In this document: positions 1 to 64,000 of the stretch, piece by piece
How the letters are laid out: every line of letters starts with the position of its first letter
Position numbering within the stretch: position 1 is the first letter of the stretch
Assembly (NCBI GenBank): GCA_016186795.1
Contig: JACPKY010000002.1
Span: 604,771 to 668,770 of the forward strand
Reading direction: 5' to 3'
DNA from: Candidatus Gottesmanbacteria bacterium
Lineage (GTDB): Bacteria > Patescibacteriota > Microgenomatia > 2-02-FULL-39-11
Length of the DNA: 64,000 nt
Notes under the pieces: generated by a model
Told to the model about the DNA's origin: nothing
The model's input: the letters and a program-made list of their open reading frames with translations, nothing else
Databases searched by the model: none
Program-made: the position numbers and the translations under genes

Positions 1-138
1 CTACAACTGCAAAAAGAAAAAAAATCTTCATTCATTCACTTTCAATTCTTTCATTTTCTACACTGATTTCTTAGAAAGTCAATACCGAGGAAATTTTCTT
101 GAATATCCTCTTTCTTCCTTCTATACTAGTTATCGTCT

Positions 139-1074
139 ATGTTTTTTCTCCACATCCTCACCTACATTTCCTCGTTTATTTTTATATGGATTGGTGCTGG
201 TCTTATTGTTTCCTCGACAGATAGATTTTCACGAAAGTTGAGGCTCTCTACTTTTGCAGTTTCATTTATTATCCTTGGAATTCTTACGTCATCTCCGGAA
301 TTTGCAGTGGGACTTACTGCAATTGCAGAAAGTAATCCTGAAATATTTGTTGGGAATCTCCTCGGTGGTGTCCCAGTTATCTTTCTTTTTATCATTCCTA
401 TCTTGGCAATATTTGGGAATGGCATAAACCTGAAGCATGATCTTGATCGCAATACTTTGCTTGCAACACTTGGAGTAATACTTATTCCGTTTCTCCTTGT
501 TATAGATAAGAAAATTACAAATCCAGAGGGAATACTTTTGATACTTCTTTATATCGTATTAATTTTTCTAATCGAAAGGAGACATGGAATTTTTGACCGG
601 AAAAATACAGAGATACTTAATATAAAATCATACTCGTACCGAGATATTATTCGGGTTCTTGTGGGAGTCGGAATCGTTTTTGTCTCAAGTCAAATCATTG
701 TTGACAAAACGATGTACTTTTCCTCATTTTTCAATATTTCCGCATTCTATATTAGTCTTATTATCCTCTCTTTAGGAACGAATTTACCTGAACTATCACT
801 TGCCATTCGCTCTATCACTTTGGGGAGTAAAGATATTGCCTTTGGCGATTACATGGGATCGGCAGCGGCAAATACGCTTCTTTTCGGAGTATTTACACTT
901 TTGAATAATGGCGAAATCCTGACGGTAAACAATTTTCTTTTTACCTTCGTCTATATAACCATGGGGCTTACGCTTTTTTATTTTTTCTCCAGATCGAAAA
1001 ACAATATTTCCAGGACTGAGGGATTGATCCTCCTTATAGTTTATCTCACCTTTGTAATTGTTGAATTGGTTTGA
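139..1074 (+). CDS. Ca2+/Na+ antiporter, CaCA family (YrbG-like), polytopic membrane protein
   Basis: Two alpha-repeat-like motifs are visible (GNLLGGVPVIFLF and GTNLPELSLAIRS), and the protein is multi-TM and hydrophobic throughout. Confidence 0.55.
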   Translation: MFFLHILTYISSFIFIWIGAGLIVSSTDRFSRKLRLSTFAVSFIILGILTSSPEFAVGLTAIAESNPEIFVGNLLGGVPVIFLFIIPILAIFGNGINLKHDLDRNTLLATLGVILIPFLLVIDKKITNPEGILLILLYIVLIFLIERRHGIFDRKNTEILNIKSYSYRDIIRVLVGVGIVFVSSQIIVDKTMYFSSFFNISAFYISLIILSLGTNLPELSLAIRSITLGSKDIAFGDYMGSAAANTLLFGVFTLLNNGEILTVNNFLFTFVYITMGLTLFYFFSRSKNNISRTEGLILLIVYLTFVIVELV

Positions 1075-1087
1075 CAGGTAATAATAG

Positions 1088-1690
1088 TTGGCATATTCAA
1101 TGAATCAAAAAGTAATTGACCATTTTCGCAAATATGATCCTATCATTTATTCATACGCAGTAAGAATCGGTCAAGTACAAATAGATTCTTCCTCAGACCA
1201 CTTCATAAATCTTTGCGAAAGTATCATTAATCAACAACTTTCAGAAAAAGCAGGAGCAACAATTTTCCATCGCTTCCAACAAGCTTTCAAAGGGAAAATC
1301 TCTCCAAAAAATGTTGCTTCTCTATCTTCTGAAAGACTGCGAAGTACGGGAATTTCTCTGTCAAAGATCGGATACCTGAAAGGATTAGCAAAGGGAGTCT
1401 TAGAAAAGAAATTAGTGTTGGAAATGCTGCTAGATCTTCCGAATGAGAAAGTAATTGAAGAACTCACGAAAATAAAAGGGATTGGTAGATGGACTGCCGA
1501 GATGTTTCTTATGTTTTCTCTTGGACGAGAGGATATTTTCTCGTATGGAGACCTGGGGCTGAGACGAGCTATTGAAAAACTTTATAAACTAGAAAATCCC
1601 TCAAAAGAGCATTTGGGGGAAATCTCTCAGAAATGGTCACCCTACCGAACGTACGCATGTATTGTTTTGTGGAGGAGTCTTAAACTATAG
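1088..1690 (+). CDS. HhH-GPD superfamily DNA glycosylase (AlkA-like DNA-3-methyladenine glycosylase II)
   Basis: Helix-hairpin-helix/GPD motif IKGIGRWTAEMFLMFSLGREDIFSYGDLGLRRAI. Confidence 0.65.
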   Translation: MAYSMNQKVIDHFRKYDPIIYSYAVRIGQVQIDSSSDHFINLCESIINQQLSEKAGATIFHRFQQAFKGKISPKNVASLSSERLRSTGISLSKIGYLKGLAKGVLEKKLVLEMLLDLPNEKVIEELTKIKGIGRWTAEMFLMFSLGREDIFSYGDLGLRRAIEKLYKLENPSKEHLGEISQKWSPYRTYACIVLWRSLKL

Positions 1691-2731
1691 TCTATTTTCT
1701 TTCGAAACGTCACTTAATTCTTTTAAGATGAATTTACTCGATTCCAATGGCCCCATTTGTACATAGTTCAACTTATATTTTCTACAAATTTCCAGAATAA
1801 ACGGTGTAATTTTTTTTAGCTTACTGCGCGGACAGTTTGGGAAAAGATGATGCTCTATCTGATAATTTAGCCCCATGTACATATAATCAGTCATCCAATG
1901 TCCATAGATATTTCGTGCGGTCATAATCTGATGCTCAAGGAATGAAAATTTCATGCCCCTTGCTATCTGGGGCATACCTTTGTGATTGGGCGCAAAAATA
2001 TTGAGCATATAAAACCCGGCAACCTCATTCGTGAGAATAAAAAATAGAATCGCCTTCCAGAGGGGGAAAATGAGAAACGGCAACACATACCACACGAACA
2101 TTCCCACGATTTGAAGTGTCATTGCAGAGAAAATAACAAGACTCATGTTGTCTTTGTAATATCGGAAAGCTTTAAACCGCATCGTAAAGGACACAAGAGA
2201 CCCTAGAGGATAAAAAAGCCAGGCTTGGTATTTGCGCATGAATCGAACCGCAAGACCTTTTCGCCTCCACATCTCTTTTGTAAAAGAAATCGGTACTTCA
2301 AGATCCGGATCTTCTCCTTCTTCATTCGTATGAGCATGATGGGCATTATGCTTATACTGCCAAACAGCAAATGGAAAGGCAACCACTGACGAACACATAT
2401 ATCCGAAAAGATCATTTATCAAACTTGATTTGAAAATTGCGCGGTGTCCCGCATCGTGGATGAGACCTCCTATTCTTACGGTAAATATTGAAAGTAAAAT
2501 GCTTGCAAGAGCTACAAGCCAGGGATTTGTTTGTACAACGAGAAGATAGACAAAAAAAACAAATCCGGAAATATCAATTATTGAAAGTCCAAGATAATAA
2601 CTATAATCCCTGTTAAGAATTCCGGCTTTCGTCACCTGTGTTCGAAGATGCCCGTAGAGACGTGCCCCTTCAATTGGTGTTATTTTTCTAAGACGCAATA
2701 CGTCAGAATTATTTCTTATTTTGATCGCCAT
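1685..2731 (-). CDS. membrane fatty-acid (acyl-lipid) desaturase
   Basis: Three histidine boxes (HDAGHRAIF, HNAHHAHTNEEGEDPD, QIEHHLFP) and several TM helices. Confidence 0.7.
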   Translation of the reverse strand: MAIKIRNNSDVLRLRKITPIEGARLYGHLRTQVTKAGILNRDYSYYLGLSIIDISGFVFFVYLLVVQTNPWLVALASILLSIFTVRIGGLIHDAGHRAIFKSSLINDLFGYMCSSVVAFPFAVWQYKHNAHHAHTNEEGEDPDLEVPISFTKEMWRRKGLAVRFMRKYQAWLFYPLGSLVSFTMRFKAFRYYKDNMSLVIFSAMTLQIVGMFVWYVLPFLIFPLWKAILFFILTNEVAGFYMLNIFAPNHKGMPQIARGMKFSFLEHQIMTARNIYGHWMTDYMYMGLNYQIEHHLFPNCPRSKLKKITPFILEICRKYKLNYVQMGPLESSKFILKELSDVSKENRL

Positions 2732-2857
2732 AGGGAAAACAAAAAAAGGTATCTCATTATACCAGGATATACTACAAAAAAACTCAGGTTTTCACCTGAT
2801 TTTTTCAGTATAGGTTCTACCAAGATAGGCAGCTTTTCTTTATAATACTATCGTCTT

Positions 2858-3610
2858 ATGAATACCTCTCCCTCTGCAGTCAAAAAGGAGCTTCGGAAAC
2901 TACAACATCCCAAAAAGGCAAGAATTCTCCAACGATTTTTCAAAACCGGCCCTGGAGAATACGGAGAGGGTGATATTTTCTTGGGAATTAGTGTCCCTCA
3001 AATTCGAAATACGGCAAAGAAATATTTTCACCTTGATCTTATCACGCTTACATCTCTTATAAGAAGCTCAATTCATGAAGAACGACAACTTGCCCTTATG
3101 ATTCTTGTTGCGCAATTTAAAAAAGGAGATGAAAAAGAAAAAAAGAGACTCTATACCTTTTATCTAGACAATATTCACTCTATTAACAATTGGGATCTAA
3201 TCGATGGGTCGGCAGAACATATTATCGGTTCATACTTGGAAAGTAAAAATAAAACTCTCCTTAAAAATTTCGCGTCATCAGACAATCTTTGGAAGAAACG
3301 CATTGCTATGGTCTCGACATTTTACTATATAAAACAAGGCGACCCAAAAGAAGCACTAAAAATCGCCACAATCCTTATCAAGGATAGACATGACCTTATA
3401 CAAAAAGCGGTTGGGTGGATGTTACGAGAGATTGGGAAACGGTGTGGAGAAGATATTGAAGAGGCGTTTTTGAAAAAATACTATAAAGCCATGCCTCGGA
3501 CGATGCTCCGCTACGCTATTGAACATTTTAGTAATTCAAAAAGGGAGTTCTATCTCGCCAAAAAAAATGGTTCGATGCGAAAATCCCCTTCCCTTGCTAT
3601 AATCGAATAA
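2858..3610 (+). CDS. DNA alkylation repair enzyme (AlkD/AlkC-like HEAT-repeat glycosylase family)
   Basis: Characteristic N-terminus (LQHPKKARILQRFFKTGPGEYGEGDIFLGISVPQIR) and a HEAT-like repeat architecture about 250 aa long. Confidence 0.6.
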   Translation: MNTSPSAVKKELRKLQHPKKARILQRFFKTGPGEYGEGDIFLGISVPQIRNTAKKYFHLDLITLTSLIRSSIHEERQLALMILVAQFKKGDEKEKKRLYTFYLDNIHSINNWDLIDGSAEHIIGSYLESKNKTLLKNFASSDNLWKKRIAMVSTFYYIKQGDPKEALKIATILIKDRHDLIQKAVGWMLREIGKRCGEDIEEAFLKKYYKAMPRTMLRYAIEHFSNSKREFYLAKKNGSMRKSPSLAIIE

Positions 3611-3613
3611 TAT

Positions 3614-4789
3614 ATGAAGAAACTAGTACCTCCAAAACCGCCAAAAAAGAAAATCTCTCCTTCATGGCATTTGCCAAATAGAGGCTATCTTATTGCGTTT
3701 ATCTTTGTCGTAGTTATTCTCTCCATTGTTTTACTAAAATTGAAAGACGTCTATACGTCTATCTACACACCCAGTGGTGCTCCTCAAATAACTCAACCAG
3801 CGAAAAATAAAGATATATACACATTTCTTCTCATGGGATATGCCGGTGGGAACCACGATGGTCCGTATCTTACCGATACTATGATGGTTGTCTCTCTTGA
3901 TACGAAAAAGAAAACGGTGCTTCTTGTATCAATCCCTCGGGATCTATGGGTAAAACTTCCAACACGATCAGGGCGGGATCTTCATACCAAAATAAACACA
4001 GTGTACCAGCGAGAGATTTTTGCAAACGAGACAACCGATCTTGACCCTGTGTACCTCGGCAATAAAGAGGACGCAACATTTACAAAATACGTGGTTTCGG
4101 AAGTTCTAGGAATTCCAATTGATAATTATGCGGCAATAGATTTTGCAGGATTTATAACTACCATTGACCTTTTAGGAGGAGTCGATATCCAAGTTCCCAA
4201 ATCATTTGATGACCCCGAATATCCTATCGAAGGAAAAGAGAACGATATCTGCGGTCAAAATGTGGGAGATCTCCCCCGTCTTATCGAAATTGCAACCATT
4301 TCTGCACTCCAAGCATTCCCTTGTCGTTATGAGATTCTCCATTTTGACCAAGGTCCGAACCATATGGATGGAGTTTTGGCATTAAAATTTGTCCGTTCTC
4401 GTCATAGTAAGCAGGATGGAACAGATTTTGGTCGGGCAGAAAGACAACAACTGCTTCTGGAAGGCGTAAAAAATAAAATTCTCTCCATCTCGTTTATTCC
4501 GAAAATTATTCCGTTTATTGATGAAATGAAAAAATATGTGAAGACTGATCTAGAAATTCTTCAAATTCAGAAGCTTATTCAAGAGTCCGAAAAACAAAAA
4601 TTGTATACCGTAATACCACTTGTCCTTTCGGATAAAAACTACGTTGATGTTACACAATCTGAGGATGGTCAATATATCCTAATTCCTAAGAGTGGAGTCG
4701 ATAATTGGGATGTACTCCATAAAGAAATCAAGAGATTAACCGAGGATATTGGCAATACTCCTACACCACCTCAGAAGCCTTCCTCCTAG
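3614..4789 (+). CDS. LytR-CpsA-Psr (LCP) family cell-envelope phosphotransferase
   Basis: N-terminal TM anchor followed by the LCP core motif (FLLMGYAGG...TDTMMVVSLDTKKKTVLLVSIPRDLWV). Confidence 0.65.
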   Translation: MKKLVPPKPPKKKISPSWHLPNRGYLIAFIFVVVILSIVLLKLKDVYTSIYTPSGAPQITQPAKNKDIYTFLLMGYAGGNHDGPYLTDTMMVVSLDTKKKTVLLVSIPRDLWVKLPTRSGRDLHTKINTVYQREIFANETTDLDPVYLGNKEDATFTKYVVSEVLGIPIDNYAAIDFAGFITTIDLLGGVDIQVPKSFDDPEYPIEGKENDICGQNVGDLPRLIEIATISALQAFPCRYEILHFDQGPNHMDGVLALKFVRSRHSKQDGTDFGRAERQQLLLEGVKNKILSISFIPKIIPFIDEMKKYVKTDLEILQIQKLIQESEKQKLYTVIPLVLSDKNYVDVTQSEDGQYILIPKSGVDNWDVLHKEIKRLTEDIGNTPTPPQKPSS

Positions 4790-5439
4790 ACGCTTTGTTG
4801 GAACTTTTCAAGAATTTGCTTTACTTTCTCATCTGTCACCTGTTGAAAATTTTGATAGTAATTACTGATGGAACTTAAATTTTGAGCTGTTACAACACAA
4901 AGAATCTGGTCAACATATCCCGAAATATCTTCTCGGGCCTCCTGGGAACATACAGGGCAAGCGAAAATAATTTCTTTCGGATGGTACTTTCTTATTGCTT
5001 TCACTGCAGCCAAAACCGTTGCTCCAGTTGCAACCCCATCATCAACAAGAACGACCACTTTTCCACGTATGTCTTGCAATTCCCTTCCTTTTCTATAGAC
5101 GGAAACACGTCGCTCTAATTCCTTCTTTTCTTGAAATATAATGTCTGAAAGCTTGGATTTTTCGATATTCATTTGATTTAAAGCATCCGTATTCCAGTGT
5201 GTTTGTCCTCCCTCAGAGATTGCCCCAATTGCAAACTCTGGATTTCTTGGAGCACCAATTTTTCGGGAAATAATAACATCCAGAGGAAGGTGCATTTTTT
5301 GGGCAACTTCATACCCTACGATAACGCCACCACGAGGAATTGCAAGAAGTATGCGGGGTGTATCTTTATACTGCTGCAGCTTTTCAGAAAGCATTCTTCC
5401 GGCATCAGATCTATCTTGGAAAAATACTGTTCCATCCAT
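4786..5439 (-). CDS. predicted phosphoribosyltransferase (type I PRTase fold, COG1926-like)
   Basis: PRPP-binding motif VVVLVDDGVATGATV. Confidence 0.55.
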   Translation of the reverse strand: MDGTVFFQDRSDAGRMLSEKLQQYKDTPRILLAIPRGGVIVGYEVAQKMHLPLDVIISRKIGAPRNPEFAIGAISEGGQTHWNTDALNQMNIEKSKLSDIIFQEKKELERRVSVYRKGRELQDIRGKVVVLVDDGVATGATVLAAVKAIRKYHPKEIIFACPVCSQEAREDISGYVDQILCVVTAQNLSSISNYYQNFQQVTDEKVKQILEKFQQSV

Positions 5440-5449
5440 ATGAATACTT

Positions 5450-5764
5450 TCAACCTCTTACCGGAACTACCCGTATTGTATCACCTAACTGAAAACCGGA
5501 TTTTTGAATAAACCCTTCCGGTGCTTCGAGGATTTTGGAGTACCGCGGATTCCAGAAATACAGTCTCCATGGAGGAAGAGACCTTTTTATCTTTATAATT
5601 CTCTTTTGGTTATCCAAGACAAGCACATCGATTGCAAATTTCATGCCAAATGTATGAATACCGTATCGGGTGGAAAAAAGTATTGGATAGCCTGTCTTGA
5701 TGGAAAGATAGCCTGTGAGTTTATCAAAGAAAGTCTCTACTTTGTACGCTTTTATCACTTTCAT
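5450..5764 (-). CDS. DUF192 family protein
   Basis: About 100 aa, with the DUF192-like motifs LEAPEGF and GDTIRVV. Confidence 0.4.
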   Translation of the reverse strand: MKVIKAYKVETFFDKLTGYLSIKTGYPILFSTRYGIHTFGMKFAIDVLVLDNQKRIIKIKRSLPPWRLYFWNPRYSKILEAPEGFIQKSGFQLGDTIRVVPVRG

Positions 5765-6027
5765 TTTTTCTTGATGATGTCCAATAGATCCTGAATTTCC
5801 TTCTGTAACCCAGTCACCATAGCCTTAAGAACCATTACTTCCTGATGCTTCATCTCAGATGATGCGCTTTCATGAACTACCCCGCGATATCTTCTCATTT
5901 TCATCTTCAGTTTTCCTTCAAAGAAGCTCAATTTCTCCTGAAGTTTACGCAGTTTTTCTTCCTTATCTTTTTCTAAGCTCATTTTATCAATTGAGGGTAA
6001 TTATTTAGTTTCTTGGAAACTTGGAGG

Positions 6028-6312
6028 TTATTTCTTGGATGATTTTTTGGAGCTTTTTGTTTTTGATATCTGCCCTTCCGTCTCTTCTTCTAATTCCTCA
6101 TCAGCGGTCATGAGTATTGAAAAAAGAATAAAGCCCGCAAAAATCGGCATAATGAGGGTGAATCGAGTGACTTCATCGGGAACTTTCACTAGTACTGCCA
6201 CTATTCCAACTATTGCAGCTACCCCGGCCCAAACGATTGCTTTATTCTCTGAATAAATCTTTTTCCACATACTAACTATCATAATCCTATGGTAAGCATG
6301 TATAATTGTCAA
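6028..6312 (-). CDS. small membrane protein (hypothetical)
   Basis: ORF with two predicted TM helices and an acidic/lysine-rich tail. Confidence 0.3.
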   Translation of the reverse strand: MTIIHAYHRIMIVSMWKKIYSENKAIVWAGVAAIVGIVAVLVKVPDEVTRFTLIMPIFAGFILFSILMTADEELEEETEGQISKTKSSKKSSKK

Positions 6313-6399
6313 GAACTCATATATTCATTTTCATTTCTTTGCTCAGCCAAAGAAACGAAACAAAGAAAAGCTGGCCTAGTGCAAGTTTTTGTATTTCTC

Positions 6400-6620
6400 T
6401 ACGCCTCGCATGGTCAGGGGGTCCCTCGGTTGATGAATCACCCGACACCCCACTTTCATGCTCAGTAAGAGAAATAAGCAAAAACTCTACAGACGGCAAC
6501 TAATGAAAAGACTAATATCCTCGTTGAGAGTTTACATAGTTTTTCTTACCGAAATGCAAGCGTGGGGAAACGGCTGATCCTCAGCCGTGGGACCCCCGCA
6601 GTACATGAGGTTAGAAAAAC
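6400..6620. ncRNA. candidate structured RNA or leader element (unclassified)
   Basis: Two GC-rich islands sit in an AT-rich 380-bp divergent intergenic region and include a perfect hairpin, CGGCTGA-tcc-TCAGCCG. Mutually overlapping sense and antisense 60-aa ORFs here argue against coding. Confidence 0.25.
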
Positions 6621-6694
6621 AAGTAAACTCTCACTCGAGGCGCTTTTTCTTTCTCCTATTTCTTTGAGCGAACAAAGAAATAGGAACAACATCT

Positions 6695-7558
6695 ATGAAA
6701 GCAGGATATGTCGCAATTATCGGTCGACCAAATAGCGGGAAATCAACGCTTCTTAATAATCTTTTGGGGCAGAAAGTGTCTGTAACCTCGCCGAAACCGC
6801 AAACAACTCGTTTCTCAATCCAAGCAGTTTATAAAGACGAGAGGGGACAAATTATTTTTATCAATACACCTGGCGTATTTGGGAAAGTGAAAGATGCCCT
6901 TTCAAAGAAAATAAATCCTATCACCTCGCAAGTTCTCGGAAACGATGTGGATGTCGTTATCCATCTTGTTGATCACACACGAGATCGGGATTTTGAGGAA
7001 AATAAAATATTAGGTATTATTCGTACGGTTGATAAACCGAAAATTCTTGCCATAAATAAAAGCGACATCCAAAAACCATCTTTCCTTCCGCACTACAAAT
7101 TTATGGAGACAGAATACCATAAAACAATCATGATTTCGGCGCTATACAAATCGAATCTGAATTATCTTTTAGATAGCATTTTTGAACTTCTGCCAGAGCG
7201 AGAAAAGATCGTTGACGATGAAAATCTTCCTACTCCTGCACTCAACATTGATGGTAAAACGTTTCTCGCAGAAATTGTTCGTGAAAAAGCATTCCTCTTT
7301 CTTCGCAAAGAAGTACCATATTCGCTTACTACCAAAATCGATGCTGTGGAGGAAAAAGACGACAATATACTCTATATTAAAGGAAGAATTATTACATCTC
7401 ACGATAGATATAAAAGCATGATTATAGGCGCAAAAGGACGGATGATCAAAGAAATCGGCATGGCAGCACGGAAAGAACTGGAAACAGCAACGAATAAAAA
7501 AATATTTTTGGATTTAACTGTTGAAGTAAACCCGCACTGGTTCGATGAACTACTTTAG
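6695..7558 (+). CDS. era: GTPase Era
   Basis: P-loop AIIGRPNSGKSTLLN and a C-terminal KH domain. Confidence 0.85.
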   Translation: MKAGYVAIIGRPNSGKSTLLNNLLGQKVSVTSPKPQTTRFSIQAVYKDERGQIIFINTPGVFGKVKDALSKKINPITSQVLGNDVDVVIHLVDHTRDRDFEENKILGIIRTVDKPKILAINKSDIQKPSFLPHYKFMETEYHKTIMISALYKSNLNYLLDSIFELLPEREKIVDDENLPTPALNIDGKTFLAEIVREKAFLFLRKEVPYSLTTKIDAVEEKDDNILYIKGRIITSHDRYKSMIIGAKGRMIKEIGMAARKELETATNKKIFLDLTVEVNPHWFDELL

Positions 7559-8140
7559 ACGCATCAGAGACGGAATACTTTTCCTCAAAGCAATCGATCG
7601 GTGACTGACACGATTTTTCTCACCTAGAGTAACTTGTGCATTTGTTTTTCCGAAAATAGGATTGAAAAAAATCGGATCATACCCAAACCCATTCGCGCCC
7701 TTCGGTTTATCGGTAATATATCCTTCATTGACACCTTTAAATTTTTCTAATTCTCTCGATACAGGATTAAAAAGAGCAACAACAGCAATAAATCGGGCAG
7801 TTCTTTGATCTTTTGGAATTCCTTTCAGTTCTATCAAAACCTTCTTCACTCGATCCTCATCACTCCCATCTGTGTATCGTGCAGAAAAAACCCCAGGACG
7901 ACCATTTAGTGCATCAATCTCCAACCCTGAATCATCTGCAAGAGTCAAAACAGAAAATTTTTCTCCAACTTTCATGGCTTTCAGCGTTGCATTCTCTTCA
8001 AAAGTCATTCCTTTCTCTTCTATATCCTCGTTGAATGAGAAGTCACGGAGCGCTTGAATACGAAAAGGAACATCTTTGAGGATCTCCATCATTTCAGATA
8101 TCTTTCCGGGGTTTTTTGTAGCAAGAAGGAGAGTCTTCAT
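7550..8140 (-). CDS. rdgB: non-canonical purine NTP pyrophosphatase (Ham1/RdgB)
   Basis: Ham1 family motifs, including GFGYDPIF. Confidence 0.8.
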   Translation of the reverse strand: MKTLLLATKNPGKISEMMEILKDVPFRIQALRDFSFNEDIEEKGMTFEENATLKAMKVGEKFSVLTLADDSGLEIDALNGRPGVFSARYTDGSDEDRVKKVLIELKGIPKDQRTARFIAVVALFNPVSRELEKFKGVNEGYITDKPKGANGFGYDPIFFNPIFGKTNAQVTLGEKNRVSHRSIALRKSIPSLMRLK

Positions 8141-9564
8141 GCGGATATCGTTTGCAGCCTTGCAATTGTCTCATTTTTCCCGAGAATTTCCATAGATTCA
8201 TTCAAGGGTGGCGAAACTTTCTTGCCTGTTATAGTTACTCTTAAAATCATGAAATACTCACTATTGGTAAGACCTGTAGCTTTTGCAACTTTTTGTAACT
8301 CTTCCCCGATCCGATCAGATTTCCACTGGGCAATTTGTATATTTTCTAATATATCTGCTGATTTACTAATCACGTCCTGATAGGATTCTAAATCGACTTC
8401 ATACTTTTGGGGTCTCGCATGGAAAAAACTGGAAATCGCATCGTATTCCTTCAATGTACTTATTCGCGGGGAAACAAGCGGAATAACCTTCCTAACTTTT
8501 TCATCAAACTCAGGAGTCGTTCCATACGAACTCATTGTTCTCAAAAGCGTTGTAAAACGTTTTGGATCTAGGGTTGCAAGATCTTGAATGTATTTTTTAT
8601 TGAGCCACTTCAATTTCTCTCTATCAAAAATAGGCGCTGTTGTTTTTATATCTTCAAGTTTAAAGTGCTTCACCATTTCAGAGAGAGAAAATTTGTCTCT
8701 CTCGTTAGGATCTGACCATCCCATAAGAGAAAGATAATTGATAAGCGCCTCGGGCAATATCCCTTGCTCTTTATACCATGATACCCACACCGGGTTTTTC
8801 CGTTTGGAAAGCTTACTTTTATCAGGATTTCGAAGTAGAGGCAGATGAGCAAAAACTGGAAGATCCCATCCGAATGCTTGATAGAGAAGTATATGCTTGG
8901 GTGTTGAGGAAATCCATTCCTCTCCCCGGATAACATGAGTGATTTTCATGAGATGATCGTCAACAACCACCCCTAAATGATATGTGGGAAATCCATCAGA
9001 TTTAATAAGTACCTGATCATCAATGAGCTTATTTTCAAACGAGATTTTCCCCCGCAAAACATCGGTAAACTCTGTAATTCCCTCCTCTGGAACATTGAGT
9101 CGAATAACGTATTTTTCGTTCTTTATTTTTGCCCGCACTTCTTCGGACTTTACTCTCTTGCACGTTCCGTCATACATAGGTGGAAGGCCTTGTGCTATTT
9201 GCTTTTCTCTCATCTTGGTCAAACGTTGGGGAGTACAAAAGCAGTAATATGCATTTCCTTTCTCAACTAGATTCTGAGCATAATTTTTATACAGTGATAA
9301 TCTCTCTGATTGCCTGTATGGAGAATATGGCCCTCCAATATCTGGACCCTCATCGTATGTCAATCCTAACCACTTCAGCGAAGAGAGAATTCTTTCTTCC
9401 GACCCTTTCACAAGTCGTGACCGATCCGTATCTTCTATCCGAATAATAAACTGACCGTTGTTCTTTTTTGCAAATACGAAATTAATAAGTGCCGTATACG
9501 CATTTCCGATGTGGAGATTTTCACCAGTTGGGGATGGGGCAATACGCGTTCGCACCGTCTTCAT
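8137..9564 (-). CDS. gltX: glutamyl-tRNA synthetase
   Basis: HIGH-region variant (PSPTGENLHIGNAYTA) and the KLSKRK motif. Confidence 0.85.
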   Translation of the reverse strand: MKTVRTRIAPSPTGENLHIGNAYTALINFVFAKKNNGQFIIRIEDTDRSRLVKGSEERILSSLKWLGLTYDEGPDIGGPYSPYRQSERLSLYKNYAQNLVEKGNAYYCFCTPQRLTKMREKQIAQGLPPMYDGTCKRVKSEEVRAKIKNEKYVIRLNVPEEGITEFTDVLRGKISFENKLIDDQVLIKSDGFPTYHLGVVVDDHLMKITHVIRGEEWISSTPKHILLYQAFGWDLPVFAHLPLLRNPDKSKLSKRKNPVWVSWYKEQGILPEALINYLSLMGWSDPNERDKFSLSEMVKHFKLEDIKTTAPIFDREKLKWLNKKYIQDLATLDPKRFTTLLRTMSSYGTTPEFDEKVRKVIPLVSPRISTLKEYDAISSFFHARPQKYEVDLESYQDVISKSADILENIQIAQWKSDRIGEELQKVAKATGLTNSEYFMILRVTITGKKVSPPLNESMEILGKNETIARLQTISA

Positions 9565-9603
9565 ACGTTAATTGATTCTAGCACAGGCCATCATTTATAC
9601 TCA

Positions 9604-10665
9604 ATGTATATGGCAAATCTTACCGAAGTATCCGTTTACACTCGAAAGTTCTTCGTTTGGTTTATTATCGCCATTATTGCCTATATTCTTTTAAAAGGTA
9701 TGGTTGACCTCGGTGTCACGTACTGGAAGATCACCCATCCACCGCCAATTCCACCACCTGATGCGAAATTTGGAAGACTTCCCTCTCCAAACTTTTCTCA
9801 TGTTGCTTCATCTTCATCAGGGTTGACCTTTAGTCTTGTAAACATTGAAGGCCGGCCTCCAGAAACAACAACAGCAGCAAAAGTGTATTTTATGCCAAAA
9901 AAAGTTCCCACTCTTCTCTCCACTCAAAGGGCGAGAGAACTTGCCGCAAGGATGGGATTTACGAATCCGCCGAAGGAAAATACTCCTACTGAGTATTTTT
10001 ATGTTGATCCTCTCGATACGTTACGGACCTTTGCTCTTAACACAACAACACTCAATTTCCGGTATAAATACGCATACGAAAAAAAAGGTGACCTTTTTGA
10101 GAGCAACACAATAATCTCGAAGGATCAAGCCGTGGGTGAAGTCAGAACTTTTATTCAAAGCTATGGATTGTTCGATGGATCGATACTGGATGGCAATATA
10201 CAATCACAATACCTCACCTATGATTCAGGGGCAGATGTATTTCGACCTTCTGATAGTATCGCCAAGTCAAATAGCGTACGTATCGATTTTTGGCGAAAGC
10301 CAATAGGAGAATTTCCATTGGTCACACCGTTATTTTTCCAAAGTTATAACTATGCTCTCTATACGCGTGATCCTAGGGTAAAAATCGTTGATCTTTCTTA
10401 TGCGTTTTGGCCGATTGCATTTGACAACGTTGGAACGTATCCGCTCAAAACTTCGGACATGGCATGGCAGGATCTTATTGATGGATATGCGCCTATCGTG
10501 AATATGGGAGAAAACAAAGGGAATACTGTTATCATTCGCCAAATATATCTTGCCTACTATGATAGTCCCGAACCACAAATGTATTTACAACCAATTTTTG
10601 TTTTTAGAGGGGATAATAATTTTGTTGCATATCTTCCAGCGATCCTTCCTGATTGGCTGGAATAA
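9604..10665 (+). CDS. membrane-anchored extracytoplasmic protein (hypothetical)
   Basis: N-terminal TM helix. The start was moved to MYMANL to clear the overlap with gltX. The 3' end overlaps dacA convergently. Confidence 0.4.
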   Translation: MYMANLTEVSVYTRKFFVWFIIAIIAYILLKGMVDLGVTYWKITHPPPIPPPDAKFGRLPSPNFSHVASSSSGLTFSLVNIEGRPPETTTAAKVYFMPKKVPTLLSTQRARELAARMGFTNPPKENTPTEYFYVDPLDTLRTFALNTTTLNFRYKYAYEKKGDLFESNTIISKDQAVGEVRTFIQSYGLFDGSILDGNIQSQYLTYDSGADVFRPSDSIAKSNSVRIDFWRKPIGEFPLVTPLFFQSYNYALYTRDPRVKIVDLSYAFWPIAFDNVGTYPLKTSDMAWQDLIDGYAPIVNMGENKGNTVIIRQIYLAYYDSPEPQMYLQPIFVFRGDNNFVAYLPAILPDWLE

Positions 10666-11620
10666 TCTCATCAATTGTCTTCCATGTAAACGAGTCAAAA
10701 ATCCATTGGATTAACTTTTCGGTCTCCCCAAATCTGTCTTGACTTCGGAGAAGAACGATAAGAACATTCCGCCCATTCTTTCGCACCTCAGAAACTAATA
10801 TTTCTCCGCCATTTTGAGTAAATCCTGTTTTAACCCCGGAAACCCCTGGGATTTTCCCTAATAATTCATTGACGTTGGTAAGCGTATGAAATCGAGAGTA
10901 GGAAGTATCTGCTACCGTAATACTTCGAATTCCCACAGTCTTTGCAAATGTCGTATTTGCCAAAGCAACTTCAGCTTGTATGGTAAGATCTTTTGCTGTT
11001 GTATAGTTCTCAGGATGATCAAACCCGATGGGATTCGTAAAATGCGTATCGGAAAGACCAAGATCTTTACTCTTTTTATTCATCGCCTCCACAAATGCTT
11101 CAACTCCTTGCGGATAGTTCTGAGCAATTGCATATGCAGCATCATTCGCTGAGTGAATTAAAGCACCATCAAGAAGATACTCAAAAATCATTTTCTCTCC
11201 CTCAGTAAGTCCCATCGTCCTCCCCTCTTTCTCAACGAATTTGACTGTCAAAACATCGTCAGGTTTAAACTCCTCAAGCGCAACAAGCGCCGTCATAATT
11301 TTTGTTGTAGAAGCAGATGGAAATCTAACAGTTTCATTTTTTGTATAGAGAATTGCTCCTGAGTCTATATCTTTGATATAGACTCCCTCTGATGTTAAAA
11401 GGGGTGGAGGTATGTGGTTCGTATTTACTGGATAAGGAGGAGGTGAAGGAACAATATCCGTACTCAACGGCTGAAAGATACCTTCTGTTTTATTTACAGC
11501 GCGGAAATACCTGTTGGGGTATGGGAAAAGAGATAAAACAATGGTAAAAAGTAAAAACCAGACAATCTTCTCACCAATTTTTCGAAAAGAATGTCCTTGT
11601 ATGGCAGGATGCTTTGTCAT
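10604..11620 (-). CDS. dacA: D-alanyl-D-alanine carboxypeptidase (low-MW PBP, peptidase S11)
   Basis: SxxK (SASTTK), SxN (SANDAA) and KTG (KTGFT) active-site motifs. Confidence 0.75.
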   Translation of the reverse strand: MTKHPAIQGHSFRKIGEKIVWFLLFTIVLSLFPYPNRYFRAVNKTEGIFQPLSTDIVPSPPPYPVNTNHIPPPLLTSEGVYIKDIDSGAILYTKNETVRFPSASTTKIMTALVALEEFKPDDVLTVKFVEKEGRTMGLTEGEKMIFEYLLDGALIHSANDAAYAIAQNYPQGVEAFVEAMNKKSKDLGLSDTHFTNPIGFDHPENYTTAKDLTIQAEVALANTTFAKTVGIRSITVADTSYSRFHTLTNVNELLGKIPGVSGVKTGFTQNGGEILVSEVRKNGRNVLIVLLRSQDRFGETEKLIQWIFDSFTWKTIDEIIPANQEGSLEDMQQNYYPL

Positions 11621-11621
11621 T

Positions 11622-12995
11622 TCAGACCAATTTTATTCCCAATTCCTTTAATTGCTCTTGTGATACCAAACTTGGTGCATCCATGACAGAAGCTTGTCCT
11701 TGGGATGTCGTGGGAAATGCTACAACTTCGCGGAGATTTATCTCATTGGTCAAAATCATAACAAGGCGATCAACTCCAAACGCACACCCTCCGTGAGGTG
11801 GAGTCCCAAATGAAAATGCTTCAAGCATGTGACCAAACTCATTATGGATCTGGGTCCTACTATAACCAAGAATCTCAAATACCGCCTCAAGAAGTTCTTT
11901 TTTATGTGAGCGAATACTCCCTCCCCCGACTTCAAAACCGTTGCACACCAGATCATACTGAGAGGTTAGAATCTTTCCGATATTTCTCTTCATCAAAACA
12001 TCTTCAATGTATTCATCATTCGGTTTGGAGAAAGGATTATGTGTAAATGTCCACTTCCCTTCCTTATCTTTTTCAAAGAACGGAAAATCAACGACCCACG
12101 AAAACGCGAGAACGTTTTTATCTTCTTTTTCTTTTTGGGTCCGCAGATCAAATTTATCGGCTCCAAATTTCTCTATCGCCTGATTATAGGTATACACTGG
12201 GAAAGGTTTTTGCTGGATCGTCTTGCCCATCGCTTCACATACGGTTATCATCATCTCCTCAAGAATGTTCATGACATCTTCACGATCAACAAAACTCATT
12301 TCAACATCAATCTGCGTATGCTCAAATCCACGATCTGCACGAAGATCTTCATCCCGAAGGCACCTGGCAATCTGGAAATACCGTTCAAATCCTGCAGTCA
12401 TCAGAAGCTGTTTATACTGCTGAGGAGATTGAGGAAGAGCATAGAATTTTCCTTTTTGGAGTCGGGATGGAACAAGAAAATCCCGAGACCCCTCGGGTGT
12501 TGATTTTGTCAAAAGGGGTGTCTCAACCTCAACAAAATCATTTTTGGTAAAAAACTCGCGAACATTTCTGACAAACGCAGACCTGACTTGAAGATTTCTC
12601 GCAAGTCTTTTTCTTCGAAGATCTAAGTAACGGAAACGCAACCGAACTTCCTCGTTAATATCATACCCATCGGTATCAATTTGAAACGGAAGTTCTTTCG
12701 CCTTTGAGAGACAAAGTACTGAATACACTTCAACTTCGACTTCTCCTGTTGAAATTTTTGGATTTACCATTGCCGGAGGTCGCTGTCTCACAACTCCTTT
12801 TACTTCAACGACATCTTCATCTCGGGAAGAAACTACACCTTTTGCGTCAACAAGCTGAACGATTCCACTTCTATCCCGAAGGTCAAAAAAAGTAATTTTT
12901 CCATGACTTCGCCTTGTGGCAATCCACCCATATAAGGTAATCTCTTGCCCGACTTTTTTGGAAGTTTCGATAATAAGGGTTCTGTTTTTCTCCAT
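11622..12995 (-). CDS. aspS: aspartyl-tRNA synthetase, short archaeal/eukaryal type (no GAD insertion)
   Basis: Class IIb motifs QSPQQYKQ and FQIARCLRDEDLRADRGFEHTQID. The 457-aa length lacks the bacterial insertion domain. Confidence 0.8.
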   Translation of the reverse strand: MEKNRTLIIETSKKVGQEITLYGWIATRRSHGKITFFDLRDRSGIVQLVDAKGVVSSRDEDVVEVKGVVRQRPPAMVNPKISTGEVEVEVYSVLCLSKAKELPFQIDTDGYDINEEVRLRFRYLDLRRKRLARNLQVRSAFVRNVREFFTKNDFVEVETPLLTKSTPEGSRDFLVPSRLQKGKFYALPQSPQQYKQLLMTAGFERYFQIARCLRDEDLRADRGFEHTQIDVEMSFVDREDVMNILEEMMITVCEAMGKTIQQKPFPVYTYNQAIEKFGADKFDLRTQKEKEDKNVLAFSWVVDFPFFEKDKEGKWTFTHNPFSKPNDEYIEDVLMKRNIGKILTSQYDLVCNGFEVGGGSIRSHKKELLEAVFEILGYSRTQIHNEFGHMLEAFSFGTPPHGGCAFGVDRLVMILTNEINLREVVAFPTTSQGQASVMDAPSLVSQEQLKELGIKLV

Positions 12996-12996
12996 A

Positions 12997-14193
12997 CTAC
13001 TTGTTATATTTCCTTAATGCTAGACTTAGCAGTTCAACAGCACGTTCTAATTTTTTCTCCTCCAAAACATAAGCGATGCGTACCTCATCCTTCCCAAGTC
13101 CAGGCGTTTTATAAAATCCAGTTGCTGGCGCAACCATCACCGTTTCTCCATTATCAGAAAACTCGGTTAGTAAGTATGTTGCGAACCGATCACTATCGTC
13201 AATTGGAAGTTTTGGAATTATATAGAATGCTCCCTGTGGTGCAACACACGTCACTCCAGAAATTTTCCGAAGATTCTCAACAACAACATCTCGCCTTCTT
13301 TGATAGATTTCTTTTATCTCCCTAATATAAGAAGAATGATTATATAACATAGGTATAATTGCAACTTGCTCAACCGTTGCAACACTTAACCGCGCTTGAG
13401 CAAATCGAAGTATTGCACTCATCACATCTTTGTTCTTACTTGTAACACAACCAATGCGAAGCCCACAGGAGTTGAACCGCTTCGAGACACTATCAACAAT
13501 TACGAGTTGATTTCTTAACTTCTCAAACGAATAAAAGGGAAGAACCTTTTTCCCGTCAAATACAATTTCCTGATATGTCTCATCCGAAATAATAAACAGA
13601 TTATGCTTTAATGCAATATCTGCAAGCATTGTTACTTCTTTGTCTGTATAGAGAGTTCCTGTGGGGTTATTTGGATTGCAAACTACAATTCCTCTCGTTT
13701 TGGGGGTTACTTTTTTCTCGATTTCCTCCCGACTCGGCAGATGAAATCCATCTTCCACAAACGTCCGCACCGGCACTAATTTAATATTTCCCATCGCAGC
13801 AATAATTGCATAGCTTGTATAAAATGGTTCAAAAACTACAAGTTCCTCACTTGGATCTGCGACAGTTAGAAATGCAAAAATTAATCCTTCCGAACCTCCG
13901 CTGGTAACCAGAATATCACGCAGATCAAGTGAAACATCCTTATCTTGATAAAACTTCTGCCAGGCAGTCACAGTTTCTGAGAGGCCCGTTGACGGGGCGT
14001 ATCCAATAGTCTTTTCACTAAATGTATGGATTTTTTTCAAAATTGCCTCTGGTGTGGGAAGATCAGGATTTCCAATGTTTACATGGTAGACTGCGAGTCC
14101 TTTCTTTTTCGCTTCATCTGCAAGAGGTACTAGTTTACGTATTGCCGATGCAGGAGTATGTTTTGCTCTTTGTGAAATAGACGTGTCTCCCAT
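12997..14193 (-). CDS. class I/II PLP-dependent aminotransferase (aspartate aminotransferase-like)
   Basis: PLP-lysine context SVSKRFNSCGLRIG and aminotransferase fold-type I architecture. Confidence 0.7.
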   Translation of the reverse strand: MGDTSISQRAKHTPASAIRKLVPLADEAKKKGLAVYHVNIGNPDLPTPEAILKKIHTFSEKTIGYAPSTGLSETVTAWQKFYQDKDVSLDLRDILVTSGGSEGLIFAFLTVADPSEELVVFEPFYTSYAIIAAMGNIKLVPVRTFVEDGFHLPSREEIEKKVTPKTRGIVVCNPNNPTGTLYTDKEVTMLADIALKHNLFIISDETYQEIVFDGKKVLPFYSFEKLRNQLVIVDSVSKRFNSCGLRIGCVTSKNKDVMSAILRFAQARLSVATVEQVAIIPMLYNHSSYIREIKEIYQRRRDVVVENLRKISGVTCVAPQGAFYIIPKLPIDDSDRFATYLLTEFSDNGETVMVAPATGFYKTPGLGKDEVRIAYVLEEKKLERAVELLSLALRKYNK

Positions 14194-14228
14194 ATATATC
14201 CTCCTTCAGATTGAAAAATATTGATATA

Positions 14229-15731
14229 TTAGCCTAAACTTTTTCTAAGCATCCCTCCATATGAGAGAAGATTACTCATTTTTTTCTTTTCCTCTAAAGC
14301 TTTGAAAATCCGTCCAGAGAGAGCATAGTGTTCGAAATGAGTCCCTTTCCTTGGTCCCAATTCTTCTCCAATCTCTTTTTCCACTTCTTCAATATCTTCT
14401 AAGACCTCCTCCCATCCACCAAAGACGTTGGCAAGAGATGTCACATTCTCTTTATTGAGAAAGTATCCAGCTTTTATCATATCACTACGAAAATTCACAT
14501 AAAGAGGTAATATCTCAGTCCAAATCCCTTGGCGTTTTGCCTCGCGTATTCCTCTTCCTGTACCAATAAGCTCGGGTGGAATACCAATCGAATATAACGC
14601 TGCGGTGAATGGAATGGCTCGAGGAAGTATTATGCCACCAAACCCACGAGAATACCCAAAAAGACCAATATGTTGCATTCTTTCTCTTCGTCTTGCCAAC
14701 TGAGTACTTAAGGAGTTGATTATGGGCGCAAGTTTTTCAATCGACTGTTGATAATATTTTTCAAAAAATGGAATACTTTTTATTACAGCCTTCTTTTGAC
14801 TATCATGAATTGATATGGGGGTTTTACCAGGTAAGTACTTTTTGAGAAATTCAACAGCATCTCGAACTTGAGTTTTTTCGTAGTCATACCGAAAAGCGCT
14901 TTGCAGGGTAAGCGTTGCTACACCGCGATATTCTTCCACTCCCGTCTCAATTGAACTAGGTGAAATACCCCCTCTGAATGGTAAAGAACCAGTTCCTACC
15001 ATAGGGTAGAGCTTTACGCCTGTTTGACGTTCCAATTTCCGATATTCCCAAAGGGCAATTTTCAATGAAACGATTGTCGGAACCAGGCCGGAATTTAATG
15101 CGGGGTCGCTTCTTGCACAATACGGTCGAATATAGGCAGGAATCTTTCGAAAAACGTTACGATGAAGTACTATGTATCTTTTAAGTATTTCAGGAGATTC
15201 AACTATTTTGGCAACCTGCTCAAAAAGTGGAATGATCTCAATGGACTTCATAGATTCCCGCATTTTCAAAAGCTTGTGTTCAAGACTCACCAAATGCTGA
15301 AATGCCTCTTGAATGTCGATAATTTCCTGAGCACTTTCCGTCAAAGGAAGGATGGTTTCAAAAATAGGAGGATCGTCAAATCCAAGACTCTGCGACAGCT
15401 GACTACTTGTTATCATCACCATAAATGCCCGTGCCAAACGAAATTGTTTCTCCACACGCGGATTGGGAATTCGAAACGTAAGAAACTTGTCCCGACCAAG
15501 AGGATGTTTTTGAAAATATTCAAGATGCTGATGCAAAAGTCTATCAACAACAGCTTCGTCAACATACTTTCCCTCCCAATCCCAGTTATACTCATCAATT
15601 CCAAGATCGGAGAAACACAAGAAACACTCTTTTAGTTCGGCGGCTGTTGAGACAAATGCCCGACTATGCCAGTATGGCTTTCCTGCATTATCGGGATGCT
15701 GTGTCGCCATCCCTGTTGGAATTTTTCTCAT
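14229..15731 (-). CDS. archaeal-type phosphoenolpyruvate carboxylase (PepcA)
   Basis: The N-terminus (MRKIPTGMATQHPDNA) matches the archaeal-type PEPC signature IPRxMSTQHPDN. At about 500 aa it is far shorter than bacterial Ppc. Confidence 0.6.
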   Translation of the reverse strand: MRKIPTGMATQHPDNAGKPYWHSRAFVSTAAELKECFLCFSDLGIDEYNWDWEGKYVDEAVVDRLLHQHLEYFQKHPLGRDKFLTFRIPNPRVEKQFRLARAFMVMITSSQLSQSLGFDDPPIFETILPLTESAQEIIDIQEAFQHLVSLEHKLLKMRESMKSIEIIPLFEQVAKIVESPEILKRYIVLHRNVFRKIPAYIRPYCARSDPALNSGLVPTIVSLKIALWEYRKLERQTGVKLYPMVGTGSLPFRGGISPSSIETGVEEYRGVATLTLQSAFRYDYEKTQVRDAVEFLKKYLPGKTPISIHDSQKKAVIKSIPFFEKYYQQSIEKLAPIINSLSTQLARRRERMQHIGLFGYSRGFGGIILPRAIPFTAALYSIGIPPELIGTGRGIREAKRQGIWTEILPLYVNFRSDMIKAGYFLNKENVTSLANVFGGWEEVLEDIEEVEKEIGEELGPRKGTHFEHYALSGRIFKALEEKKKMSNLLSYGGMLRKSLG

Positions 15732-15741
15732 AAACACCAAA

Positions 15742-15775
15742 AACCTCACCTCTTTCAAAGGGTGAGATTTCTCAC
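15742..15775 (-). terminator. rho-independent terminator downstream of recJ
   Basis: Minus-strand hairpin CTCACC-ctttgaaaga-GGTGAG followed by GTTTTTGGTGTTT. Confidence 0.4.
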
Positions 15776-15897
15776 GGTACCACCTTTTTTTATCCTCTTT
15801 CTGCTATTACGGGCTTACCCGTCGAGTTCTAAACCTCCCGTTAAAATTGGTTTCCTCTCGCAACGTCCCCGATTGAGTCGGAAGAATAGGTTTGTCA

Positions 15898-17634
15898 TTA
15901 CCTAATCGTCTTTTTAATTACTTTGGACATAATAACATCACGAAGACGAAGTTGCAAGTTAGAAGATCCGTTCCACGTATTCTTCATTACGGTAAAGGCG
16001 ATATCGACATGGCTTCCGACAGTTATATCTCCGACATTTGCACCCATTCCAAAACCAATTGCTTCTATCTGCGATACAAAAGCCAAATCCGCGTATGGGT
16101 CACGAAGAAGAAGTTTTACATGGTTTCCATTTTTACCAACTAGTCGAAGTCTCTCGACAATAAGATTTTTTACAGCGAATATTGGCTCTGGACTCCCATT
16201 TCCAAATGGACGAAACTTGGAAATTAGATCGTAAAGATCGTAAGAAACTTGGGAAAGTGAAATAAGGGCATCAATCTCAATCTCTTTTTCTCTCATATCA
16301 GGTTTTTTCTTTTCGAGAAGTTTATGAAGTTTCTTTTCTAACTCGTCAAGGTTTTTCGTTTCTACGGTAAATCCAGCAGCCATAGGGTGTCCACCGACAT
16401 CCACGAGTAATTCCTCTGCCTCCCGAATTGTTTCTACAATATTGACCCCTCGTATAGATCGAGCTGAAGCTTTCGAGTATTCCAAACCTTTAGAAACCAC
16501 AATTGTTGGCAGGTGAAATTCTTCGGCTAATTTCCCTGCAATAAGACCAATAATTCCTTGATTGTACCGTTCATCTGCGAGAAATATCATCTTTCTCCCA
16601 TTCTTTTTCTGATACGATGAATATGCCTTCACGACAGAACGCGCATGCAAAACGGATTCTTCTGTCATTACCTGTCGATCACGATTCATGGAAGAAAGTT
16701 TAGAAGCCAAAAGTCGTGCCCGTTCCTTATTGGGGGTACAAAGCAGACGAAGTGCATCAAGCGCATGGGAAAGTCTCCCCAGAGCATTGATTCTTGGTGC
16801 TAAAACGTGTCCTATCTCATACTCCCCTATCTCACCGAAACGAAGACTGCTCTCAGCGATAAGCGCTCTTAGACCTATACGTTTCGTCTTGTTTAATAGT
16901 TCAAGACCAAATTTTGCAAGTATCCTATTTTCTCCTCGCAACGGTACCAAATCCGCAATTGTTGCAAGAGAGACAAGATCAAGGTACTGTAAGATTTCCG
17001 CATCAAAGATTCCGCTTTTTTTCTGAGTCTTTCTTTTGACTTTTAAGAAATCGTACAAATACTGGCCAAAAAGAAACGCAACTCCGGTCGCACACAGTTT
17101 AGTTGAATGGATAAGCGCAAAACAGGGAAGTTTCTTTTCTGGTTTTAGATGATGGTCGACGACAATCACATCAATTCCTAAATTTCTCGCATAACGAATC
17201 TTCTCATGAGCCGTTACTCCATGATCAACGGTAATAATAAGAGAGGCATTCATTTCTTTCTTTACATGATCAATTCCTTTTTTGGATAATCCGTACCCTT
17301 CATCAACTCTATGAGGGACATGAGGAAGAACATGTGCTCCAAAACGGTAGAGTATTTCCCAAAGAATCGTCCCGCTTGCTATTCCGTCAACATCGTAATC
17401 GGTGTAAACAATGATTGATTCCTTCTTTTTGATTGCCTGAAGAATTCGTTCTGCTGCCCTTAGTAACTGCCTTCCATCAAGACCAATTGGAGCATACTTG
17501 ATATCAGACAAAGAGGGGTGCAAGAATTTATCTTGTTCACTTTTGGAAATTCCACGGTTTGTAAGAAGTATCTTTTGAATATTAACGATACTTTCTCCCG
17601 CTTTAGACTTTGCTTGAATATTCCACTTCATCAT
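15898..17634 (-). CDS. recJ: single-stranded-DNA-specific exonuclease RecJ
   Basis: DHH/DHHA1 motifs (DYDVDG, DHH, GGHPMAAG). Confidence 0.85.
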   Translation of the reverse strand: MMKWNIQAKSKAGESIVNIQKILLTNRGISKSEQDKFLHPSLSDIKYAPIGLDGRQLLRAAERILQAIKKKESIIVYTDYDVDGIASGTILWEILYRFGAHVLPHVPHRVDEGYGLSKKGIDHVKKEMNASLIITVDHGVTAHEKIRYARNLGIDVIVVDHHLKPEKKLPCFALIHSTKLCATGVAFLFGQYLYDFLKVKRKTQKKSGIFDAEILQYLDLVSLATIADLVPLRGENRILAKFGLELLNKTKRIGLRALIAESSLRFGEIGEYEIGHVLAPRINALGRLSHALDALRLLCTPNKERARLLASKLSSMNRDRQVMTEESVLHARSVVKAYSSYQKKNGRKMIFLADERYNQGIIGLIAGKLAEEFHLPTIVVSKGLEYSKASARSIRGVNIVETIREAEELLVDVGGHPMAAGFTVETKNLDELEKKLHKLLEKKKPDMREKEIEIDALISLSQVSYDLYDLISKFRPFGNGSPEPIFAVKNLIVERLRLVGKNGNHVKLLLRDPYADLAFVSQIEAIGFGMGANVGDITVGSHVDIAFTVMKNTWNGSSNLQLRLRDVIMSKVIKKTIR

Positions 17635-17672
17635 TAAAATATTATCTGTATGGACTATAATAAGAGAGGATC

Positions 17673-19052
17673 ATGACAACAATCATTTTACCAGAAGAGG
17701 TACAAAACATTCTTCACACTCTCAAGCGAGCCGGTTTTGAGGGCTTTGTTGTGGGAGGGGGAATACGAAATGCAATTTTGCATAAACCAACCGTCAACTG
17801 GGACTTCACAACGAATGCAAAACCGCAAGAAATCCTCACTCTTTTTAAGAACAGCTTTTACAATAATACCTTTGGAACGGTTGGGGTTGCCGTACAGTTA
17901 AAAAATCCTTTCAAAAAGAGTGGAAAGCTCTCAGTGATTTTTGAAATAACTACCTACCGAAGTGAGTTTGGTTATTCCGATCACCGTCACCCAGACAAAA
18001 TAGTCTGGGGTGAAACACTTGATGAGGACTTGAAACGTCGAGATTTTACGATGAATGCACTTGCATTTGACGGAGTTCGCATCGTTGATCTTTTCGGAGG
18101 AATCAAAGATATCAAAAAAAAGATAGTCCGGGCCGTAGGTGACGGCCAAGCACGGTTTGCCGAAGATGCTCTCCGAATGGTTCGGGCAGTCCGATTTGCC
18201 ACAGAGTATTCATTCACTATCGATCCCGATACAAGTAGCGCAATTTCCAAAAACGCAGCACTTATTGCATCAATTTCAGGAGAACGGATTCGGGAGGAGC
18301 TTATAAAAATTCTTTCATCCGACTTTCCATCCGATGGCATACGACTTCTGAAAAATACCGGACTTCTGTCTTTTATCTTACCGGAGCTGGAAAAATGTTT
18401 TGGCATCGAGCAAAAAAGTCCGAAGCGACACCACGTCCACGATGTCGGGACACATCTTCTTTTATCCCTTTCCCATTGTCCATCAAAAGATCCAATTGTC
18501 AGACTTGCGACACTTCTCCATGACGTCGGAAAACCAGCGACATTTCAAAAAACAGATGAGGGTATTATTACGTTTTACAATCATGAAATCATCGGTGCCT
18601 CAATCGTGCGTCATATAGCTGATCGATTGCACCTTTCAAAAAACGAAAGAGAGAAACTGGTAACACTTGTCCGCTTCCACCAATTTACTGTTGATGAAAA
18701 ACAAACAGATTCCGCAATCAGACGATTTATAAGAAACATTGGAAAAGAAAATATCGATGATATGTTGGCTCTTCGAACAGGAGATCGGCTTGGGGGTGGA
18801 GCGCGTCAAACTTCCTGGAGATTAGAACTTTATAAAAAACGCCTCGAAGATGTTCAAAAACAACCATTCACTGTTTCTGATCTTAAAGTTGACGGACACG
18901 ATGTGATGAAAGTTTTTGATATTTCTCCGGGACCAAAGGTAGGAAAAATTCTGGAAATGCTTTTCACTCAAGTAGTTGAGGGAAAATTGAAAAACGAGAA
19001 AGAATTGCTTTTGGAAAAAATATCGGAGTTTTCGGAGAAAAAAATAGTCTAG
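17673..19052 (+). CDS. cca: CCA-adding tRNA nucleotidyltransferase with HD domain
   Basis: Pol-beta head domain (GGGIRNAIL...DFTMNA) and an HD motif (HHVHDVGTH). Confidence 0.8.
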   Translation: MTTIILPEEVQNILHTLKRAGFEGFVVGGGIRNAILHKPTVNWDFTTNAKPQEILTLFKNSFYNNTFGTVGVAVQLKNPFKKSGKLSVIFEITTYRSEFGYSDHRHPDKIVWGETLDEDLKRRDFTMNALAFDGVRIVDLFGGIKDIKKKIVRAVGDGQARFAEDALRMVRAVRFATEYSFTIDPDTSSAISKNAALIASISGERIREELIKILSSDFPSDGIRLLKNTGLLSFILPELEKCFGIEQKSPKRHHVHDVGTHLLLSLSHCPSKDPIVRLATLLHDVGKPATFQKTDEGIITFYNHEIIGASIVRHIADRLHLSKNEREKLVTLVRFHQFTVDEKQTDSAIRRFIRNIGKENIDDMLALRTGDRLGGGARQTSWRLELYKKRLEDVQKQPFTVSDLKVDGHDVMKVFDISPGPKVGKILEMLFTQVVEGKLKNEKELLLEKISEFSEKKIV

Positions 19053-19948
19053 CGTTTTTTCCTCTCTTCCCAAAAAACAAGAAGTGGAGCTGCGTTAAAA
19101 ATTGAGGAATACGTTCCAGAGACTATTCCAATAAGAAGAGCGACCACAAACCACCGTATAGATTCTCCCCCAAAGAGAAGTAAACTAAAAAGCGTAAAAA
19201 TGACGGTCAAGGATGTTGCCAGAGATCTAGCAAGCGTCTGAATGATCGAAACATTGACGATATGTTCAAAAGATTGCGAGGGCATCTTTTGTAAGTTTTC
19301 CCGGATTCGATCAAAAACAACAATCGTGTCATGAACAGAAAATCCCATAATTGTTAAAAGGGCTGTAATAAATAATGTATCAATTTCAACGTGAAAAAAA
19401 TGGCCAAAGATGGAAAAAATACCAACGACAACGAGTATGTCATGGATAAGTGCTGCAACGGCGCATATTCCAAACTTCACGGATGAATACGGTTTCGGAA
19501 CCTGCCGGAATGCCAATGCGATATAGATAATAATAGCAACAGATGCAATGAGAACTGCTTTCATAGCGTTTGCCGTTGTCTCACTCCCGATCGTTGGACC
19601 AACTGTCTCATACCGTAATTGGGTAATATCCCCGTACCCATTTTTCAAAGCGTTCTGCAGTTCCCTATTTTTGATAGTATCAATGGGCTTTAGACGGAGA
19701 AGATAGGTATTTTCACCCGACTTCTGAATCGAGGCAATTTCCACACTCTCTTTCTCAACCACTTGCCGGATCGATTCAGCAGAATGTGTTTTTTGTGGCG
19801 AAATCTGAAATTCAAGAAGCGTTCCCCCGGTAAAATCAATTGCGGGGCGAAGACCCCAAAAAACGAGCGCAACAATACCGGGAATAATAACTAATCCCGA
19901 AATCAGAAAGAATATTTTCTTTTTCCCTATAATGTTTGGTTCACTCAT
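19049..19948 (-). CDS. secF: protein translocase subunit SecF
   Basis: SecD/F family topology; paired with secD immediately upstream. Confidence 0.8.
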   Translation of the reverse strand: MSEPNIIGKKKIFFLISGLVIIPGIVALVFWGLRPAIDFTGGTLLEFQISPQKTHSAESIRQVVEKESVEIASIQKSGENTYLLRLKPIDTIKNRELQNALKNGYGDITQLRYETVGPTIGSETTANAMKAVLIASVAIIIYIALAFRQVPKPYSSVKFGICAVAALIHDILVVVGIFSIFGHFFHVEIDTLFITALLTIMGFSVHDTIVVFDRIRENLQKMPSQSFEHIVNVSIIQTLARSLATSLTVIFTLFSLLLFGGESIRWFVVALLIGIVSGTYSSIFNAAPLLVFWEERKKR

Positions 19949-19951
19949 ATT

Positions 19952-21280
19952 TTACCGGTACAGAAGTCTTAACAGTGTCCGCGTTACCGTAATTGCGCTA
20001 AAAAGGGAAACGAGAATACCAATTGCAAGTGTTACAGCAAACCCACGTACCACTCCTGTTCCAAACCAATAAAGTATTGCACAAGTAATAAGAGATGAAG
20101 CGTTGGAATCACGAATTGAAGGGAATGCTCGATCAAATCCTAAACGCAGTGCAGTTTGATAATCTTTTCCCCATCTGAGTTCCTCTTTTATGCGCTCAAA
20201 AATGAGAATGTTGGCATCAACTGCCATTCCAATTGAGAGAATAAATCCGGTAATGCCAGCAAGTGTCAAAGTTACCGGTATCATCTTAAAAAGAGCAAAA
20301 ACGGTAAGTGTATAAAGGATAAGAGCAATATCTGCAATCAGTCCTAACAGTCCGTACTGAATTATCATAAAAGTTCCCACAATGAAAAGTCCAATCATTC
20401 CTGCAAAAAGACTTTTTGTAACGGAAGAAACTCCAAGGGTTGCACCAACGTTTCTCTGTTCGATAACTTTCAACGGTACCGGAAGTGCTCCGGCATTTAA
20501 TGCAATGGAAAGTTGTTTGGCCTCGTCAGCGGAAAATGAACCTTGAATAACGGCTCTCCCTCCAGATATTGCAGTATTCACCTGCGGAGCAGAAAGGAGC
20601 TCTTCGTCTAAAAATATAGCAAGTGTTTTGCCTACAGATCGTTTTGTAATTTCTTCAAAAAGGGTTGCACCTTCTGAATCAAACTCTAGACTGACTTCAG
20701 GTTTCCCGGTATTTTGGTCAAATGTTACTTCACTCCGTTTGAGATGTTTTCCGCTAAGACCTGTTGGGCTAGACCAAATGCTTTTGGCTGACGATGGTGT
20801 TGCAATTTGTGCAGACTTCGTCCCTTCTTCAAAAAATGTCAACTGTGCTGTTCTCCCAACAAGCTCTATTGCTTGATTAGCATCATCAATCCCAGGCATC
20901 TCAACGATGATTCGTTTACTTGATCCTATATTTGCTTTTTGAACAACAGACTCTGTCAGCCCATAAAGATTAATTCTTCGCTCCACAACATCACGAGCAG
21001 AATCAAATGCCTTCTCTTGATCGGTAGAAGATATGCCGGAGAGATCTGCCTCTAAGACTAAGTGAGTTCCACCGGAAAGGTCAAGCCCATACCGACCATT
21101 GAGATCATTTCTTATCTGCAAAGGTCCAACTGATACGTTGAGTGCCGGCCCAGAAATGGTGCGGTCGAAAGTCAAAGGGCCAAGAGTAAACTGCATACGG
21201 AGTTCTTTTGGTAGAGATACAATTGCTGATAAGACAAAAAGTATAGCAATAAACCACAATCGAAAACCGAAGTACTTCAT
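19952..21280 (-). CDS. secD: protein translocase subunit SecD
   Basis: SecD periplasmic domain plus a six-TM C-terminal region. Confidence 0.8.
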   Translation of the reverse strand: MKYFGFRLWFIAILFVLSAIVSLPKELRMQFTLGPLTFDRTISGPALNVSVGPLQIRNDLNGRYGLDLSGGTHLVLEADLSGISSTDQEKAFDSARDVVERRINLYGLTESVVQKANIGSSKRIIVEMPGIDDANQAIELVGRTAQLTFFEEGTKSAQIATPSSAKSIWSSPTGLSGKHLKRSEVTFDQNTGKPEVSLEFDSEGATLFEEITKRSVGKTLAIFLDEELLSAPQVNTAISGGRAVIQGSFSADEAKQLSIALNAGALPVPLKVIEQRNVGATLGVSSVTKSLFAGMIGLFIVGTFMIIQYGLLGLIADIALILYTLTVFALFKMIPVTLTLAGITGFILSIGMAVDANILIFERIKEELRWGKDYQTALRLGFDRAFPSIRDSNASSLITCAILYWFGTGVVRGFAVTLAIGILVSLFSAITVTRTLLRLLYR

Positions 21281-21468
21281 GACGCTTGTTTTGAGGAGGG
21301 TAAACGGAGCTGTACAGCACCACTAAATTTTAGTCGGATAATGCCGGTGTCAACATTTGCCTCAACCATAACGGAATCACCCGCCTTAATTCCTAAGGCG
21401 TGAACAAACCGTGCAGGGATCGTAACTCCTAAGCTATAAGTACCACTTTTAACAACTTTTTGATGCAT
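21277..21468 (-). CDS. AbrB/MazE/SpoVT-type DNA-binding domain protein
   Basis: The swapped-hairpin motif SLGVTIPARFVHALGIKAGDSVMV. Confidence 0.4.
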   Translation of the reverse strand: MHQKVVKSGTYSLGVTIPARFVHALGIKAGDSVMVEANVDTGIIRLKFSGAVQLRLPSSKQAS

Positions 21469-21473
21469 AGCTT

Positions 21474-22049
21474 TTATGAGACGAGCTCTTCTTCGTCACC
21501 AATGACCATGATGCGTGACCCCCGAAGAATCTCAAGAACAAATGGATCACGTCGTTTCTTTCTAAACTCAAACTCTTCCTCACTCATAACTGTGTAGTTA
21601 ATTTCTCTCTCTCGCCGCACCTCTTCTTCTTTTACAATTTGTGAAAGTTCGGGAAGCACTATCTTTCCAACAACCAGAAGATCTACTGAGTTGGTTCCTT
21701 TCGTAGATACCCGAGCAAAACTCCCAGCAACCATTGCAAATTTAACTTTTCCAAGTCTTACCTTGTTTTTGATAATTTCCCCGCCCATCCCAGATGATTT
21801 TACAATCAACTCAAGAAGGTCAAAGTACAGTGGGTAATCTTTTCTGAGAGCATAAAAGAGTCGATTGGCTCTATGTTCTTTACTCATCAAGCCAATCTTT
21901 TCCAAATGAGCAAGCTCACGCCTCACGGCGTTTATCTCCTCACTTGTACGGCGGACGATTTCTCGAACATGAAATATTTTCCCCGGGGAAAGAAAAAATA
22001 GTTGTAATATCTTTACCCGGACTCGAGAAACGATAAGATCTTTTAACAT
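21474..22049 (-). CDS. winged-helix HTH fused to a minimal nucleotidyltransferase (MNT) domain
   Basis: N-terminal ArsR-like HTH and the nucleotidyltransferase motif GSFARVSTKGTNSVDLLVVG. Confidence 0.5.
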   Translation of the reverse strand: MLKDLIVSRVRVKILQLFFLSPGKIFHVREIVRRTSEEINAVRRELAHLEKIGLMSKEHRANRLFYALRKDYPLYFDLLELIVKSSGMGGEIIKNKVRLGKVKFAMVAGSFARVSTKGTNSVDLLVVGKIVLPELSQIVKEEEVRREREINYTVMSEEEFEFRKKRRDPFVLEILRGSRIMVIGDEEELVS

Positions 22050-22123
22050 TCTCCTCCTTTCTGATGGTTTTAACTTGCGTAGTCAAAATCCATCTTCTCC
22101 GGGCAGATTTTTCAAATACTAGA

Positions 22124-23296
22124 TTAATAGGTTACCTGGTTTACACTTGGAATAACCTCAATCCATATAGGACCCTTATTGAACTTCACTTCTTTACCTT
22201 TCTCATCAAAATAGACTGTCCGTGCCGTTCGAGTTTTCTTACTCCATGTCCCTTCTATCACTTTCCCATCCTGAAAAATCAGTGCTTTCCCCGTACCAAT
22301 TGTTCCGTAGAGTAAATGACCGTGGTCATCAACTGGTCCGGTGATCTTTGTAAGTTGGACGACAATATTTTTAGCAGAAAGTTGCTGTTGCGCTTCGAGA
22401 TCAAAATGAGGAGCTCCTCCGCTTACTCTTTTATAGGTACCTTCGGTCGCATCGTAGTTCCATGAAACGTCGTATTTACTATATCCAGGAGAAAATATGA
22501 TACTTACAGTATTTGTTGTTCCTCGATCTGATGATGGTGCGTCATCTTTAAATGTCCAAGATTTGAAATTTTTATCCCAAGAAATACCATCTTCGTCGAC
22601 GTTTGTCCACTCTCTTTTTTGGGCAATTTTATAGAGATTGTCTGAAAAACATACCATGGTATGTTCTGTTGCGACAGGATGATCGAGTCTATCAGGATTC
22701 CTATAACAATCGGGGTAACCGATACCAAATTGGTCAAGATCTTTAATTCCATACTGGCCGATCTGACAGAGAGCTTTCGCACGTGGATCAACGGTATCAT
22801 CTGGACATCTTCCTGCTCCTCCAACATGATTGTATAACGCATCGTATTCTGAAACCCAATCAAGAAAGTAGGTACGAGCAGAGCGAACAGGTGCAAAGGT
22901 AATATTCTCCATGGGCGTATTACAGTAAAAAACACCCATAAGCCGTGTAATCCATCCTTCTGCTAACGCTTCGTAGACAACGTCAGCTCGAGAAAGGCCT
23001 GATTGAGGACGAGCTTCTTCACTATTTTCAATCATGACAGCAAGAGGCCGACGTGTTGCCCAAATATCTTTCTCCTCCCCTGTATACATCATGCCATTCA
23101 AAGGACATACCTGATCGCGAGGGACAGATGGATCTACTTTATACTTTGGCTTTTGAGAGGGTGAAACTTTTGGAGATTCGGAAGGAGTAACACTTGACGC
23201 TCCACCTCGTAAGGCACTAAATCCAGCGTAGGATAAACCCGTGCTAAGAAGATAAAGGACAAATCCTGCTCCAAAGAGCATAATTTTTCTATTCAT
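22124..23296 (-). CDS. secreted DUF3048-like protein (YerB family)
   Basis: Signal peptide and the motif RPLAVMIENSEEARPQSGLSRADVVYEALAEGWITRLMGVF. Confidence 0.4.
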   Translation of the reverse strand: MNRKIMLFGAGFVLYLLSTGLSYAGFSALRGGASSVTPSESPKVSPSQKPKYKVDPSVPRDQVCPLNGMMYTGEEKDIWATRRPLAVMIENSEEARPQSGLSRADVVYEALAEGWITRLMGVFYCNTPMENITFAPVRSARTYFLDWVSEYDALYNHVGGAGRCPDDTVDPRAKALCQIGQYGIKDLDQFGIGYPDCYRNPDRLDHPVATEHTMVCFSDNLYKIAQKREWTNVDEDGISWDKNFKSWTFKDDAPSSDRGTTNTVSIIFSPGYSKYDVSWNYDATEGTYKRVSGGAPHFDLEAQQQLSAKNIVVQLTKITGPVDDHGHLLYGTIGTGKALIFQDGKVIEGTWSKKTRTARTVYFDEKGKEVKFNKGPIWIEVIPSVNQVTY

Positions 23297-23350
23297 AGAC
23301 CCACATTGTACAACAAAAGGATACTATCATTCTAGTTGGCATATTGACTA

Positions 23351-23845
23351 TCACCTCTGGCTTTTTTTGTTTTTCCTTTTATCATGAAGAGATACTGCAT
23401 CGCGTATTGCTTTCTGTTCCTCGGAAGAAAGCTGATGATCTTCTCCCTTTCCTCCTACAACGTTTTTTGCATACCACCGTGTCATTCCACGTCCATGAAG
23501 AGATGTTAATACAATTCCATTGTCTTCACCATCTAAAAGGGCCAGGATAAAACTCTGATCTCCCCCTGTATCTGCGAATGGATTAAACCTCAGTATTCCA
23601 ACTTTCTGAATATTGGATCTTCCCGCAACGACAATCTCATCTAGCTTTGCATCCAAATCGCTTGAAACTCTTTTGTTTTTATCTAATTCCTGAAGAATTC
23701 TATCCAATACTTCTGATAACGTCTCTTTCTTACTACCTTTCACCAACTGATCATAATGGCGTTTCACTCTGTAAACATAGACTGACAACAGTACAAGCCA
23801 AACGACACCTCCGACTATCAAGAGACTGAAGAGTGTGGTATTCAT
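23351..23845 (-). CDS. DUF4446 family membrane-anchored protein
   Basis: N-terminal TM helix and the motif FNPFADTGGDQSFILALLD. Confidence 0.4.
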   Translation of the reverse strand: MNTTLFSLLIVGGVVWLVLLSVYVYRVKRHYDQLVKGSKKETLSEVLDRILQELDKNKRVSSDLDAKLDEIVVAGRSNIQKVGILRFNPFADTGGDQSFILALLDGEDNGIVLTSLHGRGMTRWYAKNVVGGKGEDHQLSSEEQKAIRDAVSLHDKRKNKKSQR

Positions 23846-24256
23846 TCACAAATGAGTACACTATGTATTCATAGTCTACTTACTTTACAAGATACTGTCA
23901 ATATGTTAAGCTCACTTGACTTCGTATGCCAAGAAGAACAAGGAAAGAAAAACTACTTCGTGATATCCACCGGAAAAAGCTTTCCACTTTCTCTCATTTT
24001 GTCAAGACCCAAAATCAATCTCAGCCTCAAACAGTCCTGCCAGCCTCCACGACGGATTCACCTTATGAATTCCGTACCATCACAAAGCCAAAAGAAGTAA
24101 AATCAATCTCAGACTATCAATACGTACGACATGACATTATAAAAATTACTATATTTACAACAGCTGTGTTTTTTTTCCAGTGTATGCTATATTTCCTGCT
24201 ACAGAGAGGTTAAGCAGATTTTGATGAATTTTTCATGTGGAAGGAGGTGAAAATAT

Positions 24257-24397
24257 ATGGCAGAAATGTATTGTGTGAAATGTCGAGCAAAAAGAGATGA
24301 CCCCAACGCAGTGAAAGTTACCATGAAAAATGGTAAACCCGCAATGAAAGGAAAGTGTCCAGTTTGCGGAACCGGGATGTACAAAATTGGAGGCTAA
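24257..24397 (+). CDS. DUF5679-type small zinc-ribbon protein (46 aa)
   Basis: A perfect RBS (AAGGAGGTGA) lies 7 nt upstream. The protein has two CxxC pairs (MAEMYCVKCRAK...CPVCGTGMYKIGG). It is below the 60-aa ORF-track cutoff. Confidence 0.55.
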   Translation: MAEMYCVKCRAKRDDPNAVKVTMKNGKPAMKGKCPVCGTGMYKIGG

Positions 24398-24420
24398 ATA
24401 AAAGTTTACCCTACAAAAAT

Positions 24421-24454
24421 GAAAAACCCGGGGTTCTGTACCTCGGGTTTTTAC
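24421..24454. terminator. bidirectional rho-independent terminator
   Basis: GAAAAACCCGGGG-ttctgtacct-CGGGTTTTTAC sits between convergent genes. Confidence 0.5.
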
Positions 24455-25080
24455 TGCTTTACGGCAACAATCTTATGAACAATATTAAACGGCCCGAAAT
24501 CTTCACGGGTTGTTTTAAATCCGTATTCATCAAAATATTTTTCGTTATCACGCTCAAGCCGTAAAGAGGTTTGAATACTGACGATTTTAAAAAGAGTTTG
24601 CGCAATTATGTTGCGATCTTTCGGCATTCCGCCGGCAATAATAATTATTTTCCCTCCTTTTTTCAGCACCCGCCGCATTTCCTCTATCGCTTTTCGAATA
24701 TCTGCAATTTCTGCTAAAACAAACGTCATCACAATACAATCAAAGGTACTATCTTTAAAGGGGAGATGGTACACGGATTGATGCAAAATATCGATGTCAT
24801 ACCCTGCTTGTTTTGCTCGCTTCCTTGCCTCATATGCCATCCCGCTGCGAAGTTCAATACCGGTTACGGTATAACCTTTTTTTGCCATCCGAAGCATAAG
24901 TTTCCCAGGTCCGACACCAATTTCTAGAATTGAGGATCCAGTGATATCAGGAAATACACGCTCCTGCCATTTCTCCCACTGTCCAACAGAAAGAAGCTGG
25001 GTAATACCGTCATAAAAAAGAGGGAACGCGTGGTAGGCGCGATAGAAGAGGTCAAAAAGTTTTAAACGGGTCAGTCGCAT
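24451..25080 (-). CDS. class I SAM-dependent methyltransferase
   Basis: Motif I (LEIGVGPGKL). The start was trimmed to MRLTRLKLF to remove a spurious N-terminal extension. Confidence 0.65.
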   Translation of the reverse strand: MRLTRLKLFDLFYRAYHAFPLFYDGITQLLSVGQWEKWQERVFPDITGSSILEIGVGPGKLMLRMAKKGYTVTGIELRSGMAYEARKRAKQAGYDIDILHQSVYHLPFKDSTFDCIVMTFVLAEIADIRKAIEEMRRVLKKGGKIIIIAGGMPKDRNIIAQTLFKIVSIQTSLRLERDNEKYFDEYGFKTTREDFGPFNIVHKIVAVKQ

Positions 25081-25145
25081 AGAAGCGGCTAGAGGCGAGT
25101 ATAGCACCCATTGACAGAGAAAGTAAAGATGTGTATATTCCGGGT

Positions 25146-25208
25146 ATGAATATGAATCTCTCAAACCTTTCACTTCTCCTTCTTGGAGAAGGTGAATTCG
25201 TGGTTTGA
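25146..25208 (+). CDS. leu operon leader peptide (MNMNLSNLSLLLLGEGEFVV)
   Basis: A 20-codon ORF with six Leu codons, including four consecutive (ctt ctc ctt ctt), followed by a terminator abutting the leuA start. Confidence 0.5.
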   Translation: MNMNLSNLSLLLLGEGEFVV

Positions 25209-25270
25209 GAGAATAGAAAAAAACAAACAACTGAATAATAAAATGACCTCTCAAACCAGAGAGGTTTTTT
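25159..25270 (+). promoter_or_regulatory. transcription attenuator of the leu operon
   Basis: Segment 1 is tctcaaacc (25159-25167), segment 2 ggtttgaga (25202-25210) and segment 3 tctcaaacc (25249-25257). The terminator is acctctc-aaacca-gagaggt plus T6 (25246-25270). Segment 2 can pair with either segment 1 or segment 3, the mutually exclusive alternatives of a classic attenuator. Confidence 0.55.
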
Positions 25271-25275
25271 GATGC

Positions 25276-26778
25276 ATGAAAAAACAAAAAATTTTTATCT
25301 TTGATACTACCCTTCGTGATGGCGAGCAAACGCCTGGAGCAAAACTCAATACGAATCAAAAAGTAACACTGGCAAGACAGCTCGAAGTGTTAGGCGTTGA
25401 TGTTATTGAGGCGGGATTTCCAATTTCATCACCTGGTGATTTCCGCTCAGTGGTGGAAGTTTCAAAGGTAATTAAGAAGGCTACAATCTGTGGACTTACC
25501 CGTGCAATACCCAAAGATATCGAGGTTGCGGCTGATGCTCTACGATTTGCCAAACGTCCCCGAATACATACCGGAATTGGTGCATCTGATATCCATATCA
25601 AATATAAATTTAAATCTACCCGCGAAGAAATTCTCGCTCGAGGAATTTCTGCAGTAAAATATGCGAAAAGATTTGTTGGCGATGTAGAATTTTATGCCGA
25701 AGATGCGGGACGAGCAGAGAATGAATTTCTCGCAAGAATGGTTGAGGAGGTGATCAAAGCTGGAGCAACCGTTGTGAATATTCCAGATACAACCGGATAC
25801 TGTTTCCCTGAGGAATTCGGCGCAAAAGTAAAATATCTTTTCGACCATGTGACAAATATCGATCGAGCAATTATTTCTGTCCATTGCCACAATGACATAG
25901 GCCTTGCGACAGCCAATACTATTACCGGGATAGCAAATGGGGCAAGACAAGTGGAAGTAACAGTGAATGGTATCGGAGAACGGGCTGGAAATACTTCCTT
26001 GGAAGAAGTTGTTATGGCTATATATACAAGACGTGAGTATCTCCCCTACCAGACAAATATCAAAACTTCCGAAATCGCCAAAACAAGCAAAATGGTTTCT
26101 CAAATCATGGGAATACCAGTCCAACCCAATAAAGCGATTGTGGGAGCAAATGCATTTGCACATTCATCCGGCATACACCAAGATGGGGTTTTGAAGAGGC
26201 GGGAAAACTACGAAATTATTGATCCAAAAATTGTCGGCTTTGACAAATCGCATATTGTGTTAACTGCAAGATCCGGACGGGCGGCTCTTCGGCACAAGTT
26301 AGAGACGATTGGAATAAAAATGGAGAAAAAAGAACTCGATATGCTCTATGAAAAATTCCTTCGACTTGCAGATATCAAGAAAGAAATCTATGAAGATGAT
26401 TTACGATTTTTGGCAGGTCAAAAAGAAGAAACAAATCACAAAAAAGTAAAACTTGTACTTATCCAAGCAGTGTCAGGGAATAAAAACATTCCAACGGCAA
26501 CAGTACGATTATTAATTAACAGTCAAACCCGAGAGGCAGTAGGTATTGGGGATGGACCAATTGATGCAAGTTTCAAGGCAATCGATGCATGTATTGGGAA
26601 AAAATATTCACTGGAACACTTTATGATTCAGGCTGTTACAGTGGGATCTGATGCTATGGCAAATGTCAATGTGGCACTTAAAAAAGGAAATAAAATATTT
26701 TGGGGGACCGGAACAAATACCGACACGATTGTTGCGGCTGTTCTTTCCTATATTGATGCACTGAATAAATTTCTATAA
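25276..26778 (+). CDS. leuA: 2-isopropylmalate synthase / citramalate synthase family, with C-terminal LeuA_dimer regulatory domain
   Basis: HMGL-like N-terminus ([10 protein letters not shown]) and a C-terminal [13 protein letters not shown] regulatory domain. Confidence 0.8.
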
Positions 26779-26780
26779 TA

Positions 26781-28181
26781 ATGAAACCAAAAACACTTTT
26801 TGAAAAAATCTGGGAATCTCATGTTGTTACGAAAGAAAAAGGTACTCCCTCACTTCTCTATATTGATGCCCATCTTATTCACGAAGTCACCAGCCCTCAA
26901 GCATTTGCGAATCTTCGGAAAAAAAATCTAAACGTACGAAGAACTGATAAAACATTTGCAACCGTTGATCATAACGTTTCCACAACAAGTCAAAGAAATA
27001 TAAAAGATGCGCTTTCCCGAGTGCAGGTAGAAACCTTGGAAAGAAATTGCAAAGATTTTGGAATTGAACTCTTTGGACTTAATAGTCCAAATCAGGGAAT
27101 TGTCCATGTTATTGGACCAGAACTAGGAATAACCAAACCGGGAATGACAATCGTTTGTGGAGATTCCCACACTTCAACCCATGGCGCGTTTGGAACACTC
27201 GCTTTTGGTATTGGAACAACCGAAGTAGAGCATGTACTGGCAACGCAGTGCTTACTCCAACAGCCCATGAAGATCATGGAGGTACGAATTGATGGAACTC
27301 TGGGAAAAGGAGTAACGGCAAAAGATGTTATTTTGACTATACTTTCTAAAATCGGCACAAAAGGGGGAATTGGGTATTGCATTGAATACACAGGATCAAC
27401 AATGCAAAACATGAATATGGAAGGAAGGATGACCATCTGCAATATGAGTATTGAAGGTGGGGCTCGAGCCGGAATGATTGCTCCAGATGAGATTACATTT
27501 GCCTATCTGAAGGGTAGACAGTTTAGTCCTAAACAAGAAAAATGGGAAGAATCTTTGAAGAGATGGAAATCACTTCGTACTGATCCCGATGCACCGTATG
27601 ATAAAACTGTCATCATCGAGGCCAAAAAAATTGCACCGTTAGTTACATGGGGTACTGATCCGTCTACCGGGATTCCGATCCATGAGAAAATACCACACCC
27701 AAACAAAATGCAGTCGAAAGATCAAAAAATAACAAGTGAAAAAGCACTTACCTATATGGCGCTTAAACCAGGGATGAGACTTGAGGGATTCCCTATCGAT
27801 TATGTTTTTATAGGAAGCTGCACGAACGCTAGAATTTCAGATCTTCGAGAGGCGGCAAAAATTATCAAAGGAAAAAAAGTAAAAAACACTGTCACTGCAT
27901 GGGTCGTACCTGGCTCCAGACAAATAAAACGACAAGCAGAAAAAGAAGGATTGGATAAGATATTCCATTCTGCAGGATTCGAGTGGCGATGGTCTGGATG
28001 TAGTGCGTGTATTGCCATGAATGATGACAAAATCCCACCAGGAAAATACTGTATATCAACCAGTAACCGAAATTATGAAGGACGACAAGGACCCGGATCT
28101 CGGACTTTCTTGGCAAGCCCTATTATGGCAGCAGCAGCAGCAATTGAAGGGAAGATTACCGATGTGAGGAATTATTTGTAG
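26781..28181 (+). CDS. leuC: 3-isopropylmalate dehydratase large subunit
   Basis: Aconitase-family Fe-S ligand motifs. Confidence 0.9.
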   Translation: MKPKTLFEKIWESHVVTKEKGTPSLLYIDAHLIHEVTSPQAFANLRKKNLNVRRTDKTFATVDHNVSTTSQRNIKDALSRVQVETLERNCKDFGIELFGLNSPNQGIVHVIGPELGITKPGMTIVCGDSHTSTHGAFGTLAFGIGTTEVEHVLATQCLLQQPMKIMEVRIDGTLGKGVTAKDVILTILSKIGTKGGIGYCIEYTGSTMQNMNMEGRMTICNMSIEGGARAGMIAPDEITFAYLKGRQFSPKQEKWEESLKRWKSLRTDPDAPYDKTVIIEAKKIAPLVTWGTDPSTGIPIHEKIPHPNKMQSKDQKITSEKALTYMALKPGMRLEGFPIDYVFIGSCTNARISDLREAAKIIKGKKVKNTVTAWVVPGSRQIKRQAEKEGLDKIFHSAGFEWRWSGCSACIAMNDDKIPPGKYCISTSNRNYEGRQGPGSRTFLASPIMAAAAAIEGKITDVRNYL

Positions 28182-28185
28182 ACCT

Positions 28186-28782
28186 ATGAAGAAATTTCAT
28201 AAATTATTTTCCACATGTCTTCCAGTTAGAGAAGAAAATATTGACACAGACCAAATAGTGCCTGCTCGATTTTTAAAGGTCACATCGCGGGAAGGGTTTG
28301 GAACGTACCTGTTCTATGATTGGCGATTTGACAAATCCTTCGGCGGTGCTCAGGATAAATCCAATACAAAATGTGTTTTTAATAATCCGAAATATAAAGG
28401 GGCAAAAATTCTCGTTGCAGGAAATAATTTCGGCTGCGGCTCCAGTCGAGAACACGCCGCATGGGCAATTGCCGAATATGGATTTCGAGTTGTGGTCTCC
28501 AGTTCGTTTGGAGACATTTTTTACAATAATGCGTTAAAAAATGGACTGCTGCCAATTAGTGTAAAACCTAAAGAATTGGAAATACTTTTCCAAATAATAG
28601 AAAAAAAATCCCAAACTGAAATTACTGTCGATTTGAAAAAGCAAAAGATCCATACTTTCCATTTCCCGATCGATTCTTTTCGAAAAACCTGCCTTCTTAA
28701 GGGCGTTGACGAGTTAGGGTATATTTTGTCTCACGAGGGTAAAATTAAACAATTTGAACAGAGGCAGAATATCTTTGTATGA
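28186..28782 (+). CDS. leuD: 3-isopropylmalate dehydratase small subunit
   Basis: Aconitase swivel domain; gene order leuC-leuD. Confidence 0.85.
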   Translation: MKKFHKLFSTCLPVREENIDTDQIVPARFLKVTSREGFGTYLFYDWRFDKSFGGAQDKSNTKCVFNNPKYKGAKILVAGNNFGCGSSREHAAWAIAEYGFRVVVSSSFGDIFYNNALKNGLLPISVKPKELEILFQIIEKKSQTEITVDLKKQKIHTFHFPIDSFRKTCLLKGVDELGYILSHEGKIKQFEQRQNIFV

Positions 28783-29852
28783 AAAAAACAATTGCAGTAC
28801 TACCGGGAGATGGAGTTGGACCAGAGATCATCGATCAAGCAGTAAAAGTTTTGCAAAAAGTTGCAAAGATTTATCATCATGAGTTTTCATTTGAATACGG
28901 CTTAATTGGAACAACTGCTATTGAAAAAACAGGTAATCCCTTACCTGATCAAACATTGAAACTTTGCAAAGATTCTGATGCAATTCTTTTTGGAGCAATT
29001 GGAGATCAGAAATATGATAACGACCCGAGTGCAAAAATTCGTCCTGAACAGGGACTTTTAGAACTTCGAAAATCTCTAGCACTCTTTGTAAACATTCGTC
29101 CTATTTTTGTTTTTCCCACACTCATCAATTCTTCACCACTCAAGGCAGAGGTAGTGAAAGATTCCGACTTTATTGTGATACGTGAACTTACCGGCGGAAT
29201 ATATTTTGGGAAACCAAGAATGAGAAAGAATCATGGAAAAACTGCAATTGATACATCGATATATTCGGAATCAGAAATTGAACGAATTGCCCGTGTGGCG
29301 TTTGAGATTTCCCGAAAACGAAATAAGAATGTTGTATCTATAGATAAAGCCAATGTTCTGGAAACTTCCCGCTTATGGAGGGAAACTGTGACGAAAACTG
29401 GGAAAGAATATCCAGACGTAGAATTATCTCATATGTTTGTTGATACTGCTTCCATGCAAATAATAAAAAATCCACAACAATTTGATGTTATTCTTACAGA
29501 AAATATGTTTGGAGATATTCTTACAGACGAAGCATCAGTTATATCCGGATCGATCGGCCTTTTGCCATCAGCATCCATTGGAGAAAGACATGCACTATAT
29601 GAACCCATCCATGGAGCCTATAACAAAGCCGCAGGGAAAAATACTGCAAATCCAATTGCTGCTATTCTTTCTGTTGAGATGATGCTGAAATATAGTTTTC
29701 ATCTGGTAAAAGAATGGAAATGCATCTGGAATGCTGTAGTAAAAACACTGGAGGAGGGATGGAGGACGAAAGATCTTGTGGCAAAAGAAACAGAGAAAGA
29801 AAAAGTCATCGGAACAAAAGAGATGGGAGATAAAATAACTAATAATATCTGA
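28779..29852 (+). CDS. leuB: 3-isopropylmalate dehydrogenase
   Basis: Isocitrate/isopropylmalate dehydrogenase motifs (NMFGDILTDEASVISGSIGLLPSAS). Confidence 0.9.
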   Translation: MKKTIAVLPGDGVGPEIIDQAVKVLQKVAKIYHHEFSFEYGLIGTTAIEKTGNPLPDQTLKLCKDSDAILFGAIGDQKYDNDPSAKIRPEQGLLELRKSLALFVNIRPIFVFPTLINSSPLKAEVVKDSDFIVIRELTGGIYFGKPRMRKNHGKTAIDTSIYSESEIERIARVAFEISRKRNKNVVSIDKANVLETSRLWRETVTKTGKEYPDVELSHMFVDTASMQIIKNPQQFDVILTENMFGDILTDEASVISGSIGLLPSASIGERHALYEPIHGAYNKAAGKNTANPIAAILSVEMMLKYSFHLVKEWKCIWNAVVKTLEEGWRTKDLVAKETEKEKVIGTKEMGDKITNNI

Positions 29853-29864
29853 TAAAATTAATTA

Positions 29865-30380
29865 ATGGATAAATTAGTAACAATCTCCCAGATTTCTTTC
29901 AAAGATATTCCGCAACTGGTAAATATGCATCATGATCCTACGATGTACACCTATGATCCAGATACAGAAAAAGTTATTACTGAAGAAATTGCAGGGAAGT
30001 ACATCCGAAAAGCTCATAAAATTTGGCAAGAGGGTACTACGTATGTATTTTCAATTCATAATAAGGAAAACGAATTTGTTGGATTTATTACACTTCGTGA
30101 TGTTATCAAAAACTCGTATGCTAAAATAGGATTTGCTATTGCAAAAGAACAACGAAAAAAGGGGTATGTAACTGCGGCAATTGGCGAACTTATCAAATTT
30201 GCCACAGAAATTTTGAAACTCGATATTTTTGAAGCTTATGTAGCTGAAGAAAATATTGCTAGTTTAAAAGCTTTATCTAAAAACGGGTTTGTTACAATTG
30301 ATCCAGAAAATAGTGTCGGAAAATTTAAACCAAGAGAGAATTTCATTGTCCTCCAAAGGAAAAAGAAAAACCTCATATAG
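29865..30380 (+). CDS. GNAT family N-acetyltransferase (RimJ/RimL-like)
   Basis: Acetyl-CoA-binding motif QRKKGYVTAA. Confidence 0.6.
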   Translation: MDKLVTISQISFKDIPQLVNMHHDPTMYTYDPDTEKVITEEIAGKYIRKAHKIWQEGTTYVFSIHNKENEFVGFITLRDVIKNSYAKIGFAIAKEQRKKGYVTAAIGELIKFATEILKLDIFEAYVAEENIASLKALSKNGFVTIDPENSVGKFKPRENFIVLQRKKKNLI

Positions 30381-30393
30381 AAGAACGAAAATT

Positions 30394-30624
30394 ATGGCAA
30401 AGGTGTTTTTAGTAATTCTTACAGTCCCAATCATACTGTTTCTCAGTATTATTATACTTTGGATGAATATTACTCCCGGTTATTTTCAGTCGGTGTGTTG
30501 TAATGTACGGTATGTCTCTGATGATCTTCTGATTTTTTGCAAGCCGGAAATAAATGAATGCATGGAGCTTAATGCTGTAGACACAGGGAAATTATTCTTA
30601 GCTTACCTAGATTTTAATAGATGA
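30394..30624 (+). CDS. small membrane protein (hypothetical)
   Basis: N-terminal TM helix (MAKVFLVILTVPIILFLSIIILW). Start trimmed from the listed ORF. Confidence 0.25.
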   Translation: MAKVFLVILTVPIILFLSIIILWMNITPGYFQSVCCNVRYVSDDLLIFCKPEINECMELNAVDTGKLFLAYLDFNR

Positions 30625-30648
30625 AAGTTAATACACTATCCTCTTTGA

Positions 30649-31392
30649 CTAGAGCAGTTTCATATTCTGTAAAATAGTCAACACGTCCTCTTTGGGGATT
30701 AATTTGTAATCGTACACGACGACTATATATCCTGTATTTGTATCGCCAATATAGTAGTCGAGGTCATTGTACGAAGAAAATATCGGGCTGTAACCATTCT
30801 TCTCGATTGTTTCCTTCTGTATACCATATACCCATCGAAAATAGTGAGGATATTTGATAAGAAAATATTTCTTCCCATCTGTGAAGGATAACTCAGACAT
30901 GAAAACATCTTTTTCTCTATCAAGCTTTTGACTTTTTTCAGTGGGCATTAATTCCGACTGTACCAGGTTTTTGACTATCTGATTGGTCTCCGGAGCGGTA
31001 AAGTTTTTTTTAAGAAAAATATCCCAAATGATAAGAACCGATTCGTCCCCCTTTCGTATTTCGATACCACCACTATCAACATTTTCTACTTCTAGAGATG
31101 GCGGGTGCCAAATCTCAAAATACGCCGGCGCACCGCCTCGGCTACCTTTGGTAACAAACCACCCTTTCTTAAGAGGATAGAAGAGATTACTCTGATCAAC
31201 ACGCTTGATAATTGTGTCATTCCCTTGAATGAGGACGCAGTTAGTATTTTTTCCACAGTCGTACTTTGGTAAAGACGATACTATTGTCTCACCACGTACT
31301 TTTAAGGCAACACCAATTCCAGTTAGAAGTGTTACGAGCATTAATAGAACAATCGTGAGACGTCGATTGATCTTTTTCTTCTTCTTTTTCAT
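30649..31392 (-). CDS. membrane-anchored hypothetical protein with poly-Lys N-terminus
   Basis: MKKKKKKINRR followed by a TM helix. No recognisable domain. Confidence 0.35.
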   Translation of the reverse strand: MKKKKKKINRRLTIVLLMLVTLLTGIGVALKVRGETIVSSLPKYDCGKNTNCVLIQGNDTIIKRVDQSNLFYPLKKGWFVTKGSRGGAPAYFEIWHPPSLEVENVDSGGIEIRKGDESVLIIWDIFLKKNFTAPETNQIVKNLVQSELMPTEKSQKLDREKDVFMSELSFTDGKKYFLIKYPHYFRWVYGIQKETIEKNGYSPIFSSYNDLDYYIGDTNTGYIVVVYDYKLIPKEDVLTILQNMKLL

Positions 31393-31601
31393 AAAGACAC
31401 TTTCATCATATCAAAATCAAGACATTAGTTTCCACTCGAATAGATTTTGGGATCGTAGAATATTTGCGGTTCGGGGTGGTATTTTACTTCTGGTTCAATT
31501 TATTTTTCTTGATCAATTTTCGCACGTATCCATGCGTCCTCTTTCGAATCCAGAATGGTCGCTTCTTCTTGGGAGTTCCGCGTATTTTTTTTGACATACT
31601 G

Positions 31602-31844
31602 TTAGTGGACCTTTTTCCGAGGCCTTCTATTTCGTCTCAGATTTTCTCTTCGCTTGAGGGAGTTTGCCTGTATTGTCTCAATATAATCCTTCCTCTCTTT
31701 GAGTTTACTTTCTACAATTTTTTGGCAGTCAGCATCCGGACAAATGAGCATTGTATATGTAATTTTGGAGGTTCCTATCTTCTCTTTCCACGATGTTGAT
31801 CGTATCCGTTCTTTCCCACAGCGAATACAAGAAAATGTTTGCAT
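31602..31844 (-). CDS. small zinc-ribbon protein with basic C-terminal tail (hypothetical)
   Basis: CIRCG...CPDADC motif and a C-terminal RRNRRPRKK tail. Confidence 0.35.
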   Translation of the reverse strand: MQTFSCIRCGKERIRSTSWKEKIGTSKITYTMLICPDADCQKIVESKLKERKDYIETIQANSLKRRENLRRNRRPRKKVH

Positions 31845-31851
31845 AGATCTC

Positions 31852-32193
31852 TTAGAATCTGCGACCCCGATTGAACCGTGACCCTCTTCTGTCTATTTTT
31901 CCCCTGCCATTCGTATACGTTGATGTAGGGGTTGCTTCTTTTACAGTGATGACTCTTTCTTCGAAAGAGAATCCATTGAGTTTTTCAATTGCTTTTTGGG
32001 CATCCTCCTCGTTTGTCATTTCCACAAACCCAAATCCTCGGCTGGACCCAGTAAAATTATCCTTAATGATCGTTACTGTCAACACAGGCCCAACATCGAG
32101 AAATAACTTCCTTAAATTTTCTTCCTTTGTTGCAAATGATAATTTTGAGACAAAAAGGTTTTTGGCCATACTTGTAACGGAAAACCTGTTCAA
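31852..32193 (-). CDS. RRM-domain RNA-binding protein
   Basis: RNP-2 motif (LFVSKLSF) and RNP-1 motif (RGFGFVEM). Confidence 0.75.
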   Translation of the reverse strand: MNRFSVTSMAKNLFVSKLSFATKEENLRKLFLDVGPVLTVTIIKDNFTGSSRGFGFVEMTNEEDAQKAIEKLNGFSFEERVITVKEATPTSTYTNGRGKIDRRGSRFNRGRRF

Positions 32194-32378
32194 ATGAAAG
32201 GACTGAATTGGTAAGTATCTTTATCTGCCTTAGTAAAACTATGTCAGATTTAAACAGATTTATCAGTTTAATCTGTTAGAAGAAGTATACCACGAATTGC
32301 TGAAAGAAACAACCCTGAAATCAGGAAATTCTCAGTATTCTCCCTACGGATTTTCTTGAAAACAAGTATAATGCTGAT

Positions 32379-33323
32379 ATGTTTATTGATGAGGCCGATG
32401 TTACGTTTGTTGCTGGACATGGTGGAGCAGGGAAAGCATCATTTTATCCCGGTTACAAATCCGGCCCAGACGGGGGAGATGGGGGAAACGGAGGCAATAT
32501 CTATATCTGTGCAACCTCGGATTTAACTACACTCAACCAATTTTCAAGTGTGAAGATCAAAAAAGCTGAAGATGGGTACCCAGGCCAACGATATAGAAAA
32601 TCTGGTAAAAATGGAAATAATGCAACGATACTGTTGCCAATTGGCTGTGAACTAATTGACCAGGATACTAACGAAATCATAGAGGTAAACAATACTACTC
32701 ACCCTATCCTTTTGTGTATATGTAAAGGTGGACAAGGTGGAAGAGGAACGTATGCGCTTGCTAACCCTTCCAATACAACACCCATCCATGCCGAACCTGG
32801 GCAACCTGGGCAAAAAAGACGAATTCACATCGAGTTGAAACTCATCGCGGATTATGGACTCATTGGTCTTCCAAACGTAGGAAAAAGCAGCCTTCTTAAC
32901 CAACTTACAGCTGCAAAAGTCAGAGTAGCACAGTATCCTTTTACTACGGTGGAACCAAACCTCGGAGTGATGAATGGAAAAATTATCGCGGATATCCCTG
33001 GACTTCTAGAAGGAGCATCAAAAGGAAAAGGTCTTGGGATAAAATTTCTCAAACATATCGAAAAAGTACATATTCTTCTCCATTGTATTTCCGCAGAATC
33101 AGACGATGTTGTTGCCGATTATCAAATCGTACGAAATGAACTTCATTCTTTTAATCCGATGATGGATCAAAAGGAGGAAATTATTGTATTAACCAAATCC
33201 GATACAGTATCTGATACAGTAATAAAAGAAAAATCTAGCATACTTTCCAAATTTGGGGAAATACTTCCACTTTCTATTCATGATTTTGAAAAACTTCAAA
33301 AATTAAAAGAAGTATTACAGTAA
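32379..33323 (+). CDS. obg: GTPase Obg
   Basis: Obg fold with a Gly-rich N-terminus (GGDGGNGGNIYI) and a G-domain (GLPNVGKSSL). Confidence 0.8.
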   Translation: MFIDEADVTFVAGHGGAGKASFYPGYKSGPDGGDGGNGGNIYICATSDLTTLNQFSSVKIKKAEDGYPGQRYRKSGKNGNNATILLPIGCELIDQDTNEIIEVNNTTHPILLCICKGGQGGRGTYALANPSNTTPIHAEPGQPGQKRRIHIELKLIADYGLIGLPNVGKSSLLNQLTAAKVRVAQYPFTTVEPNLGVMNGKIIADIPGLLEGASKGKGLGIKFLKHIEKVHILLHCISAESDDVVADYQIVRNELHSFNPMMDQKEEIIVLTKSDTVSDTVIKEKSSILSKFGEILPLSIHDFEKLQKLKEVLQ

Positions 33324-33326
33324 AAA

Positions 33327-33593
33327 TCAGAATAATTTTTTTTGTGCGTCTTTTGCTTCTATTTCCTCAATTGTTACGGGTACTTCAATAATTTTTTGTT
33401 TGGATGTTTCTCCGGACAAGATGAATATCTGAGATTGTGGCTTATTAAAATATTTTGAGAGAGATTGAATAATTGCGTTATTTGCTTTCCCAGAAACAGG
33501 AGGTTCTTTTACTGCTACGATAAAGTGGGTGGTATTCACTTTTTTGACATATGCTTTTTTATTTTTGGGTTTGGCGCGAATAAAGATTTTCAT
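33327..33593 (-). CDS. DUF167/YggU (UPF0235) family protein
   Basis: About 90 aa with the DUF167-like motif AKPKNKKAYVKKV...VSGKANNAII. Confidence 0.55.
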   Translation of the reverse strand: MKIFIRAKPKNKKAYVKKVNTTHFIVAVKEPPVSGKANNAIIQSLSKYFNKPQSQIFILSGETSKQKIIEVPVTIEEIEAKDAQKKLF

Positions 33594-33994
33594 TCGGAAA
33601 CTTCTTGTAACTGGTAATTATAATTGGGATTTATGATCCTTCGTATTTGTAGTTTGTGAGAATGAAAATCAACAACAAATGCGAGGGGCAAATTTTCTTT
33701 CAAAAGATACGCTGTCATCTGTTTATAAAACATTTTATGGTGGAGAAGATCTTTCCCTTTGGTATCCAAAAGTACTTTATCTTCAATAATAAAATCGATA
33801 ACGTGTCTATCAACGACTTTTCCTAAGTATTCAAGCTCAACTTCTTCATCGCAGCGGAAATGGAGCCCTTTTTGTGTTAGCTCATCTTTTATTGCTTCAC
33901 GGTACTGTTCATCATCAAGTGTTGGCCCACCCTCTTCGTGAATCCTAAAGCATATGCCAACAACCATGCGTACAAGAGTTGGTAAAAGAAGCAT
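33590..33994 (-). CDS. GxxExxY family protein (PD-(D/E)xK nuclease-like)
   Basis: ExxY motif (EQYREAIKDEL) and (D/E)xK-like residues. Confidence 0.5.
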   Translation of the reverse strand: MLLLPTLVRMVVGICFRIHEEGGPTLDDEQYREAIKDELTQKGLHFRCDEEVELEYLGKVVDRHVIDFIIEDKVLLDTKGKDLLHHKMFYKQMTAYLLKENLPLAFVVDFHSHKLQIRRIINPNYNYQLQEVSE

Positions 33995-34006
33995 AGAGAT
34001 TGTTAA

Positions 34007-34237
34007 TTACAGTGGATATCCCCCAGCGGGTTTCTTATCTTGCATCCACATGAATTTGTACATATCGCGTATCTCAATTGATGGATGGTCGTCAAATTGG
34101 TATTCCTTGTGGTCTTCGTTGTAATACTGAAGATGCTCTTTTATTCCATAGTAAAGAATTCTCGCAGCCTGAGATCTATTATTTGAATACGTATAGAAAA
34201 GTTTCCGGCAATACGAACAGCGATACATGTAGTACAT
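34007..34237 (-). CDS. hypothetical small Cys-containing protein
   Basis: ORF only; contains CSYC. Confidence 0.25.
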   Translation of the reverse strand: MYYMYRCSYCRKLFYTYSNNRSQAARILYYGIKEHLQYYNEDHKEYQFDDHPSIEIRDMYKFMWMQDKKPAGGYPL

Positions 34238-34276
34238 ACTGAGGGTAGTATAGATGTTTTTGACCTAAAACCCAAA

Positions 34277-35812
34277 ATGATCTCTCATGATAAGATTGTA
34301 GTAATGGGAAATACAATGGATTCTCTTCCAATTTCTCCCGATGAAATTGCTCCTTCTCCGTGGGCGTTTTTTCCTCAACTCCGAGAAGGAGAAATTCATG
34401 AATTGAATGATCAAAGAATTCCAGATGATACACTGACTGCCCAATATGAATGGGGAACAATGAAACGGGTATTTTTTGCACCGGCTACTTTCCTCGGAAG
34501 AGATGCTGCCTTGAAAGTCTATCGAGACCCTTCAAAAGAAGACCAAGCTCTTGATTTTTCCAAAGAGGATATTCCAATAATTATCCATCCCAATGGATTG
34601 GCTACCGAGGAACCACCAATTGGAACAGTGGAGCTCTCGCAATTTAAACGTGAGGCTTATTTACGTGCCAAAAAAAATTTTGGAGATCGAGTTCCACCTA
34701 CTTCTTTCTTTCTGGCAAGGGACCATAAAAATATTCTACGAAATTGGGAAGCACAGGTATGGATACACGGTGACATTATTAGTCAATATGCTGGAATTAT
34801 TCCATTTCTTGAACATGGGGCGAATTCATTTGGAACAATTATCCAAGCAGCAGAAACGATGCTTGAAGAAACAGGATATTTACCAGATTTTCAAGGGAAT
34901 GTGCTGGATAACAGAAACATTATCTGCACGGAAGAAGGCGATTGTTTTCTTGTCGATACCGATGGACAACTGCAAATTGATCCAGATCTTTTCTCAAAAA
35001 TAAAACGTGCGGGAGAAAAAATTGTTACTGCTGGAAAACTCCATCCTGAGATAATAACCTGGATGGAAAAGTCAGATTCTGACCAGGCCTTTCGTTGTAA
35101 ACAACTTCTTCAAACCACAGTTAACTCAATTCAAGAAGCAAAACAATATCTTGTAAAAGCTTTGGAGACTCCTCAGCTTAATGAAGCAGCGCGTGATCAA
35201 CTCTTTGTTCAGCACTTAGAAATCATGCCGATGAGTGTTTTTGATAAAGTAAATGTGCTGTTGGTATACAAAGGACTGCGAACAGCTACTACCACAGAAT
35301 TATCATTTTTTGAATATGATGAGACATATGATGAAACGATGGGTGAACCCGATAGTCGGACAATGACTTTACGTCAAGCAGAAAAACTAGAGACTTTCTT
35401 CAAGGAGTTTTCTCTCCCATATGAACGACAAAAACTGTATGAAGATGAGGAAAACCTTGATCTCTTCCATATTGATTTTCTTATTGGAAAAGATGCTAAA
35501 TCACTTGCTCAAATGAAAAAAGCTGATGGAATGAATGTCTTTGATCCACATCTTGATGAAGAATATGGTATTGCTTTGGGATTTCCAGAAACAGCAGCTC
35601 GAGCTCACTCTAGAGGGCAAACTATCCCTTTAGACGAATTACCTCCTGAAATTGCACAAAGTGAAGTACACCATTTTGCTCAATTTGATATGTCAAGAGA
35701 TCACTGGAAAGAAGAGTTTAAGATAAAACAACTATGGGCGGATACAGTGAAAAGACTTGCCCCCAAAATTTATCAAAATCTACTTTCTTTGGAGCCATTA
35801 CCTGAAAAATAA
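34277..35812 (+). CDS. hypothetical protein (511 aa), no confident domain
   Basis: A long, uninterrupted ORF with coding-like composition. Confidence 0.4.
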   Translation: MISHDKIVVMGNTMDSLPISPDEIAPSPWAFFPQLREGEIHELNDQRIPDDTLTAQYEWGTMKRVFFAPATFLGRDAALKVYRDPSKEDQALDFSKEDIPIIIHPNGLATEEPPIGTVELSQFKREAYLRAKKNFGDRVPPTSFFLARDHKNILRNWEAQVWIHGDIISQYAGIIPFLEHGANSFGTIIQAAETMLEETGYLPDFQGNVLDNRNIICTEEGDCFLVDTDGQLQIDPDLFSKIKRAGEKIVTAGKLHPEIITWMEKSDSDQAFRCKQLLQTTVNSIQEAKQYLVKALETPQLNEAARDQLFVQHLEIMPMSVFDKVNVLLVYKGLRTATTTELSFFEYDETYDETMGEPDSRTMTLRQAEKLETFFKEFSLPYERQKLYEDEENLDLFHIDFLIGKDAKSLAQMKKADGMNVFDPHLDEEYGIALGFPETAARAHSRGQTIPLDELPPEIAQSEVHHFAQFDMSRDHWKEEFKIKQLWADTVKRLAPKIYQNLLSLEPLPEK

Positions 35813-35917
35813 CAAGTTACCTTTTCCAATTATTTCCCACGAAAAAGTAAAAGAGAGGATGTTTTCTACTCTTTACCAAAATTTGAAAACGTACATAGCC
35901 GCTATATACTATGAGTA

Positions 35918-36394
35918 ATGAAGCAATTTCCGAAGCTGCTGTTTGCCATTATTCTTTGTGAAAGCGTTGGAATTCTGGCTACTCCCATAACTATTTCTGC
36001 CATTGAAAATTGGTACAACACCCTCAATAAACCTTACTTTTCACCTCCCAACTGGGTATTTGGCCCGGTTTGGACGCTCTTGTATCTGATGATGGGAATT
36101 TCTCTCTACCTTGTTTGGATGAAAGGATGGAAAAAGAAAAAAGTACAAGTTGCTCTTGTTGTTTTTCTCATCCAGTTAGGAGCTAATTTCCTGTGGTCAC
36201 TCCTTTTCTTTGGACTTCATTCTCCTCTTTTGGGATTTATTGATATCATTTTCCTTTTACTTTCTCTGGGAGCCACCATCTACTATTTTTATTGCATTTC
36301 AAAAACCGCCGCGTATCTTCTCATTCCGTATTTTCTCTGGGTGAGTTTCGCATCGATTCTCAATCTCTCAGTTCTTCTTCTCAACTCATACTAA
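35918..36394 (+). CDS. tspO: TspO/MBR tryptophan-rich sensory protein
   Basis: Five TM helices and the motif FSPPNWVFGPVWTLLY. Confidence 0.75.
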   Translation: MKQFPKLLFAIILCESVGILATPITISAIENWYNTLNKPYFSPPNWVFGPVWTLLYLMMGISLYLVWMKGWKKKKVQVALVVFLIQLGANFLWSLLFFGLHSPLLGFIDIIFLLLSLGATIYYFYCISKTAAYLLIPYFLWVSFASILNLSVLLLNSY

Positions 36395-36420
36395 CTGCCG
36401 TAAGATACATCTGCACCGAA

Positions 36421-36471
36421 AAAGAAGCCAAAGATGCGGGATTTGTGAAATCCAAAGATTGCGACGAATAA
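36421..36471 (+). repeat. about 50-bp imperfect direct repeat, left copy, flanking the hicAB cassette
   Basis: GAAAAAGAAGCCAAAGATGCGGGATTTGTGAAATCCAAAGATTGCGACGAA. It contains the hairpin GGATTT-gtg-AAATCC. Confidence 0.45.
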
Positions 36472-36480
36472 TATATTTAC

Positions 36481-36512
36481 ACTTGACTATATAGTACTAT
36501 ATATAGTACTAT
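36481..36512 (+). promoter_or_regulatory. palindromic tandem repeat, likely hicAB promoter/operator
   Basis: Two copies of TATATAGTACTATATA follow a TTGACT -35-like hexamer, immediately upstream of hicA. Confidence 0.4.
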
Positions 36513-36524
36513 ATATTTAGTTGT

Positions 36525-36773
36525 ATGACGAAACGCCAGAAGAGATTGAAAAAGCTCTTTACGAATCCAAAGTCTGTCAGCTTTGAAGAGTTGAACCGGG
36601 TATTATTAGACTTGGGATTTACCAAAAGGCAGCCAAGGTCAGGAAGCAGCCATCATATATACACGAAAGGTGAGATACAAATTTCGGTGCCGTACAAACG
36701 TCCATACGTAAAGGAAATATATGTTAAACACGTTTTAGAAATTATTGGAGGAATATATGAAAAAAAATCTTAA
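36525..36773 (+). CDS. hicA: type II toxin HicA (mRNA interferase)
   Basis: About 80 aa with the GSHH motif (SGSSHHIYTKG). Confidence 0.7.
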   Translation: MTKRQKRLKKLFTNPKSVSFEELNRVLLDLGFTKRQPRSGSSHHIYTKGEIQISVPYKRPYVKEIYVKHVLEIIGGIYEKKS

Positions 36774-37104
36774 CTATTATCTTGGCCTTGATTATACTGT
36801 CAGACTGAAACAAAATGCTGACGGGACGTATTTTGCAGAAATTGAAGAACTCACCGGGTGCATATCCGAAGGAGATACGAAAGAAGAAGCCTTATCCATG
36901 ATCGAAGATGCAAAAAGAGCGTGGCTTGAAGTAGCATTGGAAAGAAAAACATACATCCCTGAGCCAACCACTGATGAATTCAGCGGTAAACTCAATATCC
37001 GTCTACCAAAATATATTCACCGAAAGTTATCGTATCGGGCAAGACAAGAAGGAATGAGTCTGAATAGTTTTATAAACTCTACTCTCTCTTCTGCAGTTAA
37101 ATAG
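36757..37104 (+). CDS. hicB: type II antitoxin HicB with C-terminal RHH domain
   Basis: RBS GGAGGA upstream. RNase-H-like N-terminal domain and a C-terminal RHH (KLNIRLPKYIHRKLSYRARQEGMSLNSFI). The gene overlaps hicA. Confidence 0.7.
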   Translation: MKKNLNYYLGLDYTVRLKQNADGTYFAEIEELTGCISEGDTKEEALSMIEDAKRAWLEVALERKTYIPEPTTDEFSGKLNIRLPKYIHRKLSYRARQEGMSLNSFINSTLSSAVK

Positions 37105-37131
37105 AAAATCAATATCAGTAAACGTCAAAGT

Positions 37132-37181
37132 GAAAAAGAAGCAAGAGACGCGGATTTACAAAATCTAAAGATTGTGAAAAG
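37132..37181 (+). repeat. about 50-bp imperfect direct repeat, right copy
   Basis: GAAAAAGAAGCAAGAGACGCGGATTTACAAAATCTAAAGATTGTGAAAAG, about 80% identical to the left copy. Confidence 0.45.
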
Positions 37182-37249
37182 TAGATTCTTTTCAATTATT
37201 TTCCTAATAGTAAAAGTGTTTATACGCGACAAATTTTAAACTTAATATT

Positions 37250-37903
37250 CTAAGTGACCTGAAGATGTAAGCCCTTTGTTAGCTCACTTGAAGAAATTTT
37301 ATATTTACGAGAGAAATGAGAAAATTTCAATCCTTTTTGTAATAATTTGGATCTTTCTACAGCTTTTTTTAAATCAAGATAAAAAAGTCCTGGATGTAAT
37401 TTTATCCAAATATTTTTTGATTGTTTCGAGAAACTTAAATGATCTGATAATCTTTGTTTCTTAAAATAATCTAAGTTAAAACCATGTTCAGCACCTGTTA
37501 GAGATATTCCTAAATATTTTTTATTACTTAGTTCAACTGATATTTGTTGATATTGGTGTGCCTGGCCGTTCCTAATTAGGTCAAAAAGCATCGAAAGTAA
37601 TTCATCACCTATATTATTATTCAAAGAAGGCAAAGAAAAGTCTTTAGTTTTTATACTAAGTCCACTTATTCGTGTAAAATATTTTGGCTCTATTTTTGAT
37701 AATTCGCTGGCATACTCATGTAAGATAGTTTTATTATCTAGACACAATCTCGCTATAAACTCTAAAAGGATAGTAGCTAAAAGTGCAAACATAAAATTTC
37801 CCCTGTTGGTTGCATTTTGATTGTTCGCAATACAATTCCATGTTTGCTCAAAATCACCTGTAATAAAATTATATAACGTTTGTGGGGAAAGATTTGTATT
37901 CAT
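37250..37903 (-). CDS. hypothetical protein encoded in an AT-rich islet
   Basis: GC is about 28% against about 40% in the flanks. The start was taken at MNTNLSPQ to avoid overlap with ilvD. Confidence 0.35.
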   Translation of the reverse strand: MNTNLSPQTLYNFITGDFEQTWNCIANNQNATNRGNFMFALLATILLEFIARLCLDNKTILHEYASELSKIEPKYFTRISGLSIKTKDFSLPSLNNNIGDELLSMLFDLIRNGQAHQYQQISVELSNKKYLGISLTGAEHGFNLDYFKKQRLSDHLSFSKQSKNIWIKLHPGLFYLDLKKAVERSKLLQKGLKFSHFSRKYKISSSELTKGLHLQVT

Positions 37904-37905
37904 TT

Positions 37906-39618
37906 TTAACTTGTCACGGCGCCTTTGGAGGCGCTGCTTACCAGTTTGGCGTATTTTGCTAGCACTCCCCTTTTGTATTTGAAATTTGGTCTTTTCCATT
38001 TTCTCTTTCTCTCTTCCAAAACTTTAGCATCAACATCAATATCTACTACTCTTCTTGTCAGATCAATAGTGATACTATCCCCTTCCTCTACCAATCCAAT
38101 CGGTCCGCCGACGTGAGCTTCCGGCGAGACGTGACCGACCATGATACCGTGTGTTCCTCCGGAAAATCTGCCATCGGTAATAAGAGCCACGTCTTTCCCC
38201 AGTCCTGCCCCCATCAGTGCTGATGATGGAGATAACATTTCTCTCATACCGGGTCCTCCTTTGGGTCCTTCATTGCGAATAATAATCACATCGCCTTTTT
38301 TGATTTTCTTTGCCAAAATGGCATCGAGGGCATCTTCTTCCTTATCAAAAACTCTGGCAGGACCGGTATGTTTATCCAGCTCCTTTCCACTTAACTTGAT
38401 AACGGCTCCTTCTAGTGCAAGAGTTCCATAAAGAACAACAATATGATGCTCTGGCGATGCAAATGGCTTTTTTACATGAGCAATAATTTTCTGATCCTCA
38501 GGAAAATCCGGTGCTTCTTTGAGGTTTTCTGCAACAGTTTTCCCAGAAACGGTAAGACAGTCTCCATGGATAAGGTCTTCTTTAAGAAGCATTTTCATCA
38601 CCATTGGGATCCCACCAATGTTATCCAGATGTTCCATCATGTATGATCCAAATGGAGAAAAGTTTCCCAGAAGCGGAACATTTTTGGCAACTTCCGTAAA
38701 ATCATCAAGGGTTAAGGAAACCTCGGCTTCGTGAGCTAACGATAATAAATGTAATACTGCATTGGTTGATCCGCCAAGGGCAAGGACAACAGCAATAGCA
38801 TTTTCAAACGCTTTTCGCGTCATAATATCGCGGGCGTGAATTCCTTTTTCCATCAAATGGAAAAGCGCAGCAACACTTTCCATACAATCTTTCTTCTTCT
38901 TTTCTGAAATTTTATTCTCCCTGTCAACTGCCGGATGAGAAGCGCTTCCCGGCAAGCTCATACCAAGTGCTTCAATTGCTGAAGCCATGGTATTTGCCGT
39001 ATACATACCTCCACAGGCACCGTTTCCCGGACAAGCATTACACTCTATCCGATGAAATTCTTCATCAGTTATTTTGCCAACTCCGGCTGCACCCACTGCT
39101 TCAAAGACACTGACGATATTTAAGTCTTTCCCATTCCCTATCCCTGGTAAAATTGTCCCGCCATAAAGAGTTATTCCAATCGAGTTATTGCGGGCAAGAG
39201 GAATAAGAGCCCCAGGAATTGTTTTATCGCATCCAGCAAGAGTAAAACTGGCATCCGTTGCATAAGACTCTTGCATCATCTCGATACAGTCGGCGATAAG
39301 CTCCCTTGAGACAAGAGAATATTTCATCCCTTCCATGCCCATCGTCTCTCCATCTGTGACAACCGGAGTCCCAAAAACAATGGGTTTTCCACCTTGTTTC
39401 TCAATTTCTGCACCAACAATTTTCCCAAGATCTTCGATATGCGCATTGCAGGGAGTGATGTTGATGGCTGGGCACGCAACAGCAATAAGTGGTTTGGTAA
39501 AATCTTCGTCAGTAAATCCAACTGCTCGCATCATGGCCCGGGCTGGGGCGCGCTTGATCCAGTCTTTTCCCCCGGGAGTACCAGTTAATTGGTTGCTGCG
39601 GTTTTTGAGGGATTTCAT
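37906..39618 (-). CDS. ilvD: dihydroxy-acid dehydratase
   Basis: ILVD/EDD family motifs (CDKTIPG and Fe-S cysteines). Confidence 0.9.
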
Positions 39619-40670
39619 TTTTTCTTCCAGTTCTCAGGTCGAAGTTGTCTTACTTGTTTTCCTGCCTGCCACATCTCCGAATTGCCCATTTCTTGGAGCT
39701 CGCAGTTCAAATCTTCTCTATAGTTGGGCTGACTGTTTTTATCCAAGACGCGTTTGGCCTCTGTCCCATCTGCAACTTTTTGATAAAGTTTCTCAAATAC
39801 CGGTTCGACTGCTTTTTTGAATTTGTCTTTCCAATCAAGTGCACCCCTTTGAGCAGTGGTACTTATATTTGCATACATCCAATCCATTCCTTTTTCGCCA
39901 ACAAGTTTTATTAGACTTTGGGTAAGCTCCTCAACTGTCTCATTAAACGCCTCAGAAGGTGAGTGACCTTTTTTCCGAAGCGTTTCATATTGCGCTTCCA
40001 TAACTCCAGTGAGAGCCCCAACTAAAATTCCCCTCTCACCTGTTAAATCACTAAATACTTCTTTCTCAAATGTTGTTGGGAATAAAAACCCGGACCCTAT
40101 GGCTATTCCTACTGCTAATACTTTTTCTTTTGCTTTCCCAGATGTATCCTGGAAAATGGCATAGCTACTATTTATTCCTGACCCATCAAGGAAGTTGCGC
40201 CGTACTGAAAGGCCGGATCCTTTTGGCGCTACCAAAATAACATCAACATCTTTGGGAGGAATAACACCGGTTAGATTTTTATAAGTTATCGAAAATCCAT
40301 GAGAAAAAACAAGTGTTTTCCCGTGGGTTAGATATTTTTGCAAAGTTGGCCAAAACGCTTTCTGTCCTGCATCGGAAAGTAAAAATAAGATAATCGTAGC
40401 TTTCTTTGCTGCAATTTCTAGATCAAAAAGAGTCTTGCCAGGAATCCACCCATCGGAAACTGCTTTGTCCCAGCTTTTGGAATTTTTCCGTTGACCAACG
40501 ATGACGTTAATTCCATTATCCCGCATGTTCTGGCTTTGCCCCGGACCTTGAACTCCGTATCCTAAGACGGCAACGGTTTCCTTTTTAAGAATTTCTTTGG
40601 CTTTCCCTAGAGGAAATTCCTCACGAGTTATGATATTTTCCTTAACTCCTCCGAAATCCAGTATTGCCAT
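39615..40670 (-). CDS. ilvC: ketol-acid reductoisomerase
   Basis: NADPH motif ([17 protein letters not shown]). Confidence 0.85.
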
Positions 40671-40683
40671 ACTTTTTCTCCCT

Positions 40684-41607
40684 TTATACCTTTGTGAGCC
40701 AATCTGAATATTTTTTCTGTTTTCCTCGAACGAGAGAAAAGAAAAGCTTATTTATTTTTTCTGTGATAGGGCCCATTTTCCCGGTACCAATTTTTCTCCC
40801 ATCAACTTCTGCTACCCAAGCAACTTGTGCTCCAGTGCCAGTTAAAAACGCCTCGTCAGCAATATATACCTCTGTCCTGTCTATATTCCTTTCCTCAGTT
40901 GGTATATCTAAATCATGAGCAAGTTGGAGAATTGTTCTTCTCGTCATTCCCTCTAAAACATCACCATATTTAGGAGGTGTAACAAGAACACCATCGCGAA
41001 CAATGAAAAAATTTGCTCCACTTCCTTCGGCGATATGGCCATCGGCAGACATTAGAAGTGCATCATCGTACCCAAGATTTGCGGCATCACCTCTGGCAAG
41101 AGACGAGTTTATATATCCTCCAGAAATTTTGGCACGTGAAGGAATCATATTATCATTTATCCTCACCCAATTGGAGATTGCCAGTTTCAACCCTTTGGTT
41201 ATGGAAAGGTACTCTCCCAATGGAATCATGTAGAGAGCAAATTCAAATGTTAATGGCGCAAGATCTGGTGAAAGGAAAAAGTCACTCCCATATGCAAAAG
41301 GGCGAAGATAATAATCAGTTTTCGGCTGATTTTTCCTTACCAACTCAAGCGTCGTATGCATCAGTTGTCCAAGATCGTACCGGATAGATTTGTTAAGAAT
41401 TTTTAACGAGTTGAGAAATCTTTTGTAATGATCCTCGAGCCGGAAAATATACGTATGCTTTTTATCTGATGACGTATATCCCCGAATCCCCCCAAATATG
41501 GCATTACCATACTGAAGGGCATTGGTCATGATGTTTACCTTTGCTGTCTCAATTGGGACTATATTTCCTTCAAAAAACGCAAATGGAAATGATCGTGTAT
41601 CTTTCAT
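40684..41607 (-). CDS. ilvE: branched-chain amino acid aminotransferase (class IV)
   Basis: Fold-type IV PLP motifs. The start was trimmed to MKDTRSF. Confidence 0.8.
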   Translation of the reverse strand: MKDTRSFPFAFFEGNIVPIETAKVNIMTNALQYGNAIFGGIRGYTSSDKKHTYIFRLEDHYKRFLNSLKILNKSIRYDLGQLMHTTLELVRKNQPKTDYYLRPFAYGSDFFLSPDLAPLTFEFALYMIPLGEYLSITKGLKLAISNWVRINDNMIPSRAKISGGYINSSLARGDAANLGYDDALLMSADGHIAEGSGANFFIVRDGVLVTPPKYGDVLEGMTRRTILQLAHDLDIPTEERNIDRTEVYIADEAFLTGTGAQVAWVAEVDGRKIGTGKMGPITEKINKLFFSLVRGKQKKYSDWLTKV

Positions 41608-41609
41608 AG

Positions 41610-42047
41610 TTACGAGCAGCCGCAGTTTCCGCCGCAACCACATCCTCCTTCTTCATGAGCCATAGGACGCGTAATATAGGCAACTGCATCTATTTCAACA
41701 AGAGCATCTTTGGGAAGTTTCGCAACTTGAACTGTTGCCCGTGCTGGATAGGGCTTTTGAAAAAATGAAGCATATACTTCATTCATCTTTCCGTAGTCAT
41801 CCATGCTTTTAAGATACACAGTTGTTTTAAGAATCGTTTGTAAACTTCCGCCAGCCTCTTCCAAGACATACTCGAGATTTGTTAATGCTTGACGAGTTTG
41901 TTCTTCAATTGCCCCTTTGACAAACTCCTTCGTTTTCGGATCAACACCGATATGACCGGAACAAAAAATTAAATCACCCAAGACAATCCCTGGTGAATAT
42001 GGGCCAATTGCCGCAACACCCTTTTTCGCAACAATTTCTTTTTTCAT
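41610..42047 (-). CDS. ridA: RidA (YjgF) family enamine/imine deaminase with a Cys/Gly-rich C-terminal tail
   Basis: RidA core followed by HEEGGCGCGGNCGCS. Confidence 0.7.
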   Translation of the reverse strand: MKKEIVAKKGVAAIGPYSPGIVLGDLIFCSGHIGVDPKTKEFVKGAIEEQTRQALTNLEYVLEEAGGSLQTILKTTVYLKSMDDYGKMNEVYASFFQKPYPARATVQVAKLPKDALVEIDAVAYITRPMAHEEGGCGCGGNCGCS

Positions 42048-43918
42048 AAGCTTTTCTCCTTTCGGTGGTTTTTCACTTGATAATACAATTCGTTGTACCC
42101 AGCAACATATGCATTCATCGATGCCACTATTATATCAGGAGATGTTCCTTTCTCGACTACTTGCGTACCATTTTGCGCCTGAAGCACCATTGTCACCTCT
42201 ACAGTTGAATCACTCCCAGTCGTTGGAATCTCAACGGTAAAATCTGAGAGTTTAAATTTCAACCCATCGTGTTTTGCGATAACCTTATTGATTGCAGAAA
42301 TTGCTGCATCGACCGGTCCAACCCCATCACTTTGTGCATGATACTTCTTCCCATGCAATAAAACATCAATGGTTGCTTTGGGCCGTTTATTTTTGGTATC
42401 CCAAATTTGAAAATCGGTAAGTGTGAGATATTTATTTTTTGTCTCCTGCTGAATAATTCCTTCAAGAATAGACTGAAGATCTGCACGTCCTATGACTTTT
42501 CCTTTATCTTTTATAAACTGACGTAAACGAAGATATGTTTCCTCTAAATCTCGTTTGGGTAACTTTATACCAAACTCGTCTTTCACCACGTTTTGTATCC
42601 GACTCTTTGTAGGAAGGGAGGAAAAAAGAATTTTTTCTTTGTCCCTCACTCCTTGTGCACGAAGCGCAAACAGATTCCCAGAAATAACTCTTTTCACTTC
42701 CTTCTCATCTGGTTCAATCGTTGGAGGTTCGGCAAGTACCTTCAGAGTTGCTGCTGGATCTTTCAAGCCAGCTCCTGTTGCAACACAGACAACACGATCA
42801 TCTCTTTGAATTGTTCCATCTCGTAACAGTTTCTTTAATGCAACAATAGTGGTTGCGGATGATGGCTCAATGTAGAGAGCTTCCAAATGAGCAAGTTCCT
42901 GCTGAGCTGCAAGCGTTTCCTCATCAGAGACCGAAACGACCATTCCATGTGAACGATTGAGCGCTTCTATAACCTTGACTCCATCAAGAGGATTCCCAAC
43001 TGCGATTGCCGAATTTATGGTCTTTGGATTTTTAACGGGTTTGATAAAAAACTCGCTCTTATCTGTTTTTTGAAATATCGAATGACACCCATAGGCCTGC
43101 ACTGCAATAAGTTTTGGAAGTTTTTCGATAAATCCTAAGCGGTAATACTCCCAAAACCCCTTCCAGATAGAAGCTAAATTTGTCCCCATTCCAACAGGAA
43201 CAATGACCCAGTCAATTATTGCCTCCCAAGTACTTTCTGCCAACTCAAACCCAAGAGACTTCTGACCCTCAGACCGAAAGACATAATCTCCCGCAAGGTA
43301 ATACCCGTATGTTTTGGCCGTCTTTTCTGCAAGCGTATTTGCCTCAGTGTATGTTCCACGTACCTGAATAACTTTGGCACCATACGATAGACTTTGTGCC
43401 AATTTTCCCCTTGGAGTGTTCTCGGGTACAAAGACAAAACACGAAAGACCTGCTTGAGCAGAGTAGGCTGCAACCGATGCAGCCATATTTCCGGTTGAAG
43501 CAACACAAACAGATGAGTATCCCAGTTCTTTTGCTTTATTGATTTCAATGAAACTTCCCCGATCCTTAAATGCTCCGGTTGGGTTAAGCCCTTCATTTTT
43601 AATAAATAGTTTGGGAATCCCGATTTTCTCACCAAGTCGTCGTGCCTGATGCAAAGGTGTTCCCCCTTCCTGCAGACTAATAAGATTGTCGCGGGTCTTT
43701 AAAGGGTAAAAATCAAGATATTTCAGTGTTTTTGATGGAGTATTTTTGAGTATGTATGCATTAACCTGCTTTTTCAGTTCGTCATAATCGTATGTTACAT
43801 CAAGGGGGCCTCTACACGAGAGACAACGTGACGTAGTCTTTAGCTCATCGGTCTTTTTATGGCAAGCAACACAGGAAAGATAGTATAGATTCTTATTCAT
43901 AAAAGAATTCAAATTCAT
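42044..43918 (-). CDS. threonine-synthase-like PLP enzyme fused to a C-terminal LeuA/CimA-type allosteric (LeuA_dimer) domain
   Basis: N-terminal Zn-ribbon (CxxC...CxxC) and ThrC-like fold-II PLP core (GGTPL...NPTGAFKDRG, EGQKSLGFE, TGAGLKDP). The C-terminal about 190 aa parallel the leuA C-terminus in this window (DGVGPVDAAISAIN against [13 protein letters not shown], plus a GSDS/GSDA block). Confidence 0.55.
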   Translation of the reverse strand: MNLNSFMNKNLYYLSCVACHKKTDELKTTSRCLSCRGPLDVTYDYDELKKQVNAYILKNTPSKTLKYLDFYPLKTRDNLISLQEGGTPLHQARRLGEKIGIPKLFIKNEGLNPTGAFKDRGSFIEINKAKELGYSSVCVASTGNMAASVAAYSAQAGLSCFVFVPENTPRGKLAQSLSYGAKVIQVRGTYTEANTLAEKTAKTYGYYLAGDYVFRSEGQKSLGFELAESTWEAIIDWVIVPVGMGTNLASIWKGFWEYYRLGFIEKLPKLIAVQAYGCHSIFQKTDKSEFFIKPVKNPKTINSAIAVGNPLDGVKVIEALNRSHGMVVSVSDEETLAAQQELAHLEALYIEPSSATTIVALKKLLRDGTIQRDDRVVCVATGAGLKDPAATLKVLAEPPTIEPDEKEVKRVISGNLFALRAQGVRDKEKILFSSLPTKSRIQNVVKDEFGIKLPKRDLEETYLRLRQFIKDKGKVIGRADLQSILEGIIQQETKNKYLTLTDFQIWDTKNKRPKATIDVLLHGKKYHAQSDGVGPVDAAISAINKVIAKHDGLKFKLSDFTVEIPTTGSDSTVEVTMVLQAQNGTQVVEKGTSPDIIVASMNAYVAGYNELYYQVKNHRKEKSL

Positions 43919-44421
43919 TTAAAAAGAGCTGTTCTTCCAGTACGGACAAATTCAATAATGCGATATTCTTTCATATTTTCGTAAAAAGCGTCAATTTTTT
44001 CCTCTCCACCGGTCACCTCAACTAAGAATGTATCTTTGGTCATATGGAGAACCTTTGCGCGAAAGTGCTCTATTATTTTTAATATTTCACCTTTTTCTCC
44101 CTTTCCTTTAATCTGAATTTTGGCAAGAGCCAGCTCGCGACTGATAAGTTTTTCATCGGCTACTTTCTCAACACGTAAAACATTTACCAGTTTGGCAACT
44201 TGTTTACACATATTGGCTACTTGGTCTCCGTTCCCAGAGACGGTGATGGTAAATCGCGTGACATTTGGTATCTCTGTATACCCAACGGTAGCGGTTTCGA
44301 TGTTGAACATTTTTCGACGAAAAAGCCAGAGAATTCGGAAAAAAACTCCGGGAGTATTTTCACTCCAAATGATAATTGTTGAAAGATTTTTTGCCATATT
44401 ACTTATCCTTGGGAGAAACAA
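43915..44421 (-). CDS. ilvH: acetolactate synthase small (regulatory) subunit
   Basis: N-terminal ACT domain; the gene overlaps ilvB. Confidence 0.8.
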   Translation of the reverse strand: MFLPRISNMAKNLSTIIIWSENTPGVFFRILWLFRRKMFNIETATVGYTEIPNVTRFTITVSGNGDQVANMCKQVAKLVNVLRVEKVADEKLISRELALAKIQIKGKGEKGEILKIIEHFRAKVLHMTKDTFLVEVTGGEEKIDAFYENMKEYRIIEFVRTGRTALFK

Positions 44422-46129
44422 TCATATCCGCAATTCCAGCTCCCGCTGGAATCATAGGAAACACGTTTTCTTCGGCTTCAACTACAAACTCTACTAAAAA
44501 AGGTCCTCTCTTTTTCCGTGCTTTGGAAATTGCCTCACGAGTTTCTTTAAATGTTTTTGCTTTTAAAGAGGGAATCCCAAACCCGTCACAGAGCTTTTGG
44601 AAATTTGGGTTTTTAAGCTTCACCTCAGAGTAATTCCCTTTGTAAAATAACTCTTGCCATTGCCGAACCATTCCCAAGAAATTATTATTCAGAAGCGCTA
44701 TTTTTACTTCAAGTTTTTCTTGAACGATTGTTGCCAATTCCTGGATGGTCATTTGAATTCCTCCATCTCCTATAACAATCCACACCTCACGATTGGAATC
44801 TGCACTTTTCACTCCCATTCCGGCGGGAAGTGCAAATCCCATAGTACCTAGTCCTCCTGAAGTGATGTGAGTGTTGTAATCATTAAACGTATAATATCGA
44901 GCAGCATACATCTGATTCTGCCCTACATCGGCAACAATAGTTGCTTTATTTTTAGTTTGTCTCGATATTTCCGCAATCACTTGCGCGGACTTTAAGTGCG
45001 GAGCATGCAGTTCTTTCTTATACACTTTTTCCGTTTCCTCGCGCTTCCACTGATGAAACCGCTTGAGCCACTGGGGATTCCGACGTTTGGAAAGCTTTGG
45101 AAGAATCTGCTCAAGGACCATTTTTGCATCTCCAACCACTCCAAGTGTTGGCTTTACGTTTTTCCCTAACTCAGACGGATCAATATCGATATGGATTATT
45201 TTTGCCTGTTGTGCGTACTTTGCGACATTCCCCGTCACGCGATCATGAAATCGCATTCCAACAGCAAGAATAACATCGGCTTCATTTGGGGCCCTGTTTG
45301 CGGCAACATTCCCGTGCATTCCCGGCATACCCATAAACAACCGATGTGTTGATGGAATTGTTGAAAGACCAAGCTGGGTGAGTGTTACCGGAATATCTTG
45401 TTTTTCTGCAATTTGCAAAAGTGTCTTCCCGTCACCTGAAAGAAGCATCCCATGTCCTGCGATAATAAGAGGACGAACGGCAGAATTTAACATGGATACT
45501 ATCTTTTCAACTTCTTTTGGTGTTGCTTGTAGTCTTACTCTTCCCTCAAGATGTTTTTTGGGCAAAGGAATATGAAATTCGGCATAGGCAGTTTGCGCAT
45601 CCTTTGTGATATCAACAAGTACTGGTCCGGGGCGCCCATGTGATGCAAGATAAAATGCCTCGTACAGACTTGGTGCAATATCTTCTGCTTTTGTCACCAA
45701 ATAATTGTGTTTAGTTACGGCAAGTGTCACACCCAAAACATCAGTTTCTTGAAACGCATCGGTTCCTAAAAGTGGCGATGGAACTTGTCCAGTTATACAA
45801 ACAAGAGGAACACTATCAAGCATGGCATCGGCAAGACCGGTCACAAGATTTGTTGCACCAGGTCCACTTGTTGCAAAACAAATGCCAGGTATACCGTTTG
45901 CCCATGCGTACCCTTCTGCAGCGTGAGCTGCTCCTTGCTCGTGACGAACTAAGATATGGTGGAGCTCCGGATATTTATACAAGGCATCGTAAATCGGAAT
46001 ATTTGCTCCGCCCGGATACCCAAATATTGTTCGGACACCGTGGCGAAGCAAACACTCACAGACTATATCTGCCCCTTGCACTTTTTCACCTTCTTTTAAT
46101 CTGGTTTTTAGTTTCGTTTTTTGCTCCAT
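44399..46129 (-). CDS. ilvB: acetolactate synthase large subunit (TPP-dependent)
   Basis: TPP-enzyme N-terminal, central and C-terminal domains (GDG...N motif). The start is ATG at 46129, with an alternative GTG at 46081 preceded by GAAGGTGA. Confidence 0.85.
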   Translation of the reverse strand: MEQKTKLKTRLKEGEKVQGADIVCECLLRHGVRTIFGYPGGANIPIYDALYKYPELHHILVRHEQGAAHAAEGYAWANGIPGICFATSGPGATNLVTGLADAMLDSVPLVCITGQVPSPLLGTDAFQETDVLGVTLAVTKHNYLVTKAEDIAPSLYEAFYLASHGRPGPVLVDITKDAQTAYAEFHIPLPKKHLEGRVRLQATPKEVEKIVSMLNSAVRPLIIAGHGMLLSGDGKTLLQIAEKQDIPVTLTQLGLSTIPSTHRLFMGMPGMHGNVAANRAPNEADVILAVGMRFHDRVTGNVAKYAQQAKIIHIDIDPSELGKNVKPTLGVVGDAKMVLEQILPKLSKRRNPQWLKRFHQWKREETEKVYKKELHAPHLKSAQVIAEISRQTKNKATIVADVGQNQMYAARYYTFNDYNTHITSGGLGTMGFALPAGMGVKSADSNREVWIVIGDGGIQMTIQELATIVQEKLEVKIALLNNNFLGMVRQWQELFYKGNYSEVKLKNPNFQKLCDGFGIPSLKAKTFKETREAISKARKKRGPFLVEFVVEAEENVFPMIPAGAGIADMIVSPKDK

Positions 46130-46130
46130 A

Positions 46131-46170
46131 AAACAAAAAACCTCTCGTTTCTTGAGAGGTTTCAATCTTT
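46131..46170 (-). terminator. attenuator terminator immediately upstream of ilvB
   Basis: Minus-strand AACCTCTC-aagaaac-GAGAGGTT followed by TTTTTGTTTT, ending at the ilvB ATG. Confidence 0.55.
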
Positions 46171-46180
46171 ATTCTTACTT

Positions 46181-46276
46181 TTATTTCTTTATTCTTGCCT
46201 TTATTACCTCCCAAGAATATCCCTGCACAATTGCAAGGACAATAACTGAGAGAATAATAAGGTTATTTTTGATCAT
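46181..46276 (-). CDS. ilv operon leader peptide (MIKNNLIILSVIVLAIVQGYSWEVIKARIKK)
   Basis: A 31-codon ORF with a run of 11 Ile/Leu/Val codons in 13 positions, lying between the promoter and the terminator. Confidence 0.5.
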   Translation of the reverse strand: MIKNNLIILSVIVLAIVQGYSWEVIKARIKK

Positions 46277-46286
46277 GACTGGTGGA

Positions 46287-46315
46287 ACTATAACAAAGTG
46301 ATACTTTACTGTCAA
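46287..46315 (-). promoter_or_regulatory. sigma70-type promoter of the ilv leader/operon
   Basis: On the minus strand, a consensus -35 TTGACA, a 17-nt spacer and a -10 TATAGT. Confidence 0.55.
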
Positions 46316-46325
46316 TAGGCATGTT

Positions 46326-47855
46326 TTAGAAAAGTTCTTCTTCCCTAGGTCTGTATTGGAGAGCTTCTGCAATAAATCTTGGTTCAACGATTTTTTCTTC
46401 CTCTAAATCTGCGATAGTTTGCGCAAGTTTTATTATCCGGTGGTAACTTCTCGCCGATAACTGTAATGAAACTACAGCTTTTTTTAAAAGTGATAGACAC
46501 TCGGTTGATAAAGGAATAAATTCTTTTATTTCCTTTGACCGTAAATCACTATTACAGGTAAATGGAGTTCCCTTAAACCGTCTCAATTGTATATCTCGTG
46601 CTTTTTGAACTCGTTTCCGAACTATTTTCGATGAATCTAGTCTCTTTTCACCTGTCAACGCTTCGATTTTTACCTGTGGCAGATGTATATGAAGATCAAT
46701 ACGATCATAAATAGGACCTGATACTCGCTTTGTGTACCGTATAATCTGCCCGGCAGGACAGGTACACTTCTTGGTAAGATCTCCAAAATTTCCGCATGGG
46801 CATGGATTTGCTGCAGCAACAAGCATGAATTTCGCCGGATAGGTAATTGTTCCAGATGCTCGTGAAATAGTCACAATACCATCTTCAATTGGCTGCCGAA
46901 GAGCTTCAAGTACAGATCTCGGAAATTCAGGAAATTCATCCAAAAATAAAACACCGCGATGCGCAAGAGAAATCTCTCCTGGAATTGGACGAGCCCCTCC
47001 TCCAATAAGTCCAATTCGAGATGTCGTATGATGTGGGGCTCGAAATGGTCGTGACGAAATAAGCGAGCGACCTTGAGAAAGATTTCCCGTGATTGAATAT
47101 ATTTTTGTCACCTCAAGAGCTTCATTTTCTGTCAAATCGGGTAGTATTGCCGGAAACGCCCGTGCAAGCATTGTTTTTCCAGCCCCTGGTACTCCTTTGA
47201 AAAAAATATTATGACCTCCGGCTGCAGCAATCTCAAGCGCACGCTTCCCTTGCTCTTGCCCAAGTACATCAGAAAGATCAAACTCTGCGCTTTTTTCCTC
47301 ATGAAAAGTATGAAACGAAACATGAGGTAAAGGAGAAATACTGCTCGTCCCTGTTATATGTCGAAAAAGTGCCAGAAGTGATTGGCACGGATAAACAGAT
47401 ATGTGATCAATAATTGCTGCTTCTTTCGCATTGATTTCAGAAAGATAAAGACCGGTAAATTTTTTCTCTTTTGCAAGGAGTGTAACTGGAAGAACTCCGT
47501 TGGTATGTGTAAGCGACCCATCAAGTGACAATGCCCCATACGCAAGTATCCGAGAATCTACTTTCGGAAGCTGGCCTGAGGCAATGAGAATGCCAAGAGC
47601 AATTGGCAAATCATAGGCCGGTCCATCTTTTGGAATATCAGCTGGTGCCAGATTGACGGTAATTCTATGTGGAGGAAACTCTGCACCGGAGTTTCTTATG
47701 GCTGAGCGTACTCTTTCTTTTGATTCTTCAACTGATTTTGAGGGAAGACCAACAATGGTAAAGGATGGAAGACTTTTGGTTGATATATCAACTTCGACAA
47801 TAATTGGGATTGGTTCAAGACCGACTGTTGCACCAGAATGTATTTTTGCAAACAT
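46326..47855 (-). CDS. comM: YifB/ComM family Mg-chelatase-like AAA+ ATPase
   Basis: N-terminal Lon-like domain, AAA+ Walker A (GVPGAGKT) and a C-terminal domain. Confidence 0.8.
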   Translation of the reverse strand: MFAKIHSGATVGLEPIPIIVEVDISTKSLPSFTIVGLPSKSVEESKERVRSAIRNSGAEFPPHRITVNLAPADIPKDGPAYDLPIALGILIASGQLPKVDSRILAYGALSLDGSLTHTNGVLPVTLLAKEKKFTGLYLSEINAKEAAIIDHISVYPCQSLLALFRHITGTSSISPLPHVSFHTFHEEKSAEFDLSDVLGQEQGKRALEIAAAGGHNIFFKGVPGAGKTMLARAFPAILPDLTENEALEVTKIYSITGNLSQGRSLISSRPFRAPHHTTSRIGLIGGGARPIPGEISLAHRGVLFLDEFPEFPRSVLEALRQPIEDGIVTISRASGTITYPAKFMLVAAANPCPCGNFGDLTKKCTCPAGQIIRYTKRVSGPIYDRIDLHIHLPQVKIEALTGEKRLDSSKIVRKRVQKARDIQLRRFKGTPFTCNSDLRSKEIKEFIPLSTECLSLLKKAVVSLQLSARSYHRIIKLAQTIADLEEEKIVEPRFIAEALQYRPREEELF

Positions 47856-47906
47856 GTTTTTAGTGTACCATGTTCTTTTTGCCTCAAAAATGATATAATC
47901 AACGTG

Positions 47907-48296
47907 TCTACGGAAGCCGGATGACTACCCTGATTTATTCGGGGAGGAAAGTCCAGACTGCTGAAGACGAGGGACTCGCGGTAACGCGTGATCCCGATTT
48001 AATCGGGACTGGTTCCCAAAAGCGAAAGCTTACGGGCCGATCCTTGAAATAACAAGGTGAGAGAGCAACAGAGACGAACGGAGATCTATAAGTCGCAAGA
48101 CCATGATCGACGAGTGAAACGAGGCAATCCCACCTGCAGCAATCTCCGAAAGGGCGATCCGCCAACTGGCGGAGACGGATGTCTTCCCGATGCCCGAAGT
48201 TTGAGAGCATCATCCCTAAAGGATGGCGGTAGTCGTCTTTAGGACGAAACCGAGAGAAATGGTCATCTAAAAACAGAATCTGGCTTACGAGCTTTT
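47907..48296 (+). ncRNA. rnpB: RNase P RNA (bacterial type A-like)
   Basis: Conserved motifs GGAAAGTCCAGAC (P4 5' side), GCGGTAACGCG, GCAACAGAGA and ACAGAATCTGGCTTA (P4 3' side), with P1 pairing of the 5' and 3' ends. An extended -10 (TGATATAAT) sits at 47891-47899. Only short mutually overlapping ORFs occur on both strands. Confidence 0.75.
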
Positions 48297-48320
48297 GTAG
48301 ATATTGGAAAGTAAGAAATA

Positions 48321-49310
48321 TTATCTTGATGTTTGAGGTGGTTGTTCCCGAAACTTCATGTATTCAGAAAAGACGGTTTCAATGGTAACAACTAATGGGA
48401 CCGCAAGAACTGCTCCGCCTATTCCCCCAAGTTTTGCACCGACAAGAATAGAAAGAAGCGTCACGAGTGGAGGAAGTCCGACAGCTTGTTTCATAACATA
48501 CGGTACTACCAGATTATTCTCGGCCTGCTGAATAACAAAATAGAGTGCGGCAATTGCCAGAGCATATAAAGGTGATACCGTTAAAGCAACCAGAATCGCA
48601 GGGACTGCGGAAATTATCGGTCCAATTGTTGGTACTATTTCAAGTACGCCCGCAATGATAGAAAGGGGAAGAACATACGGAAGACCAAGGAGTTGAAGTC
48701 CGATAAATGTTGAAACACCAATGATTATTCCCAAGGTGAATTGTCCACGAACCCAAGAACCGAGACGTTCCTCTATTTTTTTGATAACAACTAAAAACCT
48801 CTTTGCACCTTCTTCTCCCAAAAAAGTCTCCAGCTGCATATCTAAATTACCTCGCTCCATAATTAGATAGAAAGAGATAACAAAAATCGTAAGTACTCCG
48901 ACAATATTATTAAAAACTCCGAGCGTCACTTTTAAAAGATTTTCCCCGAGCGGCGCGACCTGCTGAGTCAGTGCCTGAGGATCTATTGCAGCAAACGGTA
49001 CAAATTCGTTGATATATCGGGGAAGATTATCTGATAAATGAATTGTTTGAGAGACAAGTGGTGGAAGAAGTGCAGTTAAAAGAGATGCAATCCCTGCAAT
49101 AAAAAATACATAAATTGTGAGAGCCGATACCATCCGAGGTATACGCCATTTTTCCAGCGAATCAACCCACGGTTTTAAAGCCGACATAATAATGAATGCA
49201 ATAAATAGAAGCGATATAACTTCTCTCACTTGAACAAGAAGCCAAAGGAGAAGAAGAAAGCAAACGGTAAAGATAATCGTTCTATGTGATATTTCTATTT
49301 TCGTTGGCAT
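48321..49310 (-). CDS. AI-2E family transporter (PerM/UPF0118)
   Basis: Eight-TM topology typical of PF01594. Confidence 0.65.
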   Translation of the reverse strand: MPTKIEISHRTIIFTVCFLLLLWLLVQVREVISLLFIAFIIMSALKPWVDSLEKWRIPRMVSALTIYVFFIAGIASLLTALLPPLVSQTIHLSDNLPRYINEFVPFAAIDPQALTQQVAPLGENLLKVTLGVFNNIVGVLTIFVISFYLIMERGNLDMQLETFLGEEGAKRFLVVIKKIEERLGSWVRGQFTLGIIIGVSTFIGLQLLGLPYVLPLSIIAGVLEIVPTIGPIISAVPAILVALTVSPLYALAIAALYFVIQQAENNLVVPYVMKQAVGLPPLVTLLSILVGAKLGGIGGAVLAVPLVVTIETVFSEYMKFREQPPQTSR

Positions 49311-49336
49311 ACAAGATCTGAACGCTCAATTGATTT

Positions 49337-50308
49337 TCATTGAGTATACCATGTCCTCACTGTTTCCTCTATATTTTCGATACAATGAGTATCTGACGGA
49401 TTAAACCAGTGAACATCTCTTTCTTTTCGAAACCACGTAAGCTGCCTTTTTGCATACTGATGCTCTTTCCTCTCCCATAGAGAAATTGTATCCTCTAAAG
49501 ATGCCTGTCCCAGAAAGAATTGTCGAAACTGCCGGTAACCTAATGTATTCATTCCTGGAGATTCCCAGGAAACTCCAGAGGAAAGCAGTTTTTGTATTTC
49601 CTCTCTCACTCCATTCTTTACCCTCTTCTCAACTCGATTATTTATATTTTGAATTCGTTGTTCAATTGGTACCTGTAAACCAATTTTTAAAACATCATAC
49701 AATGGGAGTAATGAAGAAGGAGCTTTTTTCCCTCCTTTTGCAACTTCAATTGCGCGAATTAGTCTTCTGGGATTAAAACGATCTGACTGGTTCATCTGTC
49801 CCCACTTCTTTAAATTACTTTTCTTTAAAAGTACTTGCAAATTCTCAACCGACATACTTTGCAGTCTTCTTCGCAGGTGAACATTCGGAACCACATCAAT
49901 GGTTTGAATCGGATCAGTCAAGCTTTTAATATATAAACCGGTACCTCCGACAATAATCGGCAGATGCATATGTTCATAAATTGTGTCGATGGTCTTGAGT
50001 GCAAGTGTGTGAAAGTGTGCAACACTCCATGAATCTTTGGGCTCAACCAAATCTACTAACCACACGGGAATAGTACCAACCGTGTAATACCCGTATGTTA
50101 CCTCTATACCTTTCACCAGAAACGACTTTTTTAAAAGAGTAAATCGTGAAGATGCTGGAATATCTTTCCCGGTACCAATATCCATGCCTTTGTAGATTTG
50201 TCTACTATCTGCCGATACTATTTCACCAGCAAATCGCCGGGCGAGACGAAGTGCTACATTGGTTTTCCCGGAGGCGGTAGGTCCCAAAACTATAAGGAGT
50301 TTATTCAT
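49337..50308 (-). CDS. miaA: tRNA dimethylallyltransferase
   Basis: P-loop LIVLGPTASGKT. Start trimmed to MNKLL. Confidence 0.8.
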   Translation of the reverse strand: MNKLLIVLGPTASGKTNVALRLARRFAGEIVSADSRQIYKGMDIGTGKDIPASSRFTLLKKSFLVKGIEVTYGYYTVGTIPVWLVDLVEPKDSWSVAHFHTLALKTIDTIYEHMHLPIIVGGTGLYIKSLTDPIQTIDVVPNVHLRRRLQSMSVENLQVLLKKSNLKKWGQMNQSDRFNPRRLIRAIEVAKGGKKAPSSLLPLYDVLKIGLQVPIEQRIQNINNRVEKRVKNGVREEIQKLLSSGVSWESPGMNTLGYRQFRQFFLGQASLEDTISLWERKEHQYAKRQLTWFRKERDVHWFNPSDTHCIENIEETVRTWYTQ

Positions 50309-50696
50309 GTACCGAGATGATAACCGTTCTCTCTCGGGGTCCGTCAAATTCCATAAGAAACACCTCTTGCCAATTACCTAAGAGAAGCTTTTTATTCTGA
50401 AATGGTACTGAGAGAGACTGGCCGACAAGAGAGGATGCCATGTGAGACCATGCATGTGAAGGATCATGAGCATGTCGAAAATGAATATCTGGGATAATAC
50501 GTTCCATTACTTCGAGAAAATCCTGATCCGTACCTTCGCCTACCTCTCCGACAGAAATCGCAGCAGTTGTGTGCCTTACAAAAATCGTACAGACCCCTTC
50601 TTTTCTATTGACTTTCTCAAGGATGTTCTCGATTTGTTTCGTAAAAGGAATAATTTCTTTCTTCTTATTCGTTTCGATTCGTATCTGATCTATCAT
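50301..50696 (-). CDS. yjbQ: YjbQ/UPF0047 family (secondary thiamine-phosphate synthase-like)
   Basis: The HTTAAIS motif and a length of about 130 aa. Confidence 0.6.
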   Translation of the reverse strand: MIDQIRIETNKKKEIIPFTKQIENILEKVNRKEGVCTIFVRHTTAAISVGEVGEGTDQDFLEVMERIIPDIHFRHAHDPSHAWSHMASSLVGQSLSVPFQNKKLLLGNWQEVFLMEFDGPRERTVIISVHE

Positions 50697-50707
50697 AGTT
50701 GGTATAC

Positions 50708-51931
50708 TTAATGTACCGAACCCTTTTGTCTTGGAGAATTAATCATTTTTTCCAAAATGAGCCATCGCCTCTTCTTCTCTTTATGCACTACATCATCGTG
50801 GAACACTTTATGTGCTGCAGTTTGGGGACGATCAGAATAGAGAGAAATATATGCTTTGTAAAATCCAACTTTTTGAACTAATTTACAAGTATCTTCAAAT
50901 TCTTCTTCTGTCTCCCCACAAAATCCAACAATAATATCAGTCGAAAAGCGGACATGTGGAATTTTCGTTCGTATCCTTTCAATGAGAGAAAAGTAGATTT
51001 CTTTCGTATACCACCGATTCATTCGCTTCAAAACGGAATTACTCCCCGATTGAACAGGGAGATGAATTGAGCGAGTAATGTTTGGATTTCGAGAAATCAC
51101 ATCAATAAGTTTGTCGGAAAAATCCCATGGGTTACTTGAAAGAAAATCAATCAACTCAATTCCCCTAACATGCGCAATATCTTCTAACAGATAGGGAAAA
51201 AGTGTGGGAATACGCAGACGATTGAGATGTTTCACAAATACTGGTTCAATTTTCTTTCCACTCGGAAGGACAAAACCGGTTTTTTTGCTTTCGGAAGATT
51301 TTGGGAAATAGGTTTTTTCTAAATCTCGAAGTACATGGATATTACCTAGTCCCGAAACCAGATCCGCACCGTAGGAGTTAACATTCATTCCTAGTAGGGT
51401 AATTTTCTTATAGCCGGTCTTTGCAAGTTGCTCGCATTCGCCGATTACATCTGTATATGGCCTACTTATTTCCCGACCACGGGTAAATGGAACGACACAA
51501 AAAGTACAGAAATTATTACATCCATTGGAGATTGGTACCCATGCATGAGTTATCTCAGTTCGAAGTGGTGCATGATCAAAACCAACCTCCTCAATTGGTA
51601 AAAATTCATCTACAGCCGGCATTCTTTGCCGGATGAGCTTTAAAAACTTTCCCGAACTATCACGTAGCGCCATTCCTACCATACAACCAGTTACAACAAT
51701 TTTCTCAGGGAGTCCTTCTCTTTTTCGAACGAGGGAGAGATTATGAACAAGCCCATACACTCTCGTCTCAGCCTTTTCTCGAATCATGCATGTATTGATC
51801 ACAACGTGGTGAGCGCTCTCAATGCTGGAAGCTTTTTTCATTCCTTTACTTTCATATGCATTGGCAATACGCTCTGAATCCGCAACATTTTGTGCACAAC
51901 CAAAGGTTTTTATAAAATATGTCTTTTGCAT
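50708..51931 (-). CDS. miaB: tRNA-i6A37 methylthiotransferase (radical SAM MTTase)
   Basis: MTTase N-terminal domain (FGCAQN), radical-SAM CxxxCxxC (CNNFCTFC) and a TRAM domain. It is adjacent to miaA. Confidence 0.75.
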   Translation of the reverse strand: MQKTYFIKTFGCAQNVADSERIANAYESKGMKKASSIESAHHVVINTCMIREKAETRVYGLVHNLSLVRKREGLPEKIVVTGCMVGMALRDSSGKFLKLIRQRMPAVDEFLPIEEVGFDHAPLRTEITHAWVPISNGCNNFCTFCVVPFTRGREISRPYTDVIGECEQLAKTGYKKITLLGMNVNSYGADLVSGLGNIHVLRDLEKTYFPKSSESKKTGFVLPSGKKIEPVFVKHLNRLRIPTLFPYLLEDIAHVRGIELIDFLSSNPWDFSDKLIDVISRNPNITRSIHLPVQSGSNSVLKRMNRWYTKEIYFSLIERIRTKIPHVRFSTDIIVGFCGETEEEFEDTCKLVQKVGFYKAYISLYSDRPQTAAHKVFHDDVVHKEKKRRWLILEKMINSPRQKGSVH

Positions 51932-51965
51932 AGCGCGGATAATTGTATCAAATCTGAGAATTTAT

Positions 51966-53201
51966 TCATTCTTTTGGCAGTATTTGCTTTGCAACTTCAA
52001 CCATTAATTTTTCAGCAATACTTTGCTTTGACGCTCTAGCAAGTTTTACATGTAATCCCTTTTTGGTAACAATGTATATTTCGTTTTCATCTTCTCCAAA
52101 ACCTATCCCTTTTCTTCCTACATCGTTTACAACAATAAAGTCTGACCTACTTTCGTCCAATTTTTTCATTCCAATTGATACAATCGCATCATCTGTCTCT
52201 TTATAAACGGCTTTAAATCCAATAAGCAAAACATGTGGATTCCAGGATTTCACCATGTTTAGTATTTTGGGAGTTGGCGTAAGACGTAGACGGAGAGGCC
52301 GACTACTGATAATTTTTCTCGAAGAGATTTCCCGTGGTTTAAAATCTGATACAGCTGCGGTATGAATGAGAATATCGATGTGGCTACTATACGCTTTCAT
52401 AATTGAGGTAAGATCGTTTGCACTTTCAAAAATTTCTTCCTTTACTTTCAAAGATGCTACGGCAGATTTTGCTCTTATCAAAATAACCTCTGCACCAAAA
52501 TCTTTACAGACTTCTGCAATTGCTTTTCCCATTTTTCCAGAACTTCGGTTGGTGATAACTCGAACCGGATCAATCATTTCCATTGTCCCTCCGGAAGTTA
52601 CCAGTATACGTTTTCCTCGAAGTATTTGTTTTTTATGAAGTACAGCACCTATCGTGTTCTCAATTTCTGAAATAGATACTAATCTTCCAACTCCTCTATA
52701 CCCACACGCTAAATCTCCACTGTCAGGATGAAGTATGGTGTATCCACGCTTCATAAGCATTGTAAGATTTTCCTGAACACGGGGATTTTCCCACATATGA
52801 GTATTCATCGATGGACAAACAATGACTGGTGCACGCGTTGCAATGGTAACTGTTGTCAACATATCATCCGCAATACCATGTGCAATTTTTCCGATTATAT
52901 TCGCAGTTGCCGGCGCAATGACAAAAACTGATGCACTATCGGCAAGCTGAATATGTTGCACTTTCCGCTGCCGAAGAATTTGTCTGTAGTTAAAATGCGG
53001 AGGGAAAAGTGTAGAAACAACAGGATTACCCGATGATTTTTCAATTTGTTGTACGTCAACCATATTTATTGCATGCTCTGTCATTACGACCTGGATCGCA
53101 TAGTTTTTCTGGCGTAGTCGTGCAATAAGAGCATTGATTTTAAACGCTGCAATACCGGAGGAAATGCCAATCAGAATCATTGTTTTCATAGCGCGAATCA
53201 A
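51966..53201 (-). CDS. coaBC: bifunctional phosphopantothenoylcysteine decarboxylase / phosphopantothenate-cysteine ligase
   Basis: N-terminal flavoprotein domain and C-terminal DFP domain. Confidence 0.85.
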   Translation of the reverse strand: MIRAMKTMILIGISSGIAAFKINALIARLRQKNYAIQVVMTEHAINMVDVQQIEKSSGNPVVSTLFPPHFNYRQILRQRKVQHIQLADSASVFVIAPATANIIGKIAHGIADDMLTTVTIATRAPVIVCPSMNTHMWENPRVQENLTMLMKRGYTILHPDSGDLACGYRGVGRLVSISEIENTIGAVLHKKQILRGKRILVTSGGTMEMIDPVRVITNRSSGKMGKAIAEVCKDFGAEVILIRAKSAVASLKVKEEIFESANDLTSIMKAYSSHIDILIHTAAVSDFKPREISSRKIISSRPLRLRLTPTPKILNMVKSWNPHVLLIGFKAVYKETDDAIVSIGMKKLDESRSDFIVVNDVGRKGIGFGEDENEIYIVTKKGLHVKLARASKQSIAEKLMVEVAKQILPKE

Positions 53202-53980
53202 CTTGAGGCAGATGTATAGGTATTGAGTGAATATCGCCAGAGCAGGAGGCTTGAAAGAAAGAGTGTCGTGCTCACAACCAGAGCAATTATAACACTTTCT
53301 ACCTGTAATAATCCTACCAGTGCTTTCACGGGAAAACTCATCATGATCCCGACAGGGATGATAAAGGTAACAAATGATCGAAATGGCTCACCATACACAT
53401 CGATTGGAATTTTTCCCATACTGGTAAAGTCTCTATAAATCATAATCGCATGATCAATTTCTGAGGTGAGAACTGCAAGTGAAAGTACAAAAATGTGGAA
53501 AGAAACTGCAATAAGGAGAGCATTTGCGATGAGTAAGATATACAGTATGACTCCCGGCAAATTAATGTATGGAATATGCGATACAGTAATGATAATAAAA
53601 ACAACAAACGGTATAAGTGTTACCAAATCTAGAAAATCCGTCCCGCCAAAAAGGACACGGAAGAGTACATTGACTGGTTTTACCAAAAGCAAATCAAAAC
53701 TACCAGAGACAACCATTTGTCGAAATCGATATACTTCGCGAAAAAGCATTTGTGTTGTTGAATCGATTAGATTAAACGTAAGATAAAAAAGTACGACCTC
53801 CCAAAGAGAATAGCCTGAAAGTACGCGTGTTTTCGATACAAGAAGATACAGAAAACCCAAGTAAAATATAAACCGTATAATTTTTCCGCTCAAAAATAAA
53901 ATGGCACCAACGCGAGAAAGAAAAAATACCTGGAAGGAATTTACTGATAGCGCGAACCAAACTCTGATGTATTTCTCCAT
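53198..53980 (-). CDS. ABC-2 type transporter permease (COG3694-like)
   Basis: Six TM helices, in an operon with the ABC ATPase. Confidence 0.5.
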   Translation of the reverse strand: MEKYIRVWFALSVNSFQVFFLSRVGAILFLSGKIIRFIFYLGFLYLLVSKTRVLSGYSLWEVVLFYLTFNLIDSTTQMLFREVYRFRQMVVSGSFDLLLVKPVNVLFRVLFGGTDFLDLVTLIPFVVFIIITVSHIPYINLPGVILYILLIANALLIAVSFHIFVLSLAVLTSEIDHAIMIYRDFTSMGKIPIDVYGEPFRSFVTFIIPVGIMMSFPVKALVGLLQVESVIIALVVSTTLFLSSLLLWRYSLNTYTSASS

Positions 53981-53983
53981 GAT

Positions 53984-54781
53984 TTATTGTCCTACGGCAG
54001 TATAAATTCGAAGGCCCTTCCGCCAAATATATTCCATGACTCCAAAAAGCGCGACCACCCAAAAAAGGAGAATCAGGAAACCTTTGACAACAGAAATACC
54101 CGCTCCGTGCCCGATGAATAGTTTGAGTGGGAAATACACGAGATAGCTGAAGGGTAGGAACTCTAAAAATTTATAGATACTCTCAGGAAAGATATCTAGC
54201 GGAAAATAATTCCCTGCGAGAAATGAAACGAGAATAAAAAAAAGGAACCGAGGGGCCCATACGTCATTGACCCAAAATCCTAAGAAGGACAAAATCATGT
54301 TGATCTCAAAATACAAGATTGATGCACAAATTACCGCAAGGATAAAAAGGGCAATACTTCCCAAATCTCTTGCTATATACAGCGGTGGATGAAGAAGAAA
54401 AATAAGAATTCCCAACTCTATAAACGAGAAGAATGTATTGATGCATTTATCTGGCAAATCTCGAAAAACATTATAAAGAAAGTAATTTATCGGGCGGATT
54501 AAAAACCCATTGAGACTCCCTGAATTTATCTCCTCTGCCACTCTTGCTGTTTGAGTAGAAAGTACTATTCCGTTTATGAGGATCGTAAGCATTATGTACG
54601 TGAGTATCTCTTTTTGGCTGTACCCGAAAATAGAACCTTCATTTGGCATCACTGCAAGCCAAAGAAAATAGTTGATAAGCATGAAAAGAATCACTCGCAT
54701 CCTCCAAAGAAGAAAGTTGAGCCTGTATGCTAAATAATCGTAAAAGCTATTTTGTGATACAGCGATGTATTTTCTCATCAT
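53984..54781 (-). CDS. ABC-2 type transporter permease (COG4587-like)
   Basis: Six TM helices, in an operon with the ABC ATPase. Confidence 0.5.
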   Translation of the reverse strand: MMRKYIAVSQNSFYDYLAYRLNFLLWRMRVILFMLINYFLWLAVMPNEGSIFGYSQKEILTYIMLTILINGIVLSTQTARVAEEINSGSLNGFLIRPINYFLYNVFRDLPDKCINTFFSFIELGILIFLLHPPLYIARDLGSIALFILAVICASILYFEINMILSFLGFWVNDVWAPRFLFFILVSFLAGNYFPLDIFPESIYKFLEFLPFSYLVYFPLKLFIGHGAGISVVKGFLILLFWVVALFGVMEYIWRKGLRIYTAVGQ

Positions 54782-55755
54782 GGTGATTTTTGAAAAACCA
54801 TTCGGATGACATCTTCAATTTCTACATCTTCTATATTCATATCATCAACAGGTAATGTGGTAAGAACTTTTGAGGCTATACTCTTTGCTTCCTTTTTAGG
54901 AACGACTAAAACAATCTTCGTGGGGGTAAAAGATTTAAGTTGTCCAAAACTACTCACGTCACTTTCTTTTACTCGTCTATTGAACTCAATTGTAAGAATT
55001 TTTGTATCTGCATATCGTTCTATGAGCTTTTCGAAATCACCATCATAGACAATCCTTCCCTGATCGATAACTAAAATCCGTCTACACAGTTGCCGTACAT
55101 CAGACATATAGTGGCTGGTCAATAAAATTGTCGCTTTGTATCGGACATTATAATCCGCAATAAAGTCACGCATTTTTTTTTGCATGACAACATCCAATCC
55201 TATGGTTGGTTCATCTAAAAAAAGTACTTTTGGACGGTGAATAAGGGCTGCAATAAGCTCCATCTTCATTCTTTGCCCAAGAGAAAGTTGTCGAACTGGC
55301 ACACGAATAAGGTCAGATATTTCCAATAGTCCAGAGAGTTCATTGAGCGTTTCAGAAAATGCACTATCTGAAATATCGTAAATTTCCTTATTAAGTTTAA
55401 ATGTGTCAAATGCCGGTAAATCCCACCATAATTGGTTTTTCTGCCCCATGATAAGACTAATTCTTTTTAGGAATTCATCTTTCCGTTCGTATGGAGTAAA
55501 TCCAAGCACCGATATGTTACCAGATGTAGGATAGAGAAGACCCGATAAGCATTTCAACGTAGTTGTTTTTCCGGCTCCATTTGGCCCGATAAATCCGACA
55601 AGCTCACCCTCCTGAATAGTAAATGAAATATCCTCTACCGCATGGACTGAGATGGTTTCACGAGCAACAACAGAACGAAGAGAAGAAAATATTCCAAAAT
55701 CACGCTTATATGTTTTGTAGATTTTTGAAAGGTTCGATACGGAAATTGTCATCAT
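54778..55755 (-). CDS. ABC transporter ATP-binding protein
   Basis: Walker A (GPNGAGKTT), signature (LSLGQR) and Walker B (LFLDEPT) motifs. Confidence 0.8.
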   Translation of the reverse strand: MMTISVSNLSKIYKTYKRDFGIFSSLRSVVARETISVHAVEDISFTIQEGELVGFIGPNGAGKTTTLKCLSGLLYPTSGNISVLGFTPYERKDEFLKRISLIMGQKNQLWWDLPAFDTFKLNKEIYDISDSAFSETLNELSGLLEISDLIRVPVRQLSLGQRMKMELIAALIHRPKVLFLDEPTIGLDVVMQKKMRDFIADYNVRYKATILLTSHYMSDVRQLCRRILVIDQGRIVYDGDFEKLIERYADTKILTIEFNRRVKESDVSSFGQLKSFTPTKIVLVVPKKEAKSIASKVLTTLPVDDMNIEDVEIEDVIRMVFQKSP

Positions 55756-55796
55756 GGAGACATTGTATAGTATCTTTCAACTCACTGGAAGTAAAC

Positions 55797-55835
55797 AGAA
55801 GAACTCTCTTCACGAACGAAAGAGAGTTCTTCATA
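55797..55835 (-). terminator. rho-independent terminator downstream of hup
   Basis: A 13-bp perfect stem, GAAGAACTCTCTT-tcgttcgtg-AAGAGAGTTCTTC, followed by TGTTTACTT. Confidence 0.5.
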
Positions 55836-55849
55836 CGTAAACCTTCTCT

Positions 55850-56131
55850 TTAGCGAACAACTTTCTTTAATGCTTTCCCGGCGGTAAAACCAGGAGTTTT
55901 GCGGGCTGAGATATTAATAGGTTGTCCAGTTTGTGGATTTCGACCTTTTCTGGCGGCTCGAGACCGAACCATAAAGGTACCAAAACCAGTGACAACAACT
56001 TTGTCGCCTTTTTTCAATGCGTCAGAAATTGCTCCAAATACCGAATTTACAGCATCTTTCGCAGCTTTTGCTGTAAGGCTTGCTTTTTTTGCAACGTAGG
56101 CAATAAGATCAGCTTTGGTCATAAAGTTCAT
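55850..56131 (-). CDS. hup: DNA-binding protein HU
   Basis: HU/IHF fold (GFGTF...RNPQTG) and an upstream TTGACA-17-TACATT promoter. Confidence 0.85.
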   Translation of the reverse strand: MNFMTKADLIAYVAKKASLTAKAAKDAVNSVFGAISDALKKGDKVVVTGFGTFMVRSRAARKGRNPQTGQPINISARKTPGFTAGKALKKVVR

Positions 56132-56299
56132 TTCACCTCCTTTTGTAATCCCGATTGAATCGGGACGGGCAGAAGATTTTTTTGTATTGTCAGAACAATC
56201 CAGAATTCAATGTATTAGATTTTTTCGTTGTTGTCAAGCCCCGTAAACTATATCAAAGATATGAAGAATATAACGAAATGGCGTTAGAAGAAGAAAAGA

Positions 56300-57826
56300 C
56301 TAGTGAACTGTCTCTTGAATGCGAAGTTCCCGAATGAGAGTAATTTTGATTTGACCTGGAAATGTCGGGAATTTCTTCTCGATTTCCTCCCCAATTTTAT
56401 GTGCCGTGACCGCACTTTGGGCATCATCAAGTTTTCCGGGATCCACAATGACGCGGAGTTCTCTCCCTGCCTGGAGCGCATACGCCTTTTCAATTCCAGG
56501 AAATGTTGTTGCAGTATCCTCAAGCGTTTTAAGCCGTTTCACATACTCTTCAATATCCTCATATCGAGCACCAGGCCTTGCACCTGAAATAGCATCAGCA
56601 ATATACACAATAACTGCCTCAATAGAGGGGAACGGAATATCCTCATGATGTGCTGCAACGCAATCGATGACAGAGCTCGGCATAGCAAATTTCTTCAAAT
56701 ACTCAACTCCTAGTTGAACATGTGATCCATCTTTATCGGTAATGATTTTTCCGATATCATGGAGAAGACACCCAAGCCTCACAATATTGACATCAGCGCC
56801 TAATTCATTGGCGATGGCAATACCGATTTTTGTCTCTTCAAGTGTATGAACAATCATATTTTGTCCGTAAGAAAATCTATATTTGAATCTTCCAAGAAGT
56901 CCGATTAAGTCAGTCGGCATATTGTATACGCCAACCGCATGGCATAACTTTTCTCCCTCTGTGTACATTATTTTTTCTATCTCTTTCCTGGTTTGTTCAA
57001 CGAGTTCTTCAATCCGTACAGGCTGGATACGTCCATCTCGCAGAAGTTTCTCAAGTGTTACACGCGCAATCTCCCGTCTGACTGGGTCAAACGATGAGAG
57101 ACGAATAACACCCTCTTCATCGAGATCAACATCGACTCCAGTTGCCATTTCAAAGGCGCGAATATTTCTTCCTTCTTTTCCGATAATCCGTCCTTTAAAA
57201 TCTTCATCACTTATTTTGATTGTCGAGACGGTATATTCCGCAACATAATCTGTCGCACCGTGTCGCATAGCATCGATAATAATCTCTCGAGCCTTTGTTT
57301 CTGCCTCCAGCTTTATCTGATCTTGTGCGTCTTTCACTTTTTTGGCAATTTCTTCCTTAAGTTTTTCTTCAACGGCCGCCAAAATGAGTTCTTTTGCCTC
57401 CTCCCGCGTGAGGTGAGCCACTTTTTCAAGCTTCATGATAAGATCTGAGCGAAGCTTATCGACATCTGCTAGTCGTTTAAAAACTCCTTCTTCTTTTCCT
57501 ATTACCTGCCGTTCTTTATTTCCAAGCTCGGTAATTTTCTTATCAATACTTTCTTCTTTTGCAACGAGCCGCTGTTCGATATTTAGTGCTTCCTGGCGTA
57601 CTCTTCTTGATTCTTCTTCAGCCTCACGCTTAATTCTCAGTGCTTCATCTTTCGCTTCCAAAATAATTGTTCGAGCATCTTGCTGTACCGTAATAGATGC
57701 ATGTGGATCAGAAACTGGGGTTGTAGATTTCGCTGCCCCTTTCGGAACTCCCCCATCTTCCTTTGTTCCCAACTGTTTCTCAATTTTATCCAGTCGTGTG
57801 AGTATGACTTTTAGAACTTGTAACAT
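56300..57826 (-). CDS. rny: ribonuclease Y
   Basis: Coiled-coil region, KH domain and HD domain (HDIGK). The N-terminal TM helix is apparently absent. Confidence 0.8.
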   Translation of the reverse strand: MLQVLKVILTRLDKIEKQLGTKEDGGVPKGAAKSTTPVSDPHASITVQQDARTIILEAKDEALRIKREAEEESRRVRQEALNIEQRLVAKEESIDKKITELGNKERQVIGKEEGVFKRLADVDKLRSDLIMKLEKVAHLTREEAKELILAAVEEKLKEEIAKKVKDAQDQIKLEAETKAREIIIDAMRHGATDYVAEYTVSTIKISDEDFKGRIIGKEGRNIRAFEMATGVDVDLDEEGVIRLSSFDPVRREIARVTLEKLLRDGRIQPVRIEELVEQTRKEIEKIMYTEGEKLCHAVGVYNMPTDLIGLLGRFKYRFSYGQNMIVHTLEETKIGIAIANELGADVNIVRLGCLLHDIGKIITDKDGSHVQLGVEYLKKFAMPSSVIDCVAAHHEDIPFPSIEAVIVYIADAISGARPGARYEDIEEYVKRLKTLEDTATTFPGIEKAYALQAGRELRVIVDPGKLDDAQSAVTAHKIGEEIEKKFPTFPGQIKITLIRELRIQETVH

Positions 57827-57988
57827 AGGACCTCCTATAGAAAATCTGTGATAATACTTTCAAGGAAGAGTAACAAGAAGAATAAAAGGAGTACGCGCTT
57901 ATGAACGCGTAGAAATAAAAAGACTGGCTTTACTAAAAGATGTTCGTCTCATCATATAATCCTTTTTATCCTTCTTATACATCAATCC

Positions 57989-58486
57989 TTACTCTTTATT
58001 GTATGCTTTTCGTTTAAGAGAGTCAATGATCTTCAAAATAACATCCCAATCAAATCCTCGACGGAGTAACATCCCAGATACTTTCTGTTTTACTTTCTGC
58101 ATAGGTAGTTTAGAAAAAAGGTGAAGTTTCGGCTGAATAACTTTCCAAGCTAAATCCTCATCACCTTTTCCAGAATCTTTATTTGAAAGAACGAAATGGA
58201 TGGTATCAGTATCTATTCCTTTCTCCTTCAACTCAAATGTGATAAGTCGATCCCCCTTTGGATTTGCGCCACGTCGCTGTTCTACCCACCAAGAAGCAAA
58301 CTCACGATCGTTGATGAAATTATGTTCTCTGAAATATGAAACTGCTGCAAGGACAAAGGCTTGAGGAATTCCTTTTTTAATTGCGAATTGACTGAGTTTC
58401 CCTTTTAACTCTTTTTCGGATCGCGGACGGAAGGATAGAAGTTTGAATCCATAATCCTTCAATTGTTGAAATTTGGTGGAATCCAT
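57989..58486 (-). CDS. recX: recombination regulator RecX
   Basis: Triple-helical-repeat RecX family protein directly downstream of recA. Confidence 0.65.
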   Translation of the reverse strand: MDSTKFQQLKDYGFKLLSFRPRSEKELKGKLSQFAIKKGIPQAFVLAAVSYFREHNFINDREFASWWVEQRRGANPKGDRLITFELKEKGIDTDTIHFVLSNKDSGKGDEDLAWKVIQPKLHLFSKLPMQKVKQKVSGMLLRRGFDWDVILKIIDSLKRKAYNKE

Positions 58487-59517
58487 TAATCGTTTTCTTT
58501 TCCGACTACTTTTTCTTTCATTGGACCAGCTTTGTAGATTTTCCAGATAGCATCCAAAATCTCCTTTGCTACTTTATTGCTCTCGGCTAAATACATTCTT
58601 GCTGCTTCTCTTCCTTGGCCTAATATTTGTGAACCAAAACGTATAAATGCACCACTTTTCGTCAAAACGCTAAATTCCAATCCAACATCAATGATCCCCC
58701 CTTCACGGGATATTCCTGATTCCAGCACATCGAACTCGGCAATCCTAAATGGAGGAGAAACTTTGTTTTTTACTATTCGAACTCTATGTCTACTCCCAAC
58801 AATTTTATCTCCATCTTTGAGGGTTTCAATTTTCCTCGTATCCATACGTATTGATGAATAAAATTTCAACGCCAGTCCTCCTGGAGTTGTTTCTGGGTTG
58901 CCAAACATAATACCAATCTTTTGCCGAAGTTGGTTTGTAAATATCGCAACCGTCCTTGACTTCGAGATGGCTCCTGTCAATTTTCGAAGAGCCTGAGACA
59001 TAAGACGGGCTTGGACCCCGACCATGGAATCTCCCATTTCTCCCTCAATTTCAGCCCTGGGAACCAATGCTGCCACTGAATCAATGACAAGAACGTCCAC
59101 TCCCCCTGATCGAATAAGAGTTTCTGCAATTTCCAACGCTTGCTCTCCGGTATCCGGCTGAGATACCAAAAGATCATCAAGCTTCACCCCAAGTTTTTCC
59201 GCCCAAATTGGGTCAAGAGCATGTTCTGCATCAATAAATGCGGCAACTCCTCCTGCTTTTTGGGTTTCGGCAATAATTGAAAGCGCAACAGTTGTTTTTC
59301 CTGATGCTTCCGGACCAAAGATTTCAATAATTCTCCCGCGAGGTACGCCTCCGATACCTAAGGCAATATCAAGGGCAAGTGAACCTGTCGGAATCACATC
59401 AAGACCAGACTTCGTATTTGCTTGATCACCCAATTTCATGATTGATCCCTTCCCGTATTGCTTTTCTATCTGTTCCATGGCAAGCCGTACTGCTTGCAGT
59501 TTGGGATTTACTGTCAT
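58486..59517 (-). CDS. recA: recombinase RecA
   Basis: Walker A (GPEASGKTT) and L1/L2 loops. Start trimmed to MTVNPKL. Confidence 0.9.
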
Positions 59518-59609
59518 AAAAACTCCTTTCGTGAGGCAGGAATTGGTTACCATTTTGTCACACCCTATGATAAAATACAAGGGTTTTATCCTTTAGAATA
59601 ATCACAAAA

Positions 59610-59686
59610 CGGGGATTGGCGCAGTTGGCTAGCGCACACGCATGGGGTGCGTGGGGTCGGCAGTTCAAGTCTGCCATCCCCGACCA
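59610..59686 (+). tRNA. tRNA-Pro (anticodon GGG)
   Basis: Hand-folded cloverleaf: acceptor CGGGGAT/ATCCCCG, D-stem GCGC/GCGC, anticodon stem CACGC/GCGTG, loop AU-GGG-GU with U33 and G37, T-arm GGCAG-TTCAAGT-CTGCC, discriminator A and an encoded CCA. Confidence 0.85.
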
Positions 59687-59754
59687 AAAGAGAAAAAGAG
59701 TCCGTCGAGTTGGAGACCCTCCGTGCGCCGCAAAGTCCTTTTAGAGAAGAAAAC

Positions 59755-60246
59755 TTATCTTTTGGGGGATTGTTTTCTGGCGCGAGCTTTTTGAGCAAAT
59801 CCTGCTTTTCTTCTCTCCTTTGCCCGAGAATCCCGAGTTAGGAAACCTGCTTTTTTCAGAGTGGGTCGGTGTTTTTCTTTATCGAGCTTTTCCAATGCAC
59901 GAGAAACTCCAAGTCGAAATGCACCAACCTGTCCAGAAAGTCCACCGCCAGAAATGATTGCTGAAACTGCAAATCGTCCTTCTGTTCCAGTTATCTGGAA
60001 TGGTTCAAGATACATTTTTTTGTATACATCGCCAGGGAAATATTTTCCAACTGGTGTACTATTAACAACAACTTCCCCTTTTTTGATTACAACTCCTTTG
60101 ATATGCGTTTCTTCAGAAGCAACATAGAGTCTGACTCGGGCAATAGCTTCTTTTCGTCTCCCAATTGCCTCATAGTACGAATGTTCCCCATGCTTTTTTG
60201 TATCTTTTTCTGTTGGTATTTCTACTTTTGTTGATTTTTTTGGCAT
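59755..60246 (-). CDS. rpsI: 30S ribosomal protein S9 (with N-terminal extension)
   Basis: The S9 C-terminus ends ...RKQSPKR and the gene follows rplM. Confidence 0.85.
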   Translation of the reverse strand: MPKKSTKVEIPTEKDTKKHGEHSYYEAIGRRKEAIARVRLYVASEETHIKGVVIKKGEVVVNSTPVGKYFPGDVYKKMYLEPFQITGTEGRFAVSAIISGGGLSGQVGAFRLGVSRALEKLDKEKHRPTLKKAGFLTRDSRAKERRKAGFAQKARARKQSPKR

Positions 60247-60276
60247 ACACTATTTTAAAATCTCCAATTTATACTA

Positions 60277-60696
60277 TTACGATTGGAATTTTGCTCCATA
60301 TGGATGATGAACGTCTGCGTAAATATATAATCGTTTCAACATTTCACTCCGTAATTTATTTTTAGGAAGCATCCCAGATACAGCTTCACGAACAATCCTT
60401 GTTGGATTCTCTTGCTTCAGTTGTTGAAACGTCTTCACTTTCCTTCCCCCGGGGAATCCTGAATATTTTTCGTACGTTTTGTTCGATGCTTTCTTTCCAG
60501 TCACTTCAATTTTTTGTGCGTTTATAACAACCACATAATCCCCACAATCGAGGTTTGGGACATAATAGGGTTTCTCTTTCCCTATAAGAATGACGGCAAT
60601 ATTTCCGGCAATTCTTCCTAGTATTTTCCCATTAACATCAACCAGATGCCAACTTCTTTGGATATCTGATGCCAGAGTGGGTTTGGTATACTTCAT
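60277..60696 (-). CDS. rplM: 50S ribosomal protein L13
   Basis: L13 family sequence. Confidence 0.9.
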   Translation of the reverse strand: MKYTKPTLASDIQRSWHLVDVNGKILGRIAGNIAVILIGKEKPYYVPNLDCGDYVVVINAQKIEVTGKKASNKTYEKYSGFPGGRKVKTFQQLKQENPTRIVREAVSGMLPKNKLRSEMLKRLYIYADVHHPYGAKFQS

Positions 60697-61148
60697 GCTT
60701 TTTTCTTCCTTTCTGGTCTTTTGGCTTTTCCCTCTGATTTCTTTGAAGGAGGCGTTTTTGATACGGTTTTCTTGGGTTGAGCTTTCTCCGCCAGAGCTTT
60801 ACTCCACTCAAGAATCACTTCCTCACTGCTATCACCTCGTCGCATGCCTGTCCTTCTTATCCGAACATATCCCCCGATTGTATCTTTAAAGATTGGAGCG
60901 ATTTTGTTTATAAGCGTTTCAACAGCATCTTTTTTTGCTAAAAATGCATACAACTGATGCCGAGCATTTTCGGATCCATCTTTGGCTTTGGTAACTAATT
61001 TATCAATAAGTCCATGAACAGCTTTTGCTTTTGCAACCGTCGTTTTGATCTTCCCGAATTGAATCAGTGATAGAATTAGGCTCTTAAATAAAGCTTTCCG
61101 CTCTTTACTATTTCTATTTAATTTTCTTCCAAAAACGTGATGCCGCAT
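60693..61148 (-). CDS. rplQ: 50S ribosomal protein L17 (Lys-rich C-terminal extension)
   Basis: L17 N-terminus (MRHHVFGRKLNRNSKERKALF) and conserved position after rpoA. Confidence 0.85.
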   Translation of the reverse strand: MRHHVFGRKLNRNSKERKALFKSLILSLIQFGKIKTTVAKAKAVHGLIDKLVTKAKDGSENARHQLYAFLAKKDAVETLINKIAPIFKDTIGGYVRIRRTGMRRGDSSEEVILEWSKALAEKAQPKKTVSKTPPSKKSEGKAKRPERKKKA

Positions 61149-61152
61149 GTCT

Positions 61153-62070
61153 TTATACAGTAAATGCTATTCCTTTACTCCGTAAGGTATCCTCAATCGT
61201 TGTAATTGATTTTGCTCCTAAGTTTTTGATCTTATAAAGCTCTTTTTTCGGAGTCCCCAAAAGCTGTCCTACTGTATCAATTCCGCCATTGTGAAGAGCG
61301 TTAACGATCCGAGTTGGAAGATCAAGTTCCTCCAATGTCATTTTTAGAATTTCTTCAGAAACTGTTGGTGTCAATGCTACTCCTTCTGTTGTCTTTGCTT
61401 TTGGTTCATAGAGTTGAAGAAAGTAGGAAACAAGAATTTTTGCAGACTGCTTCACCGCATCAAAGGGAGAAATACTCCCGTCAGTCCACACTTCAAGAAC
61501 AAGTCGATCAAGATCTGTCATTCGACCTACACGCGTTGCTTCCACTTTGTAATTCACTCGTATAATTGGAGAAAATAGTGCATCAACAACAACTACCCCA
61601 ACTTCTTTCTTTCCTTCAAACGCTTCAGCTGGTCGATATCCTGTACCTGTTTCAACGGTAAGTTCCATCGAAAGTTTTGACTTATTCGAAGTAAGCTCAC
61701 CAAGATAAAGATCTTTATTCACCACCTCAAGTTCGGATGATTCTAAATCTCCTGCCTTTACTTTCTTTGATCCTTTCACCGAAAGAGAAATAATAACAGG
61801 TGATTCACTTGTTGTTCGAAAGCGGATCTTTTTGATATTCAGTAAAAGTTCAACAATATCTTCCTTCAGTCCTGGAAGAGTTGAAAATTGGTGTTTCACC
61901 CCATCGATTCGGACGCTTGTTACCGCTGCTCCAGAAAGCGATGTCAGAAGAACTCTTCTGATACTATTCCCCAGTGTATGACCATAGCCTGGATCAAGTG
62001 GTTCAATAAGAAACTTCCCGTACTCCGACGTATCAACCTCTGGTTTAATAGTAAAATTAGGCTCTCCCAT
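61153..62070 (-). CDS. rpoA: DNA-directed RNA polymerase alpha subunit
   Basis: Alpha N-terminal domain and C-terminal domain; conserved gene order. Confidence 0.9.
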   Translation of the reverse strand: MGEPNFTIKPEVDTSEYGKFLIEPLDPGYGHTLGNSIRRVLLTSLSGAAVTSVRIDGVKHQFSTLPGLKEDIVELLLNIKKIRFRTTSESPVIISLSVKGSKKVKAGDLESSELEVVNKDLYLGELTSNKSKLSMELTVETGTGYRPAEAFEGKKEVGVVVVDALFSPIIRVNYKVEATRVGRMTDLDRLVLEVWTDGSISPFDAVKQSAKILVSYFLQLYEPKAKTTEGVALTPTVSEEILKMTLEELDLPTRIVNALHNGGIDTVGQLLGTPKKELYKIKNLGAKSITTIEDTLRSKGIAFTV

Positions 62071-62080
62071 TCTATCCTCC

Positions 62081-62701
62081 TTAGCGTGAATAAAATTCTA
62101 TAATAAGTTGCTCATTGATATCATCTGTTATATCCACACGTTGAGGAAATCGTACCACTTTTCCGGCTGGGCCTTCTCTTGCTAACCACGGGGAAATATT
62201 TGGGTTTTTTTCCTCCAGAAGTTTTTTTACAACAGGAGTTTCCATAATTGTGGGACGAAGTGTTACTACCATTCCTTTTTCAACTTGAAACGAGGGGATG
62301 GTTACCTTTTTCCCATCAACAAAAACATGTCCATGTGAGACATATTGACGGGCTGAAGTCCTGGTTGGAGCAAATCCCAGTCGATAGATAACATTGTCAA
62401 GTCGTCGCTCCAAAAAACTTAACATTTGTTCCCCTGTGTTTGCTCTCTCTCGACTTGCTTGCAAAAAGTATTTTTTAAATTGGTGTTCGGCGATACCGTA
62501 TACACGCTTCACCTTTTGCTTTTCCCGAAGCTGTCTTCCGTAGTCTGACATCTTCCGTGATCCCTTCTGTCCATGCTGTCCAGGAAGTATTTTGAGACGC
62601 CGAAGAAGTGCAGCGTGGGCTGCAGACCCAACGGTCTTTAGTCCTAAATCAATACCTTCTCTTCGAGCTAATCTATTTCTGGGACCTCTATATCGTGCCA
62701 T
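62081..62701 (-). CDS. rpsD: 30S ribosomal protein S4
   Basis: S4 N-terminus (MARYRGP) and an S4 domain. Confidence 0.9.
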   Translation of the reverse strand: MARYRGPRNRLARREGIDLGLKTVGSAAHAALLRRLKILPGQHGQKGSRKMSDYGRQLREKQKVKRVYGIAEHQFKKYFLQASRERANTGEQMLSFLERRLDNVIYRLGFAPTRTSARQYVSHGHVFVDGKKVTIPSFQVEKGMVVTLRPTIMETPVVKKLLEEKNPNISPWLAREGPAGKVVRFPQRVDITDDINEQLIIEFYSR

Positions 62702-62716
62702 AATATTTTCTACTAC

Positions 62717-63091
62717 TTAAATACGCCGTTTCTTTTTTGGACGTACCCCATTATGTGGCATAGGTGTGACATCCGCAATCATACTAATATTTAATCCTGC
62801 GCTTTTTAAAGCACGAAGAGAAGAATCCCTCCCTGCTCCTGGACCCTTAATATACACTTCTACACTTCGGAGACCATATGTCGAAATGACCTTCTTTGCA
62901 ACCTGATCAACCGCGGTCGTTGCAGCAAAGGGGGTAGATTTTCGTGTTCCTTTGAAACCAACATTTCCAGATGATCCCCAACCCAAGGTATTTCCTTTTT
63001 CATCAGTGAACGTAATAAGTGTATTATTAAAAGTAGCAGTTATATACACTCTCCCTTTATCAATTACTTTGGTTTGCTTCTTTTGCATCAT
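62717..63091 (-). CDS. rpsK: 30S ribosomal protein S11
   Basis: S11 family sequence. Confidence 0.9.
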   Translation of the reverse strand: MMQKKQTKVIDKGRVYITATFNNTLITFTDEKGNTLGWGSSGNVGFKGTRKSTPFAATTAVDQVAKKVISTYGLRSVEVYIKGPGAGRDSSLRALKSAGLNISMIADVTPMPHNGVRPKKKRRI

Positions 63092-63096
63092 ACAGA

Positions 63097-63513
63097 TTAC
63101 TTTCCTTCTTCTTTCGTAGCAGGTTGTTCAAGTTTTGCCCGGATTTCTTTTCGAAGTGCACCGACAGTTTTTCTTTTGCCCCGTTTCGTTCGAGCATTCA
63201 CCCGTGTCCGCTGACCTCTCACAGGAAGACCTTTCATATGTCGCAGACCTCTATAGCTTGCAATCTCTTTTAACCGTTTAATGTTTTCTGTAATTTCTGT
63301 ACGGAGATCTCCTTCAACTTTCACTGATTCATCGATTACTTTCTGAATTTTTCCAACTTCTTCATCAGTCAATTCCTTCACACGCTTCGCCGGAGATAGA
63401 TGTGCCTTTTCTATGAGTTTCCCAGCATTTCTCCTCCCTATTCCATATATATAAGTAAGAGCAATATCTAAACGTTTATGGTTTGGTAAATCGATACCTG
63501 AAATTCTCGCCAT
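63097..63513 (-). CDS. rpsM: 30S ribosomal protein S13
   Basis: S13 N-terminus ([10 protein letters not shown]) and an AAAGGAG RBS. Confidence 0.9.
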
Positions 63514-63526
63514 TTGCTAACTCCTT

Positions 63527-63640
63527 TCACCCTTGTCGTTGTTTATGTTTCGGATTATCACAAACAATATAAAGTTTCCCTCTCCGAAGAACAACTTTAC
63601 ATTTATTACACCTTTTTTTTACTGATGCTTGTACTTTCAT
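63527..63640 (-). CDS. rpmJ: 50S ribosomal protein L36 (37 aa)
   Basis: Translates to [37 protein letters not shown]. It is below the ORF-track cutoff and lies at the conserved infA-rpmJ-rpsM position. Confidence 0.85.
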
Positions 63641-63642
63641 AC

Positions 63643-63858
63643 TTACAATCGAAAAATAATCCGACCTTTTGTCTGATCATATGGCGTTATCTCAACCCTT
63701 ACTCTATCTCCAGGCAGGATACGAATATAATTCATTCGCATCTTCCCTGATAGATGACACAATATCACTCTGTCATTAGTTAGTTTCACCCGAAACATCG
63801 TATTGGGTAAAGCCTCAACAACCTGACCGATTACCTCTTGAGTGCCTGAATGAGCCAT
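63643..63858 (-). CDS. infA: translation initiation factor IF-1
   Basis: S1-like OB fold ([20 protein letters not shown]). Confidence 0.9.
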
Positions 63859-63862
63859 ACTT

Positions 63863-64000
63863 TTATGTCAAAACAAGAGCACCGTGCGCGGTTTGGGCCA
63901 CGGTCGCTTCAAAAAGTCCTGCCATTTTACCATCCTTGGTGACAATTGTCCACTCATCACTTCCTTTGTAGACAACATCTGGTTTTCCCATGGTATAAAT
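63863..64000 (-). CDS. map: methionine aminopeptidase type I, C-terminal fragment (gene continues beyond the window edge)
   Basis: The last about 45 codons translate to ...[41 protein letters not shown], matching the MAP C-terminus, at the conserved map-infA position. Confidence 0.7.

Follow-up and report, generated by a model that had tools for sequence, protein, structure and literature searches.

A probable leader-peptide transcription attenuator upstream of the ilv operon of Candidatus Gottesmanbacteria

The ilv operon of a Candidatus Gottesmanbacteria genome (CPR/Patescibacteria) raises the question of what controls branched-chain amino acid (BCAA) synthesis in a radiation whose members are commonly portrayed as symbionts that are auxotrophic and have reduced ribosomes, and about whose gene regulation, to our knowledge, almost nothing is known. 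The operon, whose products are enzymes common to Ile, Val and Leu synthesis, lies within the 64,000-nucleotide stretch of DNA analysed here (the window) and is organised as follows.

44399 to 46129, minus strand: ilvB, acetolactate synthase large subunit, first gene of the operon (TIGR00118, 692 bits)
From ilvB down to 37906, minus strand: operon in the order ilvB-ilvN-(ThrC-like/LeuA_dimer)-ridA-ilvE-ilvC-ilvD

Upstream lies comM (comM/yifB), with its end at 46326 and no terminator between it and the interval that leads to ilvB. IlvB relatives were about 50% identical among the matches listed in a genome-collection scan, and the IlvB N-terminus could be aligned with its orthologues from about residue 2-9 onward, which places the ilvB start codon downstream of the hairpin that closes this interval. 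A preliminary description had read the interval as a leader-peptide attenuator, with a TTGACA-17-TATAGT promoter followed by a 31-codon ORF on the minus strand. Promoter and ORF were both found where it had placed them, and the following features were delimited.

46310 to 46315, minus strand: -35 hexamer TTGACA of the ilv leader promoter; a TTGACA-like hexamer stands at the same position in 9/9 relatives
46287 to 46292, minus strand: -10 hexamer TATAGT with TG upstream, 17-nt spacer, 10 nt before the leader ATG
46181 to 46276, minus strand: leader ORF of 31 sense codons plus TAA, MIKNNLIILSVIVLAIVQGYSWEVIKARIKK; ATG at 46276, TAA at 46183-46181
46226 to 46261, minus strand: candidate regulatory codon run, codons 6-17, LIILSVIVLAIV, 10/12 Ile/Leu/Val
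46246 to 46262, minus strand: segment 1, 5' arm of the anti-antiterminator helix 1:2, codons 6-11, overlapping the ILV codons (from MFE structures)
46218 to 46241, minus strand: inner hairpin nested in helix 1:2, UGUCCUUGCA-AUUG-UGCAGGGAUA (from MFE structures)
46198 to 46217, minus strand: segment 2, UUCUUGGGAGGUAAUAAAGG, with segment 1 as default partner and segment 3 as alternative (antiterminator) partner
46164 to 46197, minus strand: A-rich, unstructured spacer with the leader stop codon and short tandem repeats (AAGAATAAAGA twice)
46149 to 46160, minus strand: segment 3, ACCUCUCAAGAA, antiterminator partner of segment 2, overlapping the terminator 5' arm
46130 to 46163, minus strand: intrinsic terminator with a 10-bp stem GAAACCUCUC/GAGAGGUUUU, a 7-nt loop and the U-tract UUUUUUGUUUU

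The leader promoter agrees with the consensus at 11/12 positions and is the top promoter-like site between 37 and 50 kb of the window. Among the nine relatives its -35 hexamer reads TTGACA/G/T, or TTGAAA in L167, and the gap from the -10 box to the leader start is 6-11 nt. Because the start codon lies so close to the -10 box and no Shine-Dalgarno sequence was found, the ORF is probably leaderless or has a 5' UTR no longer than 4 nt. The start codon fell 35-41 nt from the beginning of the -35 box in 11/11 ilv and leu leaders, a distance that describes promoter geometry. A -10 box was also observed 5-12 nt before the ATG in 15/44 window genes against 1.9 expected (about 8-fold), and from such sequence patterns leaderless initiation appears plausible in this genome. 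As for the peptide, the stretch NLIILSVIVLAIV is as rich in branched-chain residues as had been described, but it holds 10 Ile/Leu/Val in its 13 positions and not 11. When both strands of the 64-kb window were scanned, only 1 site combined a short ORF in which 8 or more of 10 residues are ILV with a terminator downstream of it.

Structure prediction, which the preliminary description had suggested as a check, recovered the competing helices 1:2, 2:3 and 3:4. The terminator hairpin GAAACCTCTC-AAGAAAC-GAGAGGTTTT occupies 46163-46137 and its T-tract TTTTTTGTTTT runs to 46130, directly before the ilvB ATG at 46129, in agreement with the claim that the terminator ends at the ilvB start. A leader segment able to pair with the terminator 5' arm had also been postulated, and it was identified as CUUGGGAGG, which pairs with CCUCUCAAG over 9 bp including one G-U, extendable to 12 bp. 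The helix energies (1:2, -27.7; 2:3, -14.7; 3:4, -13.1 kcal/mol) follow the classical order, and the 171-nt leader fold reached -44.6 kcal/mol (z = -4.08), with 0/200 shuffles as low. The antiterminator loop is unusually long, about 45 nt, and 34-54 nt separate segment 2 from segment 3 in Gottesmanbacteria-type leaders.

An orthologous leader was found before the first ilv gene in 9/9 relatives with upstream DNA, whose IlvB proteins are 64-84% identical. The gene that follows is ilvB in three of them and ilvD in six, and the upstream neighbours differ. The suggested check of whether the ORF and its ILV enrichment are conserved thus came out positive in all nine: the leader ORFs have 14-35 codons with ATG or GTG starts (GTG in four), and gaps in the N-terminal part of the alignment come in multiples of 3 nt. 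Taken together, the residues of the 10 orthologous runs were I 51, L 27, V 21, S 11 and others 11 (n = 121, 82% ILV); Ile dominates, substitutions stay largely within I/L/V with the frame kept, and F, M, W and A are almost absent.

The intrinsic terminator is likewise present in 9/9 relatives. Since loop lengths differ, the whole-leader MAFFT alignment put the terminator 3' arms out of register; pairs were counted on a gap-free concatenation of the 59-nt core, 14 nt of segment 3 and 10 nt of segment 4, with spacers and loops left out. Helix 1:2 (alignment columns 11-18 with 50-57) was 90% paired across nine sequences, and 4/10 pairs of the inner hairpin were changed on both sides among the relatives, for example from C-G and A-U in the window to U-A and C-G elsewhere. 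The 2:3 antiterminator helix was 85.9% paired across nine sequences and had two-sided changes at 3 pairs. The terminator helix was 96% paired across the relatives, and L164 shows a double change there from U-A to C-G. For the terminator-state structure as a whole, 90.9% of cells were paired and 6 pairs showed double changes, which 0/500 shuffles equalled and which stood clearly above slid registers. In 1.3 Mb of ilv loci that span many phyla, the signature CUCUCA/UGGGAGG/CCUCUCA/GAGAGG occurred in the Gottesmanbacteria-type CPR loci and nowhere else.

The effect of a ribosome on this leader was simulated by folding the RNA with segment 4 still untranscribed and a ribosome footprint at chosen codons. 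In the simulation, segment 3 was sequestered with the footprint on codons 2-16 (paired fraction 0.66-0.72), was paired at a fraction of only about 0.2 with the footprint on codons 17-27 or the stop codon, and was paired more again (0.33-0.69) on codons 28-31. Without a ribosome, the MFE structure was 1:2 and segment 3 remained mostly unpaired. The same pattern was obtained for L083, L082, L162, L168 and L169, and in L164 and L166 the simulation separated the two states poorly. In the full-length transcript at equilibrium, a stalled ribosome did not end the dominance of the terminator (probability at least 0.67), so the ilv switch must be kinetic, as it is in classical attenuators. Equilibrium folding, in which the antiterminator of the complete masked transcript never took over, was dropped as a test because attenuation is co-transcriptional.

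Taken together, these data favor a ribosome-mediated leader-peptide transcription attenuator that ties expression of ilvBN-(thrC-like)-ridA-ilvECD to charged Ile-, Val- and Leu-tRNA, a reading to which we assign a probability of roughly 0.85. The attenuator reading of the preliminary description is thereby upheld, in that the frame and the ILV run are kept, as are the two mutually exclusive folds, which show compensatory changes. We infer that transcription would begin at, or a few nucleotides before, the leader start codon and that a ribosome would initiate on the ORF in the absence of a Shine-Dalgarno sequence. With plentiful BCAA, the ribosome would pass the ILV codons, segment 2 would be covered by it or return to segment 1, and the free segment 3 would enter the 3:4 terminator, so that RNA polymerase halts right before ilvB. 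When Ile, Val or Leu is scarce, a ribosome stalled on codons 6-17 would cover segment 1 and the inner hairpin, segment 2 would pair with segment 3 before segment 4 exists, and the operon would be transcribed with no terminator formed. Untranslated RNA, including read-through from comM, would by default adopt 1:2 and 3:4 and terminate.

We also considered that the leader may be an RNA switch independent of translation, in which 1:2 and the inner hairpin bind a protein, tRNA or metabolite and the ORF is incidental. Nucleotides of the inner hairpin and segment 2 are indeed more conserved than coding alone needs, translation of the ORF is putative, and the ilvB leader of Streptomyces coelicolor is non-classical, its regulation having been unchanged when candidate regulatory codons were mutated (PMC1262725). 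Such a switch is nevertheless improbable, given that the promoter-start distance is fixed and an in-frame ILV run is kept in 10/10 sequences including the divergent L169, that start, frame and ILV run recur in leaders of unrelated sequence in L173 and other phyla, and that the codons match the pathway, ILV for ilv and Leu for leu. Neither T-box nor any other Rfam family reached threshold in sensitive mode. The T-box riboswitch is the usual ilv-leu regulator in Firmicutes, with a Stem I carrying a specifier loop and a conserved T-box sequence in the antiterminator bulge as its hallmarks; no T-box match was obtained on the ilv leader in sensitive mode even at E up to 10, and the leader comprises only about 150 nt, which the ORF occupies.

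Could the ORF instead code for a small hydrophobic peptide of the membrane, such as a type I toxin-like or regulatory micro-protein, that has a terminator of its own and stands before ilv by coincidence? The ILV-rich stretch superficially resembles a transmembrane segment and the downstream GQGFSWE-like motif seems conserved as peptide, but this is very unlikely: the hydrophobic runs are only 9-16 residues long, the L169 ORF has 14 codons in total, and in the composition of the runs (82% I/L/V) F, M, W, A and G are almost absent. Furthermore, substitutions at C-terminal residues accompany changes in the RNA pairs (E to G in L162, W to R in L167, hairpin double changes), the element always immediately precedes the first ilv gene, be it ilvB or ilvD, and a Leu-only analogue precedes leuA. 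GQGFSWE was also considered as a nascent-peptide arrest motif and was rejected because its substitutions follow RNA pairing and not peptide conservation.

Control that is mainly translational, with the terminator 3' arm GAGAGG serving as the ilvB Shine-Dalgarno sequence and the hairpin masking ribosome binding, is likewise very hard to sustain. GAGAGG does lie 11-13 nt before the start of the first gene for the window ilvB and leuA and in L082 and L167; against this, the stem is followed by a perfect U-tract in all relatives, the first gene of L083, L164, L166, L168 and L169 begins another 19-130 nt downstream, and L165 has a separate AAGGAG. Masking would be at most an added layer.

That the hairpin is a plain comM/yifB intrinsic terminator, with ORF and promoter as chance features, is scarcely credible: comM does lack a terminator before the leader, adjoins it in L166 and L168 and lies farther upstream, with genes between, in L164 and L165, but another gene stands upstream in L082, L083, L162, L167 and L169 with promoter, ORF and terminator kept, a near-consensus promoter separates comM from the hairpin, the terminator 5' arm has a conserved, covarying alternative partner, and a hairpin that may also halt comM read-through leaves the rest of the element unexplained. 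The worry voiced earlier, that ilvB might start elsewhere and the hairpin merely end comM, was not borne out; the element follows the ilv operon, before ilvB or ilvD and with varying neighbours, and is therefore not simply a comM terminator.

The window contains a second, paralogous leader upstream of leuA.

25111 to 25275, plus strand: paralogous Leu leader before leuA, with a TTGACA-17-TATATT promoter and helices 1:2, 2:3 and 3:4
25146 to 25208, plus strand: Leu-only leader ORF, MNMNLSNLSLLLLGEGEFVV
25247 to 25268, plus strand: leu leader terminator, plus a U-tract; leuA ATG at 25276

The Leu leader before leuA is also kept in L170 and L171. The pattern CCTCTCAA-N(3-9)-GAGAGGTTTT occurs exactly twice in the window, in the ilv leader and at 25247-25268, with none expected (100 shuffles), and the window ilv and leu terminators are more alike than either is to its own orthologue. 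An HMM of the ilv leader matched the window leu leader (E = 8e-5); no match was obtained with the leu leaders of relatives. Hence, of the shared and possibly duplicated module proposed earlier, the ilv-leu terminator identity stands, and duplication is borne out only in part, the HMM missing the relatives' leu leaders. Common descent, gene conversion or a shared design constraint may each account for this likeness.

In order to see the leader in a wider context, 161 ilv loci from many phyla were surveyed for a short ORF with at least 8/10 I/L/V and an intrinsic terminator within 120 nt, on the operon strand and upstream of ilv. Such pairs numbered 58 on the operon strand versus 3 on the opposite strand; they were common before ilv operons of Bacteroidota, Anaerolineae and Acidobacteriota and occurred in Verrucomicrobiota too. 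These leaders share with ours the short ILV ORF and terminator before ilv genes, but their peptide and RNA sequences are different and they do not have the Gottesmanbacteria four-segment signature. Another Microgenomates genome has both an ILV leader and a Leu leader, and Microgenomates leaders carry CCGCC/GGCGG cores, for which reason anti-Shine-Dalgarno mimicry by the CCUCUC segments was rejected as a general principle.

A search of the whole window against Rfam in gathering mode gave 0 matches, but this result is unreliable because it missed a tRNA-Pro that scored 54.9 bits in sensitive mode. In sensitive mode, the top sub-threshold matches of the ilv leader were Phe_leader (RF01859, 26.9 bits) and His_leader (RF00514, 22 bits), below the gathering scores of 55 and 49, and the leader thus falls in no Rfam leader family; the matches span the full models with a similar hairpin-plus-terminator layout, but those families have regulatory codons for other amino acids. 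The leu leader gave no relevant match in sensitive mode. A full-text literature search found no reports of attenuation or leader peptides for CPR, Patescibacteria or Gottesmanbacteria, and for Bacteroidetes leader peptides it gave nothing directly relevant; work by Vitreschak et al. in 2004 reportedly includes some Bacteroidetes/Chlorobi and Thermotogales cases. That such an attenuator would be unexpected in this genome was accordingly a fair remark for a CPR host, and the part of it that confined ilv leader peptides to Proteobacteria and some Actinobacteria did not survive the survey.

The 1:2, 2:3, 3:4 logic with an intrinsic terminator is that of the ilvGMEDA and leu attenuators of E. coli and Salmonella, which also have a multivalent ILV run for ilv, a Leu-only run for leu and the same energy hierarchy. 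However, the enterobacterial ORFs are led by a Shine-Dalgarno sequence and have a longer 5' UTR, gene order and operon content differ, and there is no similarity at the sequence or Rfam level. A further known system is ilvBNC of Corynebacterium glutamicum, where ribosomes translate the leader ORF on a leaderless mRNA (PMC11857589; PMC1262725), a property that the Gottesmanbacteria leader may share judging by promoter geometry. Both have an ILV-rich leader peptide upstream of ilvB and three competing hairpins (anti-antiterminator, antiterminator and terminator) in the same roles, a likeness of design only. The Gottesmanbacteria leader, which belongs to another phylum (CPR), is longer and has a nested inner hairpin and, in its antiterminator loop, an A-rich tandem-repeat spacer of about 45 nt. 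We thus appear to be dealing with an ordinary mechanism in a lineage-specific leader, apparently with no earlier report from this bacterial group.

If this reading is true, this lineage has ribosome-RNA polymerase coupling and uses leaderless initiation, and classical ribosome-sensing control in CPR would imply working transcription-translation coupling there. It is possible, though we would sooner doubt than assert it, that Gottesmanbacteria and related Microgenomates keep complete BCAA pathways under such control through leaderless ORFs, and that the ilv and leu attenuators are copies of one four-segment module with a CUCUC/GAGAG core, kept similar by duplication or gene conversion. By the survey, ILV leader peptides are in wide use for ilv operons far outside the Proteobacteria and Actinobacteria of the textbooks; they are absent from Rfam and are therefore probably unannotated in metagenome-assembled genomes. 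For CPR/Patescibacteria the leader provides a concrete, testable regulatory element, a compact candidate for an amino-acid-responsive switch whose transcript-level read-out could mark BCAA limitation in groundwater metatranscriptomes, and an indication that these Gottesmanbacteria synthesize Ile, Val and Leu themselves under their own regulation and do not live by scavenging alone.

The minus-strand region 5′ of ilvB had been described in a preliminary account as a leader-peptide attenuator, and on reading that strand we recovered the promoter, the leader ORF, the terminator and the ilvB start, all as stated there:

46315-46310, minus strand: -35 box (TTGACA) of the ilv leader promoter
between the -35 and -10 boxes, minus strand: 17-nt promoter spacer ending in TG
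46292-46287, minus strand: -10 box (TATAGT)
ATG at 46276, stop at 46183-46181, minus strand: leader ORF of 31 codons, MIKNNLIILSVIVLAIVQGYSWEVIKARIKK, with its ATG 10 nt past the -10 box
46163-46137, minus strand: terminator hairpin GAAACCUCUC-AAGAAAC-GAGAGGUUUU, then UUUUUUGUUUU; an A-rich stretch lies between the ORF and the hairpin
46129, minus strand: ATG of ilvB, the first gene of the operon

The promoter agreed with consensus at 11 of 12 positions and was the top promoter-like site within 37-50 kb of the window. The branched-chain run of the ORF (NLIILSVIVLAIV) was also present, with a count of 10 such residues and not 11 as previously given. When both strands of the window were scanned for terminators preceded by a short ORF in which 8 or more of 10 residues were Ile, Leu or Val (ILV), the ilv leader was the sole match, and its folding energy of -44.6 kcal/mol (z = -4.08) was not equalled in any of 200 shuffles.

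Conservation was assessed in nine independent relatives with upstream DNA, whose IlvB was 64-84% identical to that of the window (loci L082, L083, L162, L164, L165/L170, L166, L167/L171, L168 and L169; paired numbers denote one relative). An identical leader layout preceded the first ilv operon gene in all nine. A TTGACA-like -35 and a -10 box were followed, 35-41 nt from the -35 start, by an ATG or GTG that opened an ORF of 14-35 codons; this ORF contained an I/L/V run (consensus ..I-L-S-I-I-V-L-V-I-G-Q-G-F-S-W-E..), and beyond the run came an A-rich spacer and a CCUCUCA...GAGAGG-U7 terminator. The ILV enrichment that had been proposed as a check was thus found in every relative; the ten pooled runs comprised I 51, L 27, V 21, S 11 and others 11, and differences of N-terminal length in the alignment were multiples of three. 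The run is not long enough, and its composition too narrow, for a membrane helix, which was rejected as an explanation. In the window the gene 5′ of the leader is comM/yifB, and the preliminary description had allowed that the hairpin might simply be the comM terminator; this was ruled out by the relatives, among which the leader was kept although the 5′ neighbour varied. The first gene after it also varied (ilvB in three, ilvD in six), so that the leader belongs to the ilv operon.

The A-rich spacer of the window (46164-46197, minus strand) consists of short tandem repeats, AAGAATAAAGA; the repeats vary among relatives (GATAACA in L083, AAGAAC in L164, AGAAATTAAAAAT in L165 and L166), and the distance from segment 2 to segment 3 of the leader RNA stays at 34-54 nt. 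In some relatives the attenuator terminator was separated from the first gene by an extra element:

L164 4972-5103, plus strand: 130-nt GC-rich double hairpin
L083 733-800, L166 6165-6269 and L169 6183-6318: extra sequence after the terminator

The L164 double hairpin (-65 kcal/mol, z = -7.9) had no Rfam family at gathering score; it may represent either a repeat that was inserted or another regulatory RNA.

Structure prediction, also suggested in the preliminary description, returned both the terminator and a competing antiterminator pairing. In the predicted default fold a long helix 1:2 (anti-antiterminator) stands beside the terminator 3:4; segment 1 overlaps leader codons 6-11, and 1:2 encloses a 10-bp hairpin. 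Segment 2 (UUCUUGGGAGGU) is alternatively predicted to pair with segment 3 (ACCUCUCAAGAA) as the antiterminator 2:3. A stalled ribosome was simulated by folding the transcript before segment 4 exists with a 28-nt footprint masked. Footprints on codons 2-16 sequestered segment 3 (paired fraction 0.66-0.72), those on codons 17-27, which cover segment 2, or on the stop codon left it free (about 0.2 paired), and on codons 28-31 the fraction came back up to 0.33-0.69; in the ribosome-free fold 1:2 was formed and segment 3 was mostly unpaired. The same simulated switch was obtained in L083, L082, L162, L168 and L169, and was weak in L164 and L166. When the full-length transcript was folded at equilibrium, the terminator was still favoured, so the outcome must be decided kinetically, as the textbook model has it.

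Covariation was scored on real sub-sequences of nine leaders, joined end to end without gaps. The terminator-state structure had 90.9% of cells paired, with six pairs changed on both sides and 0 of 500 shuffles equally good, against only 36-59% when registers were slid by 1-3 columns; the antiterminator reached 85.9%, with both-side changes in three pairs. Examples were C-G and A-U in the inner hairpin of the window versus U-A and C-G in others, U-A to C-G in the L164 terminator, and U-A in the window's antiterminator versus C-G in others. Furthermore, substitutions in the seemingly conserved peptide GQGFSWE (E to G in L162, W to R in L167) followed the RNA pairing, indicating that what is conserved there is the RNA.

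A second, Leu-only leader was located before leuA, with counterparts in two relatives:

25111-25275, plus strand: leu attenuator of the window, TTGACA-17-TATATT, ORF MNMNLSNLSLLLLGEGEFVV, helices 1:2, 2:3 and 3:4
before leuA, plus strand: leu terminator of the window, CCUCUCAAACCAGAGAGG-U6
L170 19685-19848, minus strand: Leu-only leader MRSNSLLNLALLLLGEV before leuA
L171 21482-21642, minus strand: Leu-only leader MTGISLLNPDLSLLLKV before leuA

Isolated helices 1:2, 2:3 and 3:4 had energies of -27.7, -14.7 and -13.1 kcal/mol in the ilv leader and -29.4, -13.8 and -12.7 kcal/mol in the leu leader, the classical order in both. The L170 and L171 leaders share the four-segment design, and a CUCUC/GAGAG core underlies both the ilv and the leu families. 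An HMM of ilv leaders, with that of the window in its training set, matched the window's leu leader (E = 8e-5) and gave no significant match to those of L170 and L171. The terminator identity from which a shared, possibly duplicated module had been proposed was confirmed, ACCTCTCAA and GAGAGGTTTTTTG being common to both terminators of the window; as to origin, the data do not decide between duplication, gene conversion and shared constraint, since segment 3 has to resemble segment 1, itself built of Leu/Ile/Ser codons. A very strong 14-bp hairpin, GAAGAACUCUCUUUCGUUCGUGAAGAGAGUUCUUC (55798-55832, minus strand; about 470 nt 3′ of an RNase Y gene, whose stop is at 56300, and some 40 nt 5′ of an ABC-ATPase gene starting at 55755), has the same core. 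The core may thus be a common terminator motif of the genome, which weakens the case that the two terminators must be duplicates.

No Shine-Dalgarno (SD) motif was found in any leader examined, and in every leader the start codon lay 6-11 nt past the -10 box. Among the 44 ATG-initiated genes of the window, 15 had a -10-like hexamer (at least 5 of 6 positions of TATAAT) ending 5-12 nt before the ATG, where 1.9 were expected, and only 16 of 44 window genes had any SD-like 4-mer. Examples from the hexamer scan were:

139, 2858, 3614, 32379 and 35918, plus strand: -10-adjacent starts
9564, 23296, 51931 and 55755, minus strand: -10-adjacent starts

Taken together, these counts suggest that this Gottesmanbacteria genome commonly makes leaderless or near-leaderless mRNAs, which is probably also how the leader ORFs are translated. 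The ilvBNC attenuator of C. glutamicum has a leaderless leader ORF and three hairpins (PMC11857589); the present leader resembles it in its predicted leaderless ORF and in hairpins with equal roles.

The operon continues 3′ of the leader as ilvB, ilvN, a ThrC-like/LeuA_dimer fusion, ridA (41610-42047, minus strand, directly 3′ of the fusion gene), ilvE, ilvC and ilvD. The fusion (624 aa; 42044-43918, minus strand) joins a PLP domain, most like that of true threonine synthases (PDB 2zsj, E = 9e-74; only about 1e-9 to 1e-13 against IlvA-type dehydratases), to a LeuA_dimer regulatory domain, and was kept at the same operon position in L163-L168. It is a candidate stand-in for threonine dehydratase as source of 2-oxobutanoate, with LeuA_dimer as a putative feedback domain taken from LeuA or CimA. 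The window proteins correspond to NCBI MBI2617319-58 of Candidatus Gottesmanbacteria (CPR/Patescibacteria), and the IlvB clade comprises some 50 clusters of sequences that are 70-85% identical, all named ones being Gottesmanbacteria or Patescibacteria. Elsewhere in the window, an archaeal-type phosphoenolpyruvate carboxylase gene (14229-15758, minus strand; TIGR02751, 468 bits) adjoins an aminotransferase and a short AspRS (457 aa), whose match to the 590-position aspartate-tRNA ligase model is split into two stretches.

To place the element more widely, the scan for an ILV-rich ORF plus terminator was repeated on 1.07 Mb of genomic and metagenomic sequence holding 161 ilv loci, giving 58 matches on the operon strand versus 3 on the opposite strand, in Bacteroidota, Anaerolineae, Acidobacteriota, Verrucomicrobiota and others. 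Among 1.3 Mb of ilv loci from many phyla, the window's four-segment signature was confined to Gottesmanbacteria-type loci. A Candidatus Microgenomates genome (L173; IlvB 53% identical) had both kinds of leader:

L173 1203-1320, plus strand: Leu leader MKQKINNQKLALLLAAITGR before a leuA-like gene
L173 6708-6815, plus strand: ILV leader MKKQSLIIVNILINQP before an aminotransferase-ilvB operon

Compared with the window these are a simpler two-hairpin variant with CCGCC...GGCGG terminators, the stop codon directly adjoining the antiterminator 5′ arm. The L173 operon carries a canonical IlvA (PALP + Thr_dehydrat_C) in place of the fusion.

The ilv leader had no Rfam family at threshold, the closest matches being Phe_leader (26.9 bits, gathering 55) and His_leader (22 bits, gathering 49). 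Zero matches in the whole-window gathering-mode scan do not equal absence: a tRNA-Pro(GGG) located by ARAGORN (59610-59686, plus strand) went unreported there, and in sensitive mode it reached 54.9 bits with the Rfam tRNA model. Leader-peptide attenuators are known from Proteobacteria, Actinobacteria and some Firmicutes (PMC2965389, PMC1262725), and full-text literature searches pairing attenuation or leader peptide with the names CPR, Patescibacteria or Gottesmanbacteria found no report.

Sequence, structure prediction and comparison support the original interpretation of the region before ilvB as a predicted multivalent Ile/Val/Leu leader-peptide transcription attenuator, and of the leu leader as its putative Leu-specific sister element; it is from these lines of evidence that we infer the functions of both. 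The mechanism itself is well known, and the ilv attenuator is lineage-specific. Its interest lies in a CPR host with a branched-chain amino acid pathway predicted to be regulated, in leader translation that is probably leaderless, and in a long tandem-repeat spacer within the antiterminator loop.
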